Assembly (NCBI GenBank): GCA_963702565.1
Contig: CAVPDE010000026.1
Coordinates: 25,235 to 89,234, forward strand
Source of the DNA: an uncultured delta proteobacterium
GTDB taxonomy: Bacteria; Desulfobacterota; DSM-4660; Desulfatiglandales; HGW-15
Direction: 5' to 3'
Length of the DNA: 64,000 nucleotides
The position numbers and the translations under genes are program-made. This document shows, one piece after another, positions 1 to 64,000 of this stretch. The stretch's first letter is position 1; every line of letters starts with the position of its first letter. The notes under the pieces were generated by a model. The model was given only the letters and a program-made list of their open reading frames with translations. It searched no databases and had not been told where the DNA came from.

Positions 1-392
1 TTTGCGCCCTGGAAGTTGAGGACCAGATTCTGCAGGAAGATGGAAACCCCCAAAGCGCTGAGAAGCAGGTTCATTCGAGGGGCTTTCCTGAGCGGCCGGT
101 AAGCGAAACGCTCGACAAGAATGCCCAGGCCCCCCGAGAGCCCCATGGCCATGACGATCATGAAAGCAATCAGGACGCCGGCGTTCACAAAGGGAACGTT
201 GTTTCCGGTCAGCAGGGCGAGCACCCACCACGCGACAAAGCCGCCGATCATGTAGATCTCGCCGTGGGCGAAGTTGAGCATGAACAGGATGCCGTAGACC
301 ATGGTGTAGCCGATGGCGATGAGGGCATAAACCCCTCCGAGGGTGAGGCCATTGACCAGCTGCTGCGGCAATTGCTGCAAATAAATGTCCAT
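1..392 (-). CDS. livH: branched-chain amino acid ABC transporter permease (runs off the window)
   Basis: Translated by hand from ATG 392: MDIYLQQLPQQLVNGLTLGGVYALIAIGYTMVYGILFMLNFAHGEIYMIG...ERFAYRPLR; LivH signature NFAHGE; follows the binding-protein gene. Confidence 0.9.
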   Translation of the reverse strand, partial: MDIYLQQLPQQLVNGLTLGGVYALIAIGYTMVYGILFMLNFAHGEIYMIGGFVAWWVLALLTGNNVPFVNAGVLIAFMIVMAMGLSGGLGILVERFAYRPLRKAPRMNLLLSALGVSIFLQNLVLNFQGA

Positions 393-394
393 GA

Positions 395-448
395 AAAAGA
401 CCACAAAAAAACAAAGGTCCTAACCATGAGGAGCGGTTAGGACCTTTG
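395..448 (-). terminator. intrinsic terminator-like hairpin between livK and livH
   Basis: 14-bp stem CAAAGGTCCTAACC (412-425)/GGTTAGGACCTTTG (435-448) followed on the minus strand by TTTTTTTGTGGTCTTTTT. Confidence 0.7.
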
Positions 449-460
449 AAGCGAACATGC

Positions 461-1621
461 TTACTTCCCTGTCATCACCGCGACCTGTTTGAAATCCTTC
501 CCCACGACCTTGAAGAAGTAGGTGGCACCTCCCTCGAGATCTCCCTTTTTGTCAAAGGTGACGGGGAATCCCAGCATCCCTTTGTAGCCCTTGGTTTCGG
601 CCACGTTTTTCAACACCTCTTCGCGGCTGATGGTGCCGTCTGCAGCCGCCTTGTTGATGGCGGTGAGCAGGATGTTCATGGCTTCATACGCAGGGGGACC
701 GAACCCGCTGATGGTCCCGTACTTGGCTTCAAACTTCTTGACGTACCCGGCCGCCTCAGGAATGGCAAATACGTCAGGGGCAAAGTGGTACACATAAGCT
801 CCCTCTGCCGCGCCTTCTGAAGCCTGGATGAAATCCTTCTTGTCCCTGGCGCCTTCTGTCCCGAAGAAGACCGCCTTGATCCCAAGCTCCTTGGCCTGTC
901 GGACGCCGATCGCCTGATCCGGCGCAGTGGTTGCCACAAAGAAGAGCACATCAGGCCCGTAGGCCTTCACTTTTGTCAGGACAGAGGAGTAATCCTTGGC
1001 TCCTGCCACGATCGTGTCCTGCATGATATCGGTGATGCCGAGTTTCTTGAGACCGTTGATGGTTTCGCTCGCTATATTTTCGCAATAGGCGACCTTTTCA
1101 TTGAGCACGGCGACTTTCTTGGCTTTGAGCTCCCTCTGAATGAAAAGAGCGCAGTTCCAGCCGTGAGCATCGTTCCGGGCATTCACCCGGAAGAAATGCT
1201 TGAAGCCCTGATCCGTGAGATCGGGCTTTGAAGCCGCGGTGGTGATGCAAGCGAGGTTCGCGCCCCCGTAAATCTTCATGGTGGCCTGCGCAATGTGGCT
1301 CATGGGAGGCCCGACCACGCCGTAGATCAGGCTGTCTGCCACGAACTTGTTCGCCACGTTGACGCCCTGGGCAGGGTCCATGGCATCATCGCCCATGACC
1401 TGCTCGATCTTGACCCCCTTGATGCCTCCCTTTTCGTTCCACTCATCGATGGCAATTTGAGCCGAGTTATAGATTTCCATGCACGGTGCAGCCGCATCGC
1501 CGGTGAAGGCTCCCGCATTGCCGACCTTAATTCCCTTGGATACGTCTGCGCTGAAGGCCGGCGCGGAAAACGCCAGCAGCATTCCCACCACAAGAACGAA
1601 GAAAACCAGACTTCTCCTCAT
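461..1621 (-). CDS. livK: branched-chain amino acid ABC transporter substrate-binding protein (LivJ/LivK family)
   Basis: Signal peptide, N..GGIKG, DDAMDPAQG, LTDQGFKHFFRV, FDKKGDL motifs; adjacent livH. Confidence 0.85.
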   Translation of the reverse strand: MRRSLVFFVLVVGMLLAFSAPAFSADVSKGIKVGNAGAFTGDAAAPCMEIYNSAQIAIDEWNEKGGIKGVKIEQVMGDDAMDPAQGVNVANKFVADSLIYGVVGPPMSHIAQATMKIYGGANLACITTAASKPDLTDQGFKHFFRVNARNDAHGWNCALFIQRELKAKKVAVLNEKVAYCENIASETINGLKKLGITDIMQDTIVAGAKDYSSVLTKVKAYGPDVLFFVATTAPDQAIGVRQAKELGIKAVFFGTEGARDKKDFIQASEGAAEGAYVYHFAPDVFAIPEAAGYVKKFEAKYGTISGFGPPAYEAMNILLTAINKAAADGTISREEVLKNVAETKGYKGMLGFPVTFDKKGDLEGGATYFFKVVGKDFKQVAVMTGK

Positions 1622-1819
1622 TGCCCTTCTCCTTTTCAGTGTTTATAATGAATCGACATCGCCCTTGATACGAAAGCCCTTGCTGCGGGTTCATTCCCTG
1701 CACAAAGGCTATTCTCTGCACTCGCAAAAGGTTCTTTAACAGACCCTGGTCCGACTGTCAAATGGATGGGGGTGTTGAGTTATGGAGACCTTTGCCGAGG
1801 CAAGACTCCAAAAGAGAGT

Positions 1820-2218
1820 TTAGCCCCGGATGACCGTCTTCGGGCTGTTTTCCTTCAGCAGGGCCTTGGCCATTTTTCCTGCCTGGTCGTACCGCCTCAG
1901 ACCCTCATCGATGAATTCTTCATCCTGATCTTTGTTTGCCTCGACAAAGACCGCTTTGAGAATGCTCACCCGTTGCTCGATCGCTTGAGCGGGTGCGTCT
2001 TCAGCCGACTCCTGGTCTGCCGGAACAGGAGGCACGCCCATGAGGATGTACCAGACCAGGTTCTCAAGGTCCGGGAGCACGCCGCTCTTGTTCAGGTCGA
2101 CGGAGTTTCTGAACTCGTGGTACGCTTTGATAAAACGGTCCTTGTCAGCCACTCTGAGGGTACCCCTGAAAAAACGCTTTCCATCTCTTACACCATGTCC
2201 ATCGGCTATGGCAAGCAC
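1820..2218 (-). CDS. hypothetical protein (start possibly GTG 2152)
   Basis: Protein-like acidic, helical ORF filling the gap; no family recognised. Confidence 0.55.
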   Translation of the reverse strand: MLAIADGHGVRDGKRFFRGTLRVADKDRFIKAYHEFRNSVDLNKSGVLPDLENLVWYILMGVPPVPADQESAEDAPAQAIEQRVSILKAVFVEANKDQDEEFIDEGLRRYDQAGKMAKALLKENSPKTVIRG

Positions 2219-2352
2219 TGAGGCGGGCTCCCGGAGGGAAGTGGATTTCCGGAGCGGAGCGACAAAAGCGATATTGACAGGTGGTCTAATAAATGGTAAA
2301 CGCGTACCAGAATATGGACCGTGGGTTTGACCCCCTCAGCAAAGGCGCTTCG

Positions 2353-3708
2353 ATGACCTCCAAACCCTTCGCCACGCTTTGCCGATTCCTGTCTGAGACG
2401 GATCTCAGCGCTCTCCCCCCATCAGTCATCGACCATGCCCGACAGGTTCTTGTGGACACGCTAGGAGTGATCATTGCAGGGTCCGGAGTCCCCGAGGTGA
2501 ATCGGGTTGCCGACCGGTTGTCGCCGTCGTGTCGGAAAGAGGAGGGGGTGACCTGTCCGGGCCGCGCCGGAGGGTTTGAGCCCCTTTTCGCTGTACTGCT
2601 CAACGGCATCGCCGGCTCCAGTCTTGAATTCGAAGAAGGAAATTCCAGGGCCATGGGCCATCCGGCGATCCAGCTTGTTCCTGCTCTTGCCGCTGACGCG
2701 GAAGCCGGGGGCCTCTCCGGAAGGGATCTCCTGCGGGGCCTTGTCCTGGGGTATGAGACGGCGAGCCGGCTGAGCCGGGCCTCCTCGATGCGCAAAGGCC
2801 TTCACCCCACTGGGACCTGGGGAGTGGTCGGTTCTGCCCTAGGGGTTGGCTGTAGCCGGCAAAAGGGAGACGAGGCGCTTGAGCAGATCGGAAACATTGC
2901 CGCCTCCTATGCTTTCTCGCCCTATGTGAAGAACTCCTTTGTCGGAAAAAATGTGGCGAGCACTTTCGCAGGCCTTGTGAGCCAGGCCGCTCTCCTGGCC
3001 AATCTGTTCTTCGAAACAGGCTTTCGCGCGGATGAAGGTTGTCTGGAAATGACCTTTTCCCAATTTCTCTCCGATCGTTTCGACCCGCAGGTCCTCGTGG
3101 CAGGGCTGGGAGACGAATACGCGATTACCGAAAATTATTTCAAACCTTATCCCTCCTGCCGATTCACTCACCCCGCCCTGGATGCTCTGGAACAAATCCT
3201 TCAGGAAAAGAAGATTGCCCCTGGAGAGATCGCGAGGATCTCGGTCACCACCTTCAAAGCTGCGGTTCACACGGCTTCGAAGCCACCGGACAATGTGGAG
3301 GCCATGCGCTTCTCCGTTCCTTATCTGATCGCAGCCAGGCTCTGCCGCGGCCCAATCGATCTTAGAACAATGGATCACGGCATTGTCCGTGATCCGCAGG
3401 TGATGGAGCTGGCGGGCAGGGTGCAAATGCTTTTGTCCCATGAGTACGAACACCTGCGGCCCGGGAGGAATCCTGCGAAGGTGACCCTTCACCTCAAGGG
3501 TGGACAGGAGGTGACCCGGGAGGTGATGGACTGCCTGGGGGATCCTCTCAAACCGATGCCAAGGGAGGACCTGGTGGCCAAATTCCTCGACCTTGCAGGG
3601 CCCGTGATCGGTAAAGACAGAGGAAAGGAATTCCTCGAAAGGGTGCAGGGGTTGGAATCCGTCGATAATGTCAGGCCTCTCCTACGCATGCTGCGGCCGG
3701 GAGCGTAG
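2353..3708 (+). CDS. MmgE/PrpD family protein
   Basis: DTLGVIIAG, NG....LEFEE...GHP, GYE, KPYPSCRFTHP, FSVPY, GDP.KPM motifs; ATG 2353 preferred over 2293 because a TTGACA (2274) promoter overlaps the longer start. Confidence 0.9.
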   Translation: MTSKPFATLCRFLSETDLSALPPSVIDHARQVLVDTLGVIIAGSGVPEVNRVADRLSPSCRKEEGVTCPGRAGGFEPLFAVLLNGIAGSSLEFEEGNSRAMGHPAIQLVPALAADAEAGGLSGRDLLRGLVLGYETASRLSRASSMRKGLHPTGTWGVVGSALGVGCSRQKGDEALEQIGNIAASYAFSPYVKNSFVGKNVASTFAGLVSQAALLANLFFETGFRADEGCLEMTFSQFLSDRFDPQVLVAGLGDEYAITENYFKPYPSCRFTHPALDALEQILQEKKIAPGEIARISVTTFKAAVHTASKPPDNVEAMRFSVPYLIAARLCRGPIDLRTMDHGIVRDPQVMELAGRVQMLLSHEYEHLRPGRNPAKVTLHLKGGQEVTREVMDCLGDPLKPMPREDLVAKFLDLAGPVIGKDRGKEFLERVQGLESVDNVRPLLRMLRPGA

Positions 3709-3723
3709 AAAGAGAGAACCACT

Positions 3724-4308
3724 TTGGGCACTAACACAAAGCACGGCAAACGAGAAAACTCAGACCAGCAGTGTGAGATCCTTAAGAGAATAGGGAGCAA
3801 GATCCGTATCGAGCGCAACCGTCTCGGGCTTTCGCTGGAAGCTCTGGCAAGGAAAGTCGGCATCAGCAAGATGACCCTCCACCGGATCGAGACGGGCACG
3901 ACGTCTCCTTCAGTGATTACCCTGACGGAAATCTCCTTCCATCTCAAGAAACCGATCGAGTCCCTCATCCATGAGGGCGAACCGAAGGTCATTCTCATCA
4001 AGAAAGCGGAACAGGATAACATAATGGATCCTGAGAGCGGGATCAGGGTCCTTGCGCCGAGAGGCCTCATTACCGACCGGATCACCCTGACCTCGGCGGA
4101 ACTCAAGAAGGGATACGCCATTGAGACCCATGTCAATCACGGGTTTGAGTGGGCTTTCCTGATCAAGGGCAAAGCGGTGGTCACGGTGGCCGGAAAAGAC
4201 TATCCCATGCATGGAGGAGACTGCATTTTCTACGATGCTCACTTTCCTCACTCCATCAGGGTTAAGGAGAAAATCCAGTATGTAGGTCTTTTTTTGAAGG
4301 ATGAATGA
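3724..4308 (+). CDS. XRE-family HTH regulator with C-terminal cupin sensor
   Basis: LSLEALARKVGISKMTLHRIETG HTH; H.HGFEW...GD.IFYDAHFPH cupin. Confidence 0.9.
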   Translation: MGTNTKHGKRENSDQQCEILKRIGSKIRIERNRLGLSLEALARKVGISKMTLHRIETGTTSPSVITLTEISFHLKKPIESLIHEGEPKVILIKKAEQDNIMDPESGIRVLAPRGLITDRITLTSAELKKGYAIETHVNHGFEWAFLIKGKAVVTVAGKDYPMHGGDCIFYDAHFPHSIRVKEKIQYVGLFLKDE

Positions 4309-4316
4309 GGAAGAGA

Positions 4317-4352
4317 TGGAGTAGTGGAGTACTGGAGTCATGGAGTATTGGA
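4317..4352 (+). repeat. octamer tandem repeat (TGGAGTRN)n
   Basis: TGGAGTAG TGGAGTAC TGGAGTCA TGGAGTAT; same family at 40.3, 44.3, 47.1 and 53.5 kb. Confidence 0.8.
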
Positions 4353-4461
4353 TGAGGAAGGGATAAAGAGTAACGGGTGAATAGGACCAGCCTTAGCATC
4401 CGCTGGCCGATGGTCTTTATCGTTGGCTTTCATTAACCACTTTTAGATGGAGGAAGGGAAC

Positions 4462-5469
4462 ATGAAAAGATTGGCGGTGTTTTTCGCAGTAATGATGATC
4501 GTCGTGTTCGCGGGCGCCCAGGTTTTGGCTCAGGACGTAGTCCGCATGCGCTTCGGGCATGTGGCGCCTCCCATGCATGCGCAGCACAAGGCGTCGGAGT
4601 GGTTTGCCCAATATGTGGAAAAAGAGTCGGGCGGAAGGATCAAGTGCTCCACCCATCCCCAGGGCCAGCTCGGAGCCCACAACCAGATGCTCGAGCAGCT
4701 TCAGGTCGGTACCCTGGAAGTGACTTCCGTGGCAGGTTCCGCACTGACGGACTTCGTATCGGAGATCGCCCTCATTTCACTCCCCTTCATGTTCAACACG
4801 ACGGAAGAGATGTTTCTCCTTCTGGACAGCCCGGTGGGCAAGAAAATCGAAGCCGCCTTCGGGCCCAGGAAGCTTTACTGCGGCGGTTTTACCACTCACG
4901 GCTTCAAGGCTTTCCTCAACCGGAAGAGCGCCATCACCAAGATCGAAGACATGGGCCAGAGCAAGTGGCGGGTCATCCCCAATGAGTTGTTCATCGACAC
5001 GTACAAAGCCATGGGAGTCAGCCCTGTGACCCTGCCCTGGCCAGAGGTCTTCAGTGCCCTGCAGAGAGGAGTGATCGATGGAATCGATCTCACGCCCAAC
5101 GAAACCTGGGGAGCGAAGATCTATGAAGTGGTGAAGTACATGTCCCTGTGCAAGCTGGGCCAGAATCCCCAGGTCTATGTGGCGAGCCCCATCTTTCTGG
5201 AAAAGCTTCCGCCTGACCTGAAAGCCATAGTGATCAAGGGGATGAAGGAAGCGGCCAAGTGGCATACCGCCAAAGTGATGGAAGAGGACTCCACGGTGGT
5301 TATGCCGGACCTCAAGACAAAGGGCCTGCAGATCAACGAGGTGAGCGCCGCAGAACTTGAGAAATTCAGAAATGCCGTCAAACCGGTCCACGACAAGTGG
5401 AAGGCAAAATTGGGAGCAGAGATTTACGACGAGTCTGTGGCGTTCCTGAAAAAAGCCAGGCAGAAGTAG
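4462..5469 (+). CDS. dctP: TRAP transporter substrate-binding protein
   Basis: Signal peptide, VEKESGGRI..HP.GQLG, LPFMF, EVFSALQRGVIDG. Confidence 0.92.
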   Translation: MKRLAVFFAVMMIVVFAGAQVLAQDVVRMRFGHVAPPMHAQHKASEWFAQYVEKESGGRIKCSTHPQGQLGAHNQMLEQLQVGTLEVTSVAGSALTDFVSEIALISLPFMFNTTEEMFLLLDSPVGKKIEAAFGPRKLYCGGFTTHGFKAFLNRKSAITKIEDMGQSKWRVIPNELFIDTYKAMGVSPVTLPWPEVFSALQRGVIDGIDLTPNETWGAKIYEVVKYMSLCKLGQNPQVYVASPIFLEKLPPDLKAIVIKGMKEAAKWHTAKVMEEDSTVVMPDLKTKGLQINEVSAAELEKFRNAVKPVHDKWKAKLGAEIYDESVAFLKKARQK

Positions 5470-5526
5470 AGATGCAGGGAAAGGCCGGGGCAAAGGCAGA
5501 GACAACTAGGCGAGAAGGATTCAGGC

Positions 5527-6045
5527 ATGCAAGGGAGCGTGATCTCTAGGATCGGTCGGACGTTGAACCGTGTGGAGGAGTATGTGCTCTTTCTGATGGT
5601 TCTTCAGATGGGAATCTCTGTCTTTATCCAGGTCATTATGCGGTACCTCTTTCAGTCCGCCATTACCTGGTTGGATGAGTTGGTGCACATAGAGGTCGTT
5701 TTCCTGACCTTCTTCGGTGCCAGCCTGTGCGTCAAGTACAGTGCCCATATCTCCGTAGACGCACTGAAAAAGAGTGTTCATAAGGAGCCTTACCGGAGTG
5801 TGATGGAGGCCCTCAACCATCTCGTCATGGCCGCCTATGTTTCGATTGTCGTCTCTTTCGGAATGACTCTGATTTCAGCTATGACGACCCATACCCATTA
5901 CACGCCCACCCTGAGGATTCCCAAACATTACCTCTACTTCGTGGTCTGTGTCGCCCTGGCATTGATCGGGGTTAGGAGCCTCCTGGGAGTCTACCGGACG
6001 CTCCGAACGGCAAGAACCGGTCCAGGGGAGGAGGTCAAGCCATGA
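5527..6045 (+). CDS. dctQ: TRAP transporter small permease
   Basis: QVIMRY, W.DEL, HISVD motifs; about 4 TM segments. Confidence 0.9.
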   Translation: MQGSVISRIGRTLNRVEEYVLFLMVLQMGISVFIQVIMRYLFQSAITWLDELVHIEVVFLTFFGASLCVKYSAHISVDALKKSVHKEPYRSVMEALNHLVMAAYVSIVVSFGMTLISAMTTHTHYTPTLRIPKHYLYFVVCVALALIGVRSLLGVYRTLRTARTGPGEEVKP

Positions 6046-7316
6046 CGCCCATTGTCGTCGGGGTTGTGGTTGTCCTCATGGCTCTAGGGGTGCCTCTGGC
6101 CGCAGTGGTGGGCGTTGCGGCACTCCTGTGCGTCATTTCTTTTACCAGCATACCGCCGCAGGCCCTGTTCCAGCAGCTCTATCAGGGCTCGGAGTATGAT
6201 CTGCTCCAGGCTGTGGTCTTTTTCATCGTGGCCGGAAACGTCATGACCCGGGGCAGTCTGGCCTCCCGACTCATCAAGGTCGGGCAGGCCCTGGTCGGAG
6301 GCTTCTCAGGAGGCCTAGCGATCACGTCGGTTCTTTTGTGCATGTTCTTTGCCGCTATCTCCGGTTCGTCCCCTGCGACGGTGGTGGCCATCGGGACCAT
6401 CATGATTCCCGCCCTCATCAAGAGCGGTTATAATGAACGTTTTTCCGTGGGACTCCTGACCTGCGCCGGTTCCCTGGGGATCATGATTCCGCCGAGCATC
6501 CCCATGATCATCTGGGCGGTGGTGGTCGGCGTTTCCGTGACCAAGCAGTTCACCGCAGGGTTCCTCCCCGGAATCCTGATCGGGCTGGCTTTGATGGCCT
6601 ATTCCTATGTCATGGCGCGAAAGCGCGGGTGGCGCGTTTCAAGGAAAATCTCATGGCAGGAGCTGATCGAGGCGCTCAAACAAGGCGCCTGGGGCCTTTT
6701 CATGCCTTTTCTGGTGTTGGGAGGGATCTACTCCGGCGCGTTCACGGCGACAGAGGCTGCAGCGGTTGCCTTTGTCTACGCGCTCCTGGTGGAGCTTTTC
6801 ATTCACCGGAGCATCCGCGTGAAAGACATGATGCCCATTTTCAAGGAGTCGGTGCTCACCTCGGCCATGCTCCTGTTCATCATTGCCAATGCCTCTGTGC
6901 TTTCCTACTACTTCAGCGTGGACCAGATCCCTGAGCGAGTGGCGGATTTTCTCATCCGGTACATCGACAGTCGGTTCATGTTCTTGCTCCTGGTGAATGT
7001 CGCGCTCCTCATCATGGGGTGCTTCATGGACGTCGTCTCCGCCATGCTGGTACTGGGGCCCGTGTTTGTGCCCTTGCTTCAGAGATTTGAAATCGACTTC
7101 ATCCACTTCGGCATCATCATGGTGCTCAACATTGAAATCGGTTTTCTGACACCACCGTTTGGGGTGAATCTTTTCGTGGCATCAGGTGTTACGGGCAAGG
7201 ATGTGCTGGAAGTGGCACGCTCCGTGGCTCCTTACCTGGTCATCATGCTGGGCATGCTGTTCCTGATCACCTATGTCCCATGGATTTCTTTGGTGTTGAC
7301 ACGCTTTGTCGAATAG
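6042..7316 (+). CDS. dctM: TRAP transporter large permease
   Basis: FFAAISGSSPAT, IPPSIPMII, TATEAA, HFGII, TPPFGVNLF. Confidence 0.93.
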   Translation: MTPIVVGVVVVLMALGVPLAAVVGVAALLCVISFTSIPPQALFQQLYQGSEYDLLQAVVFFIVAGNVMTRGSLASRLIKVGQALVGGFSGGLAITSVLLCMFFAAISGSSPATVVAIGTIMIPALIKSGYNERFSVGLLTCAGSLGIMIPPSIPMIIWAVVVGVSVTKQFTAGFLPGILIGLALMAYSYVMARKRGWRVSRKISWQELIEALKQGAWGLFMPFLVLGGIYSGAFTATEAAAVAFVYALLVELFIHRSIRVKDMMPIFKESVLTSAMLLFIIANASVLSYYFSVDQIPERVADFLIRYIDSRFMFLLLVNVALLIMGCFMDVVSAMLVLGPVFVPLLQRFEIDFIHFGIIMVLNIEIGFLTPPFGVNLFVASGVTGKDVLEVARSVAPYLVIMLGMLFLITYVPWISLVLTRFVE

Positions 7317-7356
7317 AGGGTTCAGACAAGAGCGCAACGATTAGAGGAGGGATGCA

Positions 7357-8661
7357 ATGATCAAGTTATTGCTGAAAAAAGGCAACCTTCAGGCTGATCT
7401 CCCCTCAAGCTGGGAAGTGAAGCACACGATCTTTAAAGAAGCTCAGCCGGTCCGGTCCGGGCTCCAGGAGACGATGATGCAGGCTCTTTCAAAGCCCATT
7501 GGATCGCCAAAGCTGGAGGAACTCTTGAAGACATCCTCCAAAGTGGCGATTGTCGTGGACGACCTGACCCGTCACACGCCGGTCAGCGATTTGCTGCCGG
7601 GGCTCTTGAAAGTGATTGAGAGCAAGGGAGTTCCCAAGGGGAATGTGACCATCGTGATCGGCACAGGGACTCACAGACCCATGGACCAAAAGGAGATCGA
7701 GGCCAGGCTCGGTAAAGGCGTGGCCCGGGCGTACCGGGTGGAGAATCACGATGCCCGCGCTAAAGACCTCGTGGTCATGGGCGAGCTTCCGGGCTACGGG
7801 AAGATCTCCTTCAATGCCACGGTCATGAAAGCGGATGTGAAGATCGCTGTGGGAACCATCATCCCTCACGTGCACAACGGTTTCGGCGGCGGCCCCAAGA
7901 ACATCATGCCTGCCATCTGCAATTTCGACACCGTGCGGAAACATCATCTGAAAACGGCGCTCCATGCTCGCGCGCGGGTCGGGGTCGCGGAGTCCAACCC
8001 CTTTCTCGACGATGTGACGGCGATTGCCCGGTTGGCGCGGATGAGCTTCAGCCTCCAGTGCCTCAACGATTCCTTCGGCAACGTCTATGAGATCCTGGCA
8101 GGAGATGTGTTCGACGTGTTCCAGGCCGGGATCCGGCGGCAAAGTCAGGCGCTGGGTGTCGCGGTGTCCAGTAAGACCGATGCCACCATTGTTTCCGCTT
8201 TCCCCTATGATGAAGGCGTGCAGATCATGAAGTCCTTCATGCCCTCAGCCATGGTGACCAAACTCGGGGGGAACATCCTGGTGGTGACGGAGCTGCAGGA
8301 ACCTTTGCCTGCGTTCTTTCTTGACAGCATTCGCAAGATCAAAGGAGACGATGCCTGCGTCATTGACCCTGGGGCAGCGGAGAAGTTGAACCGTTGCGAG
8401 CCTCTCATCGAGGGAGTGGGAGTGGATTTCAACATGGCTCTCATCCTCGTGCTGGCGGTGGCCAAGAAATTCAACCTGTCGCTCATCGGGCACGAAGTGC
8501 TGCAGGACCTGGCCAAGGCCATGGAGTGCAAGTGGTATCCGGACCTGAACACCGCCTTGCAGGAGGAGAGCAAGAAGGGCGAAAAGAAAACGGTGAGCGT
8601 CATCCCGGCAGGAGGGTACATTTTCCCGATCATTTCGGAACCCTTCGAGCTTCTGGGATAA
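7357..8661 (+). CDS. LarA-family nickel-pincer 2-hydroxyacid racemase/epimerase homologue
   Basis: VVDDLTRHTP, GTGTHRPM, NHD, PHVHNGFGGGPK and downstream HH match conserved LarA motifs; substrate unknown. Confidence 0.85.
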   Translation: MIKLLLKKGNLQADLPSSWEVKHTIFKEAQPVRSGLQETMMQALSKPIGSPKLEELLKTSSKVAIVVDDLTRHTPVSDLLPGLLKVIESKGVPKGNVTIVIGTGTHRPMDQKEIEARLGKGVARAYRVENHDARAKDLVVMGELPGYGKISFNATVMKADVKIAVGTIIPHVHNGFGGGPKNIMPAICNFDTVRKHHLKTALHARARVGVAESNPFLDDVTAIARLARMSFSLQCLNDSFGNVYEILAGDVFDVFQAGIRRQSQALGVAVSSKTDATIVSAFPYDEGVQIMKSFMPSAMVTKLGGNILVVTELQEPLPAFFLDSIRKIKGDDACVIDPGAAEKLNRCEPLIEGVGVDFNMALILVLAVAKKFNLSLIGHEVLQDLAKAMECKWYPDLNTALQEESKKGEKKTVSVIPAGGYIFPIISEPFELLG

Positions 8662-8754
8662 AGGGGTAGTGGCGAAGTTGTTCGCGAGGCATGTGGCTAT
8701 CCAAAAGCCACCAATACCCCGATTTGGAAGGGCTAGTGAGACAGTGAGGAAGCA

Positions 8755-9891
8755 ATGAAAAAGCTCATGACAGGCAACGAAGCGGCGGCGCTTGCGGCCA
8801 AGATGGCGAAGCCTCAAGTCATTGCCGCTTATCCGATCACCCCTCAGACCAGCATAGCGGAAAAGCTCGCCGCCTACGTGGCCGGAGGAGAGCTCAAGTC
8901 CCGGTACATCAAGGTGGAATCCGAGACATCGGCTCTTGCGGCCTGCATCGGGGGGTCGCTTTCAGGGGCCAGGGTTTTCACGGCCACGTCCTCCCAAGGG
9001 CTCGCGCTGATGCACGAGCTCCTTCACTGGGCCTCAGGAGCGAGGCTTCCCATTCTGCTGGTGGATGTGAACCGCTCCATGGCAGCGCCCTGGTCTCTGG
9101 GGGTGGACCACAATGACACGCTCTCCCAGAGAGACACAGGCTGCCTGCAGATCTACTGCGAAACCGCCCAGGAGGTTCTGGATAACATTCTGATCGCCTT
9201 CAAGCTCGCCGAGAAAGCTCTGCTTCCCACCATGGTCTGCATGGACGGGTTTCTGCTTTCTCATTACTCGGAGCCTGTAGAGGTCCCGGACCAGGAAGCA
9301 GTGGACCGTTTTCTTCCCCCGCGAAAAGCCCAATACCGCATGGACCCCAACGACCCGTACACTTTCGGAGGGGGAGTGAGCGGCCAGGTGTTATTTGAAC
9401 TCCGGCAGCGGATGCAGGAAGACATGGACCAGGTGCCGGCCCAACTCTCTCGCATTTGCAAGGAATTCGCTCTTCAGTTCGGCCGGAGATACGAAGCGGT
9501 TGAAGTGGTCAGGGAGGAGGGCGCTGATCTGGCGATGATCACCACAGGCACTATGGCGGGAACCGTCAAAGCCTTTGTGCAGGAAAACAAAACCGTGGGG
9601 CTGGTGAAGATAAGGCTCTTTCGACCCTTCCCGGGTAAAGAACTGAGAAAGGCTCTCAAGGGATTCAAGAAAATTGTAGTCATTGACCGGAATCTTTCGC
9701 CCGGAGCCGGAGGGATTTTTGCCCAGGAGATCAAGGCGGCGCTCTACGGTGGCAGGAAACGAATCCCCATCGTCAGCGTCATCGGAGGGCTCGGCGGCGT
9801 GGACGTGACCAAGGACCACCTGGACAGGTTGGTCTCAGGCATCAGGCAGCAGCGCAAGGTCCCGGCCCAACGCCTCTGGATGGAAGTGTAG
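8755..9891 (+). CDS. 2-oxoacid:ferredoxin oxidoreductase alpha subunit (PorA-like)
   Basis: GNEAAA, AYPITPQT, VESE, TATSSQGL, RLFRPFP. Confidence 0.9.
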   Translation: MKKLMTGNEAAALAAKMAKPQVIAAYPITPQTSIAEKLAAYVAGGELKSRYIKVESETSALAACIGGSLSGARVFTATSSQGLALMHELLHWASGARLPILLVDVNRSMAAPWSLGVDHNDTLSQRDTGCLQIYCETAQEVLDNILIAFKLAEKALLPTMVCMDGFLLSHYSEPVEVPDQEAVDRFLPPRKAQYRMDPNDPYTFGGGVSGQVLFELRQRMQEDMDQVPAQLSRICKEFALQFGRRYEAVEVVREEGADLAMITTGTMAGTVKAFVQENKTVGLVKIRLFRPFPGKELRKALKGFKKIVVIDRNLSPGAGGIFAQEIKAALYGGRKRIPIVSVIGGLGGVDVTKDHLDRLVSGIRQQRKVPAQRLWMEV

Positions 9892-9962
9892 ATCATTGAA
9901 CAATGGACATTGAAGACTAAGAGTTGACATCTGTTTTTCGAATCAGCAATTCAGCCTGAAAA

Positions 9963-10218
9963 GCTGGGGATGGTCCCTTTTCTGGAATACCTGGCGGGAG
10001 GCCTTCCTCATTTCAAAGGAGTTACGGAATGGGGGACCCGATGGCCCCGAGCGAACGCGAGGGGAACAGCGAGGGGGGAGGCACTGCCCGCCGCAGTCGC
10101 GAGCCGAGAGGCGAAGCGGGCGGGCATCACCCGTCCGTAACTCCTTGAAATGAGCAGGCCGGGAGCCTTGGCCGCCTCTGGCGGCCTCGGTATGGAAGAA
10201 AAGGGAGCATCCTCCAGC
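9963..10218. repeat. nested inverted-repeat (MITE-like) insertion between the alpha and beta genes
   Basis: Inner IR CTCATTTCAAAGGAGTTACGGA (10007-10028)/TCCGTAACTCCTTGAAATGAG (10134-10154); outer imperfect IR 9963-9991/10189-10218. Confidence 0.75.
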
Positions 10219-10252
10219 AGAGCGACGATGCGCAAGGCACTAAGGATTTGGG

Positions 10253-11140
10253 ATGAAAAATATGGAAAATGAGTTCGTACATTCTGGAAGCTTTGCCTGC
10301 CCAGGTTGCGGGTTGACGGTGGCCTTTCGGCACGTGGTCAAGGCGCTCGGGAAGAACACGGTGGTCGTCACCACCGCAGGCTGCGGATCGGTGGTGGCAG
10401 GATACTACCCCATGACCACTTCGAAACTCCCTTTCTTCCACTGCTCCTTCGGCACTGTGGGCGCCACGGCGGCCGGCCTTCGAGCGGGCCTGGACATGCT
10501 GGGCAAGTCGAAAACGCAGGTTCTTGCGTGGGCCGGCGACGGCGGGACTTTTGATATCGGGCTTCAGTCCATGTCCGGCGCGGCAGAGCGGAACGACGAC
10601 ATGATCTACGTGTGTTATGACAACGAAGCGTACATGAACACCGGAGTGCAAAGGAGTTCAAGTACGCCCCTCGGGGCCTGGACCACCACGACCCCCTTCC
10701 AGGCCCCGGAGGATCGTCCGAAAAAACGCATTTCAGCCATTGTGGCTGCGCACGAGATCCCGTACATGGCCACGGCCTCCATCTCCTATCCCCAGGATCT
10801 GGAGCAGAAAGTGCGGAGGGCCAAGAGCATCAAGGGATTTCGATTCATCCACATCCTGATTCCCTGCCCCACAGGGTGGCTTTACCCCACGAAAGACAGT
10901 GTAAAGCTGGGGCGGCTGGCCGTGCTCTCCCGCCTGTTTCCTCTTTTTGAGGTGTTCGGAGGCAGGCAGTACCGCTTGAGCCCGATGGCTGAAAAGGTTC
11001 CTGTCCAGGAGTATCTGATTTCACAAGGCCGATTCAAGGGGCTCTCCGAGCAGGCGATTCAAGGCATTCAGGGAAATGCGGACCGGGAGTGGGCCGAGCT
11101 CCAGGATCTGGCGGTTCGCAGCAAGGAGTTGGGATCATGA
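10253..11140 (+). CDS. 2-oxoacid:ferredoxin oxidoreductase beta subunit (TPP-binding)
   Basis: ACPGCG, AGC, GDGGTFDIG, DNEAYMNTG.Q.S..TP.GA.TTT, PCPTGW. Confidence 0.92.
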   Translation: MKNMENEFVHSGSFACPGCGLTVAFRHVVKALGKNTVVVTTAGCGSVVAGYYPMTTSKLPFFHCSFGTVGATAAGLRAGLDMLGKSKTQVLAWAGDGGTFDIGLQSMSGAAERNDDMIYVCYDNEAYMNTGVQRSSSTPLGAWTTTTPFQAPEDRPKKRISAIVAAHEIPYMATASISYPQDLEQKVRRAKSIKGFRFIHILIPCPTGWLYPTKDSVKLGRLAVLSRLFPLFEVFGGRQYRLSPMAEKVPVQEYLISQGRFKGLSEQAIQGIQGNADREWAELQDLAVRSKELGS

Positions 11141-11691
11141 TCGAGGTGAAGATTTCAGGGCGCGGAGGGCAAGGAGCCGTGCTGGCGTCACAGGTTCTTG
11201 CAGCCGCTTTTTTCGAAAAGGGGTTTTATGTGCAGTCCTTTCCCTCCTTTGGTGCGGAGCGAAGGGGCGCTCCGGTGTCCGCCTTTCTGAGAGTGGATAC
11301 AAAAGAGATTACCCTGCGATACAGTGTACAGTCACCGGATTGGGTGGTTCTCTTTGATGCCAACCTCCTGAAGAACCCGATGGTCATGGTGGGCATGAGC
11401 GGGAAGACGAGTCTCCTCGTGAACACCAAACTCACGAAAGATTTGGAGGTCCTTGAGTGCAAAGGCTTCTATGTGGTCGATGCGAACTCCATCGCCGAGG
11501 AGCTGAAGCTCAAGACCACCTCCTTCAGCATGGTGAACACGGCCATGGTAGGTGCTTTTGCCAGAGCCTCGGGATTGCTCGATCTGGAGAGCGTTGAAAA
11601 AGTGATCGCTGACATGGCGCCTGTAAAAAGAGAATCCAATGTGGCAGCGGCCAGAAAAGCCTTTGAAACGGTTAAAGAGGTTTCTCGATGA
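11137..11691 (+). CDS. 2-oxoacid:ferredoxin oxidoreductase gamma subunit
   Basis: MIEVKISGRGGQG, FP.FGAERRGAPV, NTAMVGA; ATGA overlap with beta. Confidence 0.92.
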   Translation: MIEVKISGRGGQGAVLASQVLAAAFFEKGFYVQSFPSFGAERRGAPVSAFLRVDTKEITLRYSVQSPDWVVLFDANLLKNPMVMVGMSGKTSLLVNTKLTKDLEVLECKGFYVVDANSIAEELKLKTTSFSMVNTAMVGAFARASGLLDLESVEKVIADMAPVKRESNVAAARKAFETVKEVSR

Positions 11692-12929
11692 AAAGTCACG
11701 TTAAACCGCCCATGGCGGCAGCAAAAGAACCGACCACGCCGATTCGCACCGGAACCTGGCGGTTTGAACGGCCTGTTTTTGTAAGCCGCCTCGCCCCTTG
11801 CAGCGAAGCCTGCCCGCTCGGTGAAGACATTCCGGCCATCATGGCGTTGAACGGTAAAGGGGATTTCGAAGGAGCGTACCTCAGGATTCTGGAGGAAAAC
11901 CCTTTTCCTGGGGTCTGCGGCAGGATCTGCTTTCATCCCTGCGAAAGAGTCTGCAATCGGGGGCGCTTTGATGAGGCGGTATCCATCAAGGATCTTGAAT
12001 GGTCGGTCTTCAAGGAGGCTCAAACACGAGAACCCATCGCCAAGGGTCTGGAGCCCAAAAAAGGTCGCAAGGTCGCTGTGGTCGGAGGAGGGCCTGCAGG
12101 ACTTTCCTGCGCGTATTTTCTTGCCCTCTTGGGGCATCAGATCACGGTCCTGGAGCAAGGGGATGAGCCCGGGATTTTCGCGCTCAGCATTGACAAAGGC
12201 TCGCTCGAGAGAGCGGACCTCGAATGGGAGGTGAAGCGGGTTCTGAGTCTGGGCGTGGGCATGGGGCACTATGTCCCTGATCAGGCCAAGGGGTACGAAG
12301 ACTTGGCAAAGGAATACGAAGCCGTTTACGTGTCTCCGAAGCTGGGCACCGACCCGGCGCGAAAAGAGATCGCTCCCGTGAAGGTGAGGTCCGGACTGGT
12401 CGTCCTCGACTCAGGCGCAACGACGACGGAAGGGCCTCAGGCTAAAGAGAGGGAAATCGGCCGGACCGTGGTTCGCCAGATCGCGGCCGGCAAAACGGCT
12501 GCTCTTCAGCTCGAACTCCACTTTCGCGGGGCTCCTGCAGATCAAATCAGGCCTTTCGCCGTAGGCCGCCTGGGCGCTTTTTCCTGCGAAGTCTTTAAGC
12601 TGGGCGTGACAGGCCGGATCCCGCGACCTCTGCAGGGAGTGGTACGATTTGAGGATCTCAACGTCGCGTATTTTGAGAAAACGCCCAGACTTCATCCGGC
12701 TTCTCCTCAGGGAATCCTGGATAAAAAGCAGAGGATTGCTTCAGCCCGGCGTTGTTTTCAGTGCGGGACCTGCACTTTTTGCATGCGGTGTTACGACTAC
12801 TGTCCGGATCTGTCCATCCGGATGGACGGCAAAACCAGAGAGAGAGCCATTGATTACGACCACTGCAAAGGCTGCGGAATATGCGCTGAAGAATGCCCGC
12901 GAGGGGCTATCTCGTGGGTTCATGAATGA
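11688..12929 (+). CDS. delta-subunit/ferredoxin fused to a shortened GltD/SudA-like Fe-S flavoprotein
   Basis: TGTWR..RP, CSEACP, NPFPGVCGRICFHPCE..CNR, GGGPAG, C-terminal CTFCMRCYDYCP and CKGCGICAEECP. Confidence 0.8.
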   Translation: MKSHVKPPMAAAKEPTTPIRTGTWRFERPVFVSRLAPCSEACPLGEDIPAIMALNGKGDFEGAYLRILEENPFPGVCGRICFHPCERVCNRGRFDEAVSIKDLEWSVFKEAQTREPIAKGLEPKKGRKVAVVGGGPAGLSCAYFLALLGHQITVLEQGDEPGIFALSIDKGSLERADLEWEVKRVLSLGVGMGHYVPDQAKGYEDLAKEYEAVYVSPKLGTDPARKEIAPVKVRSGLVVLDSGATTTEGPQAKEREIGRTVVRQIAAGKTAALQLELHFRGAPADQIRPFAVGRLGAFSCEVFKLGVTGRIPRPLQGVVRFEDLNVAYFEKTPRLHPASPQGILDKKQRIASARRCFQCGTCTFCMRCYDYCPDLSIRMDGKTRERAIDYDHCKGCGICAEECPRGAISWVHE

Positions 12930-12935
12930 ACCAAA

Positions 12936-13063
12936 GCAGGCCTGATGAAAAACGCCCATCTGCTGCGTTACCCTCGTTCCTCGTCGCTGCGGCGTACGAC
13001 GATGTACGCCTCACTCCTCGGAATCTCGGTTGCCTTGCATCTGGACGTTTTTGATCAGCCTGC
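12936..13063 (-). mobile_element. MITE-like element, short copy
   Basis: Reverse complement aligns with 14646-14802 and 61793-61949; ends GCAGG(C)CTGATGAAAAACG / CGTTTTTGATCAGCCTGC. Confidence 0.8.
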
Positions 13064-13218
13064 ATAACCTCGAATCTTCAAATGCCTACCGAAAGGGCAT
13101 ATTCCCCCCCAACCGTCAACCAACCATAGCTCGATGGCTACTGTAAGGCTTCTGATCGAGTGACCTAGAGCAGACTGGTGAAAAATACCCCACCTTCTTG
13201 CTGACACCTGCTTAGCGC

Positions 13219-13248
13219 TTGACACATAAGTTTCATGCTCCCTATACT
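13219..13248 (+). promoter_or_regulatory. sigma70-type promoter for the histidine kinase
   Basis: TTGACA-N18-TATACT, 70 nt before ATG 13318. Confidence 0.55.
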
Positions 13249-13317
13249 GGTAAAGTTCAGTCTACCCGTAAACGCCAAGAAAAGGGCGGATTCTGGGTTT
13301 ATCAAGCAAGAGGGGGC

Positions 13318-14241
13318 ATGGGTTTCAGGCAGAGCGTCCTTCCATATATCGCAAGCATTCTGATCTGCCTCTGTGCCGTGATTCTGGCATTCACGGGAAG
13401 TTTCGGCTATGCCGGTGCCGGGATCGTCCTCGCCGCCTTCGCCTTCGTGACCACCCGAAAGCTCCTTGAAAAGATTGCTGCGGCGAACGAGCAGGCCTGC
13501 TTCCTGGATGAAAAACTGGTCCAGTCTCAGAAACTCGCTTCCATCGGTGAGCTCTCAGCAGGGATCGGACATGAAATCAACAATCCCCTTGCTATCATCT
13601 CTCAAGAAACAGAGTGGATGCAGCACATTCTCAAACGGATCGGCGAAAAGGACTCAAAGGAAGTCACAGAGCTCCAGGATTCGCTGAAGGAAGTTCTGCA
13701 CCAGGTGGACCGTTGCCGGGAAATCACCCAGAACCTGCTCGACTTTGCACGGAGGAAAGACCCGGTTTTTCAGGAAGTGAATGTCAATAAACTCATCGAA
13801 GATCTCTCGAGGCTCGTGGAGAAAGAGGCGATCTTACACCAAATCGAAATCCGAAGAGACTTCCAGCAGGATCTGCCCCTCGTGCACACGGATGCTCCGT
13901 CGCTAAGACAGGTGGTTCTCAACCTCCTGACCAATGCCACCCATGCGGTTCAGAAAGATGGAAAGATCCGGATTGCCACCAAGAGCTCACAAAACGGTTC
14001 CGTGGACATTATCGTGGAGGACACGGGATGCGGCATTCCGAAAGACCACCTGGTCAAAATCTTTGATCCCTTTTTTACAACCAAACCCGAAGGAAAAGGG
14101 ACCGGGCTCGGGTTGTCCATCTGTCACGGCATCGTGGACAAGCTGGGCGGACGCATCTCCGTGAGCAGCGAAGTGGGAAAAGGGTCCACCTTTGTGGTGA
14201 CCTTGCCCATTAACCAGCAAAGAGGAACGAGACCATCATGA
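13318..14241 (+). CDS. NtrB-like sensor histidine kinase, 2 TM, no large sensor domain
   Basis: QKLASIGELSAGIGHEINNPL, NLLTNA, DTGCGI, FDPFFTTK..GKGTGLGL. Confidence 0.93.
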   Translation: MGFRQSVLPYIASILICLCAVILAFTGSFGYAGAGIVLAAFAFVTTRKLLEKIAAANEQACFLDEKLVQSQKLASIGELSAGIGHEINNPLAIISQETEWMQHILKRIGEKDSKEVTELQDSLKEVLHQVDRCREITQNLLDFARRKDPVFQEVNVNKLIEDLSRLVEKEAILHQIEIRRDFQQDLPLVHTDAPSLRQVVLNLLTNATHAVQKDGKIRIATKSSQNGSVDIIVEDTGCGIPKDHLVKIFDPFFTTKPEGKGTGLGLSICHGIVDKLGGRISVSSEVGKGSTFVVTLPINQQRGTRPS

Positions 14242-14648
14242 GTGGCAAACCTAGAGTGTTGATCGTAGATGACGAGGAAAGATTCAGGACGACCATGGCC
14301 AAGCTTCTGACGGTCAACGGCCTGGAGGTCACGGCTGTGGGGAGCGGGAAAGACGCGCTGGAAGAGCTAAAGGCAAAACCCTACGACGTGATCACCCTGG
14401 ACATCCGGATGCCCGGAATGAGCGGCCTCGAAGCCCTTGCTGAAATCAAGAAGGTGAATCCGGGGATCGAGGTGATCATTCTCACCGGACATGCTTCGGT
14501 CGACACGGCTATGGAAATCATGAAGCTCGGGGGATACGAGTACCTCCTCAAGCCCACGTCCACTGAGGAGTTGATGAACAAGATTGACGCCGCCTTCGAA
14601 AGAAAACTGAACCGCGAGCAGAAAGCGCGAAAAGGAAACGGGAACTAG
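14238..14648 (+). CDS. single-domain response regulator
   Basis: LIVDDE, LDIRMPGMSG, LTGH, YLLKP; no output domain. Confidence 0.92.
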   Translation: MSGKPRVLIVDDEERFRTTMAKLLTVNGLEVTAVGSGKDALEELKAKPYDVITLDIRMPGMSGLEALAEIKKVNPGIEVIILTGHASVDTAMEIMKLGGYEYLLKPTSTEELMNKIDAAFERKLNREQKARKGNGN

Positions 14649-14802
14649 CAAGAGGCTGAAAGAGACCCTGCTCGCAGGTTGCTTAAGAACGCTCAGATAC
14701 AAGGCGCCCGAAATCCCGAGGAGTGAGGCGTACATTTCAGTACGTCGCAACGACGAGGGGTGAGGGCAACGCCGTAGATGGACGTTTTTCAGCAACCTGC
14801 TA
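14646..14802 (+). mobile_element. 157-bp MITE-like element between two convergent stop codons
   Basis: Same length as and collinear with 61793-61949; core GCTCAGATACAAGGCGCCCGAAATCCCGAGGAGTGAG identical; ends TTTTTCAGCAACCTGCTA. Confidence 0.85.
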
Positions 14803-17409
14803 GGGGCCTGCGCTCAGGTCGCAGTGATAGTTCCCTTCAAGAAAACACTTGGCCACAAACTCCACGCTGCTCTCGTTGGCCATGAGCATGTCCATCTGCC
14901 TGGTGAACTGGAGCAAACGCCCCACCATCTCGAGCTTATTCTCGGTGGCGGACCGATCGAATTTCTGATAACGGCCGCTCACCTTGTCCCCCTTCACTTC
15001 CACGGTAAAGTCCAGGGCTTCGAGAACTCTCGAAATAGCCCGGGCGCGGCGGTTTCGCCGCACATCATCAGCAGCGCCGCCCTTGAAGGAGAAGGTGATG
15101 TAGTTCTTGCTCACCACCTCCCCGCAGTAGGAATCGAGAACACTGTAGTGATAGCCCACCCTGGAGCTGAAATTCATGTACCTGTCGGAAATGAGGGCGT
15201 AGCTTCGGTCTCCGAAACGTTCGGCAGAGTGGGGGTTTGAGAACATCTGCTCGCTCATCACGGAGAGCAATCCCTTGAACTCGATGGGCCGGGGCGCCTG
15301 GGTGCGCAAGTCCTCGTGCGTCATGCCTTTGAGAACGGCGCAGAAGGGGATAGAGGCAATCTGCTCCACCCTGACCTTGCGAGTTTCTTCCGAGAGATTG
15401 GAGAGACCCTCTCCCAGATCAATGACAAAAAGATCCAGAGGAATTGGGGCATCCACCTTCAGGGCGGCCCCGGCTTGATTGGAGACAATGTCGCTGATCT
15501 TGAACATCTCGGAGTAAGACAGCTCGTGGACAAAACGCATGATGTCGTGAAGGGTCTTGCAGGATTGGGGGGTGAAGCTGGGGGCGTTGGGGTCCACGAG
15601 AGTGAGGGGGACGATCCATTCGGCGACTTTCTTCAGCGTCTCGTAAACAGGCGTTCCCTGCATGTGGGATTCCCGCGGCTTCTGCAGGGCGAGTAGTTCC
15701 GGAACTTTTCCCGCGTAAACTCTCCCGGAGTAGGCATCCACAGTGATGAGCGTTCCTTGAGGGATCTTGGCCGTCGCGTCTTTCGCGTCCAGAACGGAAG
15801 GCACGGCAAACTCCCGCGAAAGGGAGGCCATGTGGCCGGTGACACTGCCTGAGTCTGTCACGATAGCCTGGGCTTTTTGCATGGCGATGACGAACTTGGG
15901 GGAAGCCTGCTTGGCCACGAGAACAGCACCCTCAGGGAAATGAAGCAGGTCGTCTTCCGAGTGGACGTGAAAGGCAGGGCCGCACCCGACGCCGGGATAG
16001 GCAACGGCGCCGTTCTCCACGAGGAGGGAATAGCCTGACAGCCTGGGCATGACTTTCTCGGAACCGGCCTCCACAAGAGTGTCCAGCCGTAGAGGTCGGC
16101 TTTGAAGAATGAGGAGCCGGCCTTCCCTGTCTACGGCCCACTCGATATCCTGGGGGCACTTGAAATGCGTCTCCAGCCTGAGAGTGTATTCCGCAAGGGT
16201 CCTCACCTGCTCAGGACTCAGGCAAGGGGTGTCCTGCAATTCCTGAGGCACCGGGATGTCCAGGAGCCCGCCGTCCGGGTTGCAGACCAGTTGGACAGGC
16301 TTGTTGGAGACCTTGCTTTCGAGAATGCGGAATTCGCTGTCTTTGGAAACCCTGTAGGTATCGGGTGTGATGACCCCGCCCACCGCGTAAGGCCCCAGCC
16401 CCCACACGGCGGAGATCAGGATGTTGTCGTCCAGCATGTTGAAGGGATGCCTGGAGTAGGCGATGCCGCTCACTACGGACTCCACCATCTGGAGGCAGGC
16501 GACGCTCATGACCACGTCTTCCCCCCGGATGCCCTTGGCCAGCCGGTAGGAGATGGCCCTGGGAGTGTAAAGGCTGGCCACGATAAACTTGTAGGTCTGC
16601 ATGAGTTTGTCCGGAGAGACGTTCAGCATGGAGAGATACTGGCCTGCATGGGTCAGCTCCTCATCCTCTCCGATGGCGCTGCTCCTCATGGATATTCTGA
16701 GGGGTGCCTCCGCGCCTTTTCCGCCGGCTTTCTGCCGCAGCTCCTCGTAAGCGGACACCACGGCTGCTTCCAGGTCCGAAGGGACCTGGGCCATGATAAT
16801 GAGCCTCTGGATTTCTTCGCTCACAAGGGCGATCGTGTTGAGATCATTGGGGTCAAGGTCCATTTTCCGTTTTTTGACTTCATCGACAAGGTCATTGTGA
16901 TGAAAGAAAGCGTCGAAGGCTTTGACCGTGATCGCGAACCCCTCCGGAATGGGAAGTTGGACCCTGGTGAGCACTTCCCCGAGGTTGGCGCTCTTGCCCC
17001 CGACCCAGTCCACTTTTTCCTTGTTGACCTGCGAATAGGGCAGAACGAACTCTGTGGCCGGAAGCTCCTTCTTTTTTTCGAGCTCCGTCTTGATGTGGAT
17101 ATTGATGCGATCGAGAGAATCGAAAAGCGGAAGATGACGGTTGCCGGACAGGGCATTCAGGCTCTTGATCATGCGAATCGTGTGAAACACCGTGCGGGCC
17201 GACACGGTTCTCACGTAGGCCATTCCGAAGATCTGCTGGCCCTGAAGTTTTTGTTCGATGTCGGTGAGGATATTCAGGTTATCCTCGTTGGAGGCGAGCA
17301 GGTCCTTGAAGCAGGAGTACTTGAATCGAAAAATCTCGTTCAGGTCCTCTTTGGAGGGTTGCGGTTTCGGAGCCAGCCATTTTCGAAAAATATCTATTAT
17401 TTTCAGCAT
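14800..17409 (-). CDS. PEP-synthase-like dikinase (PPDK_N ATP-grasp + phospho-His domain + atypical C-terminal domain)
   Basis: VGGKSANLGE, RSSA.GED...HAGQY.S, PQDIEWA, LQSRPL, GSVTGHMASLSRE; C-terminus LHDIMRFVHE...RVGYH rather than a PEP-binding barrel. Confidence 0.85.
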   Translation of the reverse strand: MLKIIDIFRKWLAPKPQPSKEDLNEIFRFKYSCFKDLLASNEDNLNILTDIEQKLQGQQIFGMAYVRTVSARTVFHTIRMIKSLNALSGNRHLPLFDSLDRINIHIKTELEKKKELPATEFVLPYSQVNKEKVDWVGGKSANLGEVLTRVQLPIPEGFAITVKAFDAFFHHNDLVDEVKKRKMDLDPNDLNTIALVSEEIQRLIIMAQVPSDLEAAVVSAYEELRQKAGGKGAEAPLRISMRSSAIGEDEELTHAGQYLSMLNVSPDKLMQTYKFIVASLYTPRAISYRLAKGIRGEDVVMSVACLQMVESVVSGIAYSRHPFNMLDDNILISAVWGLGPYAVGGVITPDTYRVSKDSEFRILESKVSNKPVQLVCNPDGGLLDIPVPQELQDTPCLSPEQVRTLAEYTLRLETHFKCPQDIEWAVDREGRLLILQSRPLRLDTLVEAGSEKVMPRLSGYSLLVENGAVAYPGVGCGPAFHVHSEDDLLHFPEGAVLVAKQASPKFVIAMQKAQAIVTDSGSVTGHMASLSREFAVPSVLDAKDATAKIPQGTLITVDAYSGRVYAGKVPELLALQKPRESHMQGTPVYETLKKVAEWIVPLTLVDPNAPSFTPQSCKTLHDIMRFVHELSYSEMFKISDIVSNQAGAALKVDAPIPLDLFVIDLGEGLSNLSEETRKVRVEQIASIPFCAVLKGMTHEDLRTQAPRPIEFKGLLSVMSEQMFSNPHSAERFGDRSYALISDRYMNFSSRVGYHYSVLDSYCGEVVSKNYITFSFKGGAADDVRRNRRARAISRVLEALDFTVEVKGDKVSGRYQKFDRSATENKLEMVGRLLQFTRQMDMLMANESSVEFVAKCFLEGNYHCDLSAGP

Positions 17410-17627
17410 GATGGAAAAAGGCCACCTTCCCGGATCTCTCCGACACAAAGGCATTCTAGGCGAGTTTAGCCAGGAAATCAAACGGCTTTGAAGGTTTCTT
17501 TCCTCTCCATTATTGTTTGGACATTTTGATTTCGGTTTTGTATATGACAGCATTAACCTATGGGCGAATTCGTCCACCCAAAGTGATTGGACCACTAAAA
17601 CATGTTCTTGGAAGGAGGAGCCGTGCA

Positions 17628-17924
17628 ATGTGGAGGTTGCTCAAAAGAGTGCTGTGCTTGTTTGCGGGCATTGGTCTGGCCTTACCTCATCTTGCCTGGG
17701 CGAGCGGCGAAGCAGCGACCAATCTGGTCGTGGTAGCCGACACGAGGCGGGTCACGGGCGTTTTGAAATACATTGCGGATATCTACAACACCGACCCGTG
17801 GTTGTTTGCCGTGTGGGCTGTGGTAATTACCGCCGTGTGGGGGGCCATCCTCGGGTTCCTGATGGACTTCATCATGGCACGCAGCGGGCTGGATCTGAAA
17901 TCGAGAAAGATTCTGGAACATTAA
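17628..17924 (+). CDS. DVU0150-like small membrane protein
   Basis: RBS AAGGAGGAG, signal peptide, VVADTR, one TM segment, C-terminal GLDLKSRKILEH; precedes TauE gene. Confidence 0.7.
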   Translation: MWRLLKRVLCLFAGIGLALPHLAWASGEAATNLVVVADTRRVTGVLKYIADIYNTDPWLFAVWAVVITAVWGAILGFLMDFIMARSGLDLKSRKILEH

Positions 17925-17942
17925 TTCTGGAGGGAGTGAGCG

Positions 17943-18983
17943 ATGGACTGGCTATACATGTACATGCCCATTGCCGGCGTCACGATTTTCTGGCCCGGTC
18001 TGGTATTGATAGGGTTTTCCGTGGGGGTTATTGGAGGCTTTTTCGGGATGGGAGGCGCATGGATGGTGACTCCCGGATTGAACATCCTGGGTTTTCCCAT
18101 GGCGTTTGCCATCGGAACGGATATGGCCCATATTGCCGGCAAATCCATGATCTCGACCATGAGGCACGCAAAATTCGGGAATGTGGACTACAAGCTCGGG
18201 TTTATCATGGTCATCGGCACCTTCATCGGCATTGAAGTGGGTGCCCAACTGGTCATGTACCTCGAGCGCCTCGGCCGTGTGGAGGCGGTGGTCCGTTATG
18301 TCTATGTCCTTTTTCTCGCTCTCATCGCGTTCATGGTCTTTTATGATTACGCAAAAGCGGTGCAGAAGAAGAAGGCGGGAGCCGTGGAGGGCGAGCGGGG
18401 AACGGAAGGGATCACCTGGTACAAAACCTTTCACAAGCTCAATATCCCTCCCATGGTGCACTTCAAGACGGCTGGGTTCACTTGTTCCGCATGGCTTCCC
18501 GCAGGCGTGAGTTTTCTGACCGGGATCCTTGCCGGTTTTCTGGGAATCGGCGGGGGCCTTTTCCGCATGCCGGCCCTGGTGTATCTCATCGGTTGCCCGA
18601 CCCATATCGCCGTGGGAACGGATCTCTTCGAAGTGATGATTTCCGGGCTTTACGGAGCCTTCACCTTTTCCCTCAAAGGCAGAATCGAACTGGTGGCTGT
18701 CTTTGTCATGCTGACCGGGGCTGCCATTGGGGCCCAGATCGGAACCGTGGCCACGAAGTACGCCAAGGGTTACGGCATCCGCATCGCTTTCGGCATCGCG
18801 GTCATCTGCTGTATGATTTCCATCATTTTGAAGCAGTTCGGATTTTCCAACAGCTCGGCGGTGCTGATTCTGACCACCATCGGTATCATGTGTGTCTACA
18901 TCTCAGCGATCATGTTCAAAGGGGCTGCAGCGGAGATCCGTGAAAAGAAGGCGGCGAACCAGGCCGGCCATCCCCTTTCATAA
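17943..18983 (+). CDS. TauE/SafE (TSUP) family transporter
   Basis: GGFFGMGGAWMVTP, AIGTD, GFLGIGGG...P, IAVGTDLF repeat motifs. Confidence 0.9.
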   Translation: MDWLYMYMPIAGVTIFWPGLVLIGFSVGVIGGFFGMGGAWMVTPGLNILGFPMAFAIGTDMAHIAGKSMISTMRHAKFGNVDYKLGFIMVIGTFIGIEVGAQLVMYLERLGRVEAVVRYVYVLFLALIAFMVFYDYAKAVQKKKAGAVEGERGTEGITWYKTFHKLNIPPMVHFKTAGFTCSAWLPAGVSFLTGILAGFLGIGGGLFRMPALVYLIGCPTHIAVGTDLFEVMISGLYGAFTFSLKGRIELVAVFVMLTGAAIGAQIGTVATKYAKGYGIRIAFGIAVICCMISIILKQFGFSNSSAVLILTTIGIMCVYISAIMFKGAAAEIREKKAANQAGHPLS

Positions 18984-18998
18984 GAGGAGGGATTCCAT

Positions 18999-19334
18999 AT
19001 GAAAAGACATCTCCTGATTGGTTTGGTGACTCTTGTGGCCGTTCTGTGCAGCGTGTCCCTCTGCCTGGGCGCGGAAGTGGCGCAGGGCAAATGCGTGAAA
19101 ATCGAAAAGGACGGGGCTCTCGTCACGATTGAAGAATATGACACCCAGTTCAGTAAAGAGCATCCTTACGGACGTCCGACGGGCAAGACCTCGGTTTACG
19201 ATTTTTCCAAGGCGGAAGTGGGCGTTCCTGCGGCCGTGGGCGACATCCTGCGCATCGCTTTCAAGGTCAAAGGAAACGAGAGAACCGCGGTCAAGGTCAT
19301 GAATGTGAGCAAGCAGGATTTGATGAAGAAGTAA
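18999..19334 (+). CDS. exported protein, DUF4881-like
   Basis: Signal peptide, QGKCV, C-terminal VMNVSKQDLMKK; position after TauE gene. Confidence 0.55.
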   Translation: MKRHLLIGLVTLVAVLCSVSLCLGAEVAQGKCVKIEKDGALVTIEEYDTQFSKEHPYGRPTGKTSVYDFSKAEVGVPAAVGDILRIAFKVKGNERTAVKVMNVSKQDLMKK

Positions 19335-19372
19335 GCATGCTCGAGCCACAGGCCCCTCCTCGCGAGGAGGGC

Positions 19373-19558
19373 ATGAATTTCAAACAAAAACTGGTTGTCA
19401 TCTTTGCCAATGTCCTTATCCTGGCAGAGCTGACAGCCAGTATTTATTTCAACCACCACGACCAGGAGAACATGGCCCGGAACTTCCTGGTGAGCTTTAT
19501 TCCCCTGGTCATCGTCACGATCATCGCGACCCGCATGGTTCTCAAGAGACTTCGCTAA
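19373..19558 (+). CDS. small 2-TM membrane protein
   Basis: RBS GAGGAGGG before ATG 19373; two hydrophobic segments. Confidence 0.6.
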   Translation: MNFKQKLVVIFANVLILAELTASIYFNHHDQENMARNFLVSFIPLVIVTIIATRMVLKRLR

Positions 19559-19585
19559 TCCGGTCCAAAAAGTTTTGTTTTCGTT

Positions 19586-19978
19586 CTAACTTCCCTTTTT
19601 CTCCTTGATGTTTTTCCTTTCAAAAGCCGCTTCAATCTTGGAGACGAGTTCCGCAATTTCGCAGGGCTTGGTGAGATAGTCATAAGCGCCGAGCTGAATC
19701 GCTTCGAGAGCTGTGTCTATGGAACCGTGGCCTGTGAGAACCAGGACTTCCGTGAAAAGCCCGAGCTTTTTCATCTCGTGCAGCACGGCGACTCCGTCCA
19801 TGCCCGGCATCTTCAGATCGAGCACCATCACGTCAAAGGAGTTGTTCATGAGCGCCTGGAGCGCGGCGTCCCCGCTGTTCACGGCGGTGACCTGGTATCC
19901 CCTCCGGTTCAGGAGCTTGGACATGTTGTTCGCGAACACGGTCTCGTCATCGACGAGCAGGATTCTCGCATTTTTCAT
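19586..19978 (-). CDS. single-domain response regulator
   Basis: LLVDDE, LDLKMPGMDG, LTGHGS, YLTKP. Confidence 0.92.
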   Translation of the reverse strand: MKNARILLVDDETVFANNMSKLLNRRGYQVTAVNSGDAALQALMNNSFDVMVLDLKMPGMDGVAVLHEMKKLGLFTEVLVLTGHGSIDTALEAIQLGAYDYLTKPCEIAELVSKIEAAFERKNIKEKKGS

Positions 19979-20124
19979 ATAAGAGCCTCCCTGCGAGGAC
20001 ATTCTCTATTCTTAGACTGGGAATTCTGACGACTATAGGAGAAAAAAAGCGTCCGAGTCAAGGGGGAAGATCCCCCCTTTCCCGCCAGCTTTCAGAGGCC
20101 AGGAAAGAGGGGGCACCGTTTGTC

Positions 20125-20535
20125 CTACCAGTTCGGGAGGAAGAAAAGGAAGGCGACGGAGGTGATGATGAAATACACGAAAAAGACCATGAGGAGCCAG
20201 CCCATGATATCCCTGAAGTGGAGCTTTGCCACGGCGAGCATGGCAATGGCCCAGAACGGCTGAATCATGTCTGTCAGCATGTCGCTCCATGCGAAGGTGA
20301 CAACCGTGGCCCCCATTCCGAGGCCCAACTGCTTGGCCGCTGGGATCATGTAGGGGGCGACCACGGCCCACTCCCCCCCGCCCGAAGGGATGAGATAATT
20401 GAGGAGCCCGCCGTACCAGTACATGATGAGAGGGAAGGTCTGCTGGGTCCCTATGGCGACAAAGGCCTTGGTGAAGGCTACGGAAAGGTCCGTGAACTTG
20501 AAGAGGCCGAATATGCCTGCATAAAAAAGGAACGG
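20125..20535 (-). pseudogene. atoE: C-terminal fragment of short-chain fatty acid transporter (AtoE-like)
   Basis: Frame reads FLFYAGIFGLF...LNYLIPSGGGEWAV..P...DMIQPFWA..L......RDIMG; only about 136 codons; the upstream RBS/ATG is in another frame. Confidence 0.75.
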
Positions 20536-20715
20536 AGGCTGTAGGTGGCATCACCTCCTTTCAGGGAAAACAAGTATTTCCTTAGGTAGGTTTGAGTGAG
20601 ACGTGAAAAAGATTCTTGCCAACGGGAATATAGAAAAAGGCCCCTCCGGAAGTCAAGCGAGAACCTGAGCGGTCGATGATGAGACAAAACCCGAGGGCCT
20701 TTCCCTCATTTCAAA

Positions 20716-21933
20716 CTACTTCAGCAACTTAGTGACCTGCGGAGCACGGAGCCTGTGCGGTTGAGGCATGCCGCTTCCCAGCAGGGGCCGTGCATAAGCA
20801 TAGAAGGCTTCGGTCACATCGTTGGCTTCAGCGCTGATGAACTCGTCCGGCATGGTTTTTGTTCTGGCGGCAATTTCCGAAAGAGCGGACAGCTGATAGT
20901 CCACAGAGTAATTCCCTGTCCGATGGATGGTCACGGACCCGTCCGCATCATGCCAGAGGGCGTACTGCGCAGCCCTTTCTCCCACCTCGCGAGCTTCATT
21001 CTGGTCCACGTCGGAGACAACGCCCATGTAGCAGCGCTGGAGATATCCGTAAGTGTCGGCACGGACGCGGCTGATTTTCAGCTTCTTTTTGACTTCCTCT
21101 GCGAGAAGATCGCCGAGAGCCCCAGTGCCTGAGAGCTGGATATTTCCGTGCGCGTCTTTTTCCTGGGATTGGGTCAGCTTGGTGACGATCGGTGTAGCCT
21201 TCTCGTCTGTGATCCCTTCGCACACGGCGACAACGCACCTCCCAAGCTTCTTGTAAACCCGGTCCACATCTCCCAGGAACTTGTCGGGATCAAAGGGTCG
21301 TTCGGGAAGATAAATCAAATGAGGTCCGTCATCCGGGTAAGCGCGGCCGAGCGACGATGCGGCCGTGAGGAATCCGGCGTGTCGGCCCATCACGACGGCG
21401 ATGTAAACACCGGGCAGAGAACGGTTGTCGAGATTCGCCCCCATAAAAGCGAGGGCGACGAACCGGGCCGCAGAAGGATACCCCGGAGTGTGATCATTGA
21501 ACACCAGGTCGTTGTCAATGGTCTTGGGGATGTGAACGGATCTCATGTCATAGCCGGCCTGCTCGGCGTTTCGGTTGACGATGTTGACCGTGTCGGCGCT
21601 GTCATTCCCGCCGATGTAAAAGAAGTAGCGCACGTCGTGAACTTTAAGAACTTTGAAGATGCGCGAGCAATACTCCTCGTCGGGTTTGTCCCGCGTGCTC
21701 AGCAATGCCGATGAAGGCGTTAGGGCCACCTTTTCGAGGTTGTTCGTCGTCTCTTGGGTCAGATCAATAAAATCCTCATTGGTGATGCCGCGGACCCCGT
21801 TGATAGCTCCGTAGATCCGTGTCACCTGGGGAAATTTGCGCGCCTCCACGGCAACACCGATGAGCGACTGGTTGATGACCGCCGTCGGCCCGCCGCCCTG
21901 GGCAATCAGAACCTTTCCTTCGAGTTTGGCCAT
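20716..21933 (-). CDS. pfp: PPi-dependent phosphofructokinase
   Basis: QGGGPTAVIN, GGNDS (Asp at the donor-specificity position), PKTIDND, MGRHAG. Confidence 0.85.
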   Translation of the reverse strand: MAKLEGKVLIAQGGGPTAVINQSLIGVAVEARKFPQVTRIYGAINGVRGITNEDFIDLTQETTNNLEKVALTPSSALLSTRDKPDEEYCSRIFKVLKVHDVRYFFYIGGNDSADTVNIVNRNAEQAGYDMRSVHIPKTIDNDLVFNDHTPGYPSAARFVALAFMGANLDNRSLPGVYIAVVMGRHAGFLTAASSLGRAYPDDGPHLIYLPERPFDPDKFLGDVDRVYKKLGRCVVAVCEGITDEKATPIVTKLTQSQEKDAHGNIQLSGTGALGDLLAEEVKKKLKISRVRADTYGYLQRCYMGVVSDVDQNEAREVGERAAQYALWHDADGSVTIHRTGNYSVDYQLSALSEIAARTKTMPDEFISAEANDVTEAFYAYARPLLGSGMPQPHRLRAPQVTKLLK

Positions 21934-22070
21934 GATTCCTTCTCCCTGCTGTAGCAGAATATTTCTTCGGAAGTCTTGGAGGTTAATCTCGAAGCCAATA
22001 TAGAGAGAACCTCTCTTGGCTGTCAAGGGGGAATACCTTTGGGCCCACTGAGGCCTGTCCGCCTCTCATC

Positions 22071-22099
22071 CTTCCCCTCCCCTAGTGGGAGGGGGGAAG
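22071..22099. repeat. REP-like hairpin
   Basis: CTTCCCCTCCC CTAGT GGGAGGGGGGAAG; related motifs near 30527 and 61740. Confidence 0.5.
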
Positions 22100-22104
22100 G
22101 CCAC

Positions 22105-23286
22105 TCACAATCTTGCGCGAAGAATCGCTTTGATATCCTTGAGCTCAAGCTGGATCGGGTTGCTCTTTTGACCGGCTTGAGTAGCAAGCGCATCCAGATC
22201 AGATTCAGAGACTCCGTACTGACCGAGGTGAGGAATGGAGAGTCGCTCTGTCCACTCATCGAGCGTCTTGAGCAGCCGATCACAGGCAGCGGAAGGGTCA
22301 GCATCCTGTACACCTGAAACGACCCGGCCAAGCCTGGCGAACTTGATGAGCATGATGTCGTCAGACCTGCGGAGTTCTCGGAGGCGCTTGATGTTCATGC
22401 GGCAGGCTTCAGCCAGCAGGGTTGCACAAACGACGCCATGGGGAATAGGGACCACTCCCCCGATCGGTGAAGCAAGGCCGTGGATGATTCCCAGTCCCGC
22501 ATTGGCCAAGGTGATTCCGGACAGGAAAGCGGCATAGGCGAGGGATGAACGAAGCCCGATGTCGTGTCCCTGATCGGTTGATGCCGGGATCAGGGCGGAA
22601 GCCATGTGCTCGATGCCGCTCAAGGCGAGCGCATCCGTGACCGGAGAGGCTTGAGGGGAGACGTAGGATTCAAGAAGTTGTGTGAAGGCGTCCATGCCGC
22701 AGGCGGCAGTGACCTGCGGAGGGCAGGTGAGAGTCAATTCAGGGTCAACGATCGCGCAGACAGGAGTGAAGTGGTCGTGCCGGAGCGATTTCTTGAAGCC
22801 CTTCCTTCCCACTCTGCTGATGACGGCATTCTTCGTCCCTTCGCTTCCCGTGCCTGCGGTGGTGGGAACAGCGATGAAGGGCAAGGTCTTGCCGGGATGC
22901 GTCTTGGTCCCCACGCCTTCCAGATAAGGCGTGACAGGCTCACCCAAAGGCAACATGGCTGCGATGGCCTTGGCACAGTCGATGACGCTCCCGCCTCCAA
23001 CCGCCACGACTGTCTCCACGGACAGAGGGGCGAACTCCTTCACAGCGCTATCCACGGTTTCAGGAGAGGGTTCTCCGCTGAAACGGTGGCGATGGACCCT
23101 GAGAGAGGCTTTTTTCAAAGACTCCTCGCACCTCTCCCAGTGGCCTGTTCGATCCAGAGAGTCCCCGCCGGTGACCACCAGCACCGTTGCGGCATGAGGG
23201 GATACGATCTGACCAAGTTCTTTAACTCGGCCCGGCCCAAAAACCAGCCTTGGGGTTCTGTAGAAGTCAAAAGCCTTGATCACCAT
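22105..23286 (-). CDS. iron-containing alcohol dehydrogenase
   Basis: GEPS, GGGSVID.AK, PTTAGTGSE, DAFTQ, NAGLG..HG, PHG. Confidence 0.92.
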   Translation of the reverse strand: MVIKAFDFYRTPRLVFGPGRVKELGQIVSPHAATVLVVTGGDSLDRTGHWERCEESLKKASLRVHRHRFSGEPSPETVDSAVKEFAPLSVETVVAVGGGSVIDCAKAIAAMLPLGEPVTPYLEGVGTKTHPGKTLPFIAVPTTAGTGSEGTKNAVISRVGRKGFKKSLRHDHFTPVCAIVDPELTLTCPPQVTAACGMDAFTQLLESYVSPQASPVTDALALSGIEHMASALIPASTDQGHDIGLRSSLAYAAFLSGITLANAGLGIIHGLASPIGGVVPIPHGVVCATLLAEACRMNIKRLRELRRSDDIMLIKFARLGRVVSGVQDADPSAACDRLLKTLDEWTERLSIPHLGQYGVSESDLDALATQAGQKSNPIQLELKDIKAILRARL

Positions 23287-23302
23287 GGTGAATCACAAAG
23301 CC

Positions 23303-23593
23303 TCACGGGCAAATCACCCGGTACGGCACTCCCTTTCTGGGCACAGCCATCCAGGGAGCGACCGTGTCCCTCCACTTCAAGTAGTGAGGGGTGTTCTTGT
23401 GCGCAGCAGCGCCCTCTTCTGAGTTGTAGGCTTCGTAGAGCAGGAAAAGAGAGGGGTCTTGGGGCGACTGGAGCACGTCGAAGCGCATATTCTTCCGTTC
23501 TCTGACCGAGGCCTTGTGGTTCTCGATCGTCGCACCGATGAATTGCTCGACGTTCTCCGGTTTCACGTGGACTTCAACGATGGTCACAACCAT
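23303..23593 (-). CDS. LsrG-like / ABM-family protein
   Basis: V.VKPE..E.F, RFDVLQ...DP..F.LYEAY, HK.TPHYLKWRD.V..WMA.PR. Confidence 0.85.
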   Translation of the reverse strand: MVVTIVEVHVKPENVEQFIGATIENHKASVRERKNMRFDVLQSPQDPSLFLLYEAYNSEEGAAAHKNTPHYLKWRDTVAPWMAVPRKGVPYRVICP

Positions 23594-23618
23594 GGATTCC
23601 ACTCCTTTCCAGTCTTGC

Positions 23619-24491
23619 CTAGGAATAGGCGGACTGCTTTGCGGGAAGGTGGCCGGGCCTTTCGCAAAGATAGGCAGCACCCACCATCAGACCGAATCCG
23701 ACGACAAGCCTCAAATAGTCGGTACTCTCACCGAGGAGAAACAGGGAGGCGAGGATTCCAAGGGGGATCTTGAGGTTGTTGATAATCGCGAGCATCCCTT
23801 CATTTACAAACCGCGCGCCCTTGTTCCATAGGAAGAAGCAGATTCCCGAGGCGATGATGCCGAGGTAGACAAGAACGAGAACCTGCGGAGCCGTGACCTG
23901 GATTTGTGAGAACCGGGTCGTGAACATGGAGAAGAGAGCTGTGAGGATGACCGCGCCGAGATAAAGGAAGCCGAACACGGAGCGATCGCTCCACGAGGAC
24001 TGCTTTGCCGAAAGCTGTTTGTAGTACAGCTGGCCAAAGGCAAAAGCGATGTTTGAGATCTGCACCAGGACAATTCCCATGAGGCTCGCACGGAGAGGTT
24101 GATCAGGGTACTTGATGACCGCACCTCCCAGGAAGGCCATGGAGGCGGCCAAGAAGAAGAGGACATTGAACTTGCGGGAGTAAAGGTCATGGAAGAGGGT
24201 GACGAAGAGGGGCGTCGTTGTGGTGAGGAGGACAATGGTGTGAGCCGGAAGAAACTGGAATGAGGTGATGTAGGCAATGTACATAAGGCCGAACTGAACA
24301 GCCCCTGTAAAGGCGAGCTTCAATCCCATGGGCTTTTCAATGCCTCGGAATCTCAGAAAAGGCAGAAAGACGAGGAGGGACAGGAGCATCCTGGCAAAAG
24401 AGACGAAGTTCGGGTCAAGGCCCGTGAGGTGACCCTTGATGAGAGGGAAGGAAAAAGCCCACACAAGAGAGACAAGGATCAGGTAGGTCAC
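23619..24491 (-). CDS. EamA/DMT transporter
   Basis: VWAFSF, about 10 TM segments, [17 protein letters not shown] overlap with icd. Confidence 0.85.
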
Positions 24492-25711
24492 GAAATTCTC
24501 TCCATGTTGGCGCAAACAAGATCCGCGAACCGGGAGCACGAGACTTCTTCTGAGCCCTCCATCAAGCGGGCGAGATCATAGGTGACTTTCTTGGAATCGA
24601 AGGTTTTCTCAAGTGCCATTTCAATACGCGCCGCAGCCTCCGGCCATCCAAGGTATTCCAACATCATAGCGCCGCTGAGAATAACGGAAGAGGGATTGAC
24701 CTTGTCGAGGTTCGCATATTTGGGAGCAGTGCCATGGGTTGCTTCAAACAGCGCATAGCCGCTTTCATAGTTGATGTTCCCGCCGGGAGCCATGCCGATC
24801 CCACCCACCTGGGCCGCAAGAGCATCCGACATGTAATCTCCGTTGAGGTTCATGGTGGCGATCACATCGAACTCCTCAGGCCTCAGCAGGGTCTGCTGGA
24901 AGAAAATATCGGCAATGGCGTCCTTGATGAGGATCTTGCCGGGTGGCGCATTCCCGTTGCACTCATCCCAACTGACGACTTCATCGCGATAAGACTCCCT
25001 TGCAAGCTCATATCCCCATTTCCGGAAAGCTCCTTCAGTAAATTTCTGAATGTTTCCTTTGTGGACAAGGGTCACACTCTTACGGCCTTTGGCCAGGGCA
25101 TAGTCAATCGCGGCCTTGATCAATCTCCGGCTCCCAGATTTGCTGATCGGCTTTATGCCTATCCCCGAGTCCGGCCGGATTCGCCATCCGTATTTCTTCA
25201 GGAGGTGCTCCAAGAGGTCTTTTGTTTCCTGCTTTCCGGATTCCAGTTCAAACCCGACGTACACGTCCTCCGTGTTTTCTCTGAAAACGACCATGTCCAC
25301 CTTTTGAGGGTCCTTCAACGGAGTGGGGACACCGGGGAAATGGCGGACCGGCCGGACACAGGCATACAGGTCAAGGATCATTCTCAGTGCAACATTAAGA
25401 CTTCTAATTCCTTCGCCGACCGGTGTCGTGAGCGGCCCCTTGATGCCCACCCGGTGCTCTTGAAAGGCCTGAATCGTTTCCTGGGGAAGCCAATTCCCAG
25501 TCTCCTTGAAAGCTTTTTCTCCGGCGAGCACTTCTTTCCAGACGATCTTTCTTTTGCCCGGCCAACACAGCTCAACAGCGCGGTCCAGCACGCGTACGGC
25601 GGCTCTCCAAATGTCCGGCCCTGTGCCGTCGCCCTCGATGTAAGGAATGATGGGTCGATCAGGAACAACGAGTTTATGGTTTTCAAAAACAATTTTTCCG
25701 CCTGAGCCCAA
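24488..25711 (-). CDS. icd: NADP-dependent isocitrate dehydrogenase
   Basis: [58 protein letters not shown]. Confidence 0.95.
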
Positions 25712-25806
25712 ACCGGTATTCTCCTTTCACATGTGTAACCTAAGATCTGAATTCCCTATGTACCCAAGACTCCGGGAAAAATCGAGGCAAATTTCATCAA
25801 GATCCT

Positions 25807-26709
25807 TCAATCGTTTTTCTCAATGGGGCCTAACCTGAAAAAATCAGCTGCGCTTTTGCCTAGAATCCATTCCAGCTTTTCCTGAGGCAGCCCGGAGTTT
25901 CTCAGCCATTTGAGTTCCCTGTCCCAGGCATAAGGGATGTTCGGGAAATCCGATCCGTACATGACTCTATCCGACCTGTAAGTATTCAAGTTGACAGGCT
26001 CGTGAATAGGGAAGTAGTCCGCCAGCATCATCGTTGTGTCCAGCCAGAGGGTGTCGTATTTCTCAATCAGGTTTCTGTAAACGCCGATTTCATCAAATCC
26101 CAGGTGAGGCACGCAAATCCTCAGCTTGGTAAAGTTCTTTAAAACGTGCTCCAGCTTTTCAGCGCTGCAAATCTCATAGGGATCGCAGCGGTAGGCGACG
26201 CTCTTGGGCTCTCTGCCCACGTGCATCACCATCGGCTTCTGCTCCGACTCACAGACATCATAAATCACGTCCATTTCTTTGGCGTTCATGTCAAAACACT
26301 GGACGTGGGCGTGTAGTTTCACTCCCATGAGCCCCTGGCCAAAGGCTTCCTTGAGGATTCCCTCGGCATTTTCCTCGCCCGGAAACACGGCGGCCATGCC
26401 GGTTACCTTGCCGGGAAAGTCCCTGCAACTCTCCACCATGTGCTGATTCAGCATCCGCGAAATGCCGGGTTTGTGGGCATATTGGAGCGCTATGACATGA
26501 CTCTCGCCATGGGAGAGCAGATAGGCCAGCAGATCCGCGCTGCTTAGCCGGTATCGAATAGGCCAGGCGTTTTCGTCAAACCAGGCCCAGATTGCAGAAA
26601 ATATGTTCTCAGGAAAAATGTGAACGTGGGCATCAATGACTGGAGGAAGTCCTTGCGGAACCCTTTCCCCTTCTTCATCGTCGATCCCCGGGAGATTGGG
26701 TTTCAGCAT
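25807..26709 (-). CDS. amidohydrolase_2 family protein
   Basis: IDAHVH, GVKLH, MHVG, PHLG, YGSDFP; start overlaps upstream stop (TGATG). Confidence 0.85.
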   Translation of the reverse strand: MLKPNLPGIDDEEGERVPQGLPPVIDAHVHIFPENIFSAIWAWFDENAWPIRYRLSSADLLAYLLSHGESHVIALQYAHKPGISRMLNQHMVESCRDFPGKVTGMAAVFPGEENAEGILKEAFGQGLMGVKLHAHVQCFDMNAKEMDVIYDVCESEQKPMVMHVGREPKSVAYRCDPYEICSAEKLEHVLKNFTKLRICVPHLGFDEIGVYRNLIEKYDTLWLDTTMMLADYFPIHEPVNLNTYRSDRVMYGSDFPNIPYAWDRELKWLRNSGLPQEKLEWILGKSAADFFRLGPIEKND

Positions 26710-27182
26710 CAAGAGCCTCGTTCCGTAATCGCCGAGATGGCGAAACCATCCGCCAACGCGATAAGAGCCCAGAAGACGAGCTCGAGAGCGATAAGGCCAA
26801 GAGGTTCTCCCAACTGATTGAAGGGTGTGAAAAATTCCCAGAAGAGAAAGGTCATGACGAAAACCAGCAACGCAAAACGAAATCCCCGTTTGGCAACACC
26901 TGTCGGCCAGGATGGACAAAGCCACCGGTACAAATACGCGTGCACAATCCCAAAACCTATAATCCCAAGGATGATGGGAAGAGGTCGGTTGACCACAAGG
27001 GGCAAAGGTTCGAGTTCTGTCCACACCGCGATGAGCTTGCGGCTCTGGAACTCGGGATTGAGCAGGATGCCCTTCCCATCGGTGCCTAACCCGATGAACC
27101 GAAATGTCATCAGCATCACGAGGTTCATGGCGCAACCGCCCGCCACTCCCGCGAGGACGCTTCTCAGATGTGATGCACTCAT
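26709..27182 (-). CDS. hypothetical membrane protein
   Basis: About 4 hydrophobic segments; tightly packed with neighbours. Confidence 0.7.
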   Translation of the reverse strand: MSASHLRSVLAGVAGGCAMNLVMLMTFRFIGLGTDGKGILLNPEFQSRKLIAVWTELEPLPLVVNRPLPIILGIIGFGIVHAYLYRWLCPSWPTGVAKRGFRFALLVFVMTFLFWEFFTPFNQLGEPLGLIALELVFWALIALADGFAISAITERGS

Positions 27183-27197
27183 TTTTTCACCCCTCGC

Positions 27198-27263
27198 TTA
27201 CTCGAACGCGGTGGCTGCAAGGATGATGACGACACTCAGCGCTACCTTGATGAACACCTGCAT
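27198..27263 (-). pseudogene. N-terminal relic of a membrane protein (DUF3147-like)
   Basis: MQVFIKVALSVVIILAATAFE*; family resemblance from memory only. Confidence 0.4.
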
Positions 27264-27282
27264 GGGCTTCTCTCTTCCAACA

Positions 27283-27849
27283 CTATTTCTTCTTCAGGGC
27301 TTTGCCGATGCCCCAAGCCTTGCCGAGTTTTTCGCCTACTGACCAATAGTGGTTGTCAGGCATGCTCAGCGTGAAGGGGTTTATTTTCTTTATGTCCAAC
27401 TGATTATCGGTCATATATCTTTCTTCCGTAAACACCTCTTTGGGCTCGCCGATATAAAGCACATCGAACGGCAGTTTGACGGCCTCGTAGAGAGTGCATG
27501 ACATAGACACCGGGCATTCCTTGATGAGCGGAGCATGGGCCAGTTCCCCATAAAACACCTCGAAAAGCTCGGACTTGTCGGTTTTGCCGCCTGAAACCAG
27601 ACCACAATAATCCGTCTTCTCCATCAGTGAGACATCAGGGATGTTGATGCTGAAGGTTCTGTTTGCTTCGATCCCTTTGCTGGTGTGGTGAGGACCCAAT
27701 GCAATCAACATTAGGGGGGGCTTGAAATTCACTCTTGAAACCCATGCAGCAGCCATGAAATTCGCTTTTCCCTCGACCACAGAACCCACCAGCACCATGG
27801 GCATGGGGTACAAGAAAGCCGCACCGCTATCGATCTTGATTTTGCTCAT
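27283..27849 (-). CDS. flavin reductase / flavoredoxin family protein
   Basis: YPMP..LVG, ANFM, FSINIP, DYCGLVSG...DKS, AP.I.ECP. Confidence 0.9.
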   Translation of the reverse strand: MSKIKIDSGAAFLYPMPMVLVGSVVEGKANFMAAAWVSRVNFKPPLMLIALGPHHTSKGIEANRTFSINIPDVSLMEKTDYCGLVSGGKTDKSELFEVFYGELAHAPLIKECPVSMSCTLYEAVKLPFDVLYIGEPKEVFTEERYMTDNQLDIKKINPFTLSMPDNHYWSVGEKLGKAWGIGKALKKK

Positions 27850-27862
27850 GTTTTGTCCCTCC

Positions 27863-28315
27863 TTATTTCCTCCAGTTTTGTATCTCGACAATGTTCCCTT
27901 CGGGATCAGCAAGATACTGAAAGGTCAGCAAACCCACTCCAGGCACCTCTCGCACCGTAAGCTCACCGACGGCAGATCCGCCATGGCTAAAAACCGCCTG
28001 CGCTGCAGCTGCAACGTCATCGACCGCAAAGGCAATATGAGTAAATCCCGGGGTATTCGCCTTGACCGAAGGGTGCTCCGGCATGGAGCCATACTGAAAA
28101 ATCTCGAGGGTGGGGCCGTCGTCTCCGCATCCCGGAAGCCGCAGGTGCATCCCGAAGAGGTGTGCCCCGCTGATCCCTGTTGCCTTGTCCACCCACTCTC
28201 CGGACAAGTCCCGCTCAGGCGGAACAGGCACGCATCCGAAGACCTCCTGGTAGAAGGCGGCCAGTCGCTTCCAGTCTTTGGCGATCAAGTTCGTATGAGC
28301 GTATTTGGTCGGCAT
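27863..28315 (-). CDS. VOC/glyoxalase family protein
   Basis: HTNL...D..RL..FY..VFG, LEIFQY, HIAFAVDD, DPEGNIVEI. Confidence 0.9.
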   Translation of the reverse strand: MPTKYAHTNLIAKDWKRLAAFYQEVFGCVPVPPERDLSGEWVDKATGISGAHLFGMHLRLPGCGDDGPTLEIFQYGSMPEHPSVKANTPGFTHIAFAVDDVAAAAQAVFSHGGSAVGELTVREVPGVGLLTFQYLADPEGNIVEIQNWRK

Positions 28316-28368
28316 CTTGGCTCCTTCCTTGTTTTCGTATGGGGGTCCCGCGTCCCCAGTCCATAGGG

Positions 28369-28806
28369 CTAGTCGCAGTTTGGGCTCAGGCCCGCTTGTT
28401 CTCGTGCCTTTGGATTGCAAAAGACAGGGAATTCGAATGTAATTTCTCCGTGTGGTTCGTTCCGTATGAGTTCAATAACCTTTCTCTTGATGATGCCTTC
28501 GGATTGAAGCCCGTTCAGGGCTTCATCAATCACCACGGGGTCGAAAGAGCCGATAAGGCGCTTGGAGATCATCCACTCCGTTCGAGTATCTTTTGAGACA
28601 TATTGAAGAATGGCGTGCCTTGCTTGATCCACAGAACGCGCGAATTGCAGAAAGAACCAGGTCTGTGCTGCAAAGACGAGGGTCAGGGTCAGAATCACGG
28701 CTCCGAGAACTTTTCGGTTCATCTTTCGAAAGAAAAGGAGGGAGCCAATGCTTATCGCAAGACCGAGCACTGTGATCAACTTCTCCGGCGTGAAAATGGA
28801 ATTCAT
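28369..28806 (-). CDS. hypothetical protein, 2 N-terminal TM
   Basis: RBS AGGAG; two hydrophobic segments then a soluble domain. Confidence 0.6.
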   Translation of the reverse strand: MNSIFTPEKLITVLGLAISIGSLLFFRKMNRKVLGAVILTLTLVFAAQTWFFLQFARSVDQARHAILQYVSKDTRTEWMISKRLIGSFDPVVIDEALNGLQSEGIIKRKVIELIRNEPHGEITFEFPVFCNPKAREQAGLSPNCD

Positions 28807-28811
28807 TCGGT

Positions 28812-29150
28812 TTACTTCTCCTTCGGCGCAGTATCGGCTAAATCTCGTTTTGCGGATATATCCAGTATTCTGACCGGTTGATCGAAAGTTTTCCAACCAT
28901 GGCGCCTGCCGGAAGGTATAAAATAGCAATCGTTCGCATTTAGCAATCGGCGCTCTTGACCTACAAACATCTCGATTTGGCCTTCCAGGACAATACCACA
29001 CTGGTCGAACGAATGCTCATGCCCTGTATCTTCCCTTCCTAGATCTATCTTCATGCACACCATAATCAAGTTATCCCCAATTTCAGCCTTGCTCATAATC
29101 CCCGGCCTGAACTGTTCCAATTTCAATGTTCCCAGGTTCCAAAAAGACAT
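28812..29150 (-). CDS. cupin domain protein
   Basis: HEHSFDQ..IVLEG, IPSG..HG. Confidence 0.85.
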   Translation of the reverse strand: MSFWNLGTLKLEQFRPGIMSKAEIGDNLIMVCMKIDLGREDTGHEHSFDQCGIVLEGQIEMFVGQERRLLNANDCYFIPSGRRHGWKTFDQPVRILDISAKRDLADTAPKEK

Positions 29151-29183
29151 GGGTCCCTCCTTTTCGCCCAAATCCTTGCCGGT

Positions 29184-29318
29184 TCATTCGTAGAGCTTCT
29201 TGAGCAGCCACGCCATCCTTTGCCCAAGCGCACTTGCCAGCATCAGGCCTTCTTCATCCTTTTCCACATCCCTCTTGCCGTCTTTCCTGGGGCTTCCATT
29301 GAATCCAAGTACCTTCAT
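29184..29318 (-). pseudogene. internally deleted flavodoxin-like (iron-sulfur flavoprotein/FMN reductase) gene
   Basis: MKVLGFNGSPRKDG joined in frame to DVEKDEEG...LGQRMAWLLKKL, the family N- and C-termini only; RBS AAAGGAG intact. Confidence 0.75.
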
Positions 29319-29340
29319 CTCCACTCTCCTTTCGGAAGGA

Positions 29341-30423
29341 GGGACGTTCTTGATATATTGCTATTCTAGCCATTCTCCCCTTATCTCCTCGCGTTCCAGT
29401 ATCGCTGGCGCACGGGCTATTGACCTGCTTACGGCAGAAGGACTGATTCCGAGCTCCGTCGCAAGCGATACAGAGGTCATCCCTATTTTACGCACGCCCA
29501 AGTAGCACAGAACCGCACGGGCTTTGGCTATGGCAGGAACCTTGCTTGCGGATTGAAGAGATTCTGGGTCTATACCGAAATGCGCGGAGACTTTTTCTGA
29601 CAGCCATTTTAGGTTCATTCCCTTTTTCCTGAGGAGGGACCTCTTCTCCCATTCCTCCTCTGACTCCCTCAAAACGCGCTCAACAAAATCGGATCCTCCC
29701 AAAATCCGCTCGTCGGCCCTTACAGCCTCTCCCGATTTGTGCAGTTCATCCAGCCCCTTCCACCCTCCCACAGAGCGCAGCAATCCTCCGCCCGCTAATT
29801 CCGGCCGTCGCCCCTGCGCGACCCCCTCCGAAACATAGGATACATAAGCCGACCTGGCCTCCTTCTCCGTGTGTCCGAAATATCGTAGAACGTAATCTCT
29901 ATCCTGCCAGTTTCTCTTCTTCCTACCCATGAGCACGGAATGCCCTGAGTAAGCATAGAAGCCAAGCTCCCTGAGATCATGCACTAGTCCAGCCCGAAGG
30001 GGATTCAGATGGATATAGCGCACAAGCTCCCGTAGGTAGGCATCTTCCTCGCAAAGGATAGACTTGTAACGGTTTTGAAAGAGATGCCCGTGACGAGAAT
30101 AACGCCGGTTAAAGGTCACGGCATAGCCGGTCAGGAGCTTTCTCATGACGCGGGCAATGGGAATTCTTCCTGTTCGGAGAAGAAAATGAGCATGATTGGT
30201 AAGCAAAGACCATGCGTAGCAAGGGGTCGAGCTTGCCATCAGGATTCCGCCAAGTCGATCAAGAAAGGACTCGCGATCTTCATCGTTTCGAAAAATCGCT
30301 GTCCGGTCGATCCCTCGGATCATCACATGGTGGAGTGCCCCAGGCGCGTCTAATCGTGATTGACGTGGCATTCGGTTCTCCTAGCGCAACGAAAACAGAA
30401 TGTCAACATATCAAGAACGTCCC
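29341..30423 (-). mobile_element. inverted-repeat-flanked Y1 HUH transposase unit
   Basis: IR GGGACGTTCTTGATATATTGCTATTCT (29341-29367) vs reverse complement of 30397-30423, 24/27 identical; third copy 30503-30530. Confidence 0.75.
29361..30371 (-). CDS. RAYT/TnpA-REP-like Y1 HUH transposase with C-terminal HTH (DnaA_C-like)
   Basis: MPR..R.D.PG..HHV..RG, NHAHFL (HUH), GHLFQNRYKS, YIHLNPLRAG (catalytic Tyr), C-terminal LGIS.SAVSR. Confidence 0.9.
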   Translation of the reverse strand: MPRQSRLDAPGALHHVMIRGIDRTAIFRNDEDRESFLDRLGGILMASSTPCYAWSLLTNHAHFLLRTGRIPIARVMRKLLTGYAVTFNRRYSRHGHLFQNRYKSILCEEDAYLRELVRYIHLNPLRAGLVHDLRELGFYAYSGHSVLMGRKKRNWQDRDYVLRYFGHTEKEARSAYVSYVSEGVAQGRRPELAGGGLLRSVGGWKGLDELHKSGEAVRADERILGGSDFVERVLRESEEEWEKRSLLRKKGMNLKWLSEKVSAHFGIDPESLQSASKVPAIAKARAVLCYLGVRKIGMTSVSLATELGISPSAVSRSIARAPAILEREEIRGEWLE

Positions 30424-30598
30424 GCCTTTCTCAAATGGTTGTCTTGGTCCGACCCGACCCACCACGGCCTTTACTCCCATTCAATTCATTTGCAGCCATG
30501 GTTAGAATATCAATATGTCAAGAATGCCCCTCCCCTAGCGGGAGAGCAGTTCCCCTCGGCGCGACGAAGTCGTCCCTCTGATCCACAGAAGCTCATTC

Positions 30599-30919
30599 TC
30601 AGGCAAACGGTTGCTTGGGTTTTCTCACAAATAATGGCTTGCCTCGTGACCGGTAAATAAGCCCCAGCAATATGCCCCCAAATACAAATCCAAGAAAGAT
30701 TAGAGGGGCTATGACTACAGCAACCAACCCTTTCTCACCCTCGGCGGTAGAAATTTGGAGATAGGCAACTGTGATTCCGACCACGATACTTATGGCAAAG
30801 CATTTAATAACAGGATGGCTAATAGTTTGCCTGTAGGCGAGCCAATGACCGATCTCGACAAAAAGAATGGTGGGAACTAGGCACACAATCAGACCCCAAA
30901 GAATGAGGGCAACTTCCAT
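30599..30919 (-). CDS. small AT-rich 3-TM hypothetical protein
   Basis: RBS AAGGAG; hydrophobic; visibly AT-richer than core genes. Confidence 0.6.
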   Translation of the reverse strand: MEVALILWGLIVCLVPTILFVEIGHWLAYRQTISHPVIKCFAISIVVGITVAYLQISTAEGEKGLVAVVIAPLIFLGFVFGGILLGLIYRSRGKPLFVRKPKQPFA

Positions 30920-31027
30920 TGTACTCTCCTTCCAAAGGTAGGCCGTAAGGTCCTATGGTCCCCGGAGTTCGACACGACGCCTTCATGCGATGCCTCATGA
31001 AGGCCATAGAAGGTATCCCTTGCTCAA

Positions 31028-31380
31028 GAGAACACAATAGGCGGAAAGGAAGAAACTTATAATATTATGTGCGTCCCCTCAATGCCCACAGCCGTCATCT
31101 TATCCAACGGTAAGGCGAATTCCATGCCTGTTGCCCTCCCCTGAACTAACGCATAGGGCAAAGGCTATCGCATCGGGGGAAAAACTTCAAGGGATAGACT
31201 AGGGCCGCTGAAGGGTTAAGACTCTTGGTGTTAGACCCCCAGGGTATCCCATGATCCTATCCGAAAGTTAAGAAAGTCAAAGGGTTACCTCAAAGCCCCG
31301 GGCACGTGGAAGTCATAGAAGTGACCCACTTGTTGTAGAGCACACAGGGAGCGGAAAACCTATAATATTATGTCCCCCCT
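31028..31380 (-). repeat. pair of direct repeats with GGGGAC end and ATAATATTAT core (31028-31079, 31338-31380)
   Basis: GCGGAAA..AACTTATAATATTATGTGCGTCCCCT and GCGGAAAACCTATAATATTATGTCCCCCCT. Confidence 0.7.
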
Positions 31381-31548
31381 TCATCCTATGTCTTTGATAA
31401 AAGCCAGGGATATTCCCAAAACCCCGGTCGAGAGGGTAAGGATAGCATTGTCAAACTTTTCGGAATTCGATAGGTTTCGGGTAAGGAGATCTTGTCTCGT
31501 GCTCGCGTAGATTTTCCTTCTTTCCTCTTTGTCTTCGTGGGTACTCAT
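31381..31548 (-). pseudogene. probably truncated third cassette gene (membrane protein N-terminus)
   Basis: MSTHEDKEERRKIYASTRQDLLTRNLSNSEKFDNAILTLSTGVLGISLAFIKDIG*; starts just after the attC core and stops at the GGGGAC repeat. Confidence 0.6.
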
Positions 31549-31569
31549 TAAACACCGTCTTTTGTCGGG

Positions 31570-31631
31570 CTCTAACGAGTCTCTTCAGCGGGCGCAGCTT
31601 TTTGCGATCCGCTGCAAGAGCATGGTTAGCC
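31570..31631 (-). mobile_element. attC: integron attC site
   Basis: Minus strand GGCTAAC CATG CTCTT(G)CAGCGG ... CCGCTGAAGAG ACTC GTTAGAG; 62 bp; one extra base in L''; 4 nt after nitroreductase stop. Confidence 0.9.
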
Positions 31632-31635
31632 CTCC

Positions 31636-32244
31636 CTATTTGATGAGAAGGTTATCAAGTGGCAGCCTTTTTCTGGGTTCAGGAGACTCTGCCGGATAGC
31701 CTATTGGCAGTAAGGCGACAACGAAAATATTTTCATCCCAGCCAAATAAGCTCCTTATCATGTCAGCATTAATTAATCTTATCCAGCAGGTGCCCAAACC
31801 GAAGTCCAAGGCTCTCAAGACTATGTGCTCGATAGCTATGGCAACATTTGCGGCAATTTGAGGCCCTATTTGATCAAGAGTATAAGACCTCGCTTGTTCT
31901 ACTCTTTTGACAAGGATCTTTACAATCTTGTCCTCGACCGCCTTTATTTTCCCAAGGTCCTGTGCACCGGAAGCAGATCCATCGAGATAGCCTTTGATGT
32001 CCGCACAGCAGACAGTCACGACAGGTGCCTCAGCGATGAATATCTGATCATAAGCTGCTAGTGCCAGTTGGAGTTTTGTTTCCGCTTGTTTTATAACTTT
32101 AAAACGCCATGGTTGAGCATTGCATCCTGACGGTGCCAGCCTTGCAGACTCCAGCAATTCTTTAATACATTCATCAGGAACTGGATCAGGCTTGAATCTA
32201 CGGATGCTCCGTCTGTTTTTTATTGCATCTTTCGTTGTTAACAT
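31636..32244 (-). CDS. nitroreductase family protein (gene cassette)
   Basis: RRSIRRF, ARLAPSG.NAQPW.F, GLGTCWI, LPIGYPAE...PR.R; AT-rich; bounded by attC sites. Confidence 0.92.
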   Translation of the reverse strand: MLTTKDAIKNRRSIRRFKPDPVPDECIKELLESARLAPSGCNAQPWRFKVIKQAETKLQLALAAYDQIFIAEAPVVTVCCADIKGYLDGSASGAQDLGKIKAVEDKIVKILVKRVEQARSYTLDQIGPQIAANVAIAIEHIVLRALDFGLGTCWIRLINADMIRSLFGWDENIFVVALLPIGYPAESPEPRKRLPLDNLLIK

Positions 32245-32285
32245 ATTGCCTTATCCTATCGACCTGCCTTGTCTGTTTTATCCGG

Positions 32286-32348
32286 GGCTAACAGGGGCGT
32301 CACCCGGAGCCGGCAGTTTCGGCGATCGGGTGCACGCGATCGTTGGGC
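32286..32348 (-). mobile_element. attC: integron attC site
   Basis: Minus strand GCCCAAC GATC GCGT(G)CACCCG ...GCCG-loop-CGGC.. CGGGTGACGC CCCT GTTAGCC; 63 bp. Confidence 0.9.
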
Positions 32349-33094
32349 AATTCATGATCGTGTTCTTTCAAGGTCCGAAAAGCCACGGCGGCTTTCAGAA
32401 AAGCGAGGACAATTGGATGAGGGTTGCCCGGCTTTGAGGACAGCTGAGGAAGAAAAAGGGTTGCCACAAAGAAAGGATGGGAAGTAAGCTCAACAATTCT
32501 TGCGTTTCCGTCACTGTCCTTGCCAACAACACGAAGAGCACCCTGCATGATGTCGTTCCGATACGTTTCGTTGAGCCCGTAGTTGCAGGTGAATTGCTCA
32601 GTGGCTCGGTTCTTTCCATATGCCTCGAAGGCTAAGGTGCCAGGTGTAACCAAAACCTCTTGTTCGACACCGGCAAGGGAGCACACGAGACGGCTTATGA
32701 CGAGAGCGGGAGAAGCGGGCGCGGTCTCCTCAAAATCAGCATCTCGTATGCCCGCAACATTTCGCGCATACTCTACCAGAGCATGCTGAAAGCCGCTTCA
32801 GGTTCCCAGGAACGGCCACCTTCGTTCCCTGGTAAACCGGATTGCTTCCAACGCGCCGTTCATGCTCCTGTATGGACCCCCGGGAGCACAGAAGATGCCG
32901 TCATACTCCTCCAACTTGCCGTGGTCCGCCGCAGTCTCCAATGCCTGTGTAGGAATCCAATCGGCGCTGACCGCAGCCGTTACTCTCTCTGCCGCGTGAC
33001 GCAAAGCCTCGTTCGTAGCCTTGTGTGACGGGCGCTCAGCCTCAAAGTCCCCCACAATTGCGATTCTTACGTCAGCGGTCATTCTGTCCTTCAT
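32300..33094 (-). CDS. CTP-synthase-like class I glutamine amidotransferase, probable selenoprotein (Sec99), 264 aa
   Basis: ORFs 32798-33094 and 32300-32686 are in frame, separated by one TGA (32798-32800) and 37 sense codons; reads PFLGT-U-SGFQHALVEYARNV where CTP synthases have PFLGxCxGxQ; also IAIVGD, DGI..PG, CNYGLN, ELTSHPFFVATLF. Confidence 0.8.
32754..32797 (-). promoter_or_regulatory. bacterial SECIS-like element
   Basis: UGA + 11 nt + GCAUGCUCU-GGU-AGAGUAUGC (9-bp stem, G-first loop); lower stem GCGGC/GUUGC and UUUC/GAAA. Confidence 0.75.
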
Positions 33095-33099
33095 TTTTT

Positions 33100-33118
33100 T
33101 CCCAACAAGTGATTAAGT
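33100..33118 (-). mobile_element. attI-like integron recombination site (no adjacent intI)
   Basis: ACTTAAT-CACTT-GTTGGGA (L box, 5-bp spacer, core); core complements the first cassette's inverse core GCCCAAC at 6/7. Confidence 0.6.
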
Positions 33119-33724
33119 GGTTTCCGGTCATCTCCAAGGAATGTCGCCGACTTGCGAAATAGAACTGACACAAGGGCTTAGTTTTGCTCGATCAGGTAGT
33201 CGGTTAACACCCCAAATGGAATGAATACACCCTTTCCGGGTATCACCACCTGCTCACTTGTCGGCGGAACACTCTTCAATACGCTTTGGAGATGGGTGAC
33301 TTTAATCGAGAGATAGGTTTTGGCTGGCTATTTTGGTTAGGCTGATAAATTGACCAAATACTCATCCAGCAAGAGAATGCTGAGTTAGGGAAAAACCCCG
33401 CTGGTCGGGCTCTGGTTTTGGGTATAATAGAGGGAAGTCAGCGGGAAATCAAGAGAATTCACCGCAGAGGCGCCGAGGCCGCAGAGAAATGCAAGGTGTA
33501 CCTCTGCTCATGCCTGCGGAAGACAACCCCCGCAGTATCACGACCTGGCTTTTCCTTGACCCGCAATGCGAGATGCCCTATAGTCCGAGCCCGAAATGGG
33601 CAGCCCTATCACCCAGGATCTTCCTCATCATTCAATCCCATTTTCTGTTCGAGTGGACAGTTTCGGGGCGTGAACCAGCGCCCAGGGGAATATCGGCGGA
33701 GAAGGCGGGGTGGGGAGAACAACG

Positions 33725-34605
33725 ATGAAAGCTTCTCAGGTAATCAAGAACGGTATTGCAGCGCTGCCGCAGATCCTCTGGAACCTTACGCTGATCGCGT
33801 TGGGCAGCGTTCTTTGTGCGGTCGCCCTCAACGGAATCCTCATTCCCCGTCAATTTCTTGAGCGGCGGTTTCACCGGCCTGGCTCTCATCATCCACTATC
33901 TTGTTCCCGCATTTCCCCTCGGTGCCATCTACCTCCTTCTTAATATCCCCAACTATGCCTTTGGATGGAAATATGTGGGACGACGATTTTTCCTCTACAG
34001 CATCGCTGGCATGTTCATTTTCTCAGCCGCCATTGAGGCTGATTCACATTACCCTTCCGGTCTACGATTATCTGCTCAGCGCGCTGCTGGCAGGAGTCAT
34101 CGTGGGGACCGGCTCTGGCCTTATCCTGAAGTCTCTTGGATCCGCAGGCGGTACGGACATCCTTTCCGTCATCCTTCTCAAGCTCTTCTCTATTCGCCTT
34201 GGCACCACGATCCTCGCATTCAACGGGATCATTCTGGCAGCGGCCGCCGTCCTCTTCAGTCTCGAGATGGCTCTTTACACGCTTATCTATCTCTACATCA
34301 GCTCCTACATGCTTAATCTGGTGGTCACGGGATTGAACCAGCGTAAAGCCGTCTATATTATCTCGCCGCAATGGAAAGAAATCTCGCAGGAAATTATGAA
34401 AGAACTTCAGAGAGGCGTGACCATCCTCAAAGGGGAGGGAGGATACACAGGCAAAGAACAGCCTGTCCTGTACACGGTCATCACCTTCCGCGAACTGAGC
34501 CGGCTCAAAGGCTTGATCCGTCGGATGGATCCGGATGCCTTTGTCGTGGTCAGTGAAACCCTGGAGGTGATGGGTCATCGCATCGGCAACCAGCCCCACT
34601 GGTAG
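33725..34605 (+). pseudogene. YitT family membrane protein with two +1 frameshifts (or assembly errors)
   Basis: Three overlapping frames join to ...LIPRQF/SGGFTGLA...NIP.../GSAGGTDI...RGVT.L.G.GGYT...D.DAFV; shifts near 33858 and 34038. Confidence 0.8.
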
Positions 34606-34683
34606 GACGCTCTCCATTCGCAGCCCTGGGCAAAAAATCAATATATCAAAAAAGAATGGCCCTCCTTGGTGAGGAAAAAGGAA

Positions 34684-34711
34684 CTGGGTTCCGGCTTTCG
34701 CCGGAAGGACG
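34684..34711 (-). repeat. CGTC-type REP-like palindrome
   Basis: Minus strand CGTCCTTCCGGCGAAAGCCGGAACCCAG. Confidence 0.6.
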
Positions 34712-34730
34712 ACCCTTCGGCGGTCTTCAC

Positions 34731-34773
34731 TTGACAAGGGCGACAAATGGCAGTAGATTGGCGACAGATGTCG
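34731..34773 (+). promoter_or_regulatory. TA promoter with two putative operators
   Basis: TTGACA-N17-TAGATT; CGACAAATGGCA in the spacer and palindromic CGACAGATGTCG downstream. Confidence 0.6.
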
Positions 34774-34789
34774 TAAGGAGGTTTCCATC

Positions 34790-35221
34790 ATGTCAGTTGC
34801 GAGTGTTGCACTCATTTTGGGAGGAAGGAAGAGCCTGAAAGGTGGGACGGCCGAGCGCTTCGATCTGATGAAGCTGAGCCAGAAGGGCGTGAACAAAGAG
34901 GCGTTGCTTCGCCTGGCCAAGTACCTTGATTTCTCCGTTAGCCAGATCGCGGAGCTCTTGCCCGTAACGCAGCGGACTATTCAGAGATACAGCCGCAACC
35001 ACCGCTTCAACCAGGCGGTCTCCGAACATATACTCCAAATAACGGAAGTGGCCCTGCGGGGTGCGAGCGTGTTCGGCAGCAGGGACAGGTTTGTCACCTG
35101 GATAAAGTCGAAAAGCCCTGCTCTCGGCAACAGGACTCCGGCCTCGCTGCTGGGCTCGAGATTCGGAGCGGAGATGGTCCTCGATGAACTGGGCCGCATC
35201 GAGCACGGGGTCGTTTCCTGA
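34790..35221 (+). CDS. Xre/MbcA/ParS antitoxin
   Basis: V..RTIQRY HTH; VFG....W......ALG..TP.SLL....G.EMV.DELGRIEHG. Confidence 0.9.
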   Translation: MSVASVALILGGRKSLKGGTAERFDLMKLSQKGVNKEALLRLAKYLDFSVSQIAELLPVTQRTIQRYSRNHRFNQAVSEHILQITEVALRGASVFGSRDRFVTWIKSKSPALGNRTPASLLGSRFGAEMVLDELGRIEHGVVS

Positions 35222-35680
35222 TGCTCGTATACCGGATCGCCAAGAAGGATGTGGTCAAGGACCTCTCAGGAACAGGAGCGAAGTTGTACGGAGGGCGGTG
35301 GAATCACAAGGGAACCGCCGTCGTCTACACCTCTGAAACCCGGGCCCTGGCAACGGTCGAGTTTCTGGTGCACATGTCCCTGTCGAACGCCCCAAGGGGC
35401 CTGATGATTGCCACTATCGAGGTTCCCGACAAAATTGTTCCGGAAGAGGTTCCGCGAGCGTCCATGCCCAGGGGCTGGCGCGATTACCCGTCCGCCACGG
35501 TCAGTGGCTGACCTGGGGACCCAATGGGCTAAAGCCAAGAAATCCCTTTTGTTGCGGGTGCCTTCGGCGGTTGTCGAGCAGGAATACAATGTTTTGATCA
35601 ATCCGCTGCATTCTGATATGGGGAAGGTGGTGTTGCTGCGGGTAGAGGCGTTTGAGTTAGACAAAAGGCTTGTTCGTTGA
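35221..35680 (+). pseudogene. RES-domain toxin with +1 frameshift near 35491 (or assembly error)
   Basis: VYRI, SG.GA..YGGRWN.KG..VVYTSE..ALA.VE in one frame; G.QW.....LLLRVPSAVV..E.N.LINP.H in the next. Confidence 0.8.
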
Positions 35681-35709
35681 ATAAGAGAAAAAAAGGGAAG
35701 AAGTGACGT

Positions 35710-36369
35710 ATGAGATCACGGAGCGATCTGACTGTTTCTGAAGCATATAAAGCGCGATATCCTGGCGTCGGTTTTGGGCTGACGCTCATCACCGGCTGCA
35801 AGCCTGTGACGGATCAGCAGGCCTATGACCACTACAAGAGAAAGCTCCTCCGCAAAATGCGGAAAAGGGAGACTCTTGCGGAGATCACAGTGCGAATCAA
35901 CACTTACGACAGCTTTTTCCAGAGCTTCGGGTTCGAGTGTCCCCTGCCTAAGCATCTCAAGAGAACAGTCAACAGCGGATTCCCCCAGTATAACCTCATG
36001 GTGGATGCCCACTTCATGGCAGAGATGTGCGCAGGAATCCTGGTGGCTGTCACCGACTATGATCGCTTCGACGGCAAACTCACGCTGGACGTGGCCAAGG
36101 CGGGCGAGATCTCCAAAGGAATGGGCCAGAGGGACTTTGTGACCAAAGAAGGGGAGATCGTCCTGAGAGATGAGAAGGATATTGTGTGCATCCTCTGCCA
36201 GGGAGCGGATGATAAGACGCGGGTCAAAGAGGAGACAAGAAACGTGTTCTTCTACGCCTATGCGGTGCCGGGGATTGATTCGGGGCACCTGAAAGACGGG
36301 TTGACCGTGGCGGCGGAGACCATGGGGGTGTTTGGAGGAGGGAAGATAGAAGGAATAGAAATTTATTGA
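35710..36369 (+). CDS. B3/B4 (PheRS-beta editing-like) domain protein
   Basis: P.YN.MVD, D.D...G.LTL, GEIVLRD, D.KTRV.EETRNV.F....PG. Confidence 0.75.
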   Translation: MRSRSDLTVSEAYKARYPGVGFGLTLITGCKPVTDQQAYDHYKRKLLRKMRKRETLAEITVRINTYDSFFQSFGFECPLPKHLKRTVNSGFPQYNLMVDAHFMAEMCAGILVAVTDYDRFDGKLTLDVAKAGEISKGMGQRDFVTKEGEIVLRDEKDIVCILCQGADDKTRVKEETRNVFFYAYAVPGIDSGHLKDGLTVAAETMGVFGGGKIEGIEIY

Positions 36370-36377
36370 GAAAAAGC

Positions 36378-36407
36378 TTGACAGGGTCTCGAATCGTCGA
36401 TTAAGCT
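36378..36407 (+). promoter_or_regulatory. sigma70-type promoter of the cimA leader
   Basis: TTGACA-N18-TAAGCT. Confidence 0.55.
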
Positions 36408-36443
36408 ACAGTTTCACACTAAGGAGATAGGTTTTAGAATACC

Positions 36444-36560
36444 ATGCTTGTCGTTACCAACATCATCGCCATTACCACCGCAATAGGGGGCTTGCTATCC
36501 CTATTGCTCCTTCTTGGGGTCGTCCGTCTAAAACGCGCGGGCCTGGTGATGACGAAATGA
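36444..36560 (+). CDS. Ile/Leu/Val-rich leader peptide (38 aa)
   Basis: MLVVTNIIAITTAIGGLLSLLLLLGVVRLKRAGLVMTK*, directly upstream of a terminator and cimA. Confidence 0.7.
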   Translation: MLVVTNIIAITTAIGGLLSLLLLLGVVRLKRAGLVMTK

Positions 36561-36617
36561 TGTAAATAAGCCCTTACAAAAACCGTTATCAGGCCCTCCT
36601 GATAACGGTTTTTTTTT
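36539..36617 (+). terminator. attenuator terminator with overlapping antiterminator
   Basis: Stem AACCGTTATCAGG/CCTGATAACGGTT plus T-run; GGGCCTGGTGATG (36539-36551) can pair with CGTTATCAGGCCC (13 bp including G-U). Confidence 0.8.
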
Positions 36618-36629
36618 GGAGATAAGGTT

Positions 36630-38204
36630 ATGGGAAAACAGATCACGCTTTATGACACAACGCTGAGGGACGGAAGTCAGGGGGAAGAAGTGACCCTGTC
36701 CGCCGAAGACAAGCTGAGGTTGGCCCAAAAGCTTGACGAGTTCGGCATCCACTATGTAGAGGGAGGATGGCCGGGCTCCAACCCGAAGGACGCGCGGTTC
36801 TTCGAAATGGCCCGGAAAACTTACTTCAAGAACACGCGCCTCACCGCCTTTGGAAGCACCTGCCGCAGCCAGACCCGACCTGAAGATGATCCAAGCATTC
36901 AAGCCCTCCTCAAAACAGAACTCGAAACACTCACCATTTTCGGCAAAAGCTGGGACCTTCACGCCACCGAGATCTTGGGCATATCTCTGGATGAGAACGC
37001 CTCACTCATCGAGGACACCGTATCCTATTTAAAGAAGCAGGGCCGGCGCGTGATCTACGATGCGGAGCATTTCTTCGACGGATACAAGAAAAACCCCGAA
37101 TATGCTCTCAGGACCATCGAGGCGGCGGTTCGAGGTGGAGCGGACGTGGTGGTCTTCTGCGACACCAACGGAGGCTCCCTGCCCAACGAGGTGCACCGCA
37201 TCGTGACCGAAGCCATGAAAGATCTTCCCGTGCCCACAGGAATCCACGCCCACAACGACTGCGGTTTGGCTCTCGCCAACAGCCTCGCAGCAGTGCAGGC
37301 AGGGGTGACCATGGTACAGGGAACCATCAACGGGTATGGCGAGAGATGCGGGAACACGGATCTCGTCACCGTCATGGGGAACCTGCAGATCAAGATGGGT
37401 TATGAGTGCGTGGCCGAGGGAAAGCTCAAGAAGCTCAGGGAACTCTCACGATACGTCAGTGAAGTGGCGAATATGCCCCCCTTCAAGCGGGCCGCATTTG
37501 TGGGAAAGAGCGCTTTTGCCCACAAGGGCGGCGTTCATGTGAGCGCTATTCTCAAGAATCCTGCAGCCTACGAGCACATCGATCCTGAACTCGTGGGCAA
37601 CCGGAGGCGAGTGGTGGTTTCCGACCTCGCAGGGAAGAGCAACATCGAGTACAAGGCCCGGGAGATGGGAATCAGCCTGGGGGGCAACGGGTACGGCAGC
37701 GAGAAGATCATAAAAGAGGTCAAAAGGCTGGAGGACGAAGGATACCAGTTCGATGCAGCAGAAGGGTCCCTCGAACTCCTCATGAAGAAGGTGACCGGCC
37801 AGTTCCAGGATCCTTTCAACCTGGAATCCCTCAGGGTCACCATGGAAAAAAACCGGTCCGGACCCAGCACCTCCCATGCCACCATCAAGATCTCGGTTGC
37901 CAACGAGGAGGAAATCACTGCGGCAGAGGGAGACGGCCCGGTGAATGCTCTCGACAACGCGCTGAGAAAGGCGCTCAACAAGTTCTACCCGCAGGTGGAG
38001 GAAATGAGGCTGGTGGACTTCAAGGTCCGAGTGATTGACGGGAGCGACGGCACGGCCGCGAAGGTTAGGGTGCAAATCGAATCCAGAGACTCGAGTGAGA
38101 TCTGGTCGACAATTGGTGTTTCCGAGAACGTGATCGAGGCAAGCTGGCAGGCGCTGGTAGACAGCATCCAGTATAAACTTTCAAAAGCCACGAACGGCAA
38201 GTGA
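36630..38204 (+). CDS. cimA: citramalate synthase
   Basis: DTTLRDGSQGE, EGGWPGSNPKD, YDAEHFFDGY, HAHND, FAHKGGVH, AEGDGPVNALD. Confidence 0.9.
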   Translation: MGKQITLYDTTLRDGSQGEEVTLSAEDKLRLAQKLDEFGIHYVEGGWPGSNPKDARFFEMARKTYFKNTRLTAFGSTCRSQTRPEDDPSIQALLKTELETLTIFGKSWDLHATEILGISLDENASLIEDTVSYLKKQGRRVIYDAEHFFDGYKKNPEYALRTIEAAVRGGADVVVFCDTNGGSLPNEVHRIVTEAMKDLPVPTGIHAHNDCGLALANSLAAVQAGVTMVQGTINGYGERCGNTDLVTVMGNLQIKMGYECVAEGKLKKLRELSRYVSEVANMPPFKRAAFVGKSAFAHKGGVHVSAILKNPAAYEHIDPELVGNRRRVVVSDLAGKSNIEYKAREMGISLGGNGYGSEKIIKEVKRLEDEGYQFDAAEGSLELLMKKVTGQFQDPFNLESLRVTMEKNRSGPSTSHATIKISVANEEEITAAEGDGPVNALDNALRKALNKFYPQVEEMRLVDFKVRVIDGSDGTAAKVRVQIESRDSSEIWSTIGVSENVIEASWQALVDSIQYKLSKATNGK

Positions 38205-38241
38205 AGTATGACCGTGTCGAAGACCAATTGACATGGTCCCT

Positions 38242-38337
38242 GAAATCTCCCCTGACCCCTCTTTACCAAAGAGGGGTAAAGCCTCCCTTACCAAAGGCAC
38301 GTCTTGAGCGTGTCGAAGGGGAGGTCAGGGGGGATTT
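38242..38337. repeat. REP-like element AAATCYCC..CCCCTCTTT..AAAGAGGGG
   Basis: Paired copy here; partial copies at about 50007-50044 and 53078-53120. Confidence 0.65.
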
Positions 38338-38465
38338 AAAAACAGCGTCCAAAGGATAGAGAGAACGGATATGAAAGCAAAAGGCACGGAGAAATTTACC
38401 GCAGATTCCTGCAGCGTCAGGCGTCTGCGGAGGGTCCTTGAAAGGTAACCCCCCATTAACTCTGA

Positions 38466-38545
38466 TTTAGGAATTTAGGGATTTAGGAATTGGGGATTCT
38501 GAGGCTCGGAAGTCCATTCGCGAATTCCCGAATTCGACAATCCGC
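38466..38545. repeat. inverted tandem octamer array (TTTAGGRA-type)
   Basis: ATTTAGGAATTTAGGGATTTAGGAATTGGGGATT ... AATTCCCGAATTC; same family at 42464-42540. Confidence 0.7.
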
Positions 38546-38569
38546 AATGAGTATGAAGGAGGTTATCCC

Positions 38570-40114
38570 ATGGCAGAACGAGTCATTATATTTGATACCA
38601 CGCTGAGAGACGGGGAGCAGTCCCCCGGAGCGAGCATGAACGTGGCGGAAAAGGTCCGTCTGGCCATTCAGCTCGAAAGGCTCGGTGTGGATGTGATCGA
38701 GGCAGGGTTCCCCGCGGCGTCGAGCGGGGACTATGATGCGGTCAGGGCGGTTTCAGCGAAGGTCCGAAACTCCCAGATCGCAGCTCTGGCCAGGGCGTCC
38801 AAGGAAGACATAGACAAGGCCTGGGCGTCTGTGAAAGAAGCGGCCCATCCCAGGATTCACACCTTCATCGCCACATCCGATATCCACCTCAAACACAAAC
38901 TCAAAATGACCCGCGATCAAGTGCTGGAAGCAGCCGTGAATGCGGTGAAGTATGCAAAAGGCTTCACCGAGAATGTGGAGTTTTCATCGGAAGACGGGTC
39001 GCGGAGCGATCCTGATTTCCTGTGCAAGGTCTTTGGCGCGGCTATCGAAGCGGGTGCAACCACGATCAATCTGCCGGACACGGTCGGGTATGCCATGCCC
39101 GACGAGTTCGGCCAGCTTGTAGCCCACGTGCGAAAGAACACGCCGGGGATGGATCGCGTGATTCTCAGCGTCCACTGCCACAATGACCTGGGGCTGGCCA
39201 CAGCCAACAGCCTGGCAGGTCTCCGAAACGGCGCACGGCAGGTCGAAGTGACGATCAACGGGATCGGAGAGCGGGCGGGCAACACCTCTTTGGAGGAGAT
39301 TGTGATGTCCCTCTACACAAGGAAGGAGCATCTGGGGCTCGCCACGCGCATCAACACCAGGGAAATTCACCCGGCCAGCCGACTGGTGAGCATGATCACC
39401 GGCATTGTCGTGCAACCCAACAAAGCAGTGGTCGGAGCCAACGCCTTTGCCCATGAGGCGGGCATTCACCAGGACGGCGTGCTCAAGAACAGGATGACCT
39501 ACGAAATCATGGAGCCGGAGATGGTGGGGCTTTCCACCAACCGCCTGGTTTTGGGCAAGCACTCGGGGAGACACGCGTTCAAGCGCAAGTTGGCGGATTT
39601 GGGCTATGACCTGACAGAGGAAGATCTGAACAAGGTTTTCGGAAAATTCAAGGAGCTGGCTGACAAGAGGAAAGAAATTCTCGACGAAGACATCGAGGTT
39701 CTTGTGGCGGAAGAGATCCTTCGAGTGCCGGACCGTTTTCAGCTCAACTATCTGAACGTCATCAGCGGCACCGTGGCAGTGCCTACGGCCATCGTCAAGC
39801 TGGAGATCGACGGGGTTGTGCAGCAGGGCGCGGGGTTCGGTGTGGGGCCGATCGATGCCACATACAACACGATCGCAAAGATGACGGGGACAAGGTCCAA
39901 GCTCGTCCGGTTTTCCATCAACGCCATCAGCGGCGGAACAGATGCCCAGGGAGAAGTGACGGTGCGCCTCCAGGAGAACGGATTCGTGGCCTTGGGAAAG
40001 GGCGCTGACCCGGACATCTTTACCGCCAGCGCAAAGGCCTATATCAACGGCCTCAACAGGCTGGAGTACTTGAAGAAGAACCCGTCGCTTTCGGCGGAAG
40101 AAAGATCACTGTGA
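38570..40114 (+). CDS. leuA: 2-isopropylmalate synthase
   Basis: DTTLRDGEQSPG, EAGFP, HCHNDLG, GERAGN, AHEAGIHQDG, LGKHSGR, regulatory domain. Confidence 0.95.
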   Translation: MAERVIIFDTTLRDGEQSPGASMNVAEKVRLAIQLERLGVDVIEAGFPAASSGDYDAVRAVSAKVRNSQIAALARASKEDIDKAWASVKEAAHPRIHTFIATSDIHLKHKLKMTRDQVLEAAVNAVKYAKGFTENVEFSSEDGSRSDPDFLCKVFGAAIEAGATTINLPDTVGYAMPDEFGQLVAHVRKNTPGMDRVILSVHCHNDLGLATANSLAGLRNGARQVEVTINGIGERAGNTSLEEIVMSLYTRKEHLGLATRINTREIHPASRLVSMITGIVVQPNKAVVGANAFAHEAGIHQDGVLKNRMTYEIMEPEMVGLSTNRLVLGKHSGRHAFKRKLADLGYDLTEEDLNKVFGKFKELADKRKEILDEDIEVLVAEEILRVPDRFQLNYLNVISGTVAVPTAIVKLEIDGVVQQGAGFGVGPIDATYNTIAKMTGTRSKLVRFSINAISGGTDAQGEVTVRLQENGFVALGKGADPDIFTASAKAYINGLNRLEYLKKNPSLSAEERSL

Positions 40115-40402
40115 ACAGTGATCAGTAAGCAGTACTCAGTAGGCAGTAGGCAGCAGTGAGAAGAACACTGGATGACCTTTCGACGTCGCCCACGGCAGGC
40201 TGAAGATAGAATAACAGAAGGGAATGATGGAAGAAGAAGGGAGAAGAAAAGCAAGAAAGAATGGAGAAATGGAGAAACACGAAGAAACAAAACTAAGGCT
40301 TTTTCTTAGGCTTTGCCAATACTCCATTACTCCAAAAATCTTATACCGGCAACGAATGCCAGATCTAGAGAACAGAGACTGTTGTAGGAAGGAAACCCGC
40401 TC

Positions 40403-41668
40403 ATGACCCATCCCATGACCATAACCGAGAAGATTCTCGCGGCCCATGCGGGGCTCGGATATGTGACGCCCGGCGATCTGATCACGGTGAATGTCGATCT
40501 TGCCCTGGCCAATGACATCACTGCGCCTCTGGCGATCCGTGTTTTCAGAGAGATCGGTAAGCAAAAGGTGTTTGACCGGGACAAGATCGCGCTTGTCGCA
40601 GATCACTTTGTCCCCAACAAGGACATCGCCTCAGCGCAGCAGGCGAAACTCATGAGAGAGTTCGCGCAGGAACAGAACATCCGGCACTACTATGAACTGG
40701 GCGACGGCGGGGTCGAGCATGTGATTCTTCCTGAAAAGGGATTGGTGGTGCCGGGCGACCTGGTGATCGGGGCGGACAGCCACACCTGCACCTATGGGGC
40801 TCTGGGCGCATTTTCTACAGGGGTGGGAAGCACGGACCTTGGAGCGGTCATGGCCACGGGCATGGCATGGCTCAAGGTGCCTCCCACAATCCGGGTGGAA
40901 TATGAGGGAAGACTCCAGCCGTGGGTGGGTGGGAAGGATCTGATTCTTTTCACCCTGGGGCAAATCGGAGTGGAAGGGGCCAACTACAAATCCATCGAGT
41001 TCGCTGGCGAGGTGATCTGCAATCTGCCCATGGACCACCGTTTCACCATGGCCAACATGGCCGTGGAAGGAGGGGCAAAGAACGGAATCGTGGAGCCGGA
41101 CGACATGGCGATCAACTATGTTTCCACGAGGAGCACGAGAGAGCCTCGAATCCTGAAGAGCGACGAGGGAGCATCCTACGACAGGGTTCTCAAGATCAGG
41201 GTGGATGAGATCGAGCCCCAGATTGCGTTCCCCCACTCTCCGGACAATGTGCGACCCGTCTCGCGTGCGGGGCTTGTGCAATTGGACCAGGTGTTCATTG
41301 GGTCCTGCACCAACGGCCGCCTTGACGACCTGAGAGTGGCAGCGGCAATTCTGAAGAACAAAAGGGTAGCCAATGGTACACGGTTGATCGTGCTTCCCGG
41401 TTCGCAAAGCATCTATAGGACTGCGATTCAGGAGGGACTGCTGGAGACGTTCGTTGATGCAGGAGCTGTGGTGGGACCGCCTTCCTGCGGCCCATGCCTG
41501 GGTGGGCACCTGGGGATCCTGGCGGAAGGGGAAAGAGCCCTTTCCACCACCAACCGGAACTTCCTGGGCCGCATGGGCCATCCGAAGAGCGAAGTGTATC
41601 TGGCGAATCCGGCTGTGGCGGCGGCGTCTGCGGTGCTCGGCAGGATTGGATCGCCGGAAGAAGTGTGA
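40403..41668 (+). CDS. leuC: 3-isopropylmalate dehydratase large subunit
   Basis: DHFVP, GADSHTCTYG, GSCTNGR, CGPCLG, TNRNF.GRMG. Confidence 0.93.
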   Translation: MTHPMTITEKILAAHAGLGYVTPGDLITVNVDLALANDITAPLAIRVFREIGKQKVFDRDKIALVADHFVPNKDIASAQQAKLMREFAQEQNIRHYYELGDGGVEHVILPEKGLVVPGDLVIGADSHTCTYGALGAFSTGVGSTDLGAVMATGMAWLKVPPTIRVEYEGRLQPWVGGKDLILFTLGQIGVEGANYKSIEFAGEVICNLPMDHRFTMANMAVEGGAKNGIVEPDDMAINYVSTRSTREPRILKSDEGASYDRVLKIRVDEIEPQIAFPHSPDNVRPVSRAGLVQLDQVFIGSCTNGRLDDLRVAAAILKNKRVANGTRLIVLPGSQSIYRTAIQEGLLETFVDAGAVVGPPSCGPCLGGHLGILAEGERALSTTNRNFLGRMGHPKSEVYLANPAVAAASAVLGRIGSPEEV

Positions 41669-41779
41669 AGAAGGTACACGGTACAAGGCGCAGGGTGCAC
41701 GGAAGAGAAAGATAACTGACGGGGCGCGGCGCGGGAGAAATAGAAAGCGCCGCATTGCAGAAAAGCGAGGAGAAAGAGG

Positions 41780-42274
41780 GTGAGGCTTGAAGGAAGAGTT
41801 TGGAGATTCGGGGACAATGTGGACACGGACGCGATTATCCCTGCGCGATTCCTGAATGTGTCGGATCAGGATCTGCTCGCCAAGAACTGCTTTGTGGATC
41901 TGCGGCCGGAGTTTTCGAAAAGCGTGCGGCAGGGTGACGTGATCGTGGCAGGGAACAACTTCGGCTGTGGATCGTCACGGGAGCATGCCCCTCTGGCCAT
42001 CAAGGCGGCGGGAGTGAGTGTGGTGATTGCCAAGAGCTTTGCACGCATCTTTTACAGGAACGCCTTCAACATCGGCCTGCCCATCCTGGAGTCCGAGGAG
42101 GCCGTCAAAAACTTTGAGGAAGGCTCTCCAATCCAGGTGGATCTGGAATCAGGGGAGATCATGGGCGGGAATAAGGACGCCCGCGTGACGGCCAAGCCCA
42201 TCCCGCCTTTTATGAGAGAGATTGTCCAGGCAGGAGGCCTGGTGGCCTATATCAGGCAAAGAGGTTCTCTATGA
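41780..42274 (+). CDS. leuD: 3-isopropylmalate dehydratase small subunit
   Basis: [32 protein letters not shown]. Confidence 0.93.
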
Positions 42275-42329
42275 AAAGAAGAGGGGAAAGCAGCCCACCA
42301 CAGGCACGGAGGTCGCAGCGGGCTATTTT

Positions 42330-42369
42330 TGTTCTTCGTCTATCGGGAGGTACCGATAGACGAAGAACA
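42330..42369. repeat. perfect 17-bp hairpin
   Basis: TGTTCTTCGTCTATCGG GAGGTA CCGATAGACGAAGAACA. Confidence 0.8.
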
Positions 42370-42373
42370 GACC

Positions 42374-42463
42374 CTCAAACACCAGGGGCCTGCGCGCGAG
42401 TTCGACTCGGAGGAGGAGGCGACCAAAGCGATCATGGCCGGCCGGATTCGCAAAGGGGAAGTG
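42374..42463 (+). pseudogene. ilvD: 30-codon internal relic of dihydroxy-acid dehydratase
   Basis: LKHQGPAREFDSEEEATKAIMAGRIRKGEV resembles IlvD GPARVFDSEEEA..AI..G.I.KGDV; lies between leuD and ilvB. Confidence 0.75.
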
Positions 42464-42557
42464 GGGGATTGAGGAATTAAGGGATTGGGGAATTCGCAAT
42501 TCCCAAATTCGAGAATTCCTAAATTCCAGAATTCTGAATTTCTACAGCAAAGGGGTG

Positions 42558-44252
42558 ATGACCATTAAACTCACAGGCGCACAAATTATTATCAAGGCAT
42601 TGCAGGAAGAAGGGGTGGACACCATTTTCGGGTATCCGGGAGGTGCCATCATTGACCTCTACGATCAACTGGTGAAGACCGACATCCGGCACATCATGGT
42701 ACGCCACGAGCAGGGAGCCGTGCATGCGGCGGACGGGTATGCCCGCGCGTCGGGCAAGGTCGGCGTCTGCCTTGTCACGTCAGGACCGGGCGCAACCAAT
42801 ACCGTATCAGGGATCGCATCGGCCTACATGGATTCGATTCCCATCGTCGTGCTCACCGGTCAGGTGCCTACCAGTCTCATCGGGAACGATGCGTTCCAGG
42901 AAGTGGACATCGTGGGAATCACGAGACCCTGCACCAAGCACAACTACCTGGTGAAGAACGTGGACGACCTGGCGAGGGTCATCAAGGAAGCCTTTCACAT
43001 TGCCCGGTCCGGACGGCCGGGACCCGTGCTCGTGGACCTTCCAAAAGACCTGCTGAAGGCCACGGCCCAGTACAAACCTCTCAAAGAGGTGGAGCTGAAA
43101 TCCTACAATCCCAACTACGAGCCCAACCCCAAACAGTTGCCCAAGGTGATTGACCTGGTCAAGGAGGCGAGCCGTCCGGTCATCTTCTCCGGCGGTGGGG
43201 TGATTCTTTCCAGGGGATGGAAGGAGCTGAGGGAGTTTGCGAGAAAGATCCAGGCGCCAGTGACCTCCACCCTCATGGGCCTTGGCGCTTTCCCGGCGTC
43301 AGACCCCCTGTGGCTGGGCATGATCGGCATGCACGGCACCTATTGCGCCAACATGTCCACGTCCGAGTGCGACCTGCTCATCGCCGTGGGTGTGCGCTTC
43401 GACGATCGCGTTACCGGCAAGATCGACGCTTTTGCTCCGAACGCCCGGATTGTTCACATCGACATCGACCCCACGTCGATCCGGAAGAACATCCGCGTGT
43501 CTGTTCCCATTGTAGGAGACTGCCGAATCACGCTCCACAAGCTGAACCGGTTGCTGGAGGCGGAGCACCTGGGCCATGTGAAAGAGCGAAGAGAGCCGTG
43601 GCGGCGGCAGATCGAAGAATGGAAAAGGACGAAGCCGCTCGCCTACACGTTGGATGACCGCGTGATCAAGCCCCAGTACGTGATCGAGAAGCTTTTTGAA
43701 ATGACGCAGGGGAAAGCGATCATCACGACCGAAGTGGGTCAGAACCAGATGTGGACGGCCCAGTATTTCCGGTTTGATCATCCCAATTCCTTTATCACCT
43801 CAGGAGGATTGGGCTGCATGGGGTTCGGATTGCCGGCAGCCATAGGCGCCCAGGTCGCTTGCCCTGACAAGCTCGTGGTCGACATCGCAGGAGACGGAAG
43901 CATCCAGATGAATATCCAGGAGATGGCCACGGCCACGCAGTACAACCTGCCCGTGAAGATCGCGATCCTGAACAACGGATTCCTTGGCATGGTCCGTCAG
44001 TGGCAGGAGCTTTTCTACGACAAACGGTATGCCTGTACGGAAATGATCGTTGCACCGGACTTCGTGAAGCTGGCCGAAGCCTACGGCGCTGTGGGATTGA
44101 GGGCCACAAAACCGGAAGAGGTGGAAATTGTCCTGGAGAAAGCGCTCTCCATACACAGGCCGGTGATCATGGACTTCGTGGTGGAAAGGGAAGAGTGCGT
44201 GTACCCCATGGTGCCTTCTGGAGCGCCGATCACGGAGATGTTGCTGGTATAA
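42558..44252 (+). CDS. ilvB: acetolactate synthase large subunit
   Basis: FGYPGGA, RHEQGA, TSGPGATN, GMHG, RFDDRVTG, GDGSIQMN, MVRQWQ. Confidence 0.95.
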   Translation: MTIKLTGAQIIIKALQEEGVDTIFGYPGGAIIDLYDQLVKTDIRHIMVRHEQGAVHAADGYARASGKVGVCLVTSGPGATNTVSGIASAYMDSIPIVVLTGQVPTSLIGNDAFQEVDIVGITRPCTKHNYLVKNVDDLARVIKEAFHIARSGRPGPVLVDLPKDLLKATAQYKPLKEVELKSYNPNYEPNPKQLPKVIDLVKEASRPVIFSGGGVILSRGWKELREFARKIQAPVTSTLMGLGAFPASDPLWLGMIGMHGTYCANMSTSECDLLIAVGVRFDDRVTGKIDAFAPNARIVHIDIDPTSIRKNIRVSVPIVGDCRITLHKLNRLLEAEHLGHVKERREPWRRQIEEWKRTKPLAYTLDDRVIKPQYVIEKLFEMTQGKAIITTEVGQNQMWTAQYFRFDHPNSFITSGGLGCMGFGLPAAIGAQVACPDKLVVDIAGDGSIQMNIQEMATATQYNLPVKIAILNNGFLGMVRQWQELFYDKRYACTEMIVAPDFVKLAEAYGAVGLRATKPEEVEIVLEKALSIHRPVIMDFVVEREECVYPMVPSGAPITEMLLV

Positions 44253-44255
44253 AGA

Positions 44256-44384
44256 ATGGAGTAATGGAGTGATGGAGTAATGGAAAGAAAAGAAAGGCAG
44301 CCAAAGCTTAATTCTTGGGCCTTACCATCACTCCAGTACTCCAATACTCCATTACTCCGGTTCTTCGACACTCCATTACTCCAA
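44256..44384. repeat. inverted tandem octamer array (TGGAGTAA)n...(TTACTCCA)n
   Basis: About 4 forward units, spacer, 6-7 reverse units between ilvB and ilvN. Confidence 0.85.
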
Positions 44385-44450
44385 TTGGCGACAGGAATCG
44401 TTAGGGAGCGGAATCGGTTGTGAAGAAATGCTATCAGAGGCAAGAAAATC

Positions 44451-44948
44451 ATGACTAACGGCCAATCCAAGAAACACATTCTTTCCATGCTGGTGGACAA
44501 TGAGCCTGGGGTTCTTTCCCGAGTTGCAGGCCTTTTCAGCGGCCGGGGGTTTAACATCGACAGCCTGTGTGTGTCCGAAACCACAGACCCCCTGGTTTCG
44601 AGGATCACCCTTGTGGCTGTGGGTGACATGAGCATTCTGGAACAGATCAAGAAGCAGCTTAACAAGCTGATCAACGTGATCAAGGTGCTGGATTTCACGG
44701 AGACGGACTTTGTCCAGCGGGAGACGGCTCTGGTGAAAGTCCGGGCAAAACCGGAAAACCGAGCAGAGATTCTGAGAATGGCCGACATTTTCCGATCCAC
44801 TGTGGTTGACGTGGGAACGGAGTACTACACCATGGAGGTGACAGGAGACGACGGAAAGATCAGCGCTTTCCTGAAGCTCCTCAAGCCCATGGGCATCAAG
44901 GAAATCGCAAGAACAGGGCCGGTGGCCTTGGCGCGAGAAAAGAAATAG
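44451..44948 (+). CDS. ilvN: acetolactate synthase small subunit
   Basis: NEPGVLSRVAGLFSGRGFNIDSL, EQI.KQLNKL, EIARTG. Confidence 0.95.
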   Translation: MTNGQSKKHILSMLVDNEPGVLSRVAGLFSGRGFNIDSLCVSETTDPLVSRITLVAVGDMSILEQIKKQLNKLINVIKVLDFTETDFVQRETALVKVRAKPENRAEILRMADIFRSTVVDVGTEYYTMEVTGDDGKISAFLKLLKPMGIKEIARTGPVALAREKK

Positions 44949-44960
44949 AAAGGAGCGATT

Positions 44961-46013
44961 ATGGCAAAGATTGATTTTGGCGGCACAAAGGAAGAAGTCA
45001 TTACCTCGGAGGAGTACCCTCTCTCCAAGGCAAGACATATACTGAAGAACGAGAAGATCGCTGTTCTGGGCTATGGCGTTCAGGGGCCCGGCCAGGCGCT
45101 GAATCTGAGAGACAATGGATTCCCGGTGATCATCGGTCAGAGGGAAGGATCTTTTTCCTGGAACAAGGCGGTTCAGGACGGGTTCGTGCCGGGGAAAACG
45201 CTTTTCCCGGTCGAGGAAGCGGCAGAGAGAGGAACCGTCATCATGTACCTGCTCTCCGACGCAGGCCAGATGACGGCTTGGCCCAAGGTGAAGCCCCACC
45301 TCAAGGAGGGGGATGCGCTGTACTTCTCCCATGGCTTCTCCATCGCCTACAAGAAGCAGACCAAGGTGATCCCGCCCAAGAACGTGGACGTCATCTTGGT
45401 TGCGCCCAAGGGTTCGGGCCGGTCCCTGCGATCCAATTTCCTGGACGGGAGCGGCATCAACTCCAGCTTTGCCGTGTTCCAGGATTTCACGGGCAGGGCA
45501 AAGGAGAGGACCGCAGCCCTCGGCATCGCTATAGGGTCAGGGTATCTCTTCCCCACAACCTTTGAAAAAGAGGTTTACAGCGATCTCACCGGAGAAAGGG
45601 GCGTTCTCATGGGCTGCCTGGCAGGCGTGATGGAAGCCCAGTACGATCTCCTGCGGAAAAAGGGCCATTCTCCGAGCGAGGCGTTCAACGAAACCGTTGA
45701 AGAGCTGACCCAGAGCCTGATCCGGCTTGTCGGAGAAAACGGCATGGACTGGATGTATGCCAACTGCAGCACCACGGCCCAGAGAGGCGCACTGGACTGG
45801 AAGAAGAAATTCCGAAATGCCGTAGCCCCTGTTTTCCGCGAGCTTTACACCAGGGTCAAGCAGGGCAAGGAGACGGAGATTGTTCTGAAGGCGAACAGCG
45901 CCCCGGATTACAGGGAGAAGCTGGACAAGGAGCTCGCAGAGATGAGGAACTCCGAAATGTGGAGAGCAGGCGCGGCGGTCAGATCGCTGAGGCCAGAGAA
46001 CAGAAAAAAGTAG
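44961..46013 (+). CDS. ilvC: ketol-acid reductoisomerase (Ilv5/Bacteroidetes-like form)
   Basis: GYGVQGPGQALNLRD, FSHGF, APKGSG, SDLTGERGVLMG, CSTTAQRGALDW. Confidence 0.93.
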   Translation: MAKIDFGGTKEEVITSEEYPLSKARHILKNEKIAVLGYGVQGPGQALNLRDNGFPVIIGQREGSFSWNKAVQDGFVPGKTLFPVEEAAERGTVIMYLLSDAGQMTAWPKVKPHLKEGDALYFSHGFSIAYKKQTKVIPPKNVDVILVAPKGSGRSLRSNFLDGSGINSSFAVFQDFTGRAKERTAALGIAIGSGYLFPTTFEKEVYSDLTGERGVLMGCLAGVMEAQYDLLRKKGHSPSEAFNETVEELTQSLIRLVGENGMDWMYANCSTTAQRGALDWKKKFRNAVAPVFRELYTRVKQGKETEIVLKANSAPDYREKLDKELAEMRNSEMWRAGAAVRSLRPENRKK

Positions 46014-46027
46014 AGAAAGGTATCAGC

Positions 46028-47098
46028 ATGTCCAAGCATTATAAGATAGCAGTCATTCCCGGGGATGGAACCGGGCCGGAAGTTGTGGCAGAAGGAATCA
46101 AGGCGCTAAAGGCCCTGTCGAAAAAATGCGGCGTGCAGTTCGACTTCAAGGGCTTCCCCCTTGGAGGAGAGGAATATCTCAAGAAGGGAACGCTGCTGCC
46201 CGAAGCGGTGATCGAGGAGTTGAAGGGCATGGATGCCATCTACCTGGGCGCCATCGGCCACCCTGACGTGAAACCAGGCATCCTCGAAAGAGACATCCTG
46301 CTCAAAATGCGCTTTGCGCTTGATCTTTACATCAACCTCAGACCGGTGGTCCTTTATCCCGGAGTGGATACGCCCCTCAAGAACAAAGGCCCGGAAGACA
46401 TTGACTTCCTGGTCGTCCGGGAAAACACGGAAGGCATGTACGCCGGAGGAGGCGGCTTCTTCAAGAAGGGAACGCCCGATGAAGTGGCTATCCAGGAATC
46501 GGTCAACACCCGCAAGGGCGTCGAGCGATGCATTCGCTATGCCTTCGAGGTTTGCAGGAAAAGAAACAAGAAGAAGCGCCTCACCCTTTGCGGCAAAACC
46601 AATGTGCTGATCTACGAATCCGATCTGTGGTTCAGGGTTTTTCAGGAGGTCGCCAAGGAATATCCGGATGTGGAGACCAACTACCAGCACGTGGACGCGA
46701 TTTGCATGTGGATGATCAAGAACCCGGAGCAGTTCGACGTGATCGTCACCACCAACCTCTTCGGAGACATCATCACGGATCTGGGAGCGATCATCCAGGG
46801 CGGTCTGGGCATCGCGGCAGGAGGAAACATCAATCCCGAGGGAGCCGCCATGTTCGAACCCATGGGCGGGTCGGCGCCCAAGTACACGGGACTCAACGTG
46901 ATCAACCCCATGGCGGCCATTGCTGCGGCCCAGATGATAGTGGACTACCTGGGCGAGAAAGAGGCGGCCGAAATTCTCCAGCGTGCCATGAAAGCGGTCC
47001 TCAAGAACCACCTCAAGAGCCTGGAAGCGAAGAAGATGGGCTATGGCACAAAAGAGGTCGGGGACTTGGTGGTGAAGTATGTACAAAGACCGGAGTAA
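46028..47098 (+). CDS. leuB: 3-isopropylmalate dehydrogenase
   Basis: PGDGTGPEV, NLRP, RENTEG.Y, NLFGDIITD, FEP.GGSAP; operon context. Confidence 0.92.
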   Translation: MSKHYKIAVIPGDGTGPEVVAEGIKALKALSKKCGVQFDFKGFPLGGEEYLKKGTLLPEAVIEELKGMDAIYLGAIGHPDVKPGILERDILLKMRFALDLYINLRPVVLYPGVDTPLKNKGPEDIDFLVVRENTEGMYAGGGGFFKKGTPDEVAIQESVNTRKGVERCIRYAFEVCRKRNKKKRLTLCGKTNVLIYESDLWFRVFQEVAKEYPDVETNYQHVDAICMWMIKNPEQFDVIVTTNLFGDIITDLGAIIQGGLGIAAGGNINPEGAAMFEPMGGSAPKYTGLNVINPMAAIAAAQMIVDYLGEKEAAEILQRAMKAVLKNHLKSLEAKKMGYGTKEVGDLVVKYVQRPE

Positions 47099-47204
47099 TG
47101 GAGGATTGGAGTAGTGGAGTGTTGGTAAAGCAAAAGGAAAGACCTTTGGCTGCTTTTCTAGGGTTTTTTCATTACTCCAATACTCCAACACTCCAGCGCT
47201 CCAA
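47091..47204. repeat. inverted tandem octamer array overlapping leuB stop
   Basis: GGAGTAATGGAGGATTGGAGTAGTGGAGTG ... CATTACTCCAATACTCCAACACTCCAGCGCTCCA; TAA of leuB is in the first unit. Confidence 0.85.
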
Positions 47205-47270
47205 ACATAAGCCTTCCTTTTGAACTGAAGGCCTTTTTGTCAATTCGACCATCTGCTGCCGAGTAGATTC

Positions 47271-48089
47271 ATGCGTCATCTCCTTGTAGCCGCCGTCTGC
47301 ATGCACTCCGAGCCCGGTGAGGTTGAAAAGAACCTCGAACGGATGGAATCCTTTGTTCACGAGGCCTCGGAAAGATCAGCAGGCGCAGTTCTGTTCCCTG
47401 AGCTTTCCATTTCCGGGTATACGCTCAAGGAACCGGAAAAGATTTACGACCTGCCCCGGTCAGGATGGATCGTGGAGAAGATCGTCCGCATGGCGCATGA
47501 TGCGAAGCTGATCATCATGGCCGGGATGGTGGAGATCCTCCAGGAGGGACGACCGTACATCGCTCACGTTGTAGCCGGCCCTAGCGGACTCCTGGGACTC
47601 TACCGGAAGACCCACTTATCTCCCCCGGAAAAGGAGAAATACAGGCAAGGAGACAGCCTGGAGGTTTACCATGACGGTGGCCTGGATTTCGGTCTGGAGC
47701 TTTGCTACGAGTCCCACTTCCCTGAGATCAGCACCGTGCTCTCTCTGAAAGGGGCAGAAGTTTTTTTCATGCCCCATGCCAGTCCCCGAGGAAATCCGGA
47801 AGAAAAGATGAAAAGCTGGCTCCGACATCTGCCGGGCCGGGCCTTTGACAACGGGGTTTTTGTTGTGGCCTGCAATCAGGTGGGGAGGACCGGCGAGGGT
47901 TTATTTTTTCCCGGGGTGATCCTTGCCCTTGACCCGCAAGGCCGGGTCGTGGGGAGCTATGCCGGGAATGAGGAGAAGATGGTTTTCGTGGAGTTGAAGG
48001 CGGAGACTCTTCATGAGACGCGGGCTCACAGAATGAAATACTTCATTCCTCACAGGAGGAAGGATCTATACAAAGATCTGGTATCCTGA
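47271..48089 (+). CDS. nitrilase-family carbon-nitrogen hydrolase
   Basis: FPEL..SGY, YRKTHL, LCYE..FPE (E-K-C triad), RAFDN. Confidence 0.9.
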   Translation: MRHLLVAAVCMHSEPGEVEKNLERMESFVHEASERSAGAVLFPELSISGYTLKEPEKIYDLPRSGWIVEKIVRMAHDAKLIIMAGMVEILQEGRPYIAHVVAGPSGLLGLYRKTHLSPPEKEKYRQGDSLEVYHDGGLDFGLELCYESHFPEISTVLSLKGAEVFFMPHASPRGNPEEKMKSWLRHLPGRAFDNGVFVVACNQVGRTGEGLFFPGVILALDPQGRVVGSYAGNEEKMVFVELKAETLHETRAHRMKYFIPHRRKDLYKDLVS

Positions 48090-48106
48090 GTTGGTTTCAC
48101 CAAAAG

Positions 48107-48145
48107 ACAAAGGGCCCACGGGGATGAACCCGCGCGCCCTTTGTT
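48107..48145. terminator. hairpin between convergent nitrilase and dsrC
   Basis: ACAAAGGGC...GCCCTTTGT stem with T-rich flanks on both strands. Confidence 0.6.
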
Positions 48146-48169
48146 GTGTCTTGAGTTAAGGCTGATGGA

Positions 48170-48487
48170 TTAGACGCAACCGGTCGGCTTCGGCAAACCA
48201 GCCATCTTGCAGGCTCCTTTGCCGGGTCCTGATGGAAAGAGCTCATAGATGTATTTAAGTTTGTAACCTGTGACCTTGGAAAGAATTCGCACCATGGGAG
48301 CAATGCCGTTCTTCTTATAATAGTCCTGAAGGACACTGATCACTTTCCAGTGCTCATCGGTCAGTTCCTCTATTCCTTCAGTGTGTTTGACGTAACTGAC
48401 CCATGACTTATTCCAGTTGTTGAAATCGTCGATGAATCCGTCTTCATCCACATTGAAGGTGTTCCCTTCGAAATCCACACTTGGCAT
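48170..48487 (-). CDS. dsrC: sulfur carrier DsrC
   Basis: DEDGF, LTDEHW, GIAPMVR, LFPSGPGKGACKMAGLPKPTGCV with both C-terminal Cys. Confidence 0.96.
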   Translation of the reverse strand: MPSVDFEGNTFNVDEDGFIDDFNNWNKSWVSYVKHTEGIEELTDEHWKVISVLQDYYKKNGIAPMVRILSKVTGYKLKYIYELFPSGPGKGACKMAGLPKPTGCV

Positions 48488-48577
48488 ACCCTGAATCCTC
48501 CTTTTATTAATTATCTTGCTGGGTTAGGTATCTTCGCAGGATGGTGTCCTATCGTATAACTTAATTCACAAATGATG

Positions 48578-49981
48578 TCAACTCTTCTTTTTGGCGTCAA
48601 GGTAAAATTTATTTTTTAGAATACGTCCGGCCCACTCCGGATAACCGCCAGCGTGGATGTGGGTGTAGGTGGCGAGCACGTTTTTCCTGCACAGACCGTC
48701 TCTCTGCCCATCGAGCCCCTCACCCCTCTGGACTTTGAAGACGGTTCGAGTGTCTTCCGAAGGGTGGAGCACGGCTTTCGAGTAATGGAACTCGTGTCCC
48801 TTGAGGCTTTCCCCGACTTCATAAAATGGGTTTGTGTCCGTGACCTGCAGGACCGTGTAACCGTGGCCTTGCGGTTTTTTCTCGAGAATCAAAGACAAGG
48901 GGAGGGCTCCCACCATGGGGAATTCGTTGCCCTCAACGACCAGGGCCTTCCCAAGATACATCAGACCCCCGCACTCCGCGTAAACCGGGAGACCCTCTTC
49001 AATTCTTTGTTTGAGGGAGGCTCTAAACGCGATGTTATCCGCAAGGGCCTGGGCCTGGGTCTCCGGAAAGCCTCCTCCTATGTACAAGGCATGGATCGCC
49101 GGCAGCTCTCTGTCTTCCAACGAGTTGATTTCTATGAGTTGAGCTCCGAGCCTTTTCATCTGATCCAGGTTCTCGGGATAGTAAAACCAGAAGGACTTGT
49201 CCCTGATCACACCGATCCGTGGCGGCGGGTCAGTCACGGGCATTGCCCCGTCGTCTTTCTTTTCCTCTGAAGGGTAGTCGAGGGAGGGCGCCTGGTGCGC
49301 CAGGCTCCAGATCGTTTTCAGGTCCAGGTGCTTCTCAGCGACACCTCTGGCCCAGGAAACGGCTTTTTCCGCATAGTCGGTTTCAAGATGGGGCACGAGC
49401 CCCATGTGCCTCTCGGGGAAAATGTTCTGCTTCAGTTTGGGGACGGCGCCGACCACGGGAATTCCGCAATACTGCTCCACCGCATTTCGTGTGAGCGATT
49501 CCTGTCGAGGTCCTGCGACGCGGTTCAGGATCACTCCGCTGATCCGAAGGTCGGGGTCGAATTTCTGGCACCCCATGACCAGGGCGGCCACGGTCCGGGT
49601 GGCCATGGTCACATCCACAATGAGGATGACCGGGCTGCTGATGATTCTTCCGAGCTCTCCTGTGCTGCAGCACCCGTCCAGGTCAAGGCCGTCGAAAAGA
49701 CCGCGGTTGCCCTCGATCACGGAAATGTCGGCACCCGCCGAGTTCCGGAGCAAGGAAGTGACGATCTGCCCGGGATTCATGAGAAAGGGGTCAAGGTTGT
49801 AGCAGGGCTGGCCCGCCGCGAAGGAAAGCCATCCTGAGTCAATGAAATCAGGGCCTTTCTTGAAGGCGGCCACCCTGTGGCCCATTCCCTTCCATGCGGA
49901 AGTCAGGCCCAGAGACAGGATGGTCTTGCCGGAGCCGCCCTTGAGGGCGGCGATGATGATGCGTGGCGGATTGAAAATCAT
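48578..49981 (-). CDS. dsrN: cobyrinate a,c-diamide synthase-like siroheme amidase
   Basis: GGSGKT, KKGPDFID, IEG.RGLFDG, ERH.GL, GGGFPE, YAECGGLMYL; located in the dsr locus. Confidence 0.85.
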   Translation of the reverse strand: MIFNPPRIIIAALKGGSGKTILSLGLTSAWKGMGHRVAAFKKGPDFIDSGWLSFAAGQPCYNLDPFLMNPGQIVTSLLRNSAGADISVIEGNRGLFDGLDLDGCCSTGELGRIISSPVILIVDVTMATRTVAALVMGCQKFDPDLRISGVILNRVAGPRQESLTRNAVEQYCGIPVVGAVPKLKQNIFPERHMGLVPHLETDYAEKAVSWARGVAEKHLDLKTIWSLAHQAPSLDYPSEEKKDDGAMPVTDPPPRIGVIRDKSFWFYYPENLDQMKRLGAQLIEINSLEDRELPAIHALYIGGGFPETQAQALADNIAFRASLKQRIEEGLPVYAECGGLMYLGKALVVEGNEFPMVGALPLSLILEKKPQGHGYTVLQVTDTNPFYEVGESLKGHEFHYSKAVLHPSEDTRTVFKVQRGEGLDGQRDGLCRKNVLATYTHIHAGGYPEWAGRILKNKFYLDAKKKS

Positions 49982-50104
49982 TGAAAAAAAGTCAACTTCT
50001 GCTCAGAAAATCCCACTTCTGTCCCGCTTTACAAGGGGGGGAAAAGATTGTCAATAAAATAGGGGGTTCCAGGCTGGAAAGTGTCTGCGCCGGAACGATT
50101 TTTG

Positions 50105-50134
50105 TTGACATTGGAAGTACTTTATTTTTATAAG
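50105..50134 (+). promoter_or_regulatory. sigma70-type promoter upstream of dsrA
   Basis: TTGACA-N18-TATAAG in AT-rich divergent region. Confidence 0.5.
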
Positions 50135-50434
50135 CGTTTGTCTATTCTTTCAATGGGTTGAGCTATTTCGAGAACCTTGGACTTGCCGCAACCGGAAACA
50201 GCCAATCCCTGATATCGAAAGCGTTGACCGTCCAAACACTCCATCCGGTTTATTTTCAGGAAGTTGGAGACGGAAGGAATTCTCTCGTCCCCAGGTGTTG
50301 GTTTAGGCGGGGATGGGTGTTGAGATTAGACTATGGAGGGAGGAGGTGAACAGAGGAGCAGCGTATCTTTAACGGGGTTGCCCCCTTGCTGAGATCGACT
50401 AGAACATTTTATTTTTGAAGAGGAGGCGTTGATA

Positions 50435-51856
50435 ATGGCTTTTGAACCAAAAGAACCGCAAAAAGAAATAAAATACAAGGAAGCCAGAATTTATTCTGAC
50501 GCGGAATTGCACAACTACACAGAAGACGAACTCAAGAAATTCAAGATCAAACACAGCATTCCCTTGTGCGATGATCTGGAGAAAGGTCCTTGGCCGAGCT
50601 TTGTGGCAGATTTCAAGCGGCTGGCCCTTCACCGACGAAAGCTTCCGGACAATCGCATGATGATCGACCGCAACGTGGTCGAGGATCTGCTCGGCCAGTT
50701 GGAACTCTCCTACGTCCATGGCGAAACCCACTGGAAGCACGGCGGCATCGTGGGCGTGTTCGGTTACGGCGGCGGCGTCATCGGTCGGTACTCCGATCTC
50801 CAGGAACAGTTCCCGTCTATCGCCCACTTTCACACCATGCGTGTTAACCAACCGGGAAGTTATTTCTACAACACGGACTATCTCAGAACTCTTTGTGATC
50901 TGTGGGAGTACCGGGGAAGCGGGATGATGAATTTCCATGGATCCACGGGCGACATCATTTTCCTCGGCACCTTTACCGAGCAACTGGAGCCCCTTTTCTT
51001 TGAACTGACCCATGTGCTCCAGCAGGATCTGGGCGGGTCGGGTTCAAACCTGAGAACCCCTTCCTGCTGCATCGGCAAAGCCCGCTGCGAGTGGTCCTGC
51101 TATGACACGCAGGATATGTGCTACGAAATGACCACGCACTATCAGGACGAACTCCACCGTCCTCAATTCCCCTACAAGTTCAAATTCAAGTTTGACGGCT
51201 GCCCGAACTGCTGCGTCGCTTCCATTGCCCGCGCGGACATGTCCTTTATCGGAACTTGGAAAGATGACATCCGGATCGACCAGAAAGCCGTGAAAGCCTA
51301 CATCGCCGGCGAGATCAAGCCCAACGCCGGAGCCCATGCAGGAAAAGACTGGGGCAAGTTCGACATCGAAAAAGAAGTCATCGGCCTCTGCCCGACCGGT
51401 TGCATGTGGATGGAAAAAGGGAATCTGATGATCGACAACAAGGAATGCAACCGCTGCATGCACTGCATCAATGTGATGCCGCAAGCGTTGTGGCCGGGGA
51501 AAGATACCGGTGTGTCCATCCTCCTGGGTGCCAAGGCGCCCATTCTGGAAGGCGCGCAGATGTCTCTCCTGACCGTTCCCTTTATGAAGGCCGAGCCTCC
51601 CTATGACAAAATCAAGGAGAAGGTCATTGAACCGGTTTGGGAATGGTGGATGGAGGAAGGGAAGAACCGAGAGCGTTTGGGTGAACTCATCCAGAGGCAG
51701 GGTATTCGAAGGCTTCTCGAGATCCTCAACATCCCGGCGATGCCTCAAGTGGTCAAAGAACCACGATCCAACCCCTACATCTTCTGGAAAGAGGAAGATG
51801 TTCCGGGCGGGTTCAAGCGAGACATCAAAGACTACCGATCGAGACACAAGAGATAG
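50435..51856 (+). CDS. dsrA: dissimilatory sulfite reductase alpha subunit
   Basis: GPWPSFV, THWKHGGIVGVFGYGGGVIGRY, CIGKARCE, YKFKFKFDGCPNCC, CNRCMHCIN. Confidence 0.98.
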   Translation: MAFEPKEPQKEIKYKEARIYSDAELHNYTEDELKKFKIKHSIPLCDDLEKGPWPSFVADFKRLALHRRKLPDNRMMIDRNVVEDLLGQLELSYVHGETHWKHGGIVGVFGYGGGVIGRYSDLQEQFPSIAHFHTMRVNQPGSYFYNTDYLRTLCDLWEYRGSGMMNFHGSTGDIIFLGTFTEQLEPLFFELTHVLQQDLGGSGSNLRTPSCCIGKARCEWSCYDTQDMCYEMTTHYQDELHRPQFPYKFKFKFDGCPNCCVASIARADMSFIGTWKDDIRIDQKAVKAYIAGEIKPNAGAHAGKDWGKFDIEKEVIGLCPTGCMWMEKGNLMIDNKECNRCMHCINVMPQALWPGKDTGVSILLGAKAPILEGAQMSLLTVPFMKAEPPYDKIKEKVIEPVWEWWMEEGKNRERLGELIQRQGIRRLLEILNIPAMPQVVKEPRSNPYIFWKEEDVPGGFKRDIKDYRSRHKR

Positions 51857-51879
51857 TTCCAGAGAGGAGGTAAGCAATC

Positions 51880-53061
51880 ATGGCATTGTCTACAGATAAA
51901 TTAGGACGGTTTAATCCCCAAAAACCCATGGAAAACAGGATCACGGACCTTGGGCCGCGCCACTTCTGGCAATACTTCCCGCCCATCATTCAGAAGAACT
52001 ACGGGAAGTGGAAATATCATGAAATCCTCGAACCCGGCTTGCTGGTTCACGTCGCAGAAAGCGGGGACAAGGTGTTCACTCTTCGAGTCGGCGGCGCCCG
52101 GCTCATGTCGGTCGAAAACGTGCGGGAGCTCTGCGACATCGCAGACAAGTACTGCAACGGCTATTTCCGGTTCACCACGCGCAATAACATTGAATTCATG
52201 ACCGATAGCCTGGATAAAGTGAAGGCCCTGAAAAAAGACCTGGCCGGACGGAAACACGTTTCCGGGAGCTTCAAGTTCCCCATCGGCGGCACAGGCGCCG
52301 GCGTGACGAACATCGTTCATACCCAGGGATACATCCACTGCCACACTCCGGCAACGGATGCTTCCGGCATGGTCAAGGCGGTCATGGATGACCTTTTCGA
52401 GTATTTCCAGAGCATGACGCTTCCGGCTCAGGTGAGGGTGTCCATGGCGTGCTGCCTCAACATGTGCGGCGCGGTCCATTGCTCGGACATCGCGCTTCTG
52501 GGCTACCACAGGAAACCGCCGATCGTTGACAGCGAGGTCCTGGAGAATGTGTGCGAAATCCCGTTGGTCATTGCCGCTTGCCCGACGGCAGCCATCTCCC
52601 CGTCCAAGACGGATGAAGGCAAGAAGACGGTGAAGATCAAAGAAGAGCGCTGCATGTTCTGCGGCAACTGCTACACCATGTGCATGGCTCTTCCGCTGAC
52701 GGACAAAGAAGGGGACTGCGTCACCATCATGGCAGGAGGCAAGGTCTCCAACCGGATCTCGCCGCCCAAGTTCTCGAAGGTCGTGGTGGCCGGTGTGCCG
52801 AACACCCATCCGCGGTATCCGGAAGCGGTCAGCGTGGTCAAGCAGATCATCGAAGCCTATGCCAAGGATGCGAAAAAGTATGAGCGGATCGGCGACTGGG
52901 CGGAGAGGATCGGCTGGGAGAGGTTCTTTGACAAATGCGGGATTCCATTCACCCAGCACCTGATCGACGACTATCGGCTGGCCTACGATACGTATCGGAC
53001 CTCGACGCAGTTCAAGTTCACCGATGCGTCCTGGGCGGTGACCGACGCGTTGGAAGGTTAA
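51880..53061 (+). CDS. dsrB: dissimilatory sulfite reductase beta subunit
   Basis: [60 protein letters not shown]. Confidence 0.98.
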
Positions 53062-53138
53062 TACGAACGTATCAGACAAAATCCCCCCATCCCCCCTTTA
53101 GTAAAGGGGGGTGCGGGAGAGGGAAGAGGAGTAATCCA

Positions 53139-53369
53139 ATGGACGATTATAGACAGGCAATCCTCGATTTTGCCGAAACCAGCAAGAAGAGCAAGTTCTA
53201 CTTCAACGACCTGGAGGCAGCCGTCAAGGAGAAGTTCCCTACCGCTAAGACAAGGGACATCAAGAAGGCGGCGACCGAACTGGTCAACACGGAGAAGCTG
53301 ATCTATTTCTCCACCGGCAGCACGACCATGTACGGCCTCAAAGGCCGCGGTCAGACTGAGGATCATTAA
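53139..53369 (+). CDS. dsrD: DsrD
   Basis: KSKFYFND, LV..EKL.YFSTGSTTMYGLKG; immediately after dsrB. Confidence 0.93.
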   Translation: MDDYRQAILDFAETSKKSKFYFNDLEAAVKEKFPTAKTRDIKKAATELVNTEKLIYFSTGSTTMYGLKGRGQTEDH

Positions 53370-53402
53370 GATCTGCCGAAAGGCAATGTGCTAAAAGGTC
53401 AA

Positions 53403-53433
53403 GGGGTCGCTATCCCTTTCGGATGGCGACCCC
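53403..53433 (+). terminator. hairpin after dsrD
   Basis: GGGGTCGCTATCC CTTTC GGATGGCGACCCC. Confidence 0.6.
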
Positions 53434-53453
53434 GGTCATTTTAAAGAACAAGA

Positions 53454-53598
53454 TTGGAGTAATGGAGAAGTGGAGTGTCAAAGAACTGGAGTAATGGAGT
53501 ATTGGAGTACTGGAGTGTTGGTAAAACATAGGAAAAAGTCATTGACTCTCTTCCCACGGTTTTGCATTACTCCAACACTCCATCCCTCCATTACTCCA
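53454..53598. repeat. inverted tandem octamer array (TGGAGTRN)
   Basis: About 7 forward units, spacer, 4 reverse units. Confidence 0.85.
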
Positions 53599-53621
53599 CC
53601 GACTTTGTTTTGAGGTGTCTT

Positions 53622-54248
53622 ATGAAAGAACCGCAAGGCTCTGTCGAATTCATTGCAGAGCAGAAAAGAAGGCTGGCAGAAAACCCGGAATGCGCTACCT
53701 CCTCTTACAACCTGGGGGTCACCCTCATGCAGCAAGGAAAGCTGGATGAGGCAGTGGACGCCTTCAGAGAGGCGATCCAGAACAGCGCGCGCATGTTCGA
53801 GGCCTGGGTTAATCTGGGCTACATCTTCTTCAAGAAAGGCGATCTGGAACAGGTCGTTTTTGCCAACCAGAAGGCCGTGGAGGTGGAACCCCGGTACGCG
53901 AGAGGGTACGCCAATCTGGGATTCGCCTACCTGCAAATGGGAAGGACAGATGAGGCGATCGAGGAGCTTGAGAAAGCTCTGGAACTGAACCCGGACATTG
54001 TCCAGGCCTGGAATAACCTGGCCAACGCCTATCTTCAGAAAGGGAATTTTGACAAGGCCGTTGAAACGAACCTTAACCTCCTGAAGCTTGCGCCGACCTT
54101 CGGACTGGGGCACAACAATCTAGCCGTAGCTTATTTCCACAGAGGAGAACACGGCAAGGCCATCGAGCATGCGGACAAAGCCAAAGATCTGGGCTTCGAG
54201 GTGCATCCGGATTTTCTGAAAGAGCTGGAGCCCTACCGGCAGTCATGA
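53622..54248 (+). CDS. tetratricopeptide repeat protein
   Basis: Five repeats with the NLG/NLA...G..D.A pattern at 34-aa spacing. Confidence 0.9.
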   Translation: MKEPQGSVEFIAEQKRRLAENPECATSSYNLGVTLMQQGKLDEAVDAFREAIQNSARMFEAWVNLGYIFFKKGDLEQVVFANQKAVEVEPRYARGYANLGFAYLQMGRTDEAIEELEKALELNPDIVQAWNNLANAYLQKGNFDKAVETNLNLLKLAPTFGLGHNNLAVAYFHRGEHGKAIEHADKAKDLGFEVHPDFLKELEPYRQS

Positions 54249-54880
54249 AAAAAACGAATGATCTTTTTCAAACTTACGAACTGCTGGTCGACAAGGCAGA
54301 GGCAGCTTTCCAGGAAATGCAAAAGGAGCACGGCTCCTGCATCAAATGCGAAGCGCACTGCTCCGATTGCTGCCATGCCGTTTTCGGGCTCTTTTTGATT
54401 GAAGCGGGGTATCTCAGGGAGCAATTCGAAAAGCTGAAGGATGAAGAGAAAAGCTCGGCGCTATTGAGATGTGAGCAGGCGGAGAAGAGCCTGGAGCGCC
54501 TTCAGAACATGCTCCGGGAACATGAAGACGATCCTCAGATGCAGGCTTACATCATGTCCCGTGAAAGAATTCCCTGCCCTCTGCTGAACGAAAACCAGGA
54601 GTGTGTCCTATATCTTCACCGGCCGATCACCTGTCGGGTTTACGGGATTCCGACAAAGGTTCAAGGAAAGGCCAGGGTGTGCTGGAAATCGGAATTCAAA
54701 AAGGATGAACGCTATCCGGTCTTTGATCTGGACCTGGTGCATCGGGAACTATATTTCCTGTCAACAGAGCTGCTCAAGGCCGCGGGAGAGGATACTGAGA
54801 AAGCATCTCTCCTGATCTCCGTCTCCAAGGCCATCACGACACCCTTCAAGGACCTGCTTCGCCAAAAGCTTAAAGCGTAG
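54245..54880 (+). CDS. YkgJ-family cysteine-cluster protein
   Basis: C...CSDCC, CPLL....C.LY..RPITCR.YG. Confidence 0.85.
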   Translation: MKKTNDLFQTYELLVDKAEAAFQEMQKEHGSCIKCEAHCSDCCHAVFGLFLIEAGYLREQFEKLKDEEKSSALLRCEQAEKSLERLQNMLREHEDDPQMQAYIMSRERIPCPLLNENQECVLYLHRPITCRVYGIPTKVQGKARVCWKSEFKKDERYPVFDLDLVHRELYFLSTELLKAAGEDTEKASLLISVSKAITTPFKDLLRQKLKA

Positions 54881-54959
54881 CAGTTTAGAAGTGTTCAGAA
54901 GTGTTTGTATGGGGCCTGTCCTGGATTCAGCTCGATGCTAGGAGTCTTTCTGTGACAAT

Positions 54960-56069
54960 TTACAAATTTGAACTGTTACCCTGCAGAGCCTTCCAAAGCG
55001 CAGCGATGTGTTCCTCCAAATTCTTTTCGATCACCTTGAAATCCTCGTGTTTCTCTTCGCGGTAGGACTCCATCAACGGAGCGTAGAGGCTGTGAAGTTC
55101 CTCTTTTGAGAGGCTTTTCAGAAACGCATTCAGATCAGGCTCTCGTCCCCAATCTCCTCTCCCTTCAGCTTTCATGGTCCTTAGAGCCTCAAAGAGGCCC
55201 TCCAGACAGGGACTCACCAATCCGTCTTGAGCCCAAATCGGCTCGCCCACTCCACCGATCCTGTCGAGTCTCATTTGAACGGTCATGTTGAGGAGAAAGG
55301 CCACAAGGGCTGTCACACGGTTTGGTCCGGCTCTTCCGGGGAAAGAAATGAGGGGCAGGTAATTCCTTGCCGCGGTGAGCTTGACCTGCACGATGCCTTC
55401 GGAGAGGTTCACAACAAAATCTCCCGCTGCATGATGCCAGGGACAAATCTGATGGTAAGTGTCCGGATCATAGTAGAGAGTCAGAATTTTCGAAGCCTCC
55501 CTGAAAAGGCTGCGGCTTTGCTCCCTCGATGCGGTTCGGCTTCCTTTTTCCGTATCCCAGATGAGAACGGCTTGCTTCCCCTCCTCGTCTTGTCCGAGGT
55601 GCCACTCGTGGTACCCTTCCAGCCAATCCGACACGCTCATCACGGCCGTTTCATTTCCTTTGGGGCAGGAGCAGGAAACTTCGGAAGCCATGTGCACCTT
55701 CGGGAGATAGCCGTAGGGGAACCGTTGATTGAGATGTCTCATGGTTTTATATTCCCGAAGGAGGAGTTCTTTTCTGGGTTCTGAGAAGGCGGTGGAGACC
55801 GCAAATTTCATCCGCGCGTCGAAGCCGATGAGTTCCACGCTCGCCACATGGTAGAGGGTGCCGTGCTTTTCGCTCCGGATCAGGACTTGGTCGAGTGGAT
55901 CCGGGAAAAGGCGGTTGGCCAGGATGAAACGTTCGATGCTCTGAAAGTAATCTCTCAACGTGAGGAAGGGATGGGCTTCAAAGGGGTTCAGGAGAAAGGC
56001 GCGGTCCAGAGTCTTTTCTTCAGGGAGCACGTCCCCTTCAGAGGAGGAGAAAAGATACTTAACCCTCAT
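54960..56069 (-). CDS. hypothetical protein, possible degenerate kinase-like fold
   Basis: 369-aa ORF coupled to upstream gene (ATGA); REY..M..L...YLPKV, DWLEG, WHHAAGDFVV. Confidence 0.7.
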   Translation of the reverse strand: MRVKYLFSSSEGDVLPEEKTLDRAFLLNPFEAHPFLTLRDYFQSIERFILANRLFPDPLDQVLIRSEKHGTLYHVASVELIGFDARMKFAVSTAFSEPRKELLLREYKTMRHLNQRFPYGYLPKVHMASEVSCSCPKGNETAVMSVSDWLEGYHEWHLGQDEEGKQAVLIWDTEKGSRTASREQSRSLFREASKILTLYYDPDTYHQICPWHHAAGDFVVNLSEGIVQVKLTAARNYLPLISFPGRAGPNRVTALVAFLLNMTVQMRLDRIGGVGEPIWAQDGLVSPCLEGLFEALRTMKAEGRGDWGREPDLNAFLKSLSKEELHSLYAPLMESYREEKHEDFKVIEKNLEEHIAALWKALQGNSSNL

Positions 56070-57112
56070 AGTTTTGCCAGAGACTCGATGGCGATTTGAT
56101 GGAGAGTGGTTTTTTCTATTTGCCCTGCCCTGTAGATGTCTATGGGGACTATGTCGTCCTTGAGTTTTATCAGATCCTCTTTTGCCTCATAGGACTTGAG
56201 ATGCCCGAGAAGTATCGCCGCATACCCCCGAACCTCGGAGTCGGGATTGCGGAGGAGAGGGATCATCGGATACGAGAATCTTCGGAGCAGGTCAGGTCGG
56301 GCTTCACCGATTTTCCCCATGGCGCGCAGGACTTCCGGAAGCAGTGAGGGATCCCTAGAGATCTGAACAAGCTGGGGGACAAAACCGGAGAAATGATCGG
56401 GCAGAGCGCTGATGATTTCGCCGATGGCATCCACGGAGCCCCAGCTGGAGGCTGCCGTGTCGGAAACCGAGGTGAAAAGACCCTGCAGCAGTTTGGAGAC
56501 GGCTCCAGGGTCTTTTGCGGCGATCACTGCGGATATTTTTCCAAGAGCTTCAGCCGCTCTCCATCGGAAAAGCTTCTCTGCAGAATAAAGCAGCCTTTTC
56601 GCGTCCCTCAGAATCCGTTTGTCCTGGCCGGCCATTTCGAGGAGAGGTGCCAGATCGTAGTTCCTGATCAGATCCTCCACCTCCTGCTTTGAAGAGGATC
56701 TTCTGGGGGTTCTATGGGGTTGCGTCCCTGTGTCGGGGGCAACCGGCCCGTCGGACCGCACAGGGGGAGTCCTAACCTCAAGGGGTTTGTTCAATCTGAT
56801 GAAGTACAGTACCCCGGTGATTCGTCTTCCCTCGTAAACGCCTCCGTGAATAACGTGATGCGTTTCGGCATCGTAGTTCTTCAGTTGGTTGTCCAGGTAG
56901 TCTTCGTCAGGAGTGAGGTCCCAGGCGCAATCCCAGTCACCGGTGCAGGCGTGAACGAGCGCTTCGATCATGGCAGAGCCGAGGTTGTGGCCCGTCACGT
57001 CACAGGCATACACCGCGCCGCAGGAACAGACGCCCATAGGCATTTCCCTGGAAGGGAACGGCTCAGGCCTTTGGACCAGCATGCCGCAGAAAGGGCATGT
57101 GGGTTTTGTCAT
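56066..57112 (-). CDS. Zn-finger plus HEAT-repeat protein (DVU0298-like)
   Basis: CPFCG, CSCG..Y.CD; RWRAAEALG, EVLRAMGKIG, EVRGYAA..LG repeats. Confidence 0.75.
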   Translation of the reverse strand: MTKPTCPFCGMLVQRPEPFPSREMPMGVCSCGAVYACDVTGHNLGSAMIEALVHACTGDWDCAWDLTPDEDYLDNQLKNYDAETHHVIHGGVYEGRRITGVLYFIRLNKPLEVRTPPVRSDGPVAPDTGTQPHRTPRRSSSKQEVEDLIRNYDLAPLLEMAGQDKRILRDAKRLLYSAEKLFRWRAAEALGKISAVIAAKDPGAVSKLLQGLFTSVSDTAASSWGSVDAIGEIISALPDHFSGFVPQLVQISRDPSLLPEVLRAMGKIGEARPDLLRRFSYPMIPLLRNPDSEVRGYAAILLGHLKSYEAKEDLIKLKDDIVPIDIYRAGQIEKTTLHQIAIESLAKL

Positions 57113-57287
57113 GATGTCTTTTCCGAAAAATCTGCCAACCATTTCGATATCCGCAAGAAAAGCGCCGCCGTCCGGCGAAAACTTCATTTTGATTATAACA
57201 CCTGCCGTCAGGCACAAAGTTACAAAGGCACAGAGGCACAAAGCAGAAAAATCATTATATCCCTTTGTGCCTTTGCCACTTTGTCCC

Positions 57288-57518
57288 TCATAGATCAAGA
57301 TCCATTCCCGCGCCCCTTTCGTCGAACTCGAAATCCACTATCTCGAACTCATCGCCTCTTGACCTGAACTGAACCATCCACTTCGCATACTGAGGACCTG
57401 CAAACTCACAACTGATCGTCCCAAGCCTGGCGTCGAGTTTCTTGAGCTTCGGCACGATTTCCTCCGAAAAGAGCTGCTGTATTTCGCTCTTCTCGTCGTC
57501 TGTGAGTTCGTCTTTCAT
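57288..57518 (-). CDS. small acidic hypothetical protein
   Basis: 76-aa ORF co-oriented with neighbours. Confidence 0.6.
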   Translation of the reverse strand: MKDELTDDEKSEIQQLFSEEIVPKLKKLDARLGTISCEFAGPQYAKWMVQFRSRGDEFEIVDFEFDERGAGMDLDL

Positions 57519-57628
57519 GGCACCGAGAAAGCTTCCGACCCCGTCTTTCCAGTGAATGGTTGAACAGAATTGATTCTTTTGCCCTCATCTTGGAGGATGG
57601 ATTGGGAGAGCGGCAAACGAAATGGATT

Positions 57629-57871
57629 TTATTTTGTCGGCCCAGGAACATCGAGGGTGTAACAGGAATTGCCGGAGCCGCAGGACTTGGTCGTGAGTGT
57701 TGGTTTTTCTCCGGCGCCCTTGGCCATCACGTGGCTCGTTTTGCTCAGAACCCGTTCAAAGGACTCGCACTTGCATTTCGGACACTGCATTTCCATGGTG
57801 TCATCCGACTTCGCAACAATCTTCTCAAAAAGATTACCGCACTCAAGACATCGAAACTCAAAAATGGGCAT
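57629..57871 (-). CDS. FmdB-family zinc-ribbon protein
   Basis: MPIFEFRCLECG..FE...CPKC. Confidence 0.88.
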   Translation of the reverse strand: MPIFEFRCLECGNLFEKIVAKSDDTMEMQCPKCKCESFERVLSKTSHVMAKGAGEKPTLTTKSCGSGNSCYTLDVPGPTK

Positions 57872-57972
57872 AAGAGAAGCTCCAAAAATACTCGTTTTCA
57901 TGATAATGATGACAAACTATAGTGACTCTAAGCGGCAATGTCAAAGGAAAGCCCCTTTCCAGAGGCGCACTC

Positions 57973-58821
57973 ATGATCCTCTCTTTTCACCCCTGTTTTG
58001 TTGCGGATGCTCAAATCATCCTGGCGGACAGGAATCTGAGCGCAGAGGATCGAGGCATGATCCAAAATGCGGATGCGATCCTCCTTCCTCAGACCTGCTC
58101 CCTTGATCTATATAAAGCGTGCACCAAATCAAAGGCCCATTTGTTCCCGGATTATGATCTGCGCTTCAGATACCCGGGCAAGGTGGGTCAAAGCGTGCTC
58201 TTCGAGAGGCTGAAAATCCCCCACCCTGAGACAAGGCGGTGGGCTTCAGTGGAGGAATTCAGAGCTTTTCTGAGGCAGCAGGCTGAACCCCCACAGGATA
58301 GGCCCTTCTTTCTTAAAACCGACAAAAGCCATGAGGGAGAGGGGGTCTTTTTTGTCACGAATGGGGAGAGCCTTGAGACGGCGTTAGGGCATTTGGAAAA
58401 GACGCGGTCAGAGAGGTTTATTTCTCAGGAATTCATTCCCTGCCAGGGAAACGTGCTGAGGACCGTCGTGCTTTACAAGGGAATCATCACCTACTGGAAA
58501 AGAGCGGATCCCTCTCAGGGGATCATCTCCACAGTAAGCCGAGGATCTCGGGTGGACAAGGAGTGGAAACCGGAGCTTCAGGAGAAGGGAAAAGCCCAGG
58601 CCCGATGGATTTGCGAAAAGACGGGGATCAATCTGGCCGCCTTTGATTTTGTGTTCAATCGGGACCATCCGGACCCCCAGCCTTTTATTTTGGAAATCAA
58701 TTACTATTTTGGAAGACGGGGTTTGGGAGGCTCGCTCAGGTATTACCGCCTTCTGCTGAAAGCCGTTCAGGAATGGCTGAAGGAAAAAGGGTTGGACGCG
58801 AAAGCCGTCCAGCTCGTTTGA
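57973..58821 (+). CDS. RimK-like ATP-grasp protein
   Basis: K..Q..LF....IPHP.T, PFFLK...SHEGEGVF, ISQEFI, AAFDF, ILEIN. Confidence 0.75.
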   Translation: MILSFHPCFVADAQIILADRNLSAEDRGMIQNADAILLPQTCSLDLYKACTKSKAHLFPDYDLRFRYPGKVGQSVLFERLKIPHPETRRWASVEEFRAFLRQQAEPPQDRPFFLKTDKSHEGEGVFFVTNGESLETALGHLEKTRSERFISQEFIPCQGNVLRTVVLYKGIITYWKRADPSQGIISTVSRGSRVDKEWKPELQEKGKAQARWICEKTGINLAAFDFVFNRDHPDPQPFILEINYYFGRRGLGGSLRYYRLLLKAVQEWLKEKGLDAKAVQLV

Positions 58822-58853
58822 GTCCAGTCCATGAGGAAGTCCTTCTGAAAGAA

Positions 58854-60602
58854 ATGTCATCACCTAAATGGATCAATGCGTTGTTTCCTTTTGTGCCTTG
58901 GCTCAAGGGGTACAACCGCACCAAGTTCCGTCGTGATTTTGGCGCAGGGCTCACGGTGGCCGTTGTCCTGATCCCTCAGGCTATGGCCTATGCCATGCTT
59001 GCCGGACTGCCGCCGGTTTACGGACTCTATGCCGCGGTGGTAGCTCCCCTTATCGCTGCCATGTGGGGGAGCCTGCAGCAGCTTTCCACAGGACCTATCG
59101 CCATCCTGAGCCTTCTGGTCCTCACCACTCTGTCCCCCCTTGCAGAACCCGGAACCGCACGATACATCGAGCTTGCCCTTCTTCTTGCCTTCATGGTGGG
59201 GATCCTCTACCTGGCTATAGGCATTTTTCGACTGGGCGCAGTGATGTCTTTTATTTCCCACTCAACGGTGAGGGGCTTCACCTCTGCCGCAGCGCTCATC
59301 ATTTGCGCAACTCAGATCCCAAGCCTTCTCGGCATCAACGTGCACCGGCACGAGTATTTGTTTCCCATGCTTTACGATGTTGCGACGGGGCTTCCCGCCA
59401 CCCATTGGCCCACCCTTCTCGTTGGTCTCCTATCCTTTGCCATTATTTTCGTCGCCAAGAAGTATCGAGCTGCTTTTCCGGGAGGTCTGGCCGCCCTCAT
59501 TCTCACTTCCATTCCTCTTTTTGTTTTCGAATGGCATGAGCGGGGAATCGCCGTCATCGGTCCCACGCCGGCTGGCCTGCCTCATTTTCAGGTTCCGTCC
59601 CTTGATTTCAATACGATAGGTGTACTTCTGGGGCCCGCGATCGTTGTCGCGTTGGTCAGCTTTGCAGAGACCTACTCGGTGGGCAAAACCATCTCGACGG
59701 GGACGAAGCAGAAGGTGGACGTCAACCAGGAGTTCATCGGCCAGGGTCTGGCCAATCTCGTCGGATCTTTTTTCCAGAGCTACCCCGTGAGCGGCTCGTT
59801 TTCGAGAACGGCGATCAATTTCGCTTCAGGGGCCAAAACCTGGGTCTCCAGCGTGGTCGCCACTCTCGGCGTCATCATTGCGCTTCTCTTCCTGACCCCT
59901 TTCATCGCCCATGTTCCCAAGGCGGCGCTCTCCGCCCTGGTGATCAGCGCGGTGATGCTTCTGTTCAACCCGGGGCAGGTCTTTTCTCTGTGGAAAAAGA
60001 ACCGCCACGACGGCATTGTGGCATTCACCGTGTTCGCCCTGGCGCTTCTGACAAAGCCGGACTATGCTCTCCTCATCGGGGTTGTCCTATCCCTGGTGCT
60101 GTTCCTGTGGAAGACCATGCACCCGCGGATCGTTCGGATCACCAAGGATCCCGAGCTCAACATGTTTGTGAACGCCGATGTGTACCAAAAGCCGAGCTGC
60201 CCTCAGATCCTGGAGCTCCGGCCGGACAACTGCATTTTTTTCGGGAACGCAGAATACACGATGGAGCAGCTGCTCAGTCGCCTCAATGAGCAGAGAACCC
60301 CTATCAAGTTTCTCCTTCTGGACTTCGAATCGATCGCGTTTATCGACATCAGTGGAGTGGACGAGCTGTTCGGGCTGCTGGATGAACTCAAGGCGAGAAA
60401 AATCGAGATGGCTTTTCTCTATGTTCACCTGCCTGTAAAAAAGGTGCTGGAGAGCACCAATTTCCTGTACATGGTGGGCCAAGATCGGATGCTGGAAAAA
60501 ATGGGGAATGCCATTGCCTACCTTTTCGAGCGGCTGGACCATGATTATTGCCGCAAGGTCTGCCCCTATAAGCTGTTCCACGAATGCTCGACAGTGAAAT
60601 GA
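58854..60602 (+). CDS. SulP-family anion (sulfate) permease with STAS domain
   Basis: DF.AGLTVAVVLIPQAMAYA.LAGLPP.YGLY, NQEFIGQG, GSFSRTA, FFGNA, IDISG. Confidence 0.93.
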   Translation: MSSPKWINALFPFVPWLKGYNRTKFRRDFGAGLTVAVVLIPQAMAYAMLAGLPPVYGLYAAVVAPLIAAMWGSLQQLSTGPIAILSLLVLTTLSPLAEPGTARYIELALLLAFMVGILYLAIGIFRLGAVMSFISHSTVRGFTSAAALIICATQIPSLLGINVHRHEYLFPMLYDVATGLPATHWPTLLVGLLSFAIIFVAKKYRAAFPGGLAALILTSIPLFVFEWHERGIAVIGPTPAGLPHFQVPSLDFNTIGVLLGPAIVVALVSFAETYSVGKTISTGTKQKVDVNQEFIGQGLANLVGSFFQSYPVSGSFSRTAINFASGAKTWVSSVVATLGVIIALLFLTPFIAHVPKAALSALVISAVMLLFNPGQVFSLWKKNRHDGIVAFTVFALALLTKPDYALLIGVVLSLVLFLWKTMHPRIVRITKDPELNMFVNADVYQKPSCPQILELRPDNCIFFGNAEYTMEQLLSRLNEQRTPIKFLLLDFESIAFIDISGVDELFGLLDELKARKIEMAFLYVHLPVKKVLESTNFLYMVGQDRMLEKMGNAIAYLFERLDHDYCRKVCPYKLFHECSTVK

Positions 60603-60608
60603 ATAGGA

Positions 60609-60699
60609 AAGTGACGAGTGACGAGTAACAAATAACGAGAAAAGAATTGTCTTTTCACTCGTGACTCGTCACTCGTCACTGTCTTTCAGCAACCTGTTA
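60609..60699. repeat. inverted heptamer array plus solo MITE end
   Basis: AGTGACGAGTGACGAGTAAC ... GTGACTCGTCACTCGTCACT then TTTCAGCAACCTGTTA overlapping the yjbQ stop. Confidence 0.75.
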
Positions 60700-61086
60700 A
60701 AGTCTAATATAGACTTTTCGGGATCGTGGGCCGTCGAATTCGCAGAAAAAGATTTTCTGCCATGTGCCGAGGACAAGACGGCCGTTTTCAACGATGACGG
60801 AGACGGAGCTTCCCATCAAAGAAGCCTTGATGTGACTGTCCGCGTTTCCTTCCGTGTGGCGGTAGCCTCTGTGCGCCGGAACGAGCTCATTGAGCTTGGC
60901 AAGGATATCCGTGCAGACATCCGGATCAGCCCCTTCATTGATGGTGATCCCCGCCGTGGTGTGGGGGACATAAACCACACAAACCCCATCCTTCATACCG
61001 GCTTTGGCGACCTCCTTTTGCACCGCGGAGGTGATATCCACCATTTCCGTCCTGGAATTGGTTTTGACGCTGATGCTGATAGGCAT
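60697..61086 (-). CDS. yjbQ: YjbQ/UPF0047 family protein
   Basis: PHTTAGITINE.ADPDV, H.EGN.DSHIK, LGTWQ.IFFCEFDGPR.R. Confidence 0.92.
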   Translation of the reverse strand: MPISISVKTNSRTEMVDITSAVQKEVAKAGMKDGVCVVYVPHTTAGITINEGADPDVCTDILAKLNELVPAHRGYRHTEGNADSHIKASLMGSSVSVIVENGRLVLGTWQKIFFCEFDGPRSRKVYIRL

Positions 61087-61253
61087 GGTTCGCGTTTCCC
61101 TCCATCGGCCGGTTCACGCCAAGCGGCCCTGCAAAAGGAGGATGCTTATGGTCACAAACTGGAGGCGGGCATAAAGCCCGCCTCAACATCCTTAGCCAAG
61201 TCTTAGAATCGTCAAGACTCCGGGGCACACCCCATAAAACCATTTGTTCAGAA

Positions 61254-61577
61254 TCACAGGGTCTTGCTGCGAAGTTCTTTCCCGGCAAGCGGATTGTACA
61301 ATTTGATAATGGCGACTTTCATGCAGTCCACGGTTTTCGATGTGGTGACAATGTCCAAAAGTGTTTTTGTCGCCGGATCAGGGAGCACGCAGGCGTCAGA
61401 CGAGTCGAACTTCAGGTCCGGAAAGGCCTTGAGCAGCTTCTTGTGCTCTTTGTCGCCCACGGGGACCTTGACGGCCTTTTTGCCCTCTACCTGGATAATC
61501 TGATCACCCAGCCCGGCTTCCTGGATTTTCTTTTCCTGCGCCTCATCCAGAAAAACATTTACACAGTAGCTTCCCAT
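61254..61577 (-). CDS. hypothetical protein
   Basis: RBS GGAGG; 107 aa; no family recognised. Confidence 0.7.
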   Translation of the reverse strand: MGSYCVNVFLDEAQEKKIQEAGLGDQIIQVEGKKAVKVPVGDKEHKKLLKAFPDLKFDSSDACVLPDPATKTLLDIVTTSKTVDCMKVAIIKLYNPLAGKELRSKTL

Positions 61578-61792
61578 CACTCCACCTCCAAAAAGAATAA
61601 TTTTAGACTCAATGCCAGTCTGATTGCGTTTGCTCTTATATTATGGCAGCACGCGGGTTGTCAATACGTCAAAACCTTTTCATTCAAAGTGTACCGTCAA
61701 CTGATTGCTTGGGAACGCCCCAATCCCTCCCCGTCCCTAACTCCCCCAGCGAGGGGAGTGGAATTCTGAGCGGTGCATCACTGTCTCCTCAC

Positions 61793-61949
61793 CAGCAGGA
61801 TGCTGAAAAAGACTCCGTTTGAAGGTTGCTCAAAACCGCTCAGATACAAGGCGCCCGAAATCCCGAGGAGTGAGTCGTACAGTCCGGTACGTCGCAGCGA
61901 CGAGGGACGAGGGCAACGCCGTAGATGGGCGATTTTCAGCAACCTGCTA
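61793..61949 (+). mobile_element. 157-bp MITE-like element
   Basis: Ends CAGCAGGATGCTGAAAAAG / TTTTCAGCAACCTGCTA; collinear with 14646-14802. Confidence 0.85.
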
Positions 61950-62354
61950 AGGATTTCCCTTGCGGACCAACAGGTTGAGGATATTGGTGTCGCCCTGCCT
62001 GCGATATTGAACGTCGTCGGCCATCTTTCGAATGAGATAACACCCCAACCCTCCGATCTTCCGAGCCGGAAGCGGGCAGGCCAGGTCGGGCTCAGAGAGC
62101 GAAAGAATGTCGAAAGGAATGCCGTTGTCGAGAATGCGGATGTTCAGTTCGGAATCGCCCATCATTTCGCAAGTCACTTCAACCTCTCCCTTGTTCTCGC
62201 CCGGATAGGCATACTGGAAGATGTTCAGGAGAGCCTCTTCAGTGGCTAGCTGGATGTCATGGATTTTCTCTTTTGAAAACCCGTGATCTCCGGCAAAGCC
62301 TGACACGAAGTGCATCAGCTTTTCAAGGGCGTCTATTGTTGCCGGTGCTTTCAT
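61947..62354 (-). CDS. RsbW-like anti-sigma factor / Ser kinase
   Basis: LATEEA..NI..YAY, D.G.PFD, RKIGGLG.YLIRKM.D.V.Y. Confidence 0.88.
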   Translation of the reverse strand: MKAPATIDALEKLMHFVSGFAGDHGFSKEKIHDIQLATEEALLNIFQYAYPGENKGEVEVTCEMMGDSELNIRILDNGIPFDILSLSEPDLACPLPARKIGGLGCYLIRKMADDVQYRRQGDTNILNLLVRKGNP

Positions 62355-62366
62355 TCCATCCCTACG

Positions 62367-63323
62367 CTAAACAGCGATCACCCTCCCGTCCCAGGCGATG
62401 CTCACCTTGAGGCGGCCGCCCTCCGAGACCAGAGAAACCAGTTGTTCCGTGTCCTTCAGGAGCTTGTCAAGATTCTTGTCGTTGGTGCCAGGGTCGTTGT
62501 GGAAAAGGCAAAGGTGCTTGACCCGTGCTTTCATTGCCAGTTCAACACCCTGATAGCTATTGGAATGCCCAAAGTCCTCCTTGGTTGTGACAGCGTCGAG
62601 AAAAGGATACTGAGCGTCAAAGATGAGCAAATCCGCTCGATCAAAAAACCGGATAAAAGGGCGCTCCTCTTCATCTGTTTCGAACTTGTGCTCAGCATCC
62701 GTTGAGTAAACGATGCTCCGGCCGTCTCTTTCAACGCGATACCCGTAGGAGAGGCCGGGGTGGTTCTGTTTCTTGGCCAGGACCTCGAACCCTTCAATTT
62801 CGTAGCGCTCGTCAGGATCAAGGTCCATGAAATGGACCTCTGCCGGGAGGTCCTTGAGACGCACCGGAAAAAAGGGAGGCTCCTGCTGAAGGGTCAGTGC
62901 TTTTTTCAATTCCTCATGGCAGCTGTAAAAGGTGATCCGGGTGCCTTTGATGTAAGCCGGGACAAAAAACGGAAAGCCCTGGATGTGGTCCCAGTGAAAA
63001 TGGGTCATAAAGATGTGAAAGTCACCCGGGGAGGTCGGACCATAAGTCCGCATGTATTCGTTGCCGAAATCCCTGAGCCCTGTGCCTGCATCACAGAGGA
63101 TGAATCTCTCTCCGTCCCGGATTTCGAGGCACGGCGTATTCGTCCCATAGGTGGCCTTTACCCAGAAAGGAAGCTCTTCTTCCATGAAGGCCTCAATATC
63201 AGTGCCTGCGTCAAGCTTCTTTTCCCTTGCAATCTCAAGCGCATGCCGGACCTTTTCCCACACGTTTTCTGCGGTCAAAGAGGCGGGAATGGACCCACGG
63301 GTTCCCCAGAAACGGACTTCCAT
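62367..63323 (-). CDS. MBL-fold metallo-hydrolase
   Basis: FWGTRGS, DAGTG, THFHWDHIQGFPFF, NHPG, GHS, LFH.DP. Confidence 0.9.
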   Translation of the reverse strand: MEVRFWGTRGSIPASLTAENVWEKVRHALEIAREKKLDAGTDIEAFMEEELPFWVKATYGTNTPCLEIRDGERFILCDAGTGLRDFGNEYMRTYGPTSPGDFHIFMTHFHWDHIQGFPFFVPAYIKGTRITFYSCHEELKKALTLQQEPPFFPVRLKDLPAEVHFMDLDPDERYEIEGFEVLAKKQNHPGLSYGYRVERDGRSIVYSTDAEHKFETDEEERPFIRFFDRADLLIFDAQYPFLDAVTTKEDFGHSNSYQGVELAMKARVKHLCLFHNDPGTNDKNLDKLLKDTEQLVSLVSEGGRLKVSIAWDGRVIAV

Positions 63324-63565
63324 CAGTGTTCTGTATTTTCCTCCGAATTTATTTTGTCGAGGGGTTTGGTTACGAGTTGGGAGAAGTATAGGCAAAGGGG
63401 CGCGATGTGTCAAAGCCAAAACGGCAAGGATTCGGATGCGTTCACTTGCGCTGAGGATGCGGAAAAAGAGAAATTTATAGTAAAAAGAAGGAGGATTTTG
63501 TAAGAATTTTCCTTGACAGCCAGAATTCAGCCATTTATGACATAAGGGCTGTTTGAGGAGGCGCT

Positions 63566-64000
63566 ATGTCCGAAGAGATGATGAGCACCAAAGAGATGGC
63601 CCGTTATTTGGGGGTTCATGAGAAGCAGGTCTATGCCTTGGTGAAGGGCAAGAGAATCCCCTCCACACGGATCACAGGGAAGTGGGTTTTTCCAAAGAGG
63701 CTGATTGATGAATGGATCGAGTCGCATGCCATTCAAGGGCTTGAAAAGGCCAGGGAGAAAAGTGCGCCAATGGGCGGGGCCTTGCTCGCGTGCGGCAGCA
63801 ACGACCCAATCCTCGACATGCTACAGACCTATCTGAAGAAGACCCACCCCGAATTCTTGATCCTGTCTGCGAATACGGGAAGCACTGAAGGGTTAAAGGC
63901 TCTCAACAGCGGCTACACGGACCTGGCCTGGTCTCACCTTCTCGATCCCAAGACCGGGCAGTACAACATTCCGTTCCTGCCCACCTATCTTCCGGATGTG
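63566..64000 (+). CDS. excisionase-type HTH + PBP (molybdate/tungstate-binding-like) regulator, partial
   Basis: Hand translation MSEEMMSTKEMARYLGVHEKQVYALVK..RIP.TRITGKWVFP...IDEWI...GSNDP...GSTEGL.AL...DLAWSHL; runs off the window. Confidence 0.85.
   Translation, partial: MSEEMMSTKEMARYLGVHEKQVYALVKGKRIPSTRITGKWVFPKRLIDEWIESHAIQGLEKAREKSAPMGGALLACGSNDPILDMLQTYLKKTHPEFLILSANTGSTEGLKALNSGYTDLAWSHLLDPKTGQYNIPFLPTYLPDV

Follow-up and report, generated by a model that had tools for sequence, protein, structure and literature searches.

A decayed chromosomal integron with a putative selenoprotein gene as first cassette in an uncultured delta proteobacterium

Organization of the cassette array

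The window, that is, the whole stretch of DNA analysed here, comprises 64,000 nt of contig CAVPDE010000026.1 (assembly GCA_963702565.1). All positions refer to it, and the array lies on its minus strand. In reading order, the following elements can be distinguished: (i) an attI site, whose core GTTGGGA is found at 33106-33100; (ii) cassette 1 (32292..33105; 814 bp), formed by a gene of the NF004836 family with a predicted selenocysteine (Sec) codon and its own attC; the gene (ORF1, 32300..33094) is supported by the NF004836 profile, the predicted fold and the alignment of its 3' end; (iii) attC1 (32286..32348; 63 bp; inverse core GCCCAAC, core GTTAGCC); (iv) cassette 2 (31576..32291; 716 bp), formed by a nitroreductase gene (PF00881; 32244-31636) and attC2; (v) attC2 (31570..31631; 62 bp; inverse core GGCTAAC); and (vi) the stub of cassette 3 (31381..31575), with an ORF of 55 codons (31548-31381). 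Hence, every element named in a preliminary description of this DNA (an attI-like site, two cassettes each followed by an attC, and a truncated third gene) is present on the minus strand. The G+C content of cassette 2 is 46%, vs 55% for the genome.

Both units have the make-up of a gene cassette, i.e., an ORF plus an attC with a core complementary to the inverse core. In cassette 2, GGCTAAC is the exact complement of GTTAGCC (7/7), just as had been described. The GTTGGGA/GCCCAAC pairing described for cassette 1 does exist, but it reaches only 6/7 in the window because this copy is short of one core C; other copies (locus L107 and contigs of the runs X2 and X6) retain it as GTTGGGC and pair at 7/7. 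The bottom strands of attC1 and attC2 (fold z -2.8 and -4.1, respectively) form one long stem in which the AAC/GTT box is paired, with an unpaired spacer between the R and L boxes and an extrahelical base. The first extrahelical base is a C in both sites; according to the part of PMC2727003 that deals with this position, a G-to-C change there entails only a 2.7-fold loss.

A strict attC heuristic returned just these two sites in the 64 kb of the window and none in 25 of 25 shuffles. They were further searched with R2, a covariance model whose training set consisted of 20 attC-like sites from other arrays of the host genome and of two relatives, with the window excluded; the training sites are kin sites picked by our own heuristic, the structure was set by hand and the model differs from that of IntegronFinder. 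R2 scored attC1 at 40.2 bits (E 3e-8) and attC2 at 29.1 bits (E 3e-5), the top two of nine matches in the window, 650 bp apart and on the same strand, while a control set of 44 housekeeping loci (161 kb) gave one weak match (10.9 bits). The suggestion that an attC covariance model should recognise both sites was borne out in this way, with our own model and not that of IntegronFinder. R2 superseded a sequence-only model (R1, built when RNAalifold gave no consensus on a MAFFT alignment) that matched attC1 and missed attC2. Taken together, core pairing, folds and R2 matches support the early view that these are cassettes of the excisable type.

A different explanation would take the hairpins for terminators, or for REP-like repeats belonging to the Y1 transposase nearby, the genes having come by another route. 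A REP-associated-type transposase with 32-bp inverted repeats does lie 1 kb away, and the attC model is home-made. Nevertheless, this explanation is made very improbable by the core/inverse-core pairing, by the preference of R2 for the bottom strand (40.2 vs 13.8 bits), by transposon ends and attC sites having no repeat in common, by the link between attI and intI in relatives and by the junctions of other cassette copies, which sit exactly at the core (see below).

The attI site and the loss of intI

In the attI site (33100..33126, its motif extending at least to 33126), G33106 and T33105 flank the crossover point. The 150 bp next to the core on its upstream side belong to a remnant integron platform (33107..33257), a promoter region common to relatives, with identities of 83% to G001:C8, 73% to G001:C30 and 71% to G002:C5. 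In these three loci of two same-genus genomes, similarity ends exactly at GTT and different cargo follows each time. In two of them (G001:C30 and G002:C5), a broken intI on the opposite strand starts ~145 bp from GTT. The locus G001:C8 is the syntenic one: it is flanked by a B3/4-domain gene with cimA and, at the opposite end, by cupin, glyoxalase and amidohydrolase genes, and it has different genes behind attI.

When the 209 genomes of the order were searched by pattern, the attI motif turned up in nine of them, at 11 places. Genome G036 has the motif 151 bp away from a full-length IntI (366 bits against TIGR02249, whose cut-off is 265), and a cassette and an attC come after the motif; in G017, a related motif precedes a full intI; and at six of the ten other places no intI occurs inside the available flank. 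On this comparative evidence the attI of the window array is real, proven by its relatives: what had been described as an attI-like site is a point at which conservation stops at GTT and from which intI or its remains lie ~145-151 bp away.

Only seven bases of the intI start are left in the window (33250-33256, plus strand), after which the deletion begins. The preliminary description placed yitT at the divergent position; yitT does lie there, but these few bases precede it. The array was also rightly described as integrase-less: a tblastn search of the window with three IntI proteins gave no match below E 1, and in the host genome none of 16 TIGR02249 matches exceeded the cut-off. Since the assembly is 97.8% complete and in 30 contigs, an intact intI could have been missed. 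The best genomic match (C16:280610) was rejected as an intI, being a fragment beside a transposase that we take to be IS91-like. The search for an integrase that might act in trans yielded no intact gene, the sole intI trace in the host being an internally deleted gene of 69 codons (C24:374577-374783) with its own attI and attC.

This trace belongs to a second integron relic (C24:374577-375094), in which an in-frame internal deletion fuses the N- and C-terminal ends of intI; attI follows at 375017 and then an attC without a preceding gene. Genome-wide, R2 found 26 sites at E values up to 0.5 (20 include the training set), most of them clustered on C16, C18, C24 and C30. Further clusters or single attC sites were observed at C24:299536-308189, C16:125687-130792, C30:117134-120533, C18:338751-342699, C19:36360 and C16:419270.

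Judging from these sequence comparisons, intI was lost by deletion at the window locus and the array is what remains of a complete integron after decay, as opposed to a cluster devoid of an integrase from the start. It retains attI at its head and has no intI beside it; with two attC sites on one strand (R2) and no integrase nearby, it falls within the definition of a CALIN. With intI deleted at this place and no intact copy found elsewhere in the genome, the array is at present probably immobile, unless an IntI should arrive in trans.

The putative selenoprotein gene

ORF1 scores 329.9 bits against NF004836 (curated cut-off 260) and contains a single in-frame TGA at codon 99 (32798..32800, minus strand). 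This codon, the predicted Sec99, occupies the nucleophile (Cys) position and aligns with the catalytic Cys of CTP synthase; the column is Cys in 109 of 112 homologous proteins. At 20 nt after the UGA, a putative SECIS core hairpin (32767..32785, minus strand; -21.4 kcal/mol, z -2.2) has a stem of 8 bp (or 8-9 bp), with 8/8 pairs, and a 3-nt GGU loop. It agrees with the four consensus rules quoted in PMC13188914, whose text on SECIS elements gives a loop of 3-9 nt, a stem of 4-16 bp, G in the first two loop positions, a distance of 16-37 nt from the UGA and an MFE <= -7.5. It also resembles one host selD hairpin (3-nt, G-led loop ~22 nt after the UGA).

Conservation of the hairpin was assessed in 107 distinct Sec segments from 128 loci. 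All eight pairs are kept in 72 of them. At synonymous positions, a mean of 6.72 of 8 pairs is retained vs 4.59 (sd 0.10) after synonymous resampling, a difference whose significance is overstated by the relatedness of the sequences. The Glu codon is GAG in 106/107 segments, vs 56% elsewhere in these genes. In one branch, 21-24 Sec segments do not form this stem, nor do the two Cys genes examined.

Could the TGA be, instead, a mere nonsense mutation, or encode Trp, with cassette 1 being a pseudogene? Cassette arrays often contain decayed genes, and Trp stands at this column in some database proteins (five GTWGGFQ motifs among 121). But an estimated ~980 metagenomic stretches carry TGA at exactly the codon 99 position, with the hairpin kept at synonymous sites; a single TGA is present in six of the nine family members of the order; the family is listed as a selenoprotein; and translation table 11 yields normal ORFs throughout the window. 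This possibility can, in consequence, be regarded as largely refuted. The proteins with Trp at the Sec column (P0003, P0005, P0008, P0010 and P0011) likely arose from gene callers translating TGA under another code.

The earlier claim that cassette 1 encodes a putative selenoprotein with an internal SECIS is, thus, upheld by the NF004836 score, the TGA at the Cys column and the maintenance of the hairpin at synonymous sites. That the family is a selenoprotein family has already been published: the pertinent section of the deep-Sep study reports NF004836 as new (PMC12013277), and a review from 2026 lists it with the motif GxUxG (PMC13188914, in the part on selenoprotein families). The family itself is uncharacterised.

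At the 3' end, the stop of ORF1 is shifted into the L' box of attC1 (region 32300-32375) owing to the loss of one base ~20 nt ahead of the native stop. In L107 and L048, the stop lies before the attC; the shift recurs, with no gap, in the ~99% identical copy of X2.

Predicted fold and chemistry of the ORF1 protein

The predicted fold is that of the glutaminase domain of CTP synthase (CTPS), with a pLDDT of 94 and a TM score of ~0.8. Regarding class I glutamine amidotransferases (GATases), the protein shares their fold and lacks their Cys-His-Glu triad: the triad His is absent in 113/113 aligned proteins and the Glu is replaced by Gln in 110/113 (FLPQ vs AHPE). Cys170 is kept in all 113 aligned proteins and Cys138 in 111 of them. 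From CTPS structures, the Cys170 loop presumably lines the active site.

The enzyme is, then, likely not a classical glutaminase, as far as its sequence indicates. The replacement of the triad His and Glu, together with the retention of Cys170 and Cys138, favours a thiol-selenol chemistry, and the sequence and the fold model give about even chances that the protein performs Sec/Cys chemistry of this kind on a GATase fold, which would be more plausible than glutamine hydrolysis.

Distribution and movement of cassette 1

Copies ~99% identical to the cassette 1 gene were found in contigs of X2 and X6, from two different studies. In them, GTTGGGC precedes the start codon and is joined to an attC arm instead of attI; X2 also contains an attI-like stretch with another first cassette. 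At the place equivalent to window position 32335, foreign sequence, possibly an insertion element, breaks the attC of X2 and X6 within L''. The metagenomic locus L107 (82% nucleotide identity) has a perfect GTTGGGC/GCCCAAC pair; its attC, related and intact, scores 35.4 bits, and the gene that comes next is a different one. Therefore, cassette 1 appears in different array positions, i.e., behind attI in the window, following an attC arm in X2 and X6, and before another gene in L107, with the junctions of the other copies exactly at the core. The search for this cassette in other arrays, recommended at the outset, was in this respect successful, and it can be stated from sequence comparison that cassette 1 has moved between arrays. 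The converse situation, in which the two genes would be fixed and syntenic without attC in relatives, does not hold, since NF004836 is present in neither of the two same-genus genomes and the syntenic locus of G001 holds other cargo. Joints skipping a cassette were not seen in the contigs of four runs, which cannot show absence of excision. Cassette 2 has four relatives at 67-68% in the 209 genomes, none with an attC.

In any case, most Sec copies are ordinary chromosomal genes. A metagenome set of 120 loci was collected by the Sec-codon pattern, 40 of which had no flanks and fell outside the model scan. Among the 80 with flanks, the Sec gene was the best match in 79 (L117, whose best match is a Cys gene, was dropped), and in 62 the sequence continued for at least 200 nt after the stop. 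An attC model match in the proper orientation lies right downstream of the Sec gene in four of these 62 assessable loci (L107, L119, L122 and L124), the remaining 58 having no right-orientation match beside it; it is this proportion that marks most copies as ordinary genes. Two loci (L119 and L122) out of the 44 having both flanks have an attC on each side. The matches of L098 and L136 were rejected for lying on the wrong strand, and L164, L048 and L049, with attC-like flanks that look eroded by eye and give no model match, were left outside the count. L048 and L049 share the same cassette start and belong to Desulfobacteraceae and Thermodesulfobacteriota MAGs, both with selB.

Within the order, the family occurs in nine of 209 genomes. 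None of the five other TGA copies has an attC nearby in the right orientation (R2); both full Cys copies, L226 (G114:C322) and L225 (G192:C7), lie in attC arrays of genomes that have selB. The Sec-codon pattern had no matches in viral contigs, and 14 plasmid records contained relatives below 45% identity among the listed matches, whatever the codon at the Sec column. On a quick tree of 159 proteins, the ten rows labelled as cassette or eroded need five changes, four of them forced by strong branches (one cassette group is the Cys pair, and three labels come from inspection by eye). Cassette status is accordingly not confined to one clade in this tree, which means either several captures or gains and losses.

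Decay and neighbouring elements

The lost core C, the shifted stop, the cut cassette 3 and a frameshifted yitT are signs of decay. The cassette 3 ORF retains 55 codons, vs 98-247 aa in 44 relatives that are 70-93% identical over the stub, and it is cut beside a degenerate transposon-end copy (31356-31373; repeat family D1/D7). A frameshift near 33854-33857 divides the gene yitT (33710-34605), and in two runs the contigs are one base short at this point.

Two other elements were observed in the surroundings: (i) at 29336-30428, a Y1 transposase of the REP-associated type, with a C-terminal DnaA-like helix-turn-helix and 32-bp inverted repeats at its bounds, together with three degenerate copies of its ends (at 30504, 31051 and 31356), of which that at 31356 lies at the cassette 3 break; and (ii) at 34790-35680, an Xre/RES toxin-antitoxin pair, whose RES ORF appears split in two frames.

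Host machinery and expression

The host genome has selB, selA, selD (two TGA-bearing copies) and tRNA-Sec. As 89 of the 93 near-complete genomes in the order have selA (178/209 overall), SelB compatibility is a weak limit in this lineage, and the host barrier is slight within the order. That the gene would be expressed only in hosts with a compatible SelB, as proposed earlier, follows from established recoding rules, with this weak limit in mind. Inasmuch as its SECIS is part of the ORF, the cassette brings all the sequence that recoding calls for, and only SelABCD must come from the host.

The consensus scan found no Pc-like consensus in the conserved 150 bp; the sole upstream sigma-70 match on the minus strand is at 33452-33424. 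In RNA run X1, parts of cassettes 2 and 3 are covered at 99-100% and the Sec gene is covered patchily, by less similar contigs; such contigs do not show transcription. An ORF of 19 codons with a ribosome-binding-like GGAG (33131-33072) crosses attI and overlaps the start of ORF1. Leader ORFs of this kind occur at attI1; translational coupling is not claimed here, the start codon not being conserved in relatives.

These data bear on the possibility that cassette 1 is a real cassette and a silent relic, Pc having been lost with the intI deletion, so that the selenoprotein is not made in this host. The lack of a Pc consensus in the conserved region, the lesions at the ends of cassette 1, in cassette 3 and in yitT, and the poor coverage of the Sec gene in the only RNA run that holds the stretch speak for it. 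Against it stand the open and full-length ORF1 and ORF2, the perfect SECIS (8/8 pairs), the 3' shift common to the ~99% copy in X2, and the 150 bp promoter region conserved across the genus. On balance, silence is judged unlikely, although it is the most serious of the alternatives weighed here.

Proposed history of the locus

The explanation preferred with considerable confidence is that of a decayed chromosomal integron, with attI, two intact attC cassettes and a deleted intI, whose first cassette is an NF004836 gene with a UGA predicted to be read as Sec by means of an internal SECIS. A long-type IntI of the relatives' kind would have brought the cassettes into attI by recombination of the attC x attI type, cassette 1 likely being the last insertion since it is the first in the array. 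The deletion of intI would have come afterwards, leaving an array that could be mobile only with IntI in trans, and cassette 3 would have been cut next to the degenerate end copy of the neighbouring Y1 transposase element. Transcription would likely proceed from a promoter upstream of attI. Decoding of UGA99 by the host SelB is likely because the hairpin needs no sequence beyond the cassette.

More generally, integrons likely carry recoding-dependent genes between bacteria, to judge from the sequences compared. The locus thereby offers a concrete mechanism for the horizontal spread of selenoprotein genes: with the SECIS of bacteria located within the coding sequence, a unit made of ORF and attC would bring all but the host machinery. 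Besides, cassette catalogues likely undercount selenoprotein cassettes, since these genes are split by standard gene callers. A wider joint reading, whose chances we place slightly below even, is as follows: integrons would be a recurring, overlooked route for selenoprotein genes among Sec-using sediment bacteria; the family would have become a cassette several times, each time with its own SECIS; these cassettes would be readable only by Sec-competent hosts and would be hidden from surveys by gene callers that split them at the UGA; and the product would be a Sec/Cys redox enzyme on a triad-less glutaminase fold. The locus and its relatives illustrate, in addition, how a CALIN may originate through intI deletion, and they yield an attI sequence for the long-type IntI family of the lineage. 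Each ingredient was already known, and the array is small and probably frozen.

Comparison with known systems

Integrons are known in Desulfobacterota, as stated in the part of PMC8618304 on their distribution. According to the sections of Cury et al. (2016; PMC4889954) on CALINs, a CALIN or decayed sedentary integron has the same outline as the window array, i.e., two attC on one strand, no intI nearby and a transposase nearby; no intact intI was found in the host genome, as is the case for half of the CALINs in those sections, which also mention intI pseudogenes beside 15/279 CALINs. Unlike them, the window array keeps attI and the first bases of intI, relatives reveal that it originated by intI deletion, and its cargo depends on translational recoding.

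A selenium-related gene in an integron cassette has a precedent in the selenocysteine lyase cassette of Vibrio sp. DAT722, in the cassette annotations of PMC1382264. That cassette is annotated as a selenium-metabolising enzyme, whereas the window gene is a predicted UGA-recoded selenoprotein. No description of a UGA-recoded selenoprotein gene in an integron cassette was found in the open literature.

With regard to the glutaminase domain of CTPS (class I GATase; PDB 3nva and 1vco), the ORF1 protein has the same fold and the same nucleophile elbow position. It differs from it in being a stand-alone domain with a predicted Sec as nucleophile, in having the triad His replaced by Leu and the Glu by Gln, and in presenting an invariant Cys170 at the place of the His of the CTPS motif RHRYE.

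Finally, like the published NF004836 selenoproteins, ORF1 exceeds the curated cut-off, has a G-T-U-S-G motif with a SECIS directly downstream, and has abundant Cys homologues; its local branch shows U-S-G (4/107 distinct segments) where most Sec copies have U-G-G. The passages on this family in PMC12013277 and PMC13188914 give no genomic context, whereas here the gene is a cassette. To sum up, the selenoprotein family, CALINs and the integrons of Desulfobacterota were known, and what appears to be new, as far as the open literature shows, is a predicted selenoprotein gene as a cassette.

Follow-up and report, generated by a model that had tools for sequence, protein, structure and literature searches.

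The window, the whole 64,000-nt stretch of DNA that was analyzed, contains a real selenoprotein gene, an added member of a known, uncharacterized family, in which UGA is almost certainly decoded as selenocysteine at residue 99, as judged from comparison with related sequences. The gene is a 264-codon frame on the minus strand, broken by a single internal TGA at codon 99; the peptide around the stop reads PFLGT-stop-SGFQHALVEYARNV, which gives GT-U-SG at the motif. Translation table 11 splits the gene into two ORFs (32798..33094 and 32300..32686). The plus-strand reading contained several stops and no gene, and was rejected. The coordinates of the features are given in Table 1.

Table 1. Features of the selenoprotein gene; positions are those of the window.
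Feature	Position	Strand	Basis
Coding sequence, member of NF004836, with predicted Sec at 99	32300..33094	(-)	frame, 329.9 bits, model with pLDDT 96
Possible alternative start, ATG	33082	(-)	
In-frame TGA, codon 99, at the column of Cys379 of E. coli CTP synthase	32798..32800	(-)	alignment
Bacterial SECIS, upper stem with GGU loop at +12..+32 from the UGA; relatives conserve 8 pairs	32766..32786	(-)	fold, relatives
Entire predicted SECIS hairpin with lower stem (lower stem a prediction only)	32754..32797	(-)	fold
Cys138, second conserved cysteine, in the LxCSL loop	32681..32683	(-)	homologue counts
Cys170, third conserved cysteine, at the column of His469 of E. coli CTP synthase	32585..32587	(-)	homologue counts, alignment
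Leu215-Pro-Gln217, where the His-Pro-Glu of the triad would sit	32444..32452	(-)	alignment
Gln103, column of Gln383, retained amino-acid-binding residue	32786..32788	(-)	homologue counts; role presumed
Glu123, column of Glu403, retained amino-acid-binding residue	32726..32728	(-)	homologue counts; role presumed
His24, a His specific to the family, at the column of Tyr305; candidate for the replacement base	33023..33025	(-)	homologue counts

Contigs of two runs from different studies spanned codon 99, and no other letter was listed there; the best spanning match may come from the window's own sample. Since the contigs of both runs agree at this codon, an assembly error is an unlikely source of the TGA. 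The named relatives closest to the gene were found in a Desulfobacteraceae assembly (86%) and a Thermodesulfobacteriota assembly (70%), and the protein had 85% identity with that of locus L006 in both halves. RNA datasets containing the gene were absent among the matches listed. In contigs from a strain of about 99% similarity, the Sec gene is present, but the flanks differ beyond positions 32335 and 33100; thus, the neighborhood of the gene is not fixed. Scanning of positions 32100-33600 for promoters and terminators revealed, on the minus strand, a single weak promoter-like site (33452-33424) and no terminator. A nitroreductase-family gene (31636-32244, minus strand) lies next in the same direction, 55 nt past the stop of the Sec gene, and the scan placed no terminator-like site in the gap. 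The window also encodes an IS200-like (Y1) transposase with a C-terminal DnaA-type helix-turn-helix (29361-30371, minus strand) and a YitT-family membrane protein (33816-34605, plus strand), which is matched by its Pfam profile from position 86 and seems to be split over two frames, possibly by a frameshift.

The protein matched the NF004836 (PRK06186) profile over positions 1-227 of 228 with a score of 329.9 bits against the curated cut-off of 260. Both PyrG cut-offs were failed (150.3 bits against 308 and 148.9 bits against 462.75), and a separate pyrG gene was present in the host genome. The product is a stand-alone GAT-like domain with the GxUxG/GxCxG motif and no synthetase domain. The NF004836 selenoprotein family is not new: in the available part of their paper, Xiao and Zhang (2025, PMC12013277) predicted a "glutamine amidotransferase (COG0504)" selenoprotein that has a SECIS and homologues with either TGA or Cys, and a 2026 review, in its accessible portion, lists a selenoprotein with the motif GxUxG under NF004836 (PMC13188914). 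Our literature search, with most subscription journals outside its coverage, found no paper assigning a function to this family.

The host genome (97.8% complete) contained tRNA-Sec as well as selA, selB, and two selD genes, all of the latter over their cut-offs. Both selD genes carry an in-frame TGA followed by a hairpin (G000:C16:19729-20655 and G000:C20:91888-92808), and ARAGORN reported a tRNA with an undetermined four-base anticodon in the same genome (G000:C18:402568-402663). Ten other genomes whose TGA copy of the family gene is intact or almost so were tested, and all have selB. Column 99 was occupied by Cys in 112 of 120 protein homologues, the others having Trp (6), Leu (1), or Arg (1); the Trp residues presumably represent TGA called under another code. 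A TGA-requiring pattern scan of metagenomes returned 120 stretches of an estimated 1000, and 118 of these 120 encode relatives with the same TGA, mostly with about 35-60% protein identity to the window's protein. Frame breaks were present in at least 6 of these 118 copies and in 3 TGA copies from genomes. Pattern-free HMM searches found the family in 2/401 genomes of the phylum, in 3/21 genomes of one order, and in 9/209 genomes of the class (6 TGA, 2 Cys, and 1 broken copy). One TGA copy (L158, G466:C100) kept an intact hairpin but was broken by a premature TAG and by a frameshift immediately ahead of the TGA. Genome G466 gave no selB match, yet selA and a TGA-containing selD were present; the absence of selB is therefore probably an assembly gap, and the idea that this host had lost Sec and kept a broken copy was rejected.

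In a quick tree of a 44-row subsample of 191 (hand-picked and random rows), built with the Sec and SECIS columns masked and giving no direction of change, Sec and Cys forms interleaved with 8 changes, at least 5 of them forced by well-supported branches. A single Sec clade was rejected (p-AU 3e-6). Sec forms with the second of the two hairpin types described below adjoined enterobacterial and streptomycete Cys forms.

The TGA is followed, after a spacer of 11 nt, by a hairpin with a 9-bp stem, a GGU loop, and an extended lower stem, which SelB would read in order to insert Sec99. Folding of a 51-nt segment gave -21.4 kcal/mol (z -3.2; 2 of 200 shuffles equally good); the signal faded with segment length to z -2.2 at 61 nt and z -0.8 at 101 nt, and at 81 nt another structure won over the hairpin. 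The bacterial SECIS model, as given in the available part of PMC13188914, has a loop of 3-9 nt, an upper stem of 4-16 bp, G in the first two loop positions, a spacing of 16-37 nt, and an MFE of at most -7.5; the hairpin agrees with these limits, having a 3-nt GGU loop, a 9-bp stem, 20 nt from UGA to the loop, and -21.4 kcal/mol.

Two hairpin types were found among TGA genes, type 1 in 82 loci, including the window's gene, and type 2 in 40 loci. In type 1, codon 108 was GAG in 82/82 and codon 109 was TAT in 79/79 genes, and none of 89 positions outside codons 100-111 reached 90% of one codon; these counts come from a scan whose pattern predetermined part of the 5' arm and from groups defined on codon 106. 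A check free of pattern bias was provided by 8 HMM-found TGA genes and 10 Cys genes: 8/8 stem pairs and a G-first loop occurred in all 8 of the former, and the complete stem occurred in none of the latter, which had 2-6 pairs each. Eight of the nine stem pairs of the window's gene were conserved in relatives, the outermost pair being kept in 5 of 73 unique sequences. We failed to find strong covariation in the SECIS: most of the stem did not vary, and the changes at +16/+28 and +20/+24 were one-sided, so support from covariation is slight. A single two-sided pair change was found in the type 2 hairpin, in 2 loci (L051, L126). This second type, in another register, was observed in GC-rich genomes (L012, L023, L037, L065, L069, L076, L078, L083), where the loci adjoin a branched-chain amino-acid ABC transporter and a luciferase-like monooxygenase.

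These results bear on an earlier note, made from the letters of this DNA. Its account of one 264-codon frame broken by a single TGA, given with no strand, was correct, and the 9-bp GGU-loop hairpin on an extended lower stem 11 nt after the TGA was reproduced by folding. The TGA base call and the sel genes on which its selenocysteine reading depended also held. It had looked to Cys/TGA alternation with covarying hairpins; the alternation was evident from the TGA stretches and the Cys homologues (118/120 and 112/120, respectively), and strong covariation was not.

Class I amidotransferases have a Cys-His-Glu catalytic triad with a His-Pro-Glu motif. The predicted model of the window's protein, the alignment, and the structure matches together point to a GAT fold with a nucleophile elbow and an oxyanion hole; CTP synthase GAT domains were among the top matches of the structure search, with TM values of 0.87-0.93. 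Alignment to E. coli CTP synthase placed Sec99, Gly72, Gln103, and Glu123 at the columns of Cys379, Gly352, Gln383, and Glu403, and Cys170, Leu215, Gln217, and His24 at those of His469, His515, Glu517, and Tyr305, respectively. Gln383 and Glu403 are, we assume, the glutamine-binding residues of CTP synthase. Cys379 is described as the nucleophile, Gly352 as lying at the oxyanion hole, and Arg468/Arg470 with the 428-438 loop as forming the GTP site in the accessible text of PMC9138612.

The Cys-His-Glu triad was not found in the window's protein, which has Leu-Pro-Gln in place of the His-Pro-Glu motif. The triad His column contained His in 0/120 homologues, in 0/104 further homologues (after removal of two non-family rows), in 0/73 TGA genes covering the column, and in 1/135 representatives (50% identity level; 15 proteins of 300 aa or more excluded); Glu at column 217 was kept in 44 of the 135 representatives. 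Two other cysteines were nearly invariant in the same three protein sets: Cys138 (117/120, 104/104, and 120/135) and Cys170 (120/120, 103/104, and 132/135), all three cysteines occurring together in 118/135 representatives. The LxCSL loop with Cys138 stands where CTP synthase has the longer GTP-activation loop. Gln103 was conserved in 120/120 homologues and 132/135 representatives, and Glu123 in 116/120 homologues and 125/135 representatives (Glu in 119 and Asp in 6). His24 was present in 117/120 homologues and 112/135 representatives, and His121, which is Phe in the window's protein, in 112/120 homologues.

Because the catalytic histidine is missing, the labels "CTP synthase" and "glutamine amidotransferase" are probably wrong for the NF004836 family, and the loss of this residue together with the two near-invariant extra cysteines argues against ordinary glutaminase chemistry. 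The placement of Sec at the nucleophile column of a CTP-synthase-like GAT fold, proposed in the earlier note, is supported by the alignment with Cys379, by the Cys of 112/120 homologues, and by TM values up to 0.93, and its remark that the family may already be labeled as containing selenoproteins agrees with the NF004836 entry and the COG0504 prediction in the parts of PMC13188914 and PMC12013277 cited above. Its preference for a hydrolase over a redox enzyme is open to doubt, as the triad His is replaced family-wide and the two further cysteines are nearly invariant.

A pocket for glutamine's amino-acid end, the lack of a general base for hydrolysis, the repeated swapping of Cys and Sec, and the two additional cysteines fit a selenol/thiol relay. 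From such sequence features, the favored reading, at about even odds, is redox chemistry of some kind, with the protein acting as a selenol/dithiol oxidoreductase on a small molecule shaped like glutamine and not as a glutaminase. The pocket would bind the amino-acid end of the substrate, Sec99 would attack the oxidized side-chain atom, and Cys170/Cys138 would resolve the oxidized Sec, and thioredoxin would recycle the relay, as it does for the three-cysteine MsrA. The leading candidate substrate, albeit an unlikely one, is free methionine sulfoxide, a molecule similar in shape to glutamine. Three-cysteine MsrA uses such a relay, and Sec raises Msr activity, according to the available part of PMC6316033; MddA/YncA acetylates oxidized methionine derivatives, according to that of PMC12402492. 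The full scenario is speculative and improbable as a whole: a GAT domain would have split from CTP synthase and been turned into a Sec/Cys reductase of a new class, acting on free methionine sulfoxide or on a related oxide shaped like glutamine, with a three-residue selenol/thiol relay, many Cys/Sec exchanges, and two different SECIS hairpins.

The methionine sulfoxide idea was formed when one MsrA neighbor (L046) was known; 138 neighbor ORFs were then scanned (134 of 169 picked, and 4 added). The MsrA gene of L046 (3255-3900, minus strand) lies 1.5 kb downstream of the Sec gene and itself carries an in-frame TGA where the catalytic residue is encoded; it is likely a second selenoprotein there. 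MsrB was encoded beside the Sec gene of L043, and a stand-alone GAF protein without an NCBIfam match, which we take from its motifs to be of the fRMsr type, directly after L060. Two peroxiredoxin-family genes neighbored L025, and a gene of a Cys/Met PLP enzyme preceded L072. Around 11 further genome loci, none of 81 ORFs was an Msr gene, so the Msr linkage failed replication, and the three Msr neighbors give the methionine sulfoxide idea weak support; a thioredoxin gene was found directly downstream at L148 in this set. Over the 372 kb flanking all 139 loci, 3 Msr genes were counted where the host's density predicts 0.22, with P ~0.002 for all three, one of which (L046 MsrA) prompted the idea, and ~0.02 for the two found after it, the loci not being independent.

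Fusions to Msr or thioredoxin were absent from 19 long representatives, 5 of which had GNAT fusions of mixed type, most of them from other subfamilies. In P0014 and P0122, the family domain was fused to PAT/ArsN1/YncA-like acetyltransferase domains scoring below cut-off, and a gene of an ArsN1/PAT-like acetyltransferase precedes L084 (ArsN1, 182.7 bits on a partial gene, cut-off 210). Other fusions were to methyltransferase (P0251), kinase and methyltransferase (P0280), ankyrin (P0258), GyrI-like (P0340), and chorismate mutase (P0348) domains; some of these may be assembly or read-through artifacts. Fused forms of at least 465 aa were not found at E 1e-45 in one search, a weak test, and two such proteins appeared in a later listing.

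No conserved operon was found, the sole recurring neighborhood being synteny among about 8-10 related GC-rich loci with the branched-chain amino-acid ABC transporter. A pyrG partnership was also rejected: pyrG adjoined 1 of 121 loci, most of them short, and the family gene there was a frameshifted TGA copy between pyrG and a kdsA-like gene (L031:4061-6540). In L039, L055, and L086, the type 2 Sec gene lay between or beside genes of hydantoinase/oxoprolinase A and B subunits on the same strand. The actinobacterial Cys copies L134:2561-3430 and L137:2543-3433 were accompanied by a divergent ORF, LysR-regulator-like by eye.

His24 could replace the lost triad base, counter to the redox reading. 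A non-canonical amide hydrolase of this kind, acting on a gamma-glutamyl or glutamine-like substrate with Sec99 forming the acyl-enzyme, would amend the hydrolase reading of the earlier note and is possible, if rather doubtful. The CTP synthase GAT fold with its nucleophile elbow, the retained Gln103, Glu123, and Gly72, and the conservation of His24 and His121 are in its favor, as are the oxoprolinase subunits flanking three loci and the peptidase C26 gene following L061; however, it leaves the two near-invariant extra cysteines unexplained, residue 121 is Phe in the window's own protein, and no conserved partner synthase lies nearby, with pyrG beside the single locus mentioned above among mostly short ones.

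The three Cys/Sec residues, shared by 118/135 representatives, would alternatively form a metal or metalloid site (Zn, Fe-S, or As(III)), for example, for arsinothricin-type organoarsenicals or metal sensing. This is quite improbable: the ArsN1-like acetyltransferase adjoining in L084 and fused in P0014 and P0122 is consistent with it, but 219 scanned neighbor ORFs contained no recurring ars operon gene and one ArsR-family HTH, located at the broken copy L158.

Glutamine-mimicking electrophiles of the DON or acivicin type bind to CTP synthase GAT domains in solved structures, as the entry titles indicate, and the family might be a covalent sink or detoxifier for such compounds, the pocket binding them and Sec/Cys being alkylated with no need for His. 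We regard this as very improbable: the patchy spread (9/209 genomes in the class) and the GNAT fusions (5/19 long representatives) accord with it, but one-shot use of Sec would be costly, and the extra cysteines are unexplained. A nonsense mutation (pseudogene) or an assembly error is hardly credible, since, although some TGA copies elsewhere are broken, the same TGA occurs with a frozen hairpin in 118 relatives, mostly of ~35-60% identity, the Sec machinery is intact, independent contigs agree, and both halves are equally similar to L006.

The locus itself is ordinary, a further example of a catalogued selenoprotein family annotated in two pieces; the useful part is the family-level anatomy. 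Three conserved Cys/Sec residues with a retained amino-acid pocket offer a cheap and direct assay for a widespread family, and the selenol/dithiol reductase reading, if true, would mean that the class I amidotransferase fold had switched from hydrolase to oxidoreductase.

Among known systems, the DJ-1/PfpI superfamily combines a class I GAT-like fold with a reactive Cys that works without the His-Glu pair, a possible parallel to the window's protein. DJ-1 gave no match in Pfam or among the listed Foldseek matches, and an ESM Atlas search with the relative P0002 as a query returned nothing beyond the same family. The likeness to MsrA, MsrB, and fRMsr/MsrC is a functional analogy only: these enzymes have a catalytic Cys/Sec and up to two recycling cysteines in the available part of PMC6316033, whereas the fold and sequence of the window's protein are unrelated to theirs, with no PMSR, SelR, or GAF match in its profile and structure searches. 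The GAT domain of PyrG, a class I GAT, shares with the window's protein the fold (TM up to 0.93), the nucleophile elbow, and the Gly352, Gln383, and Glu403 columns. In contrast to PyrG, the window's protein is without the synthetase domain, has Sec at Cys379 and Cys at His469, and scores below both PyrG cut-offs; the family has lost His515 and mostly lost Glu517, and Arg468 and Arg470 of the GTP site are replaced. There is no family-level difference from NF004836: the window's copy differs from most members in Ser100 and Phe121 (Gly and His, respectively, in most) and in a longer C-terminal tail, and shares with them the full-length match over the cut-off, the GxUxG motif, the stand-alone form, and the alternation of Sec and Cys.
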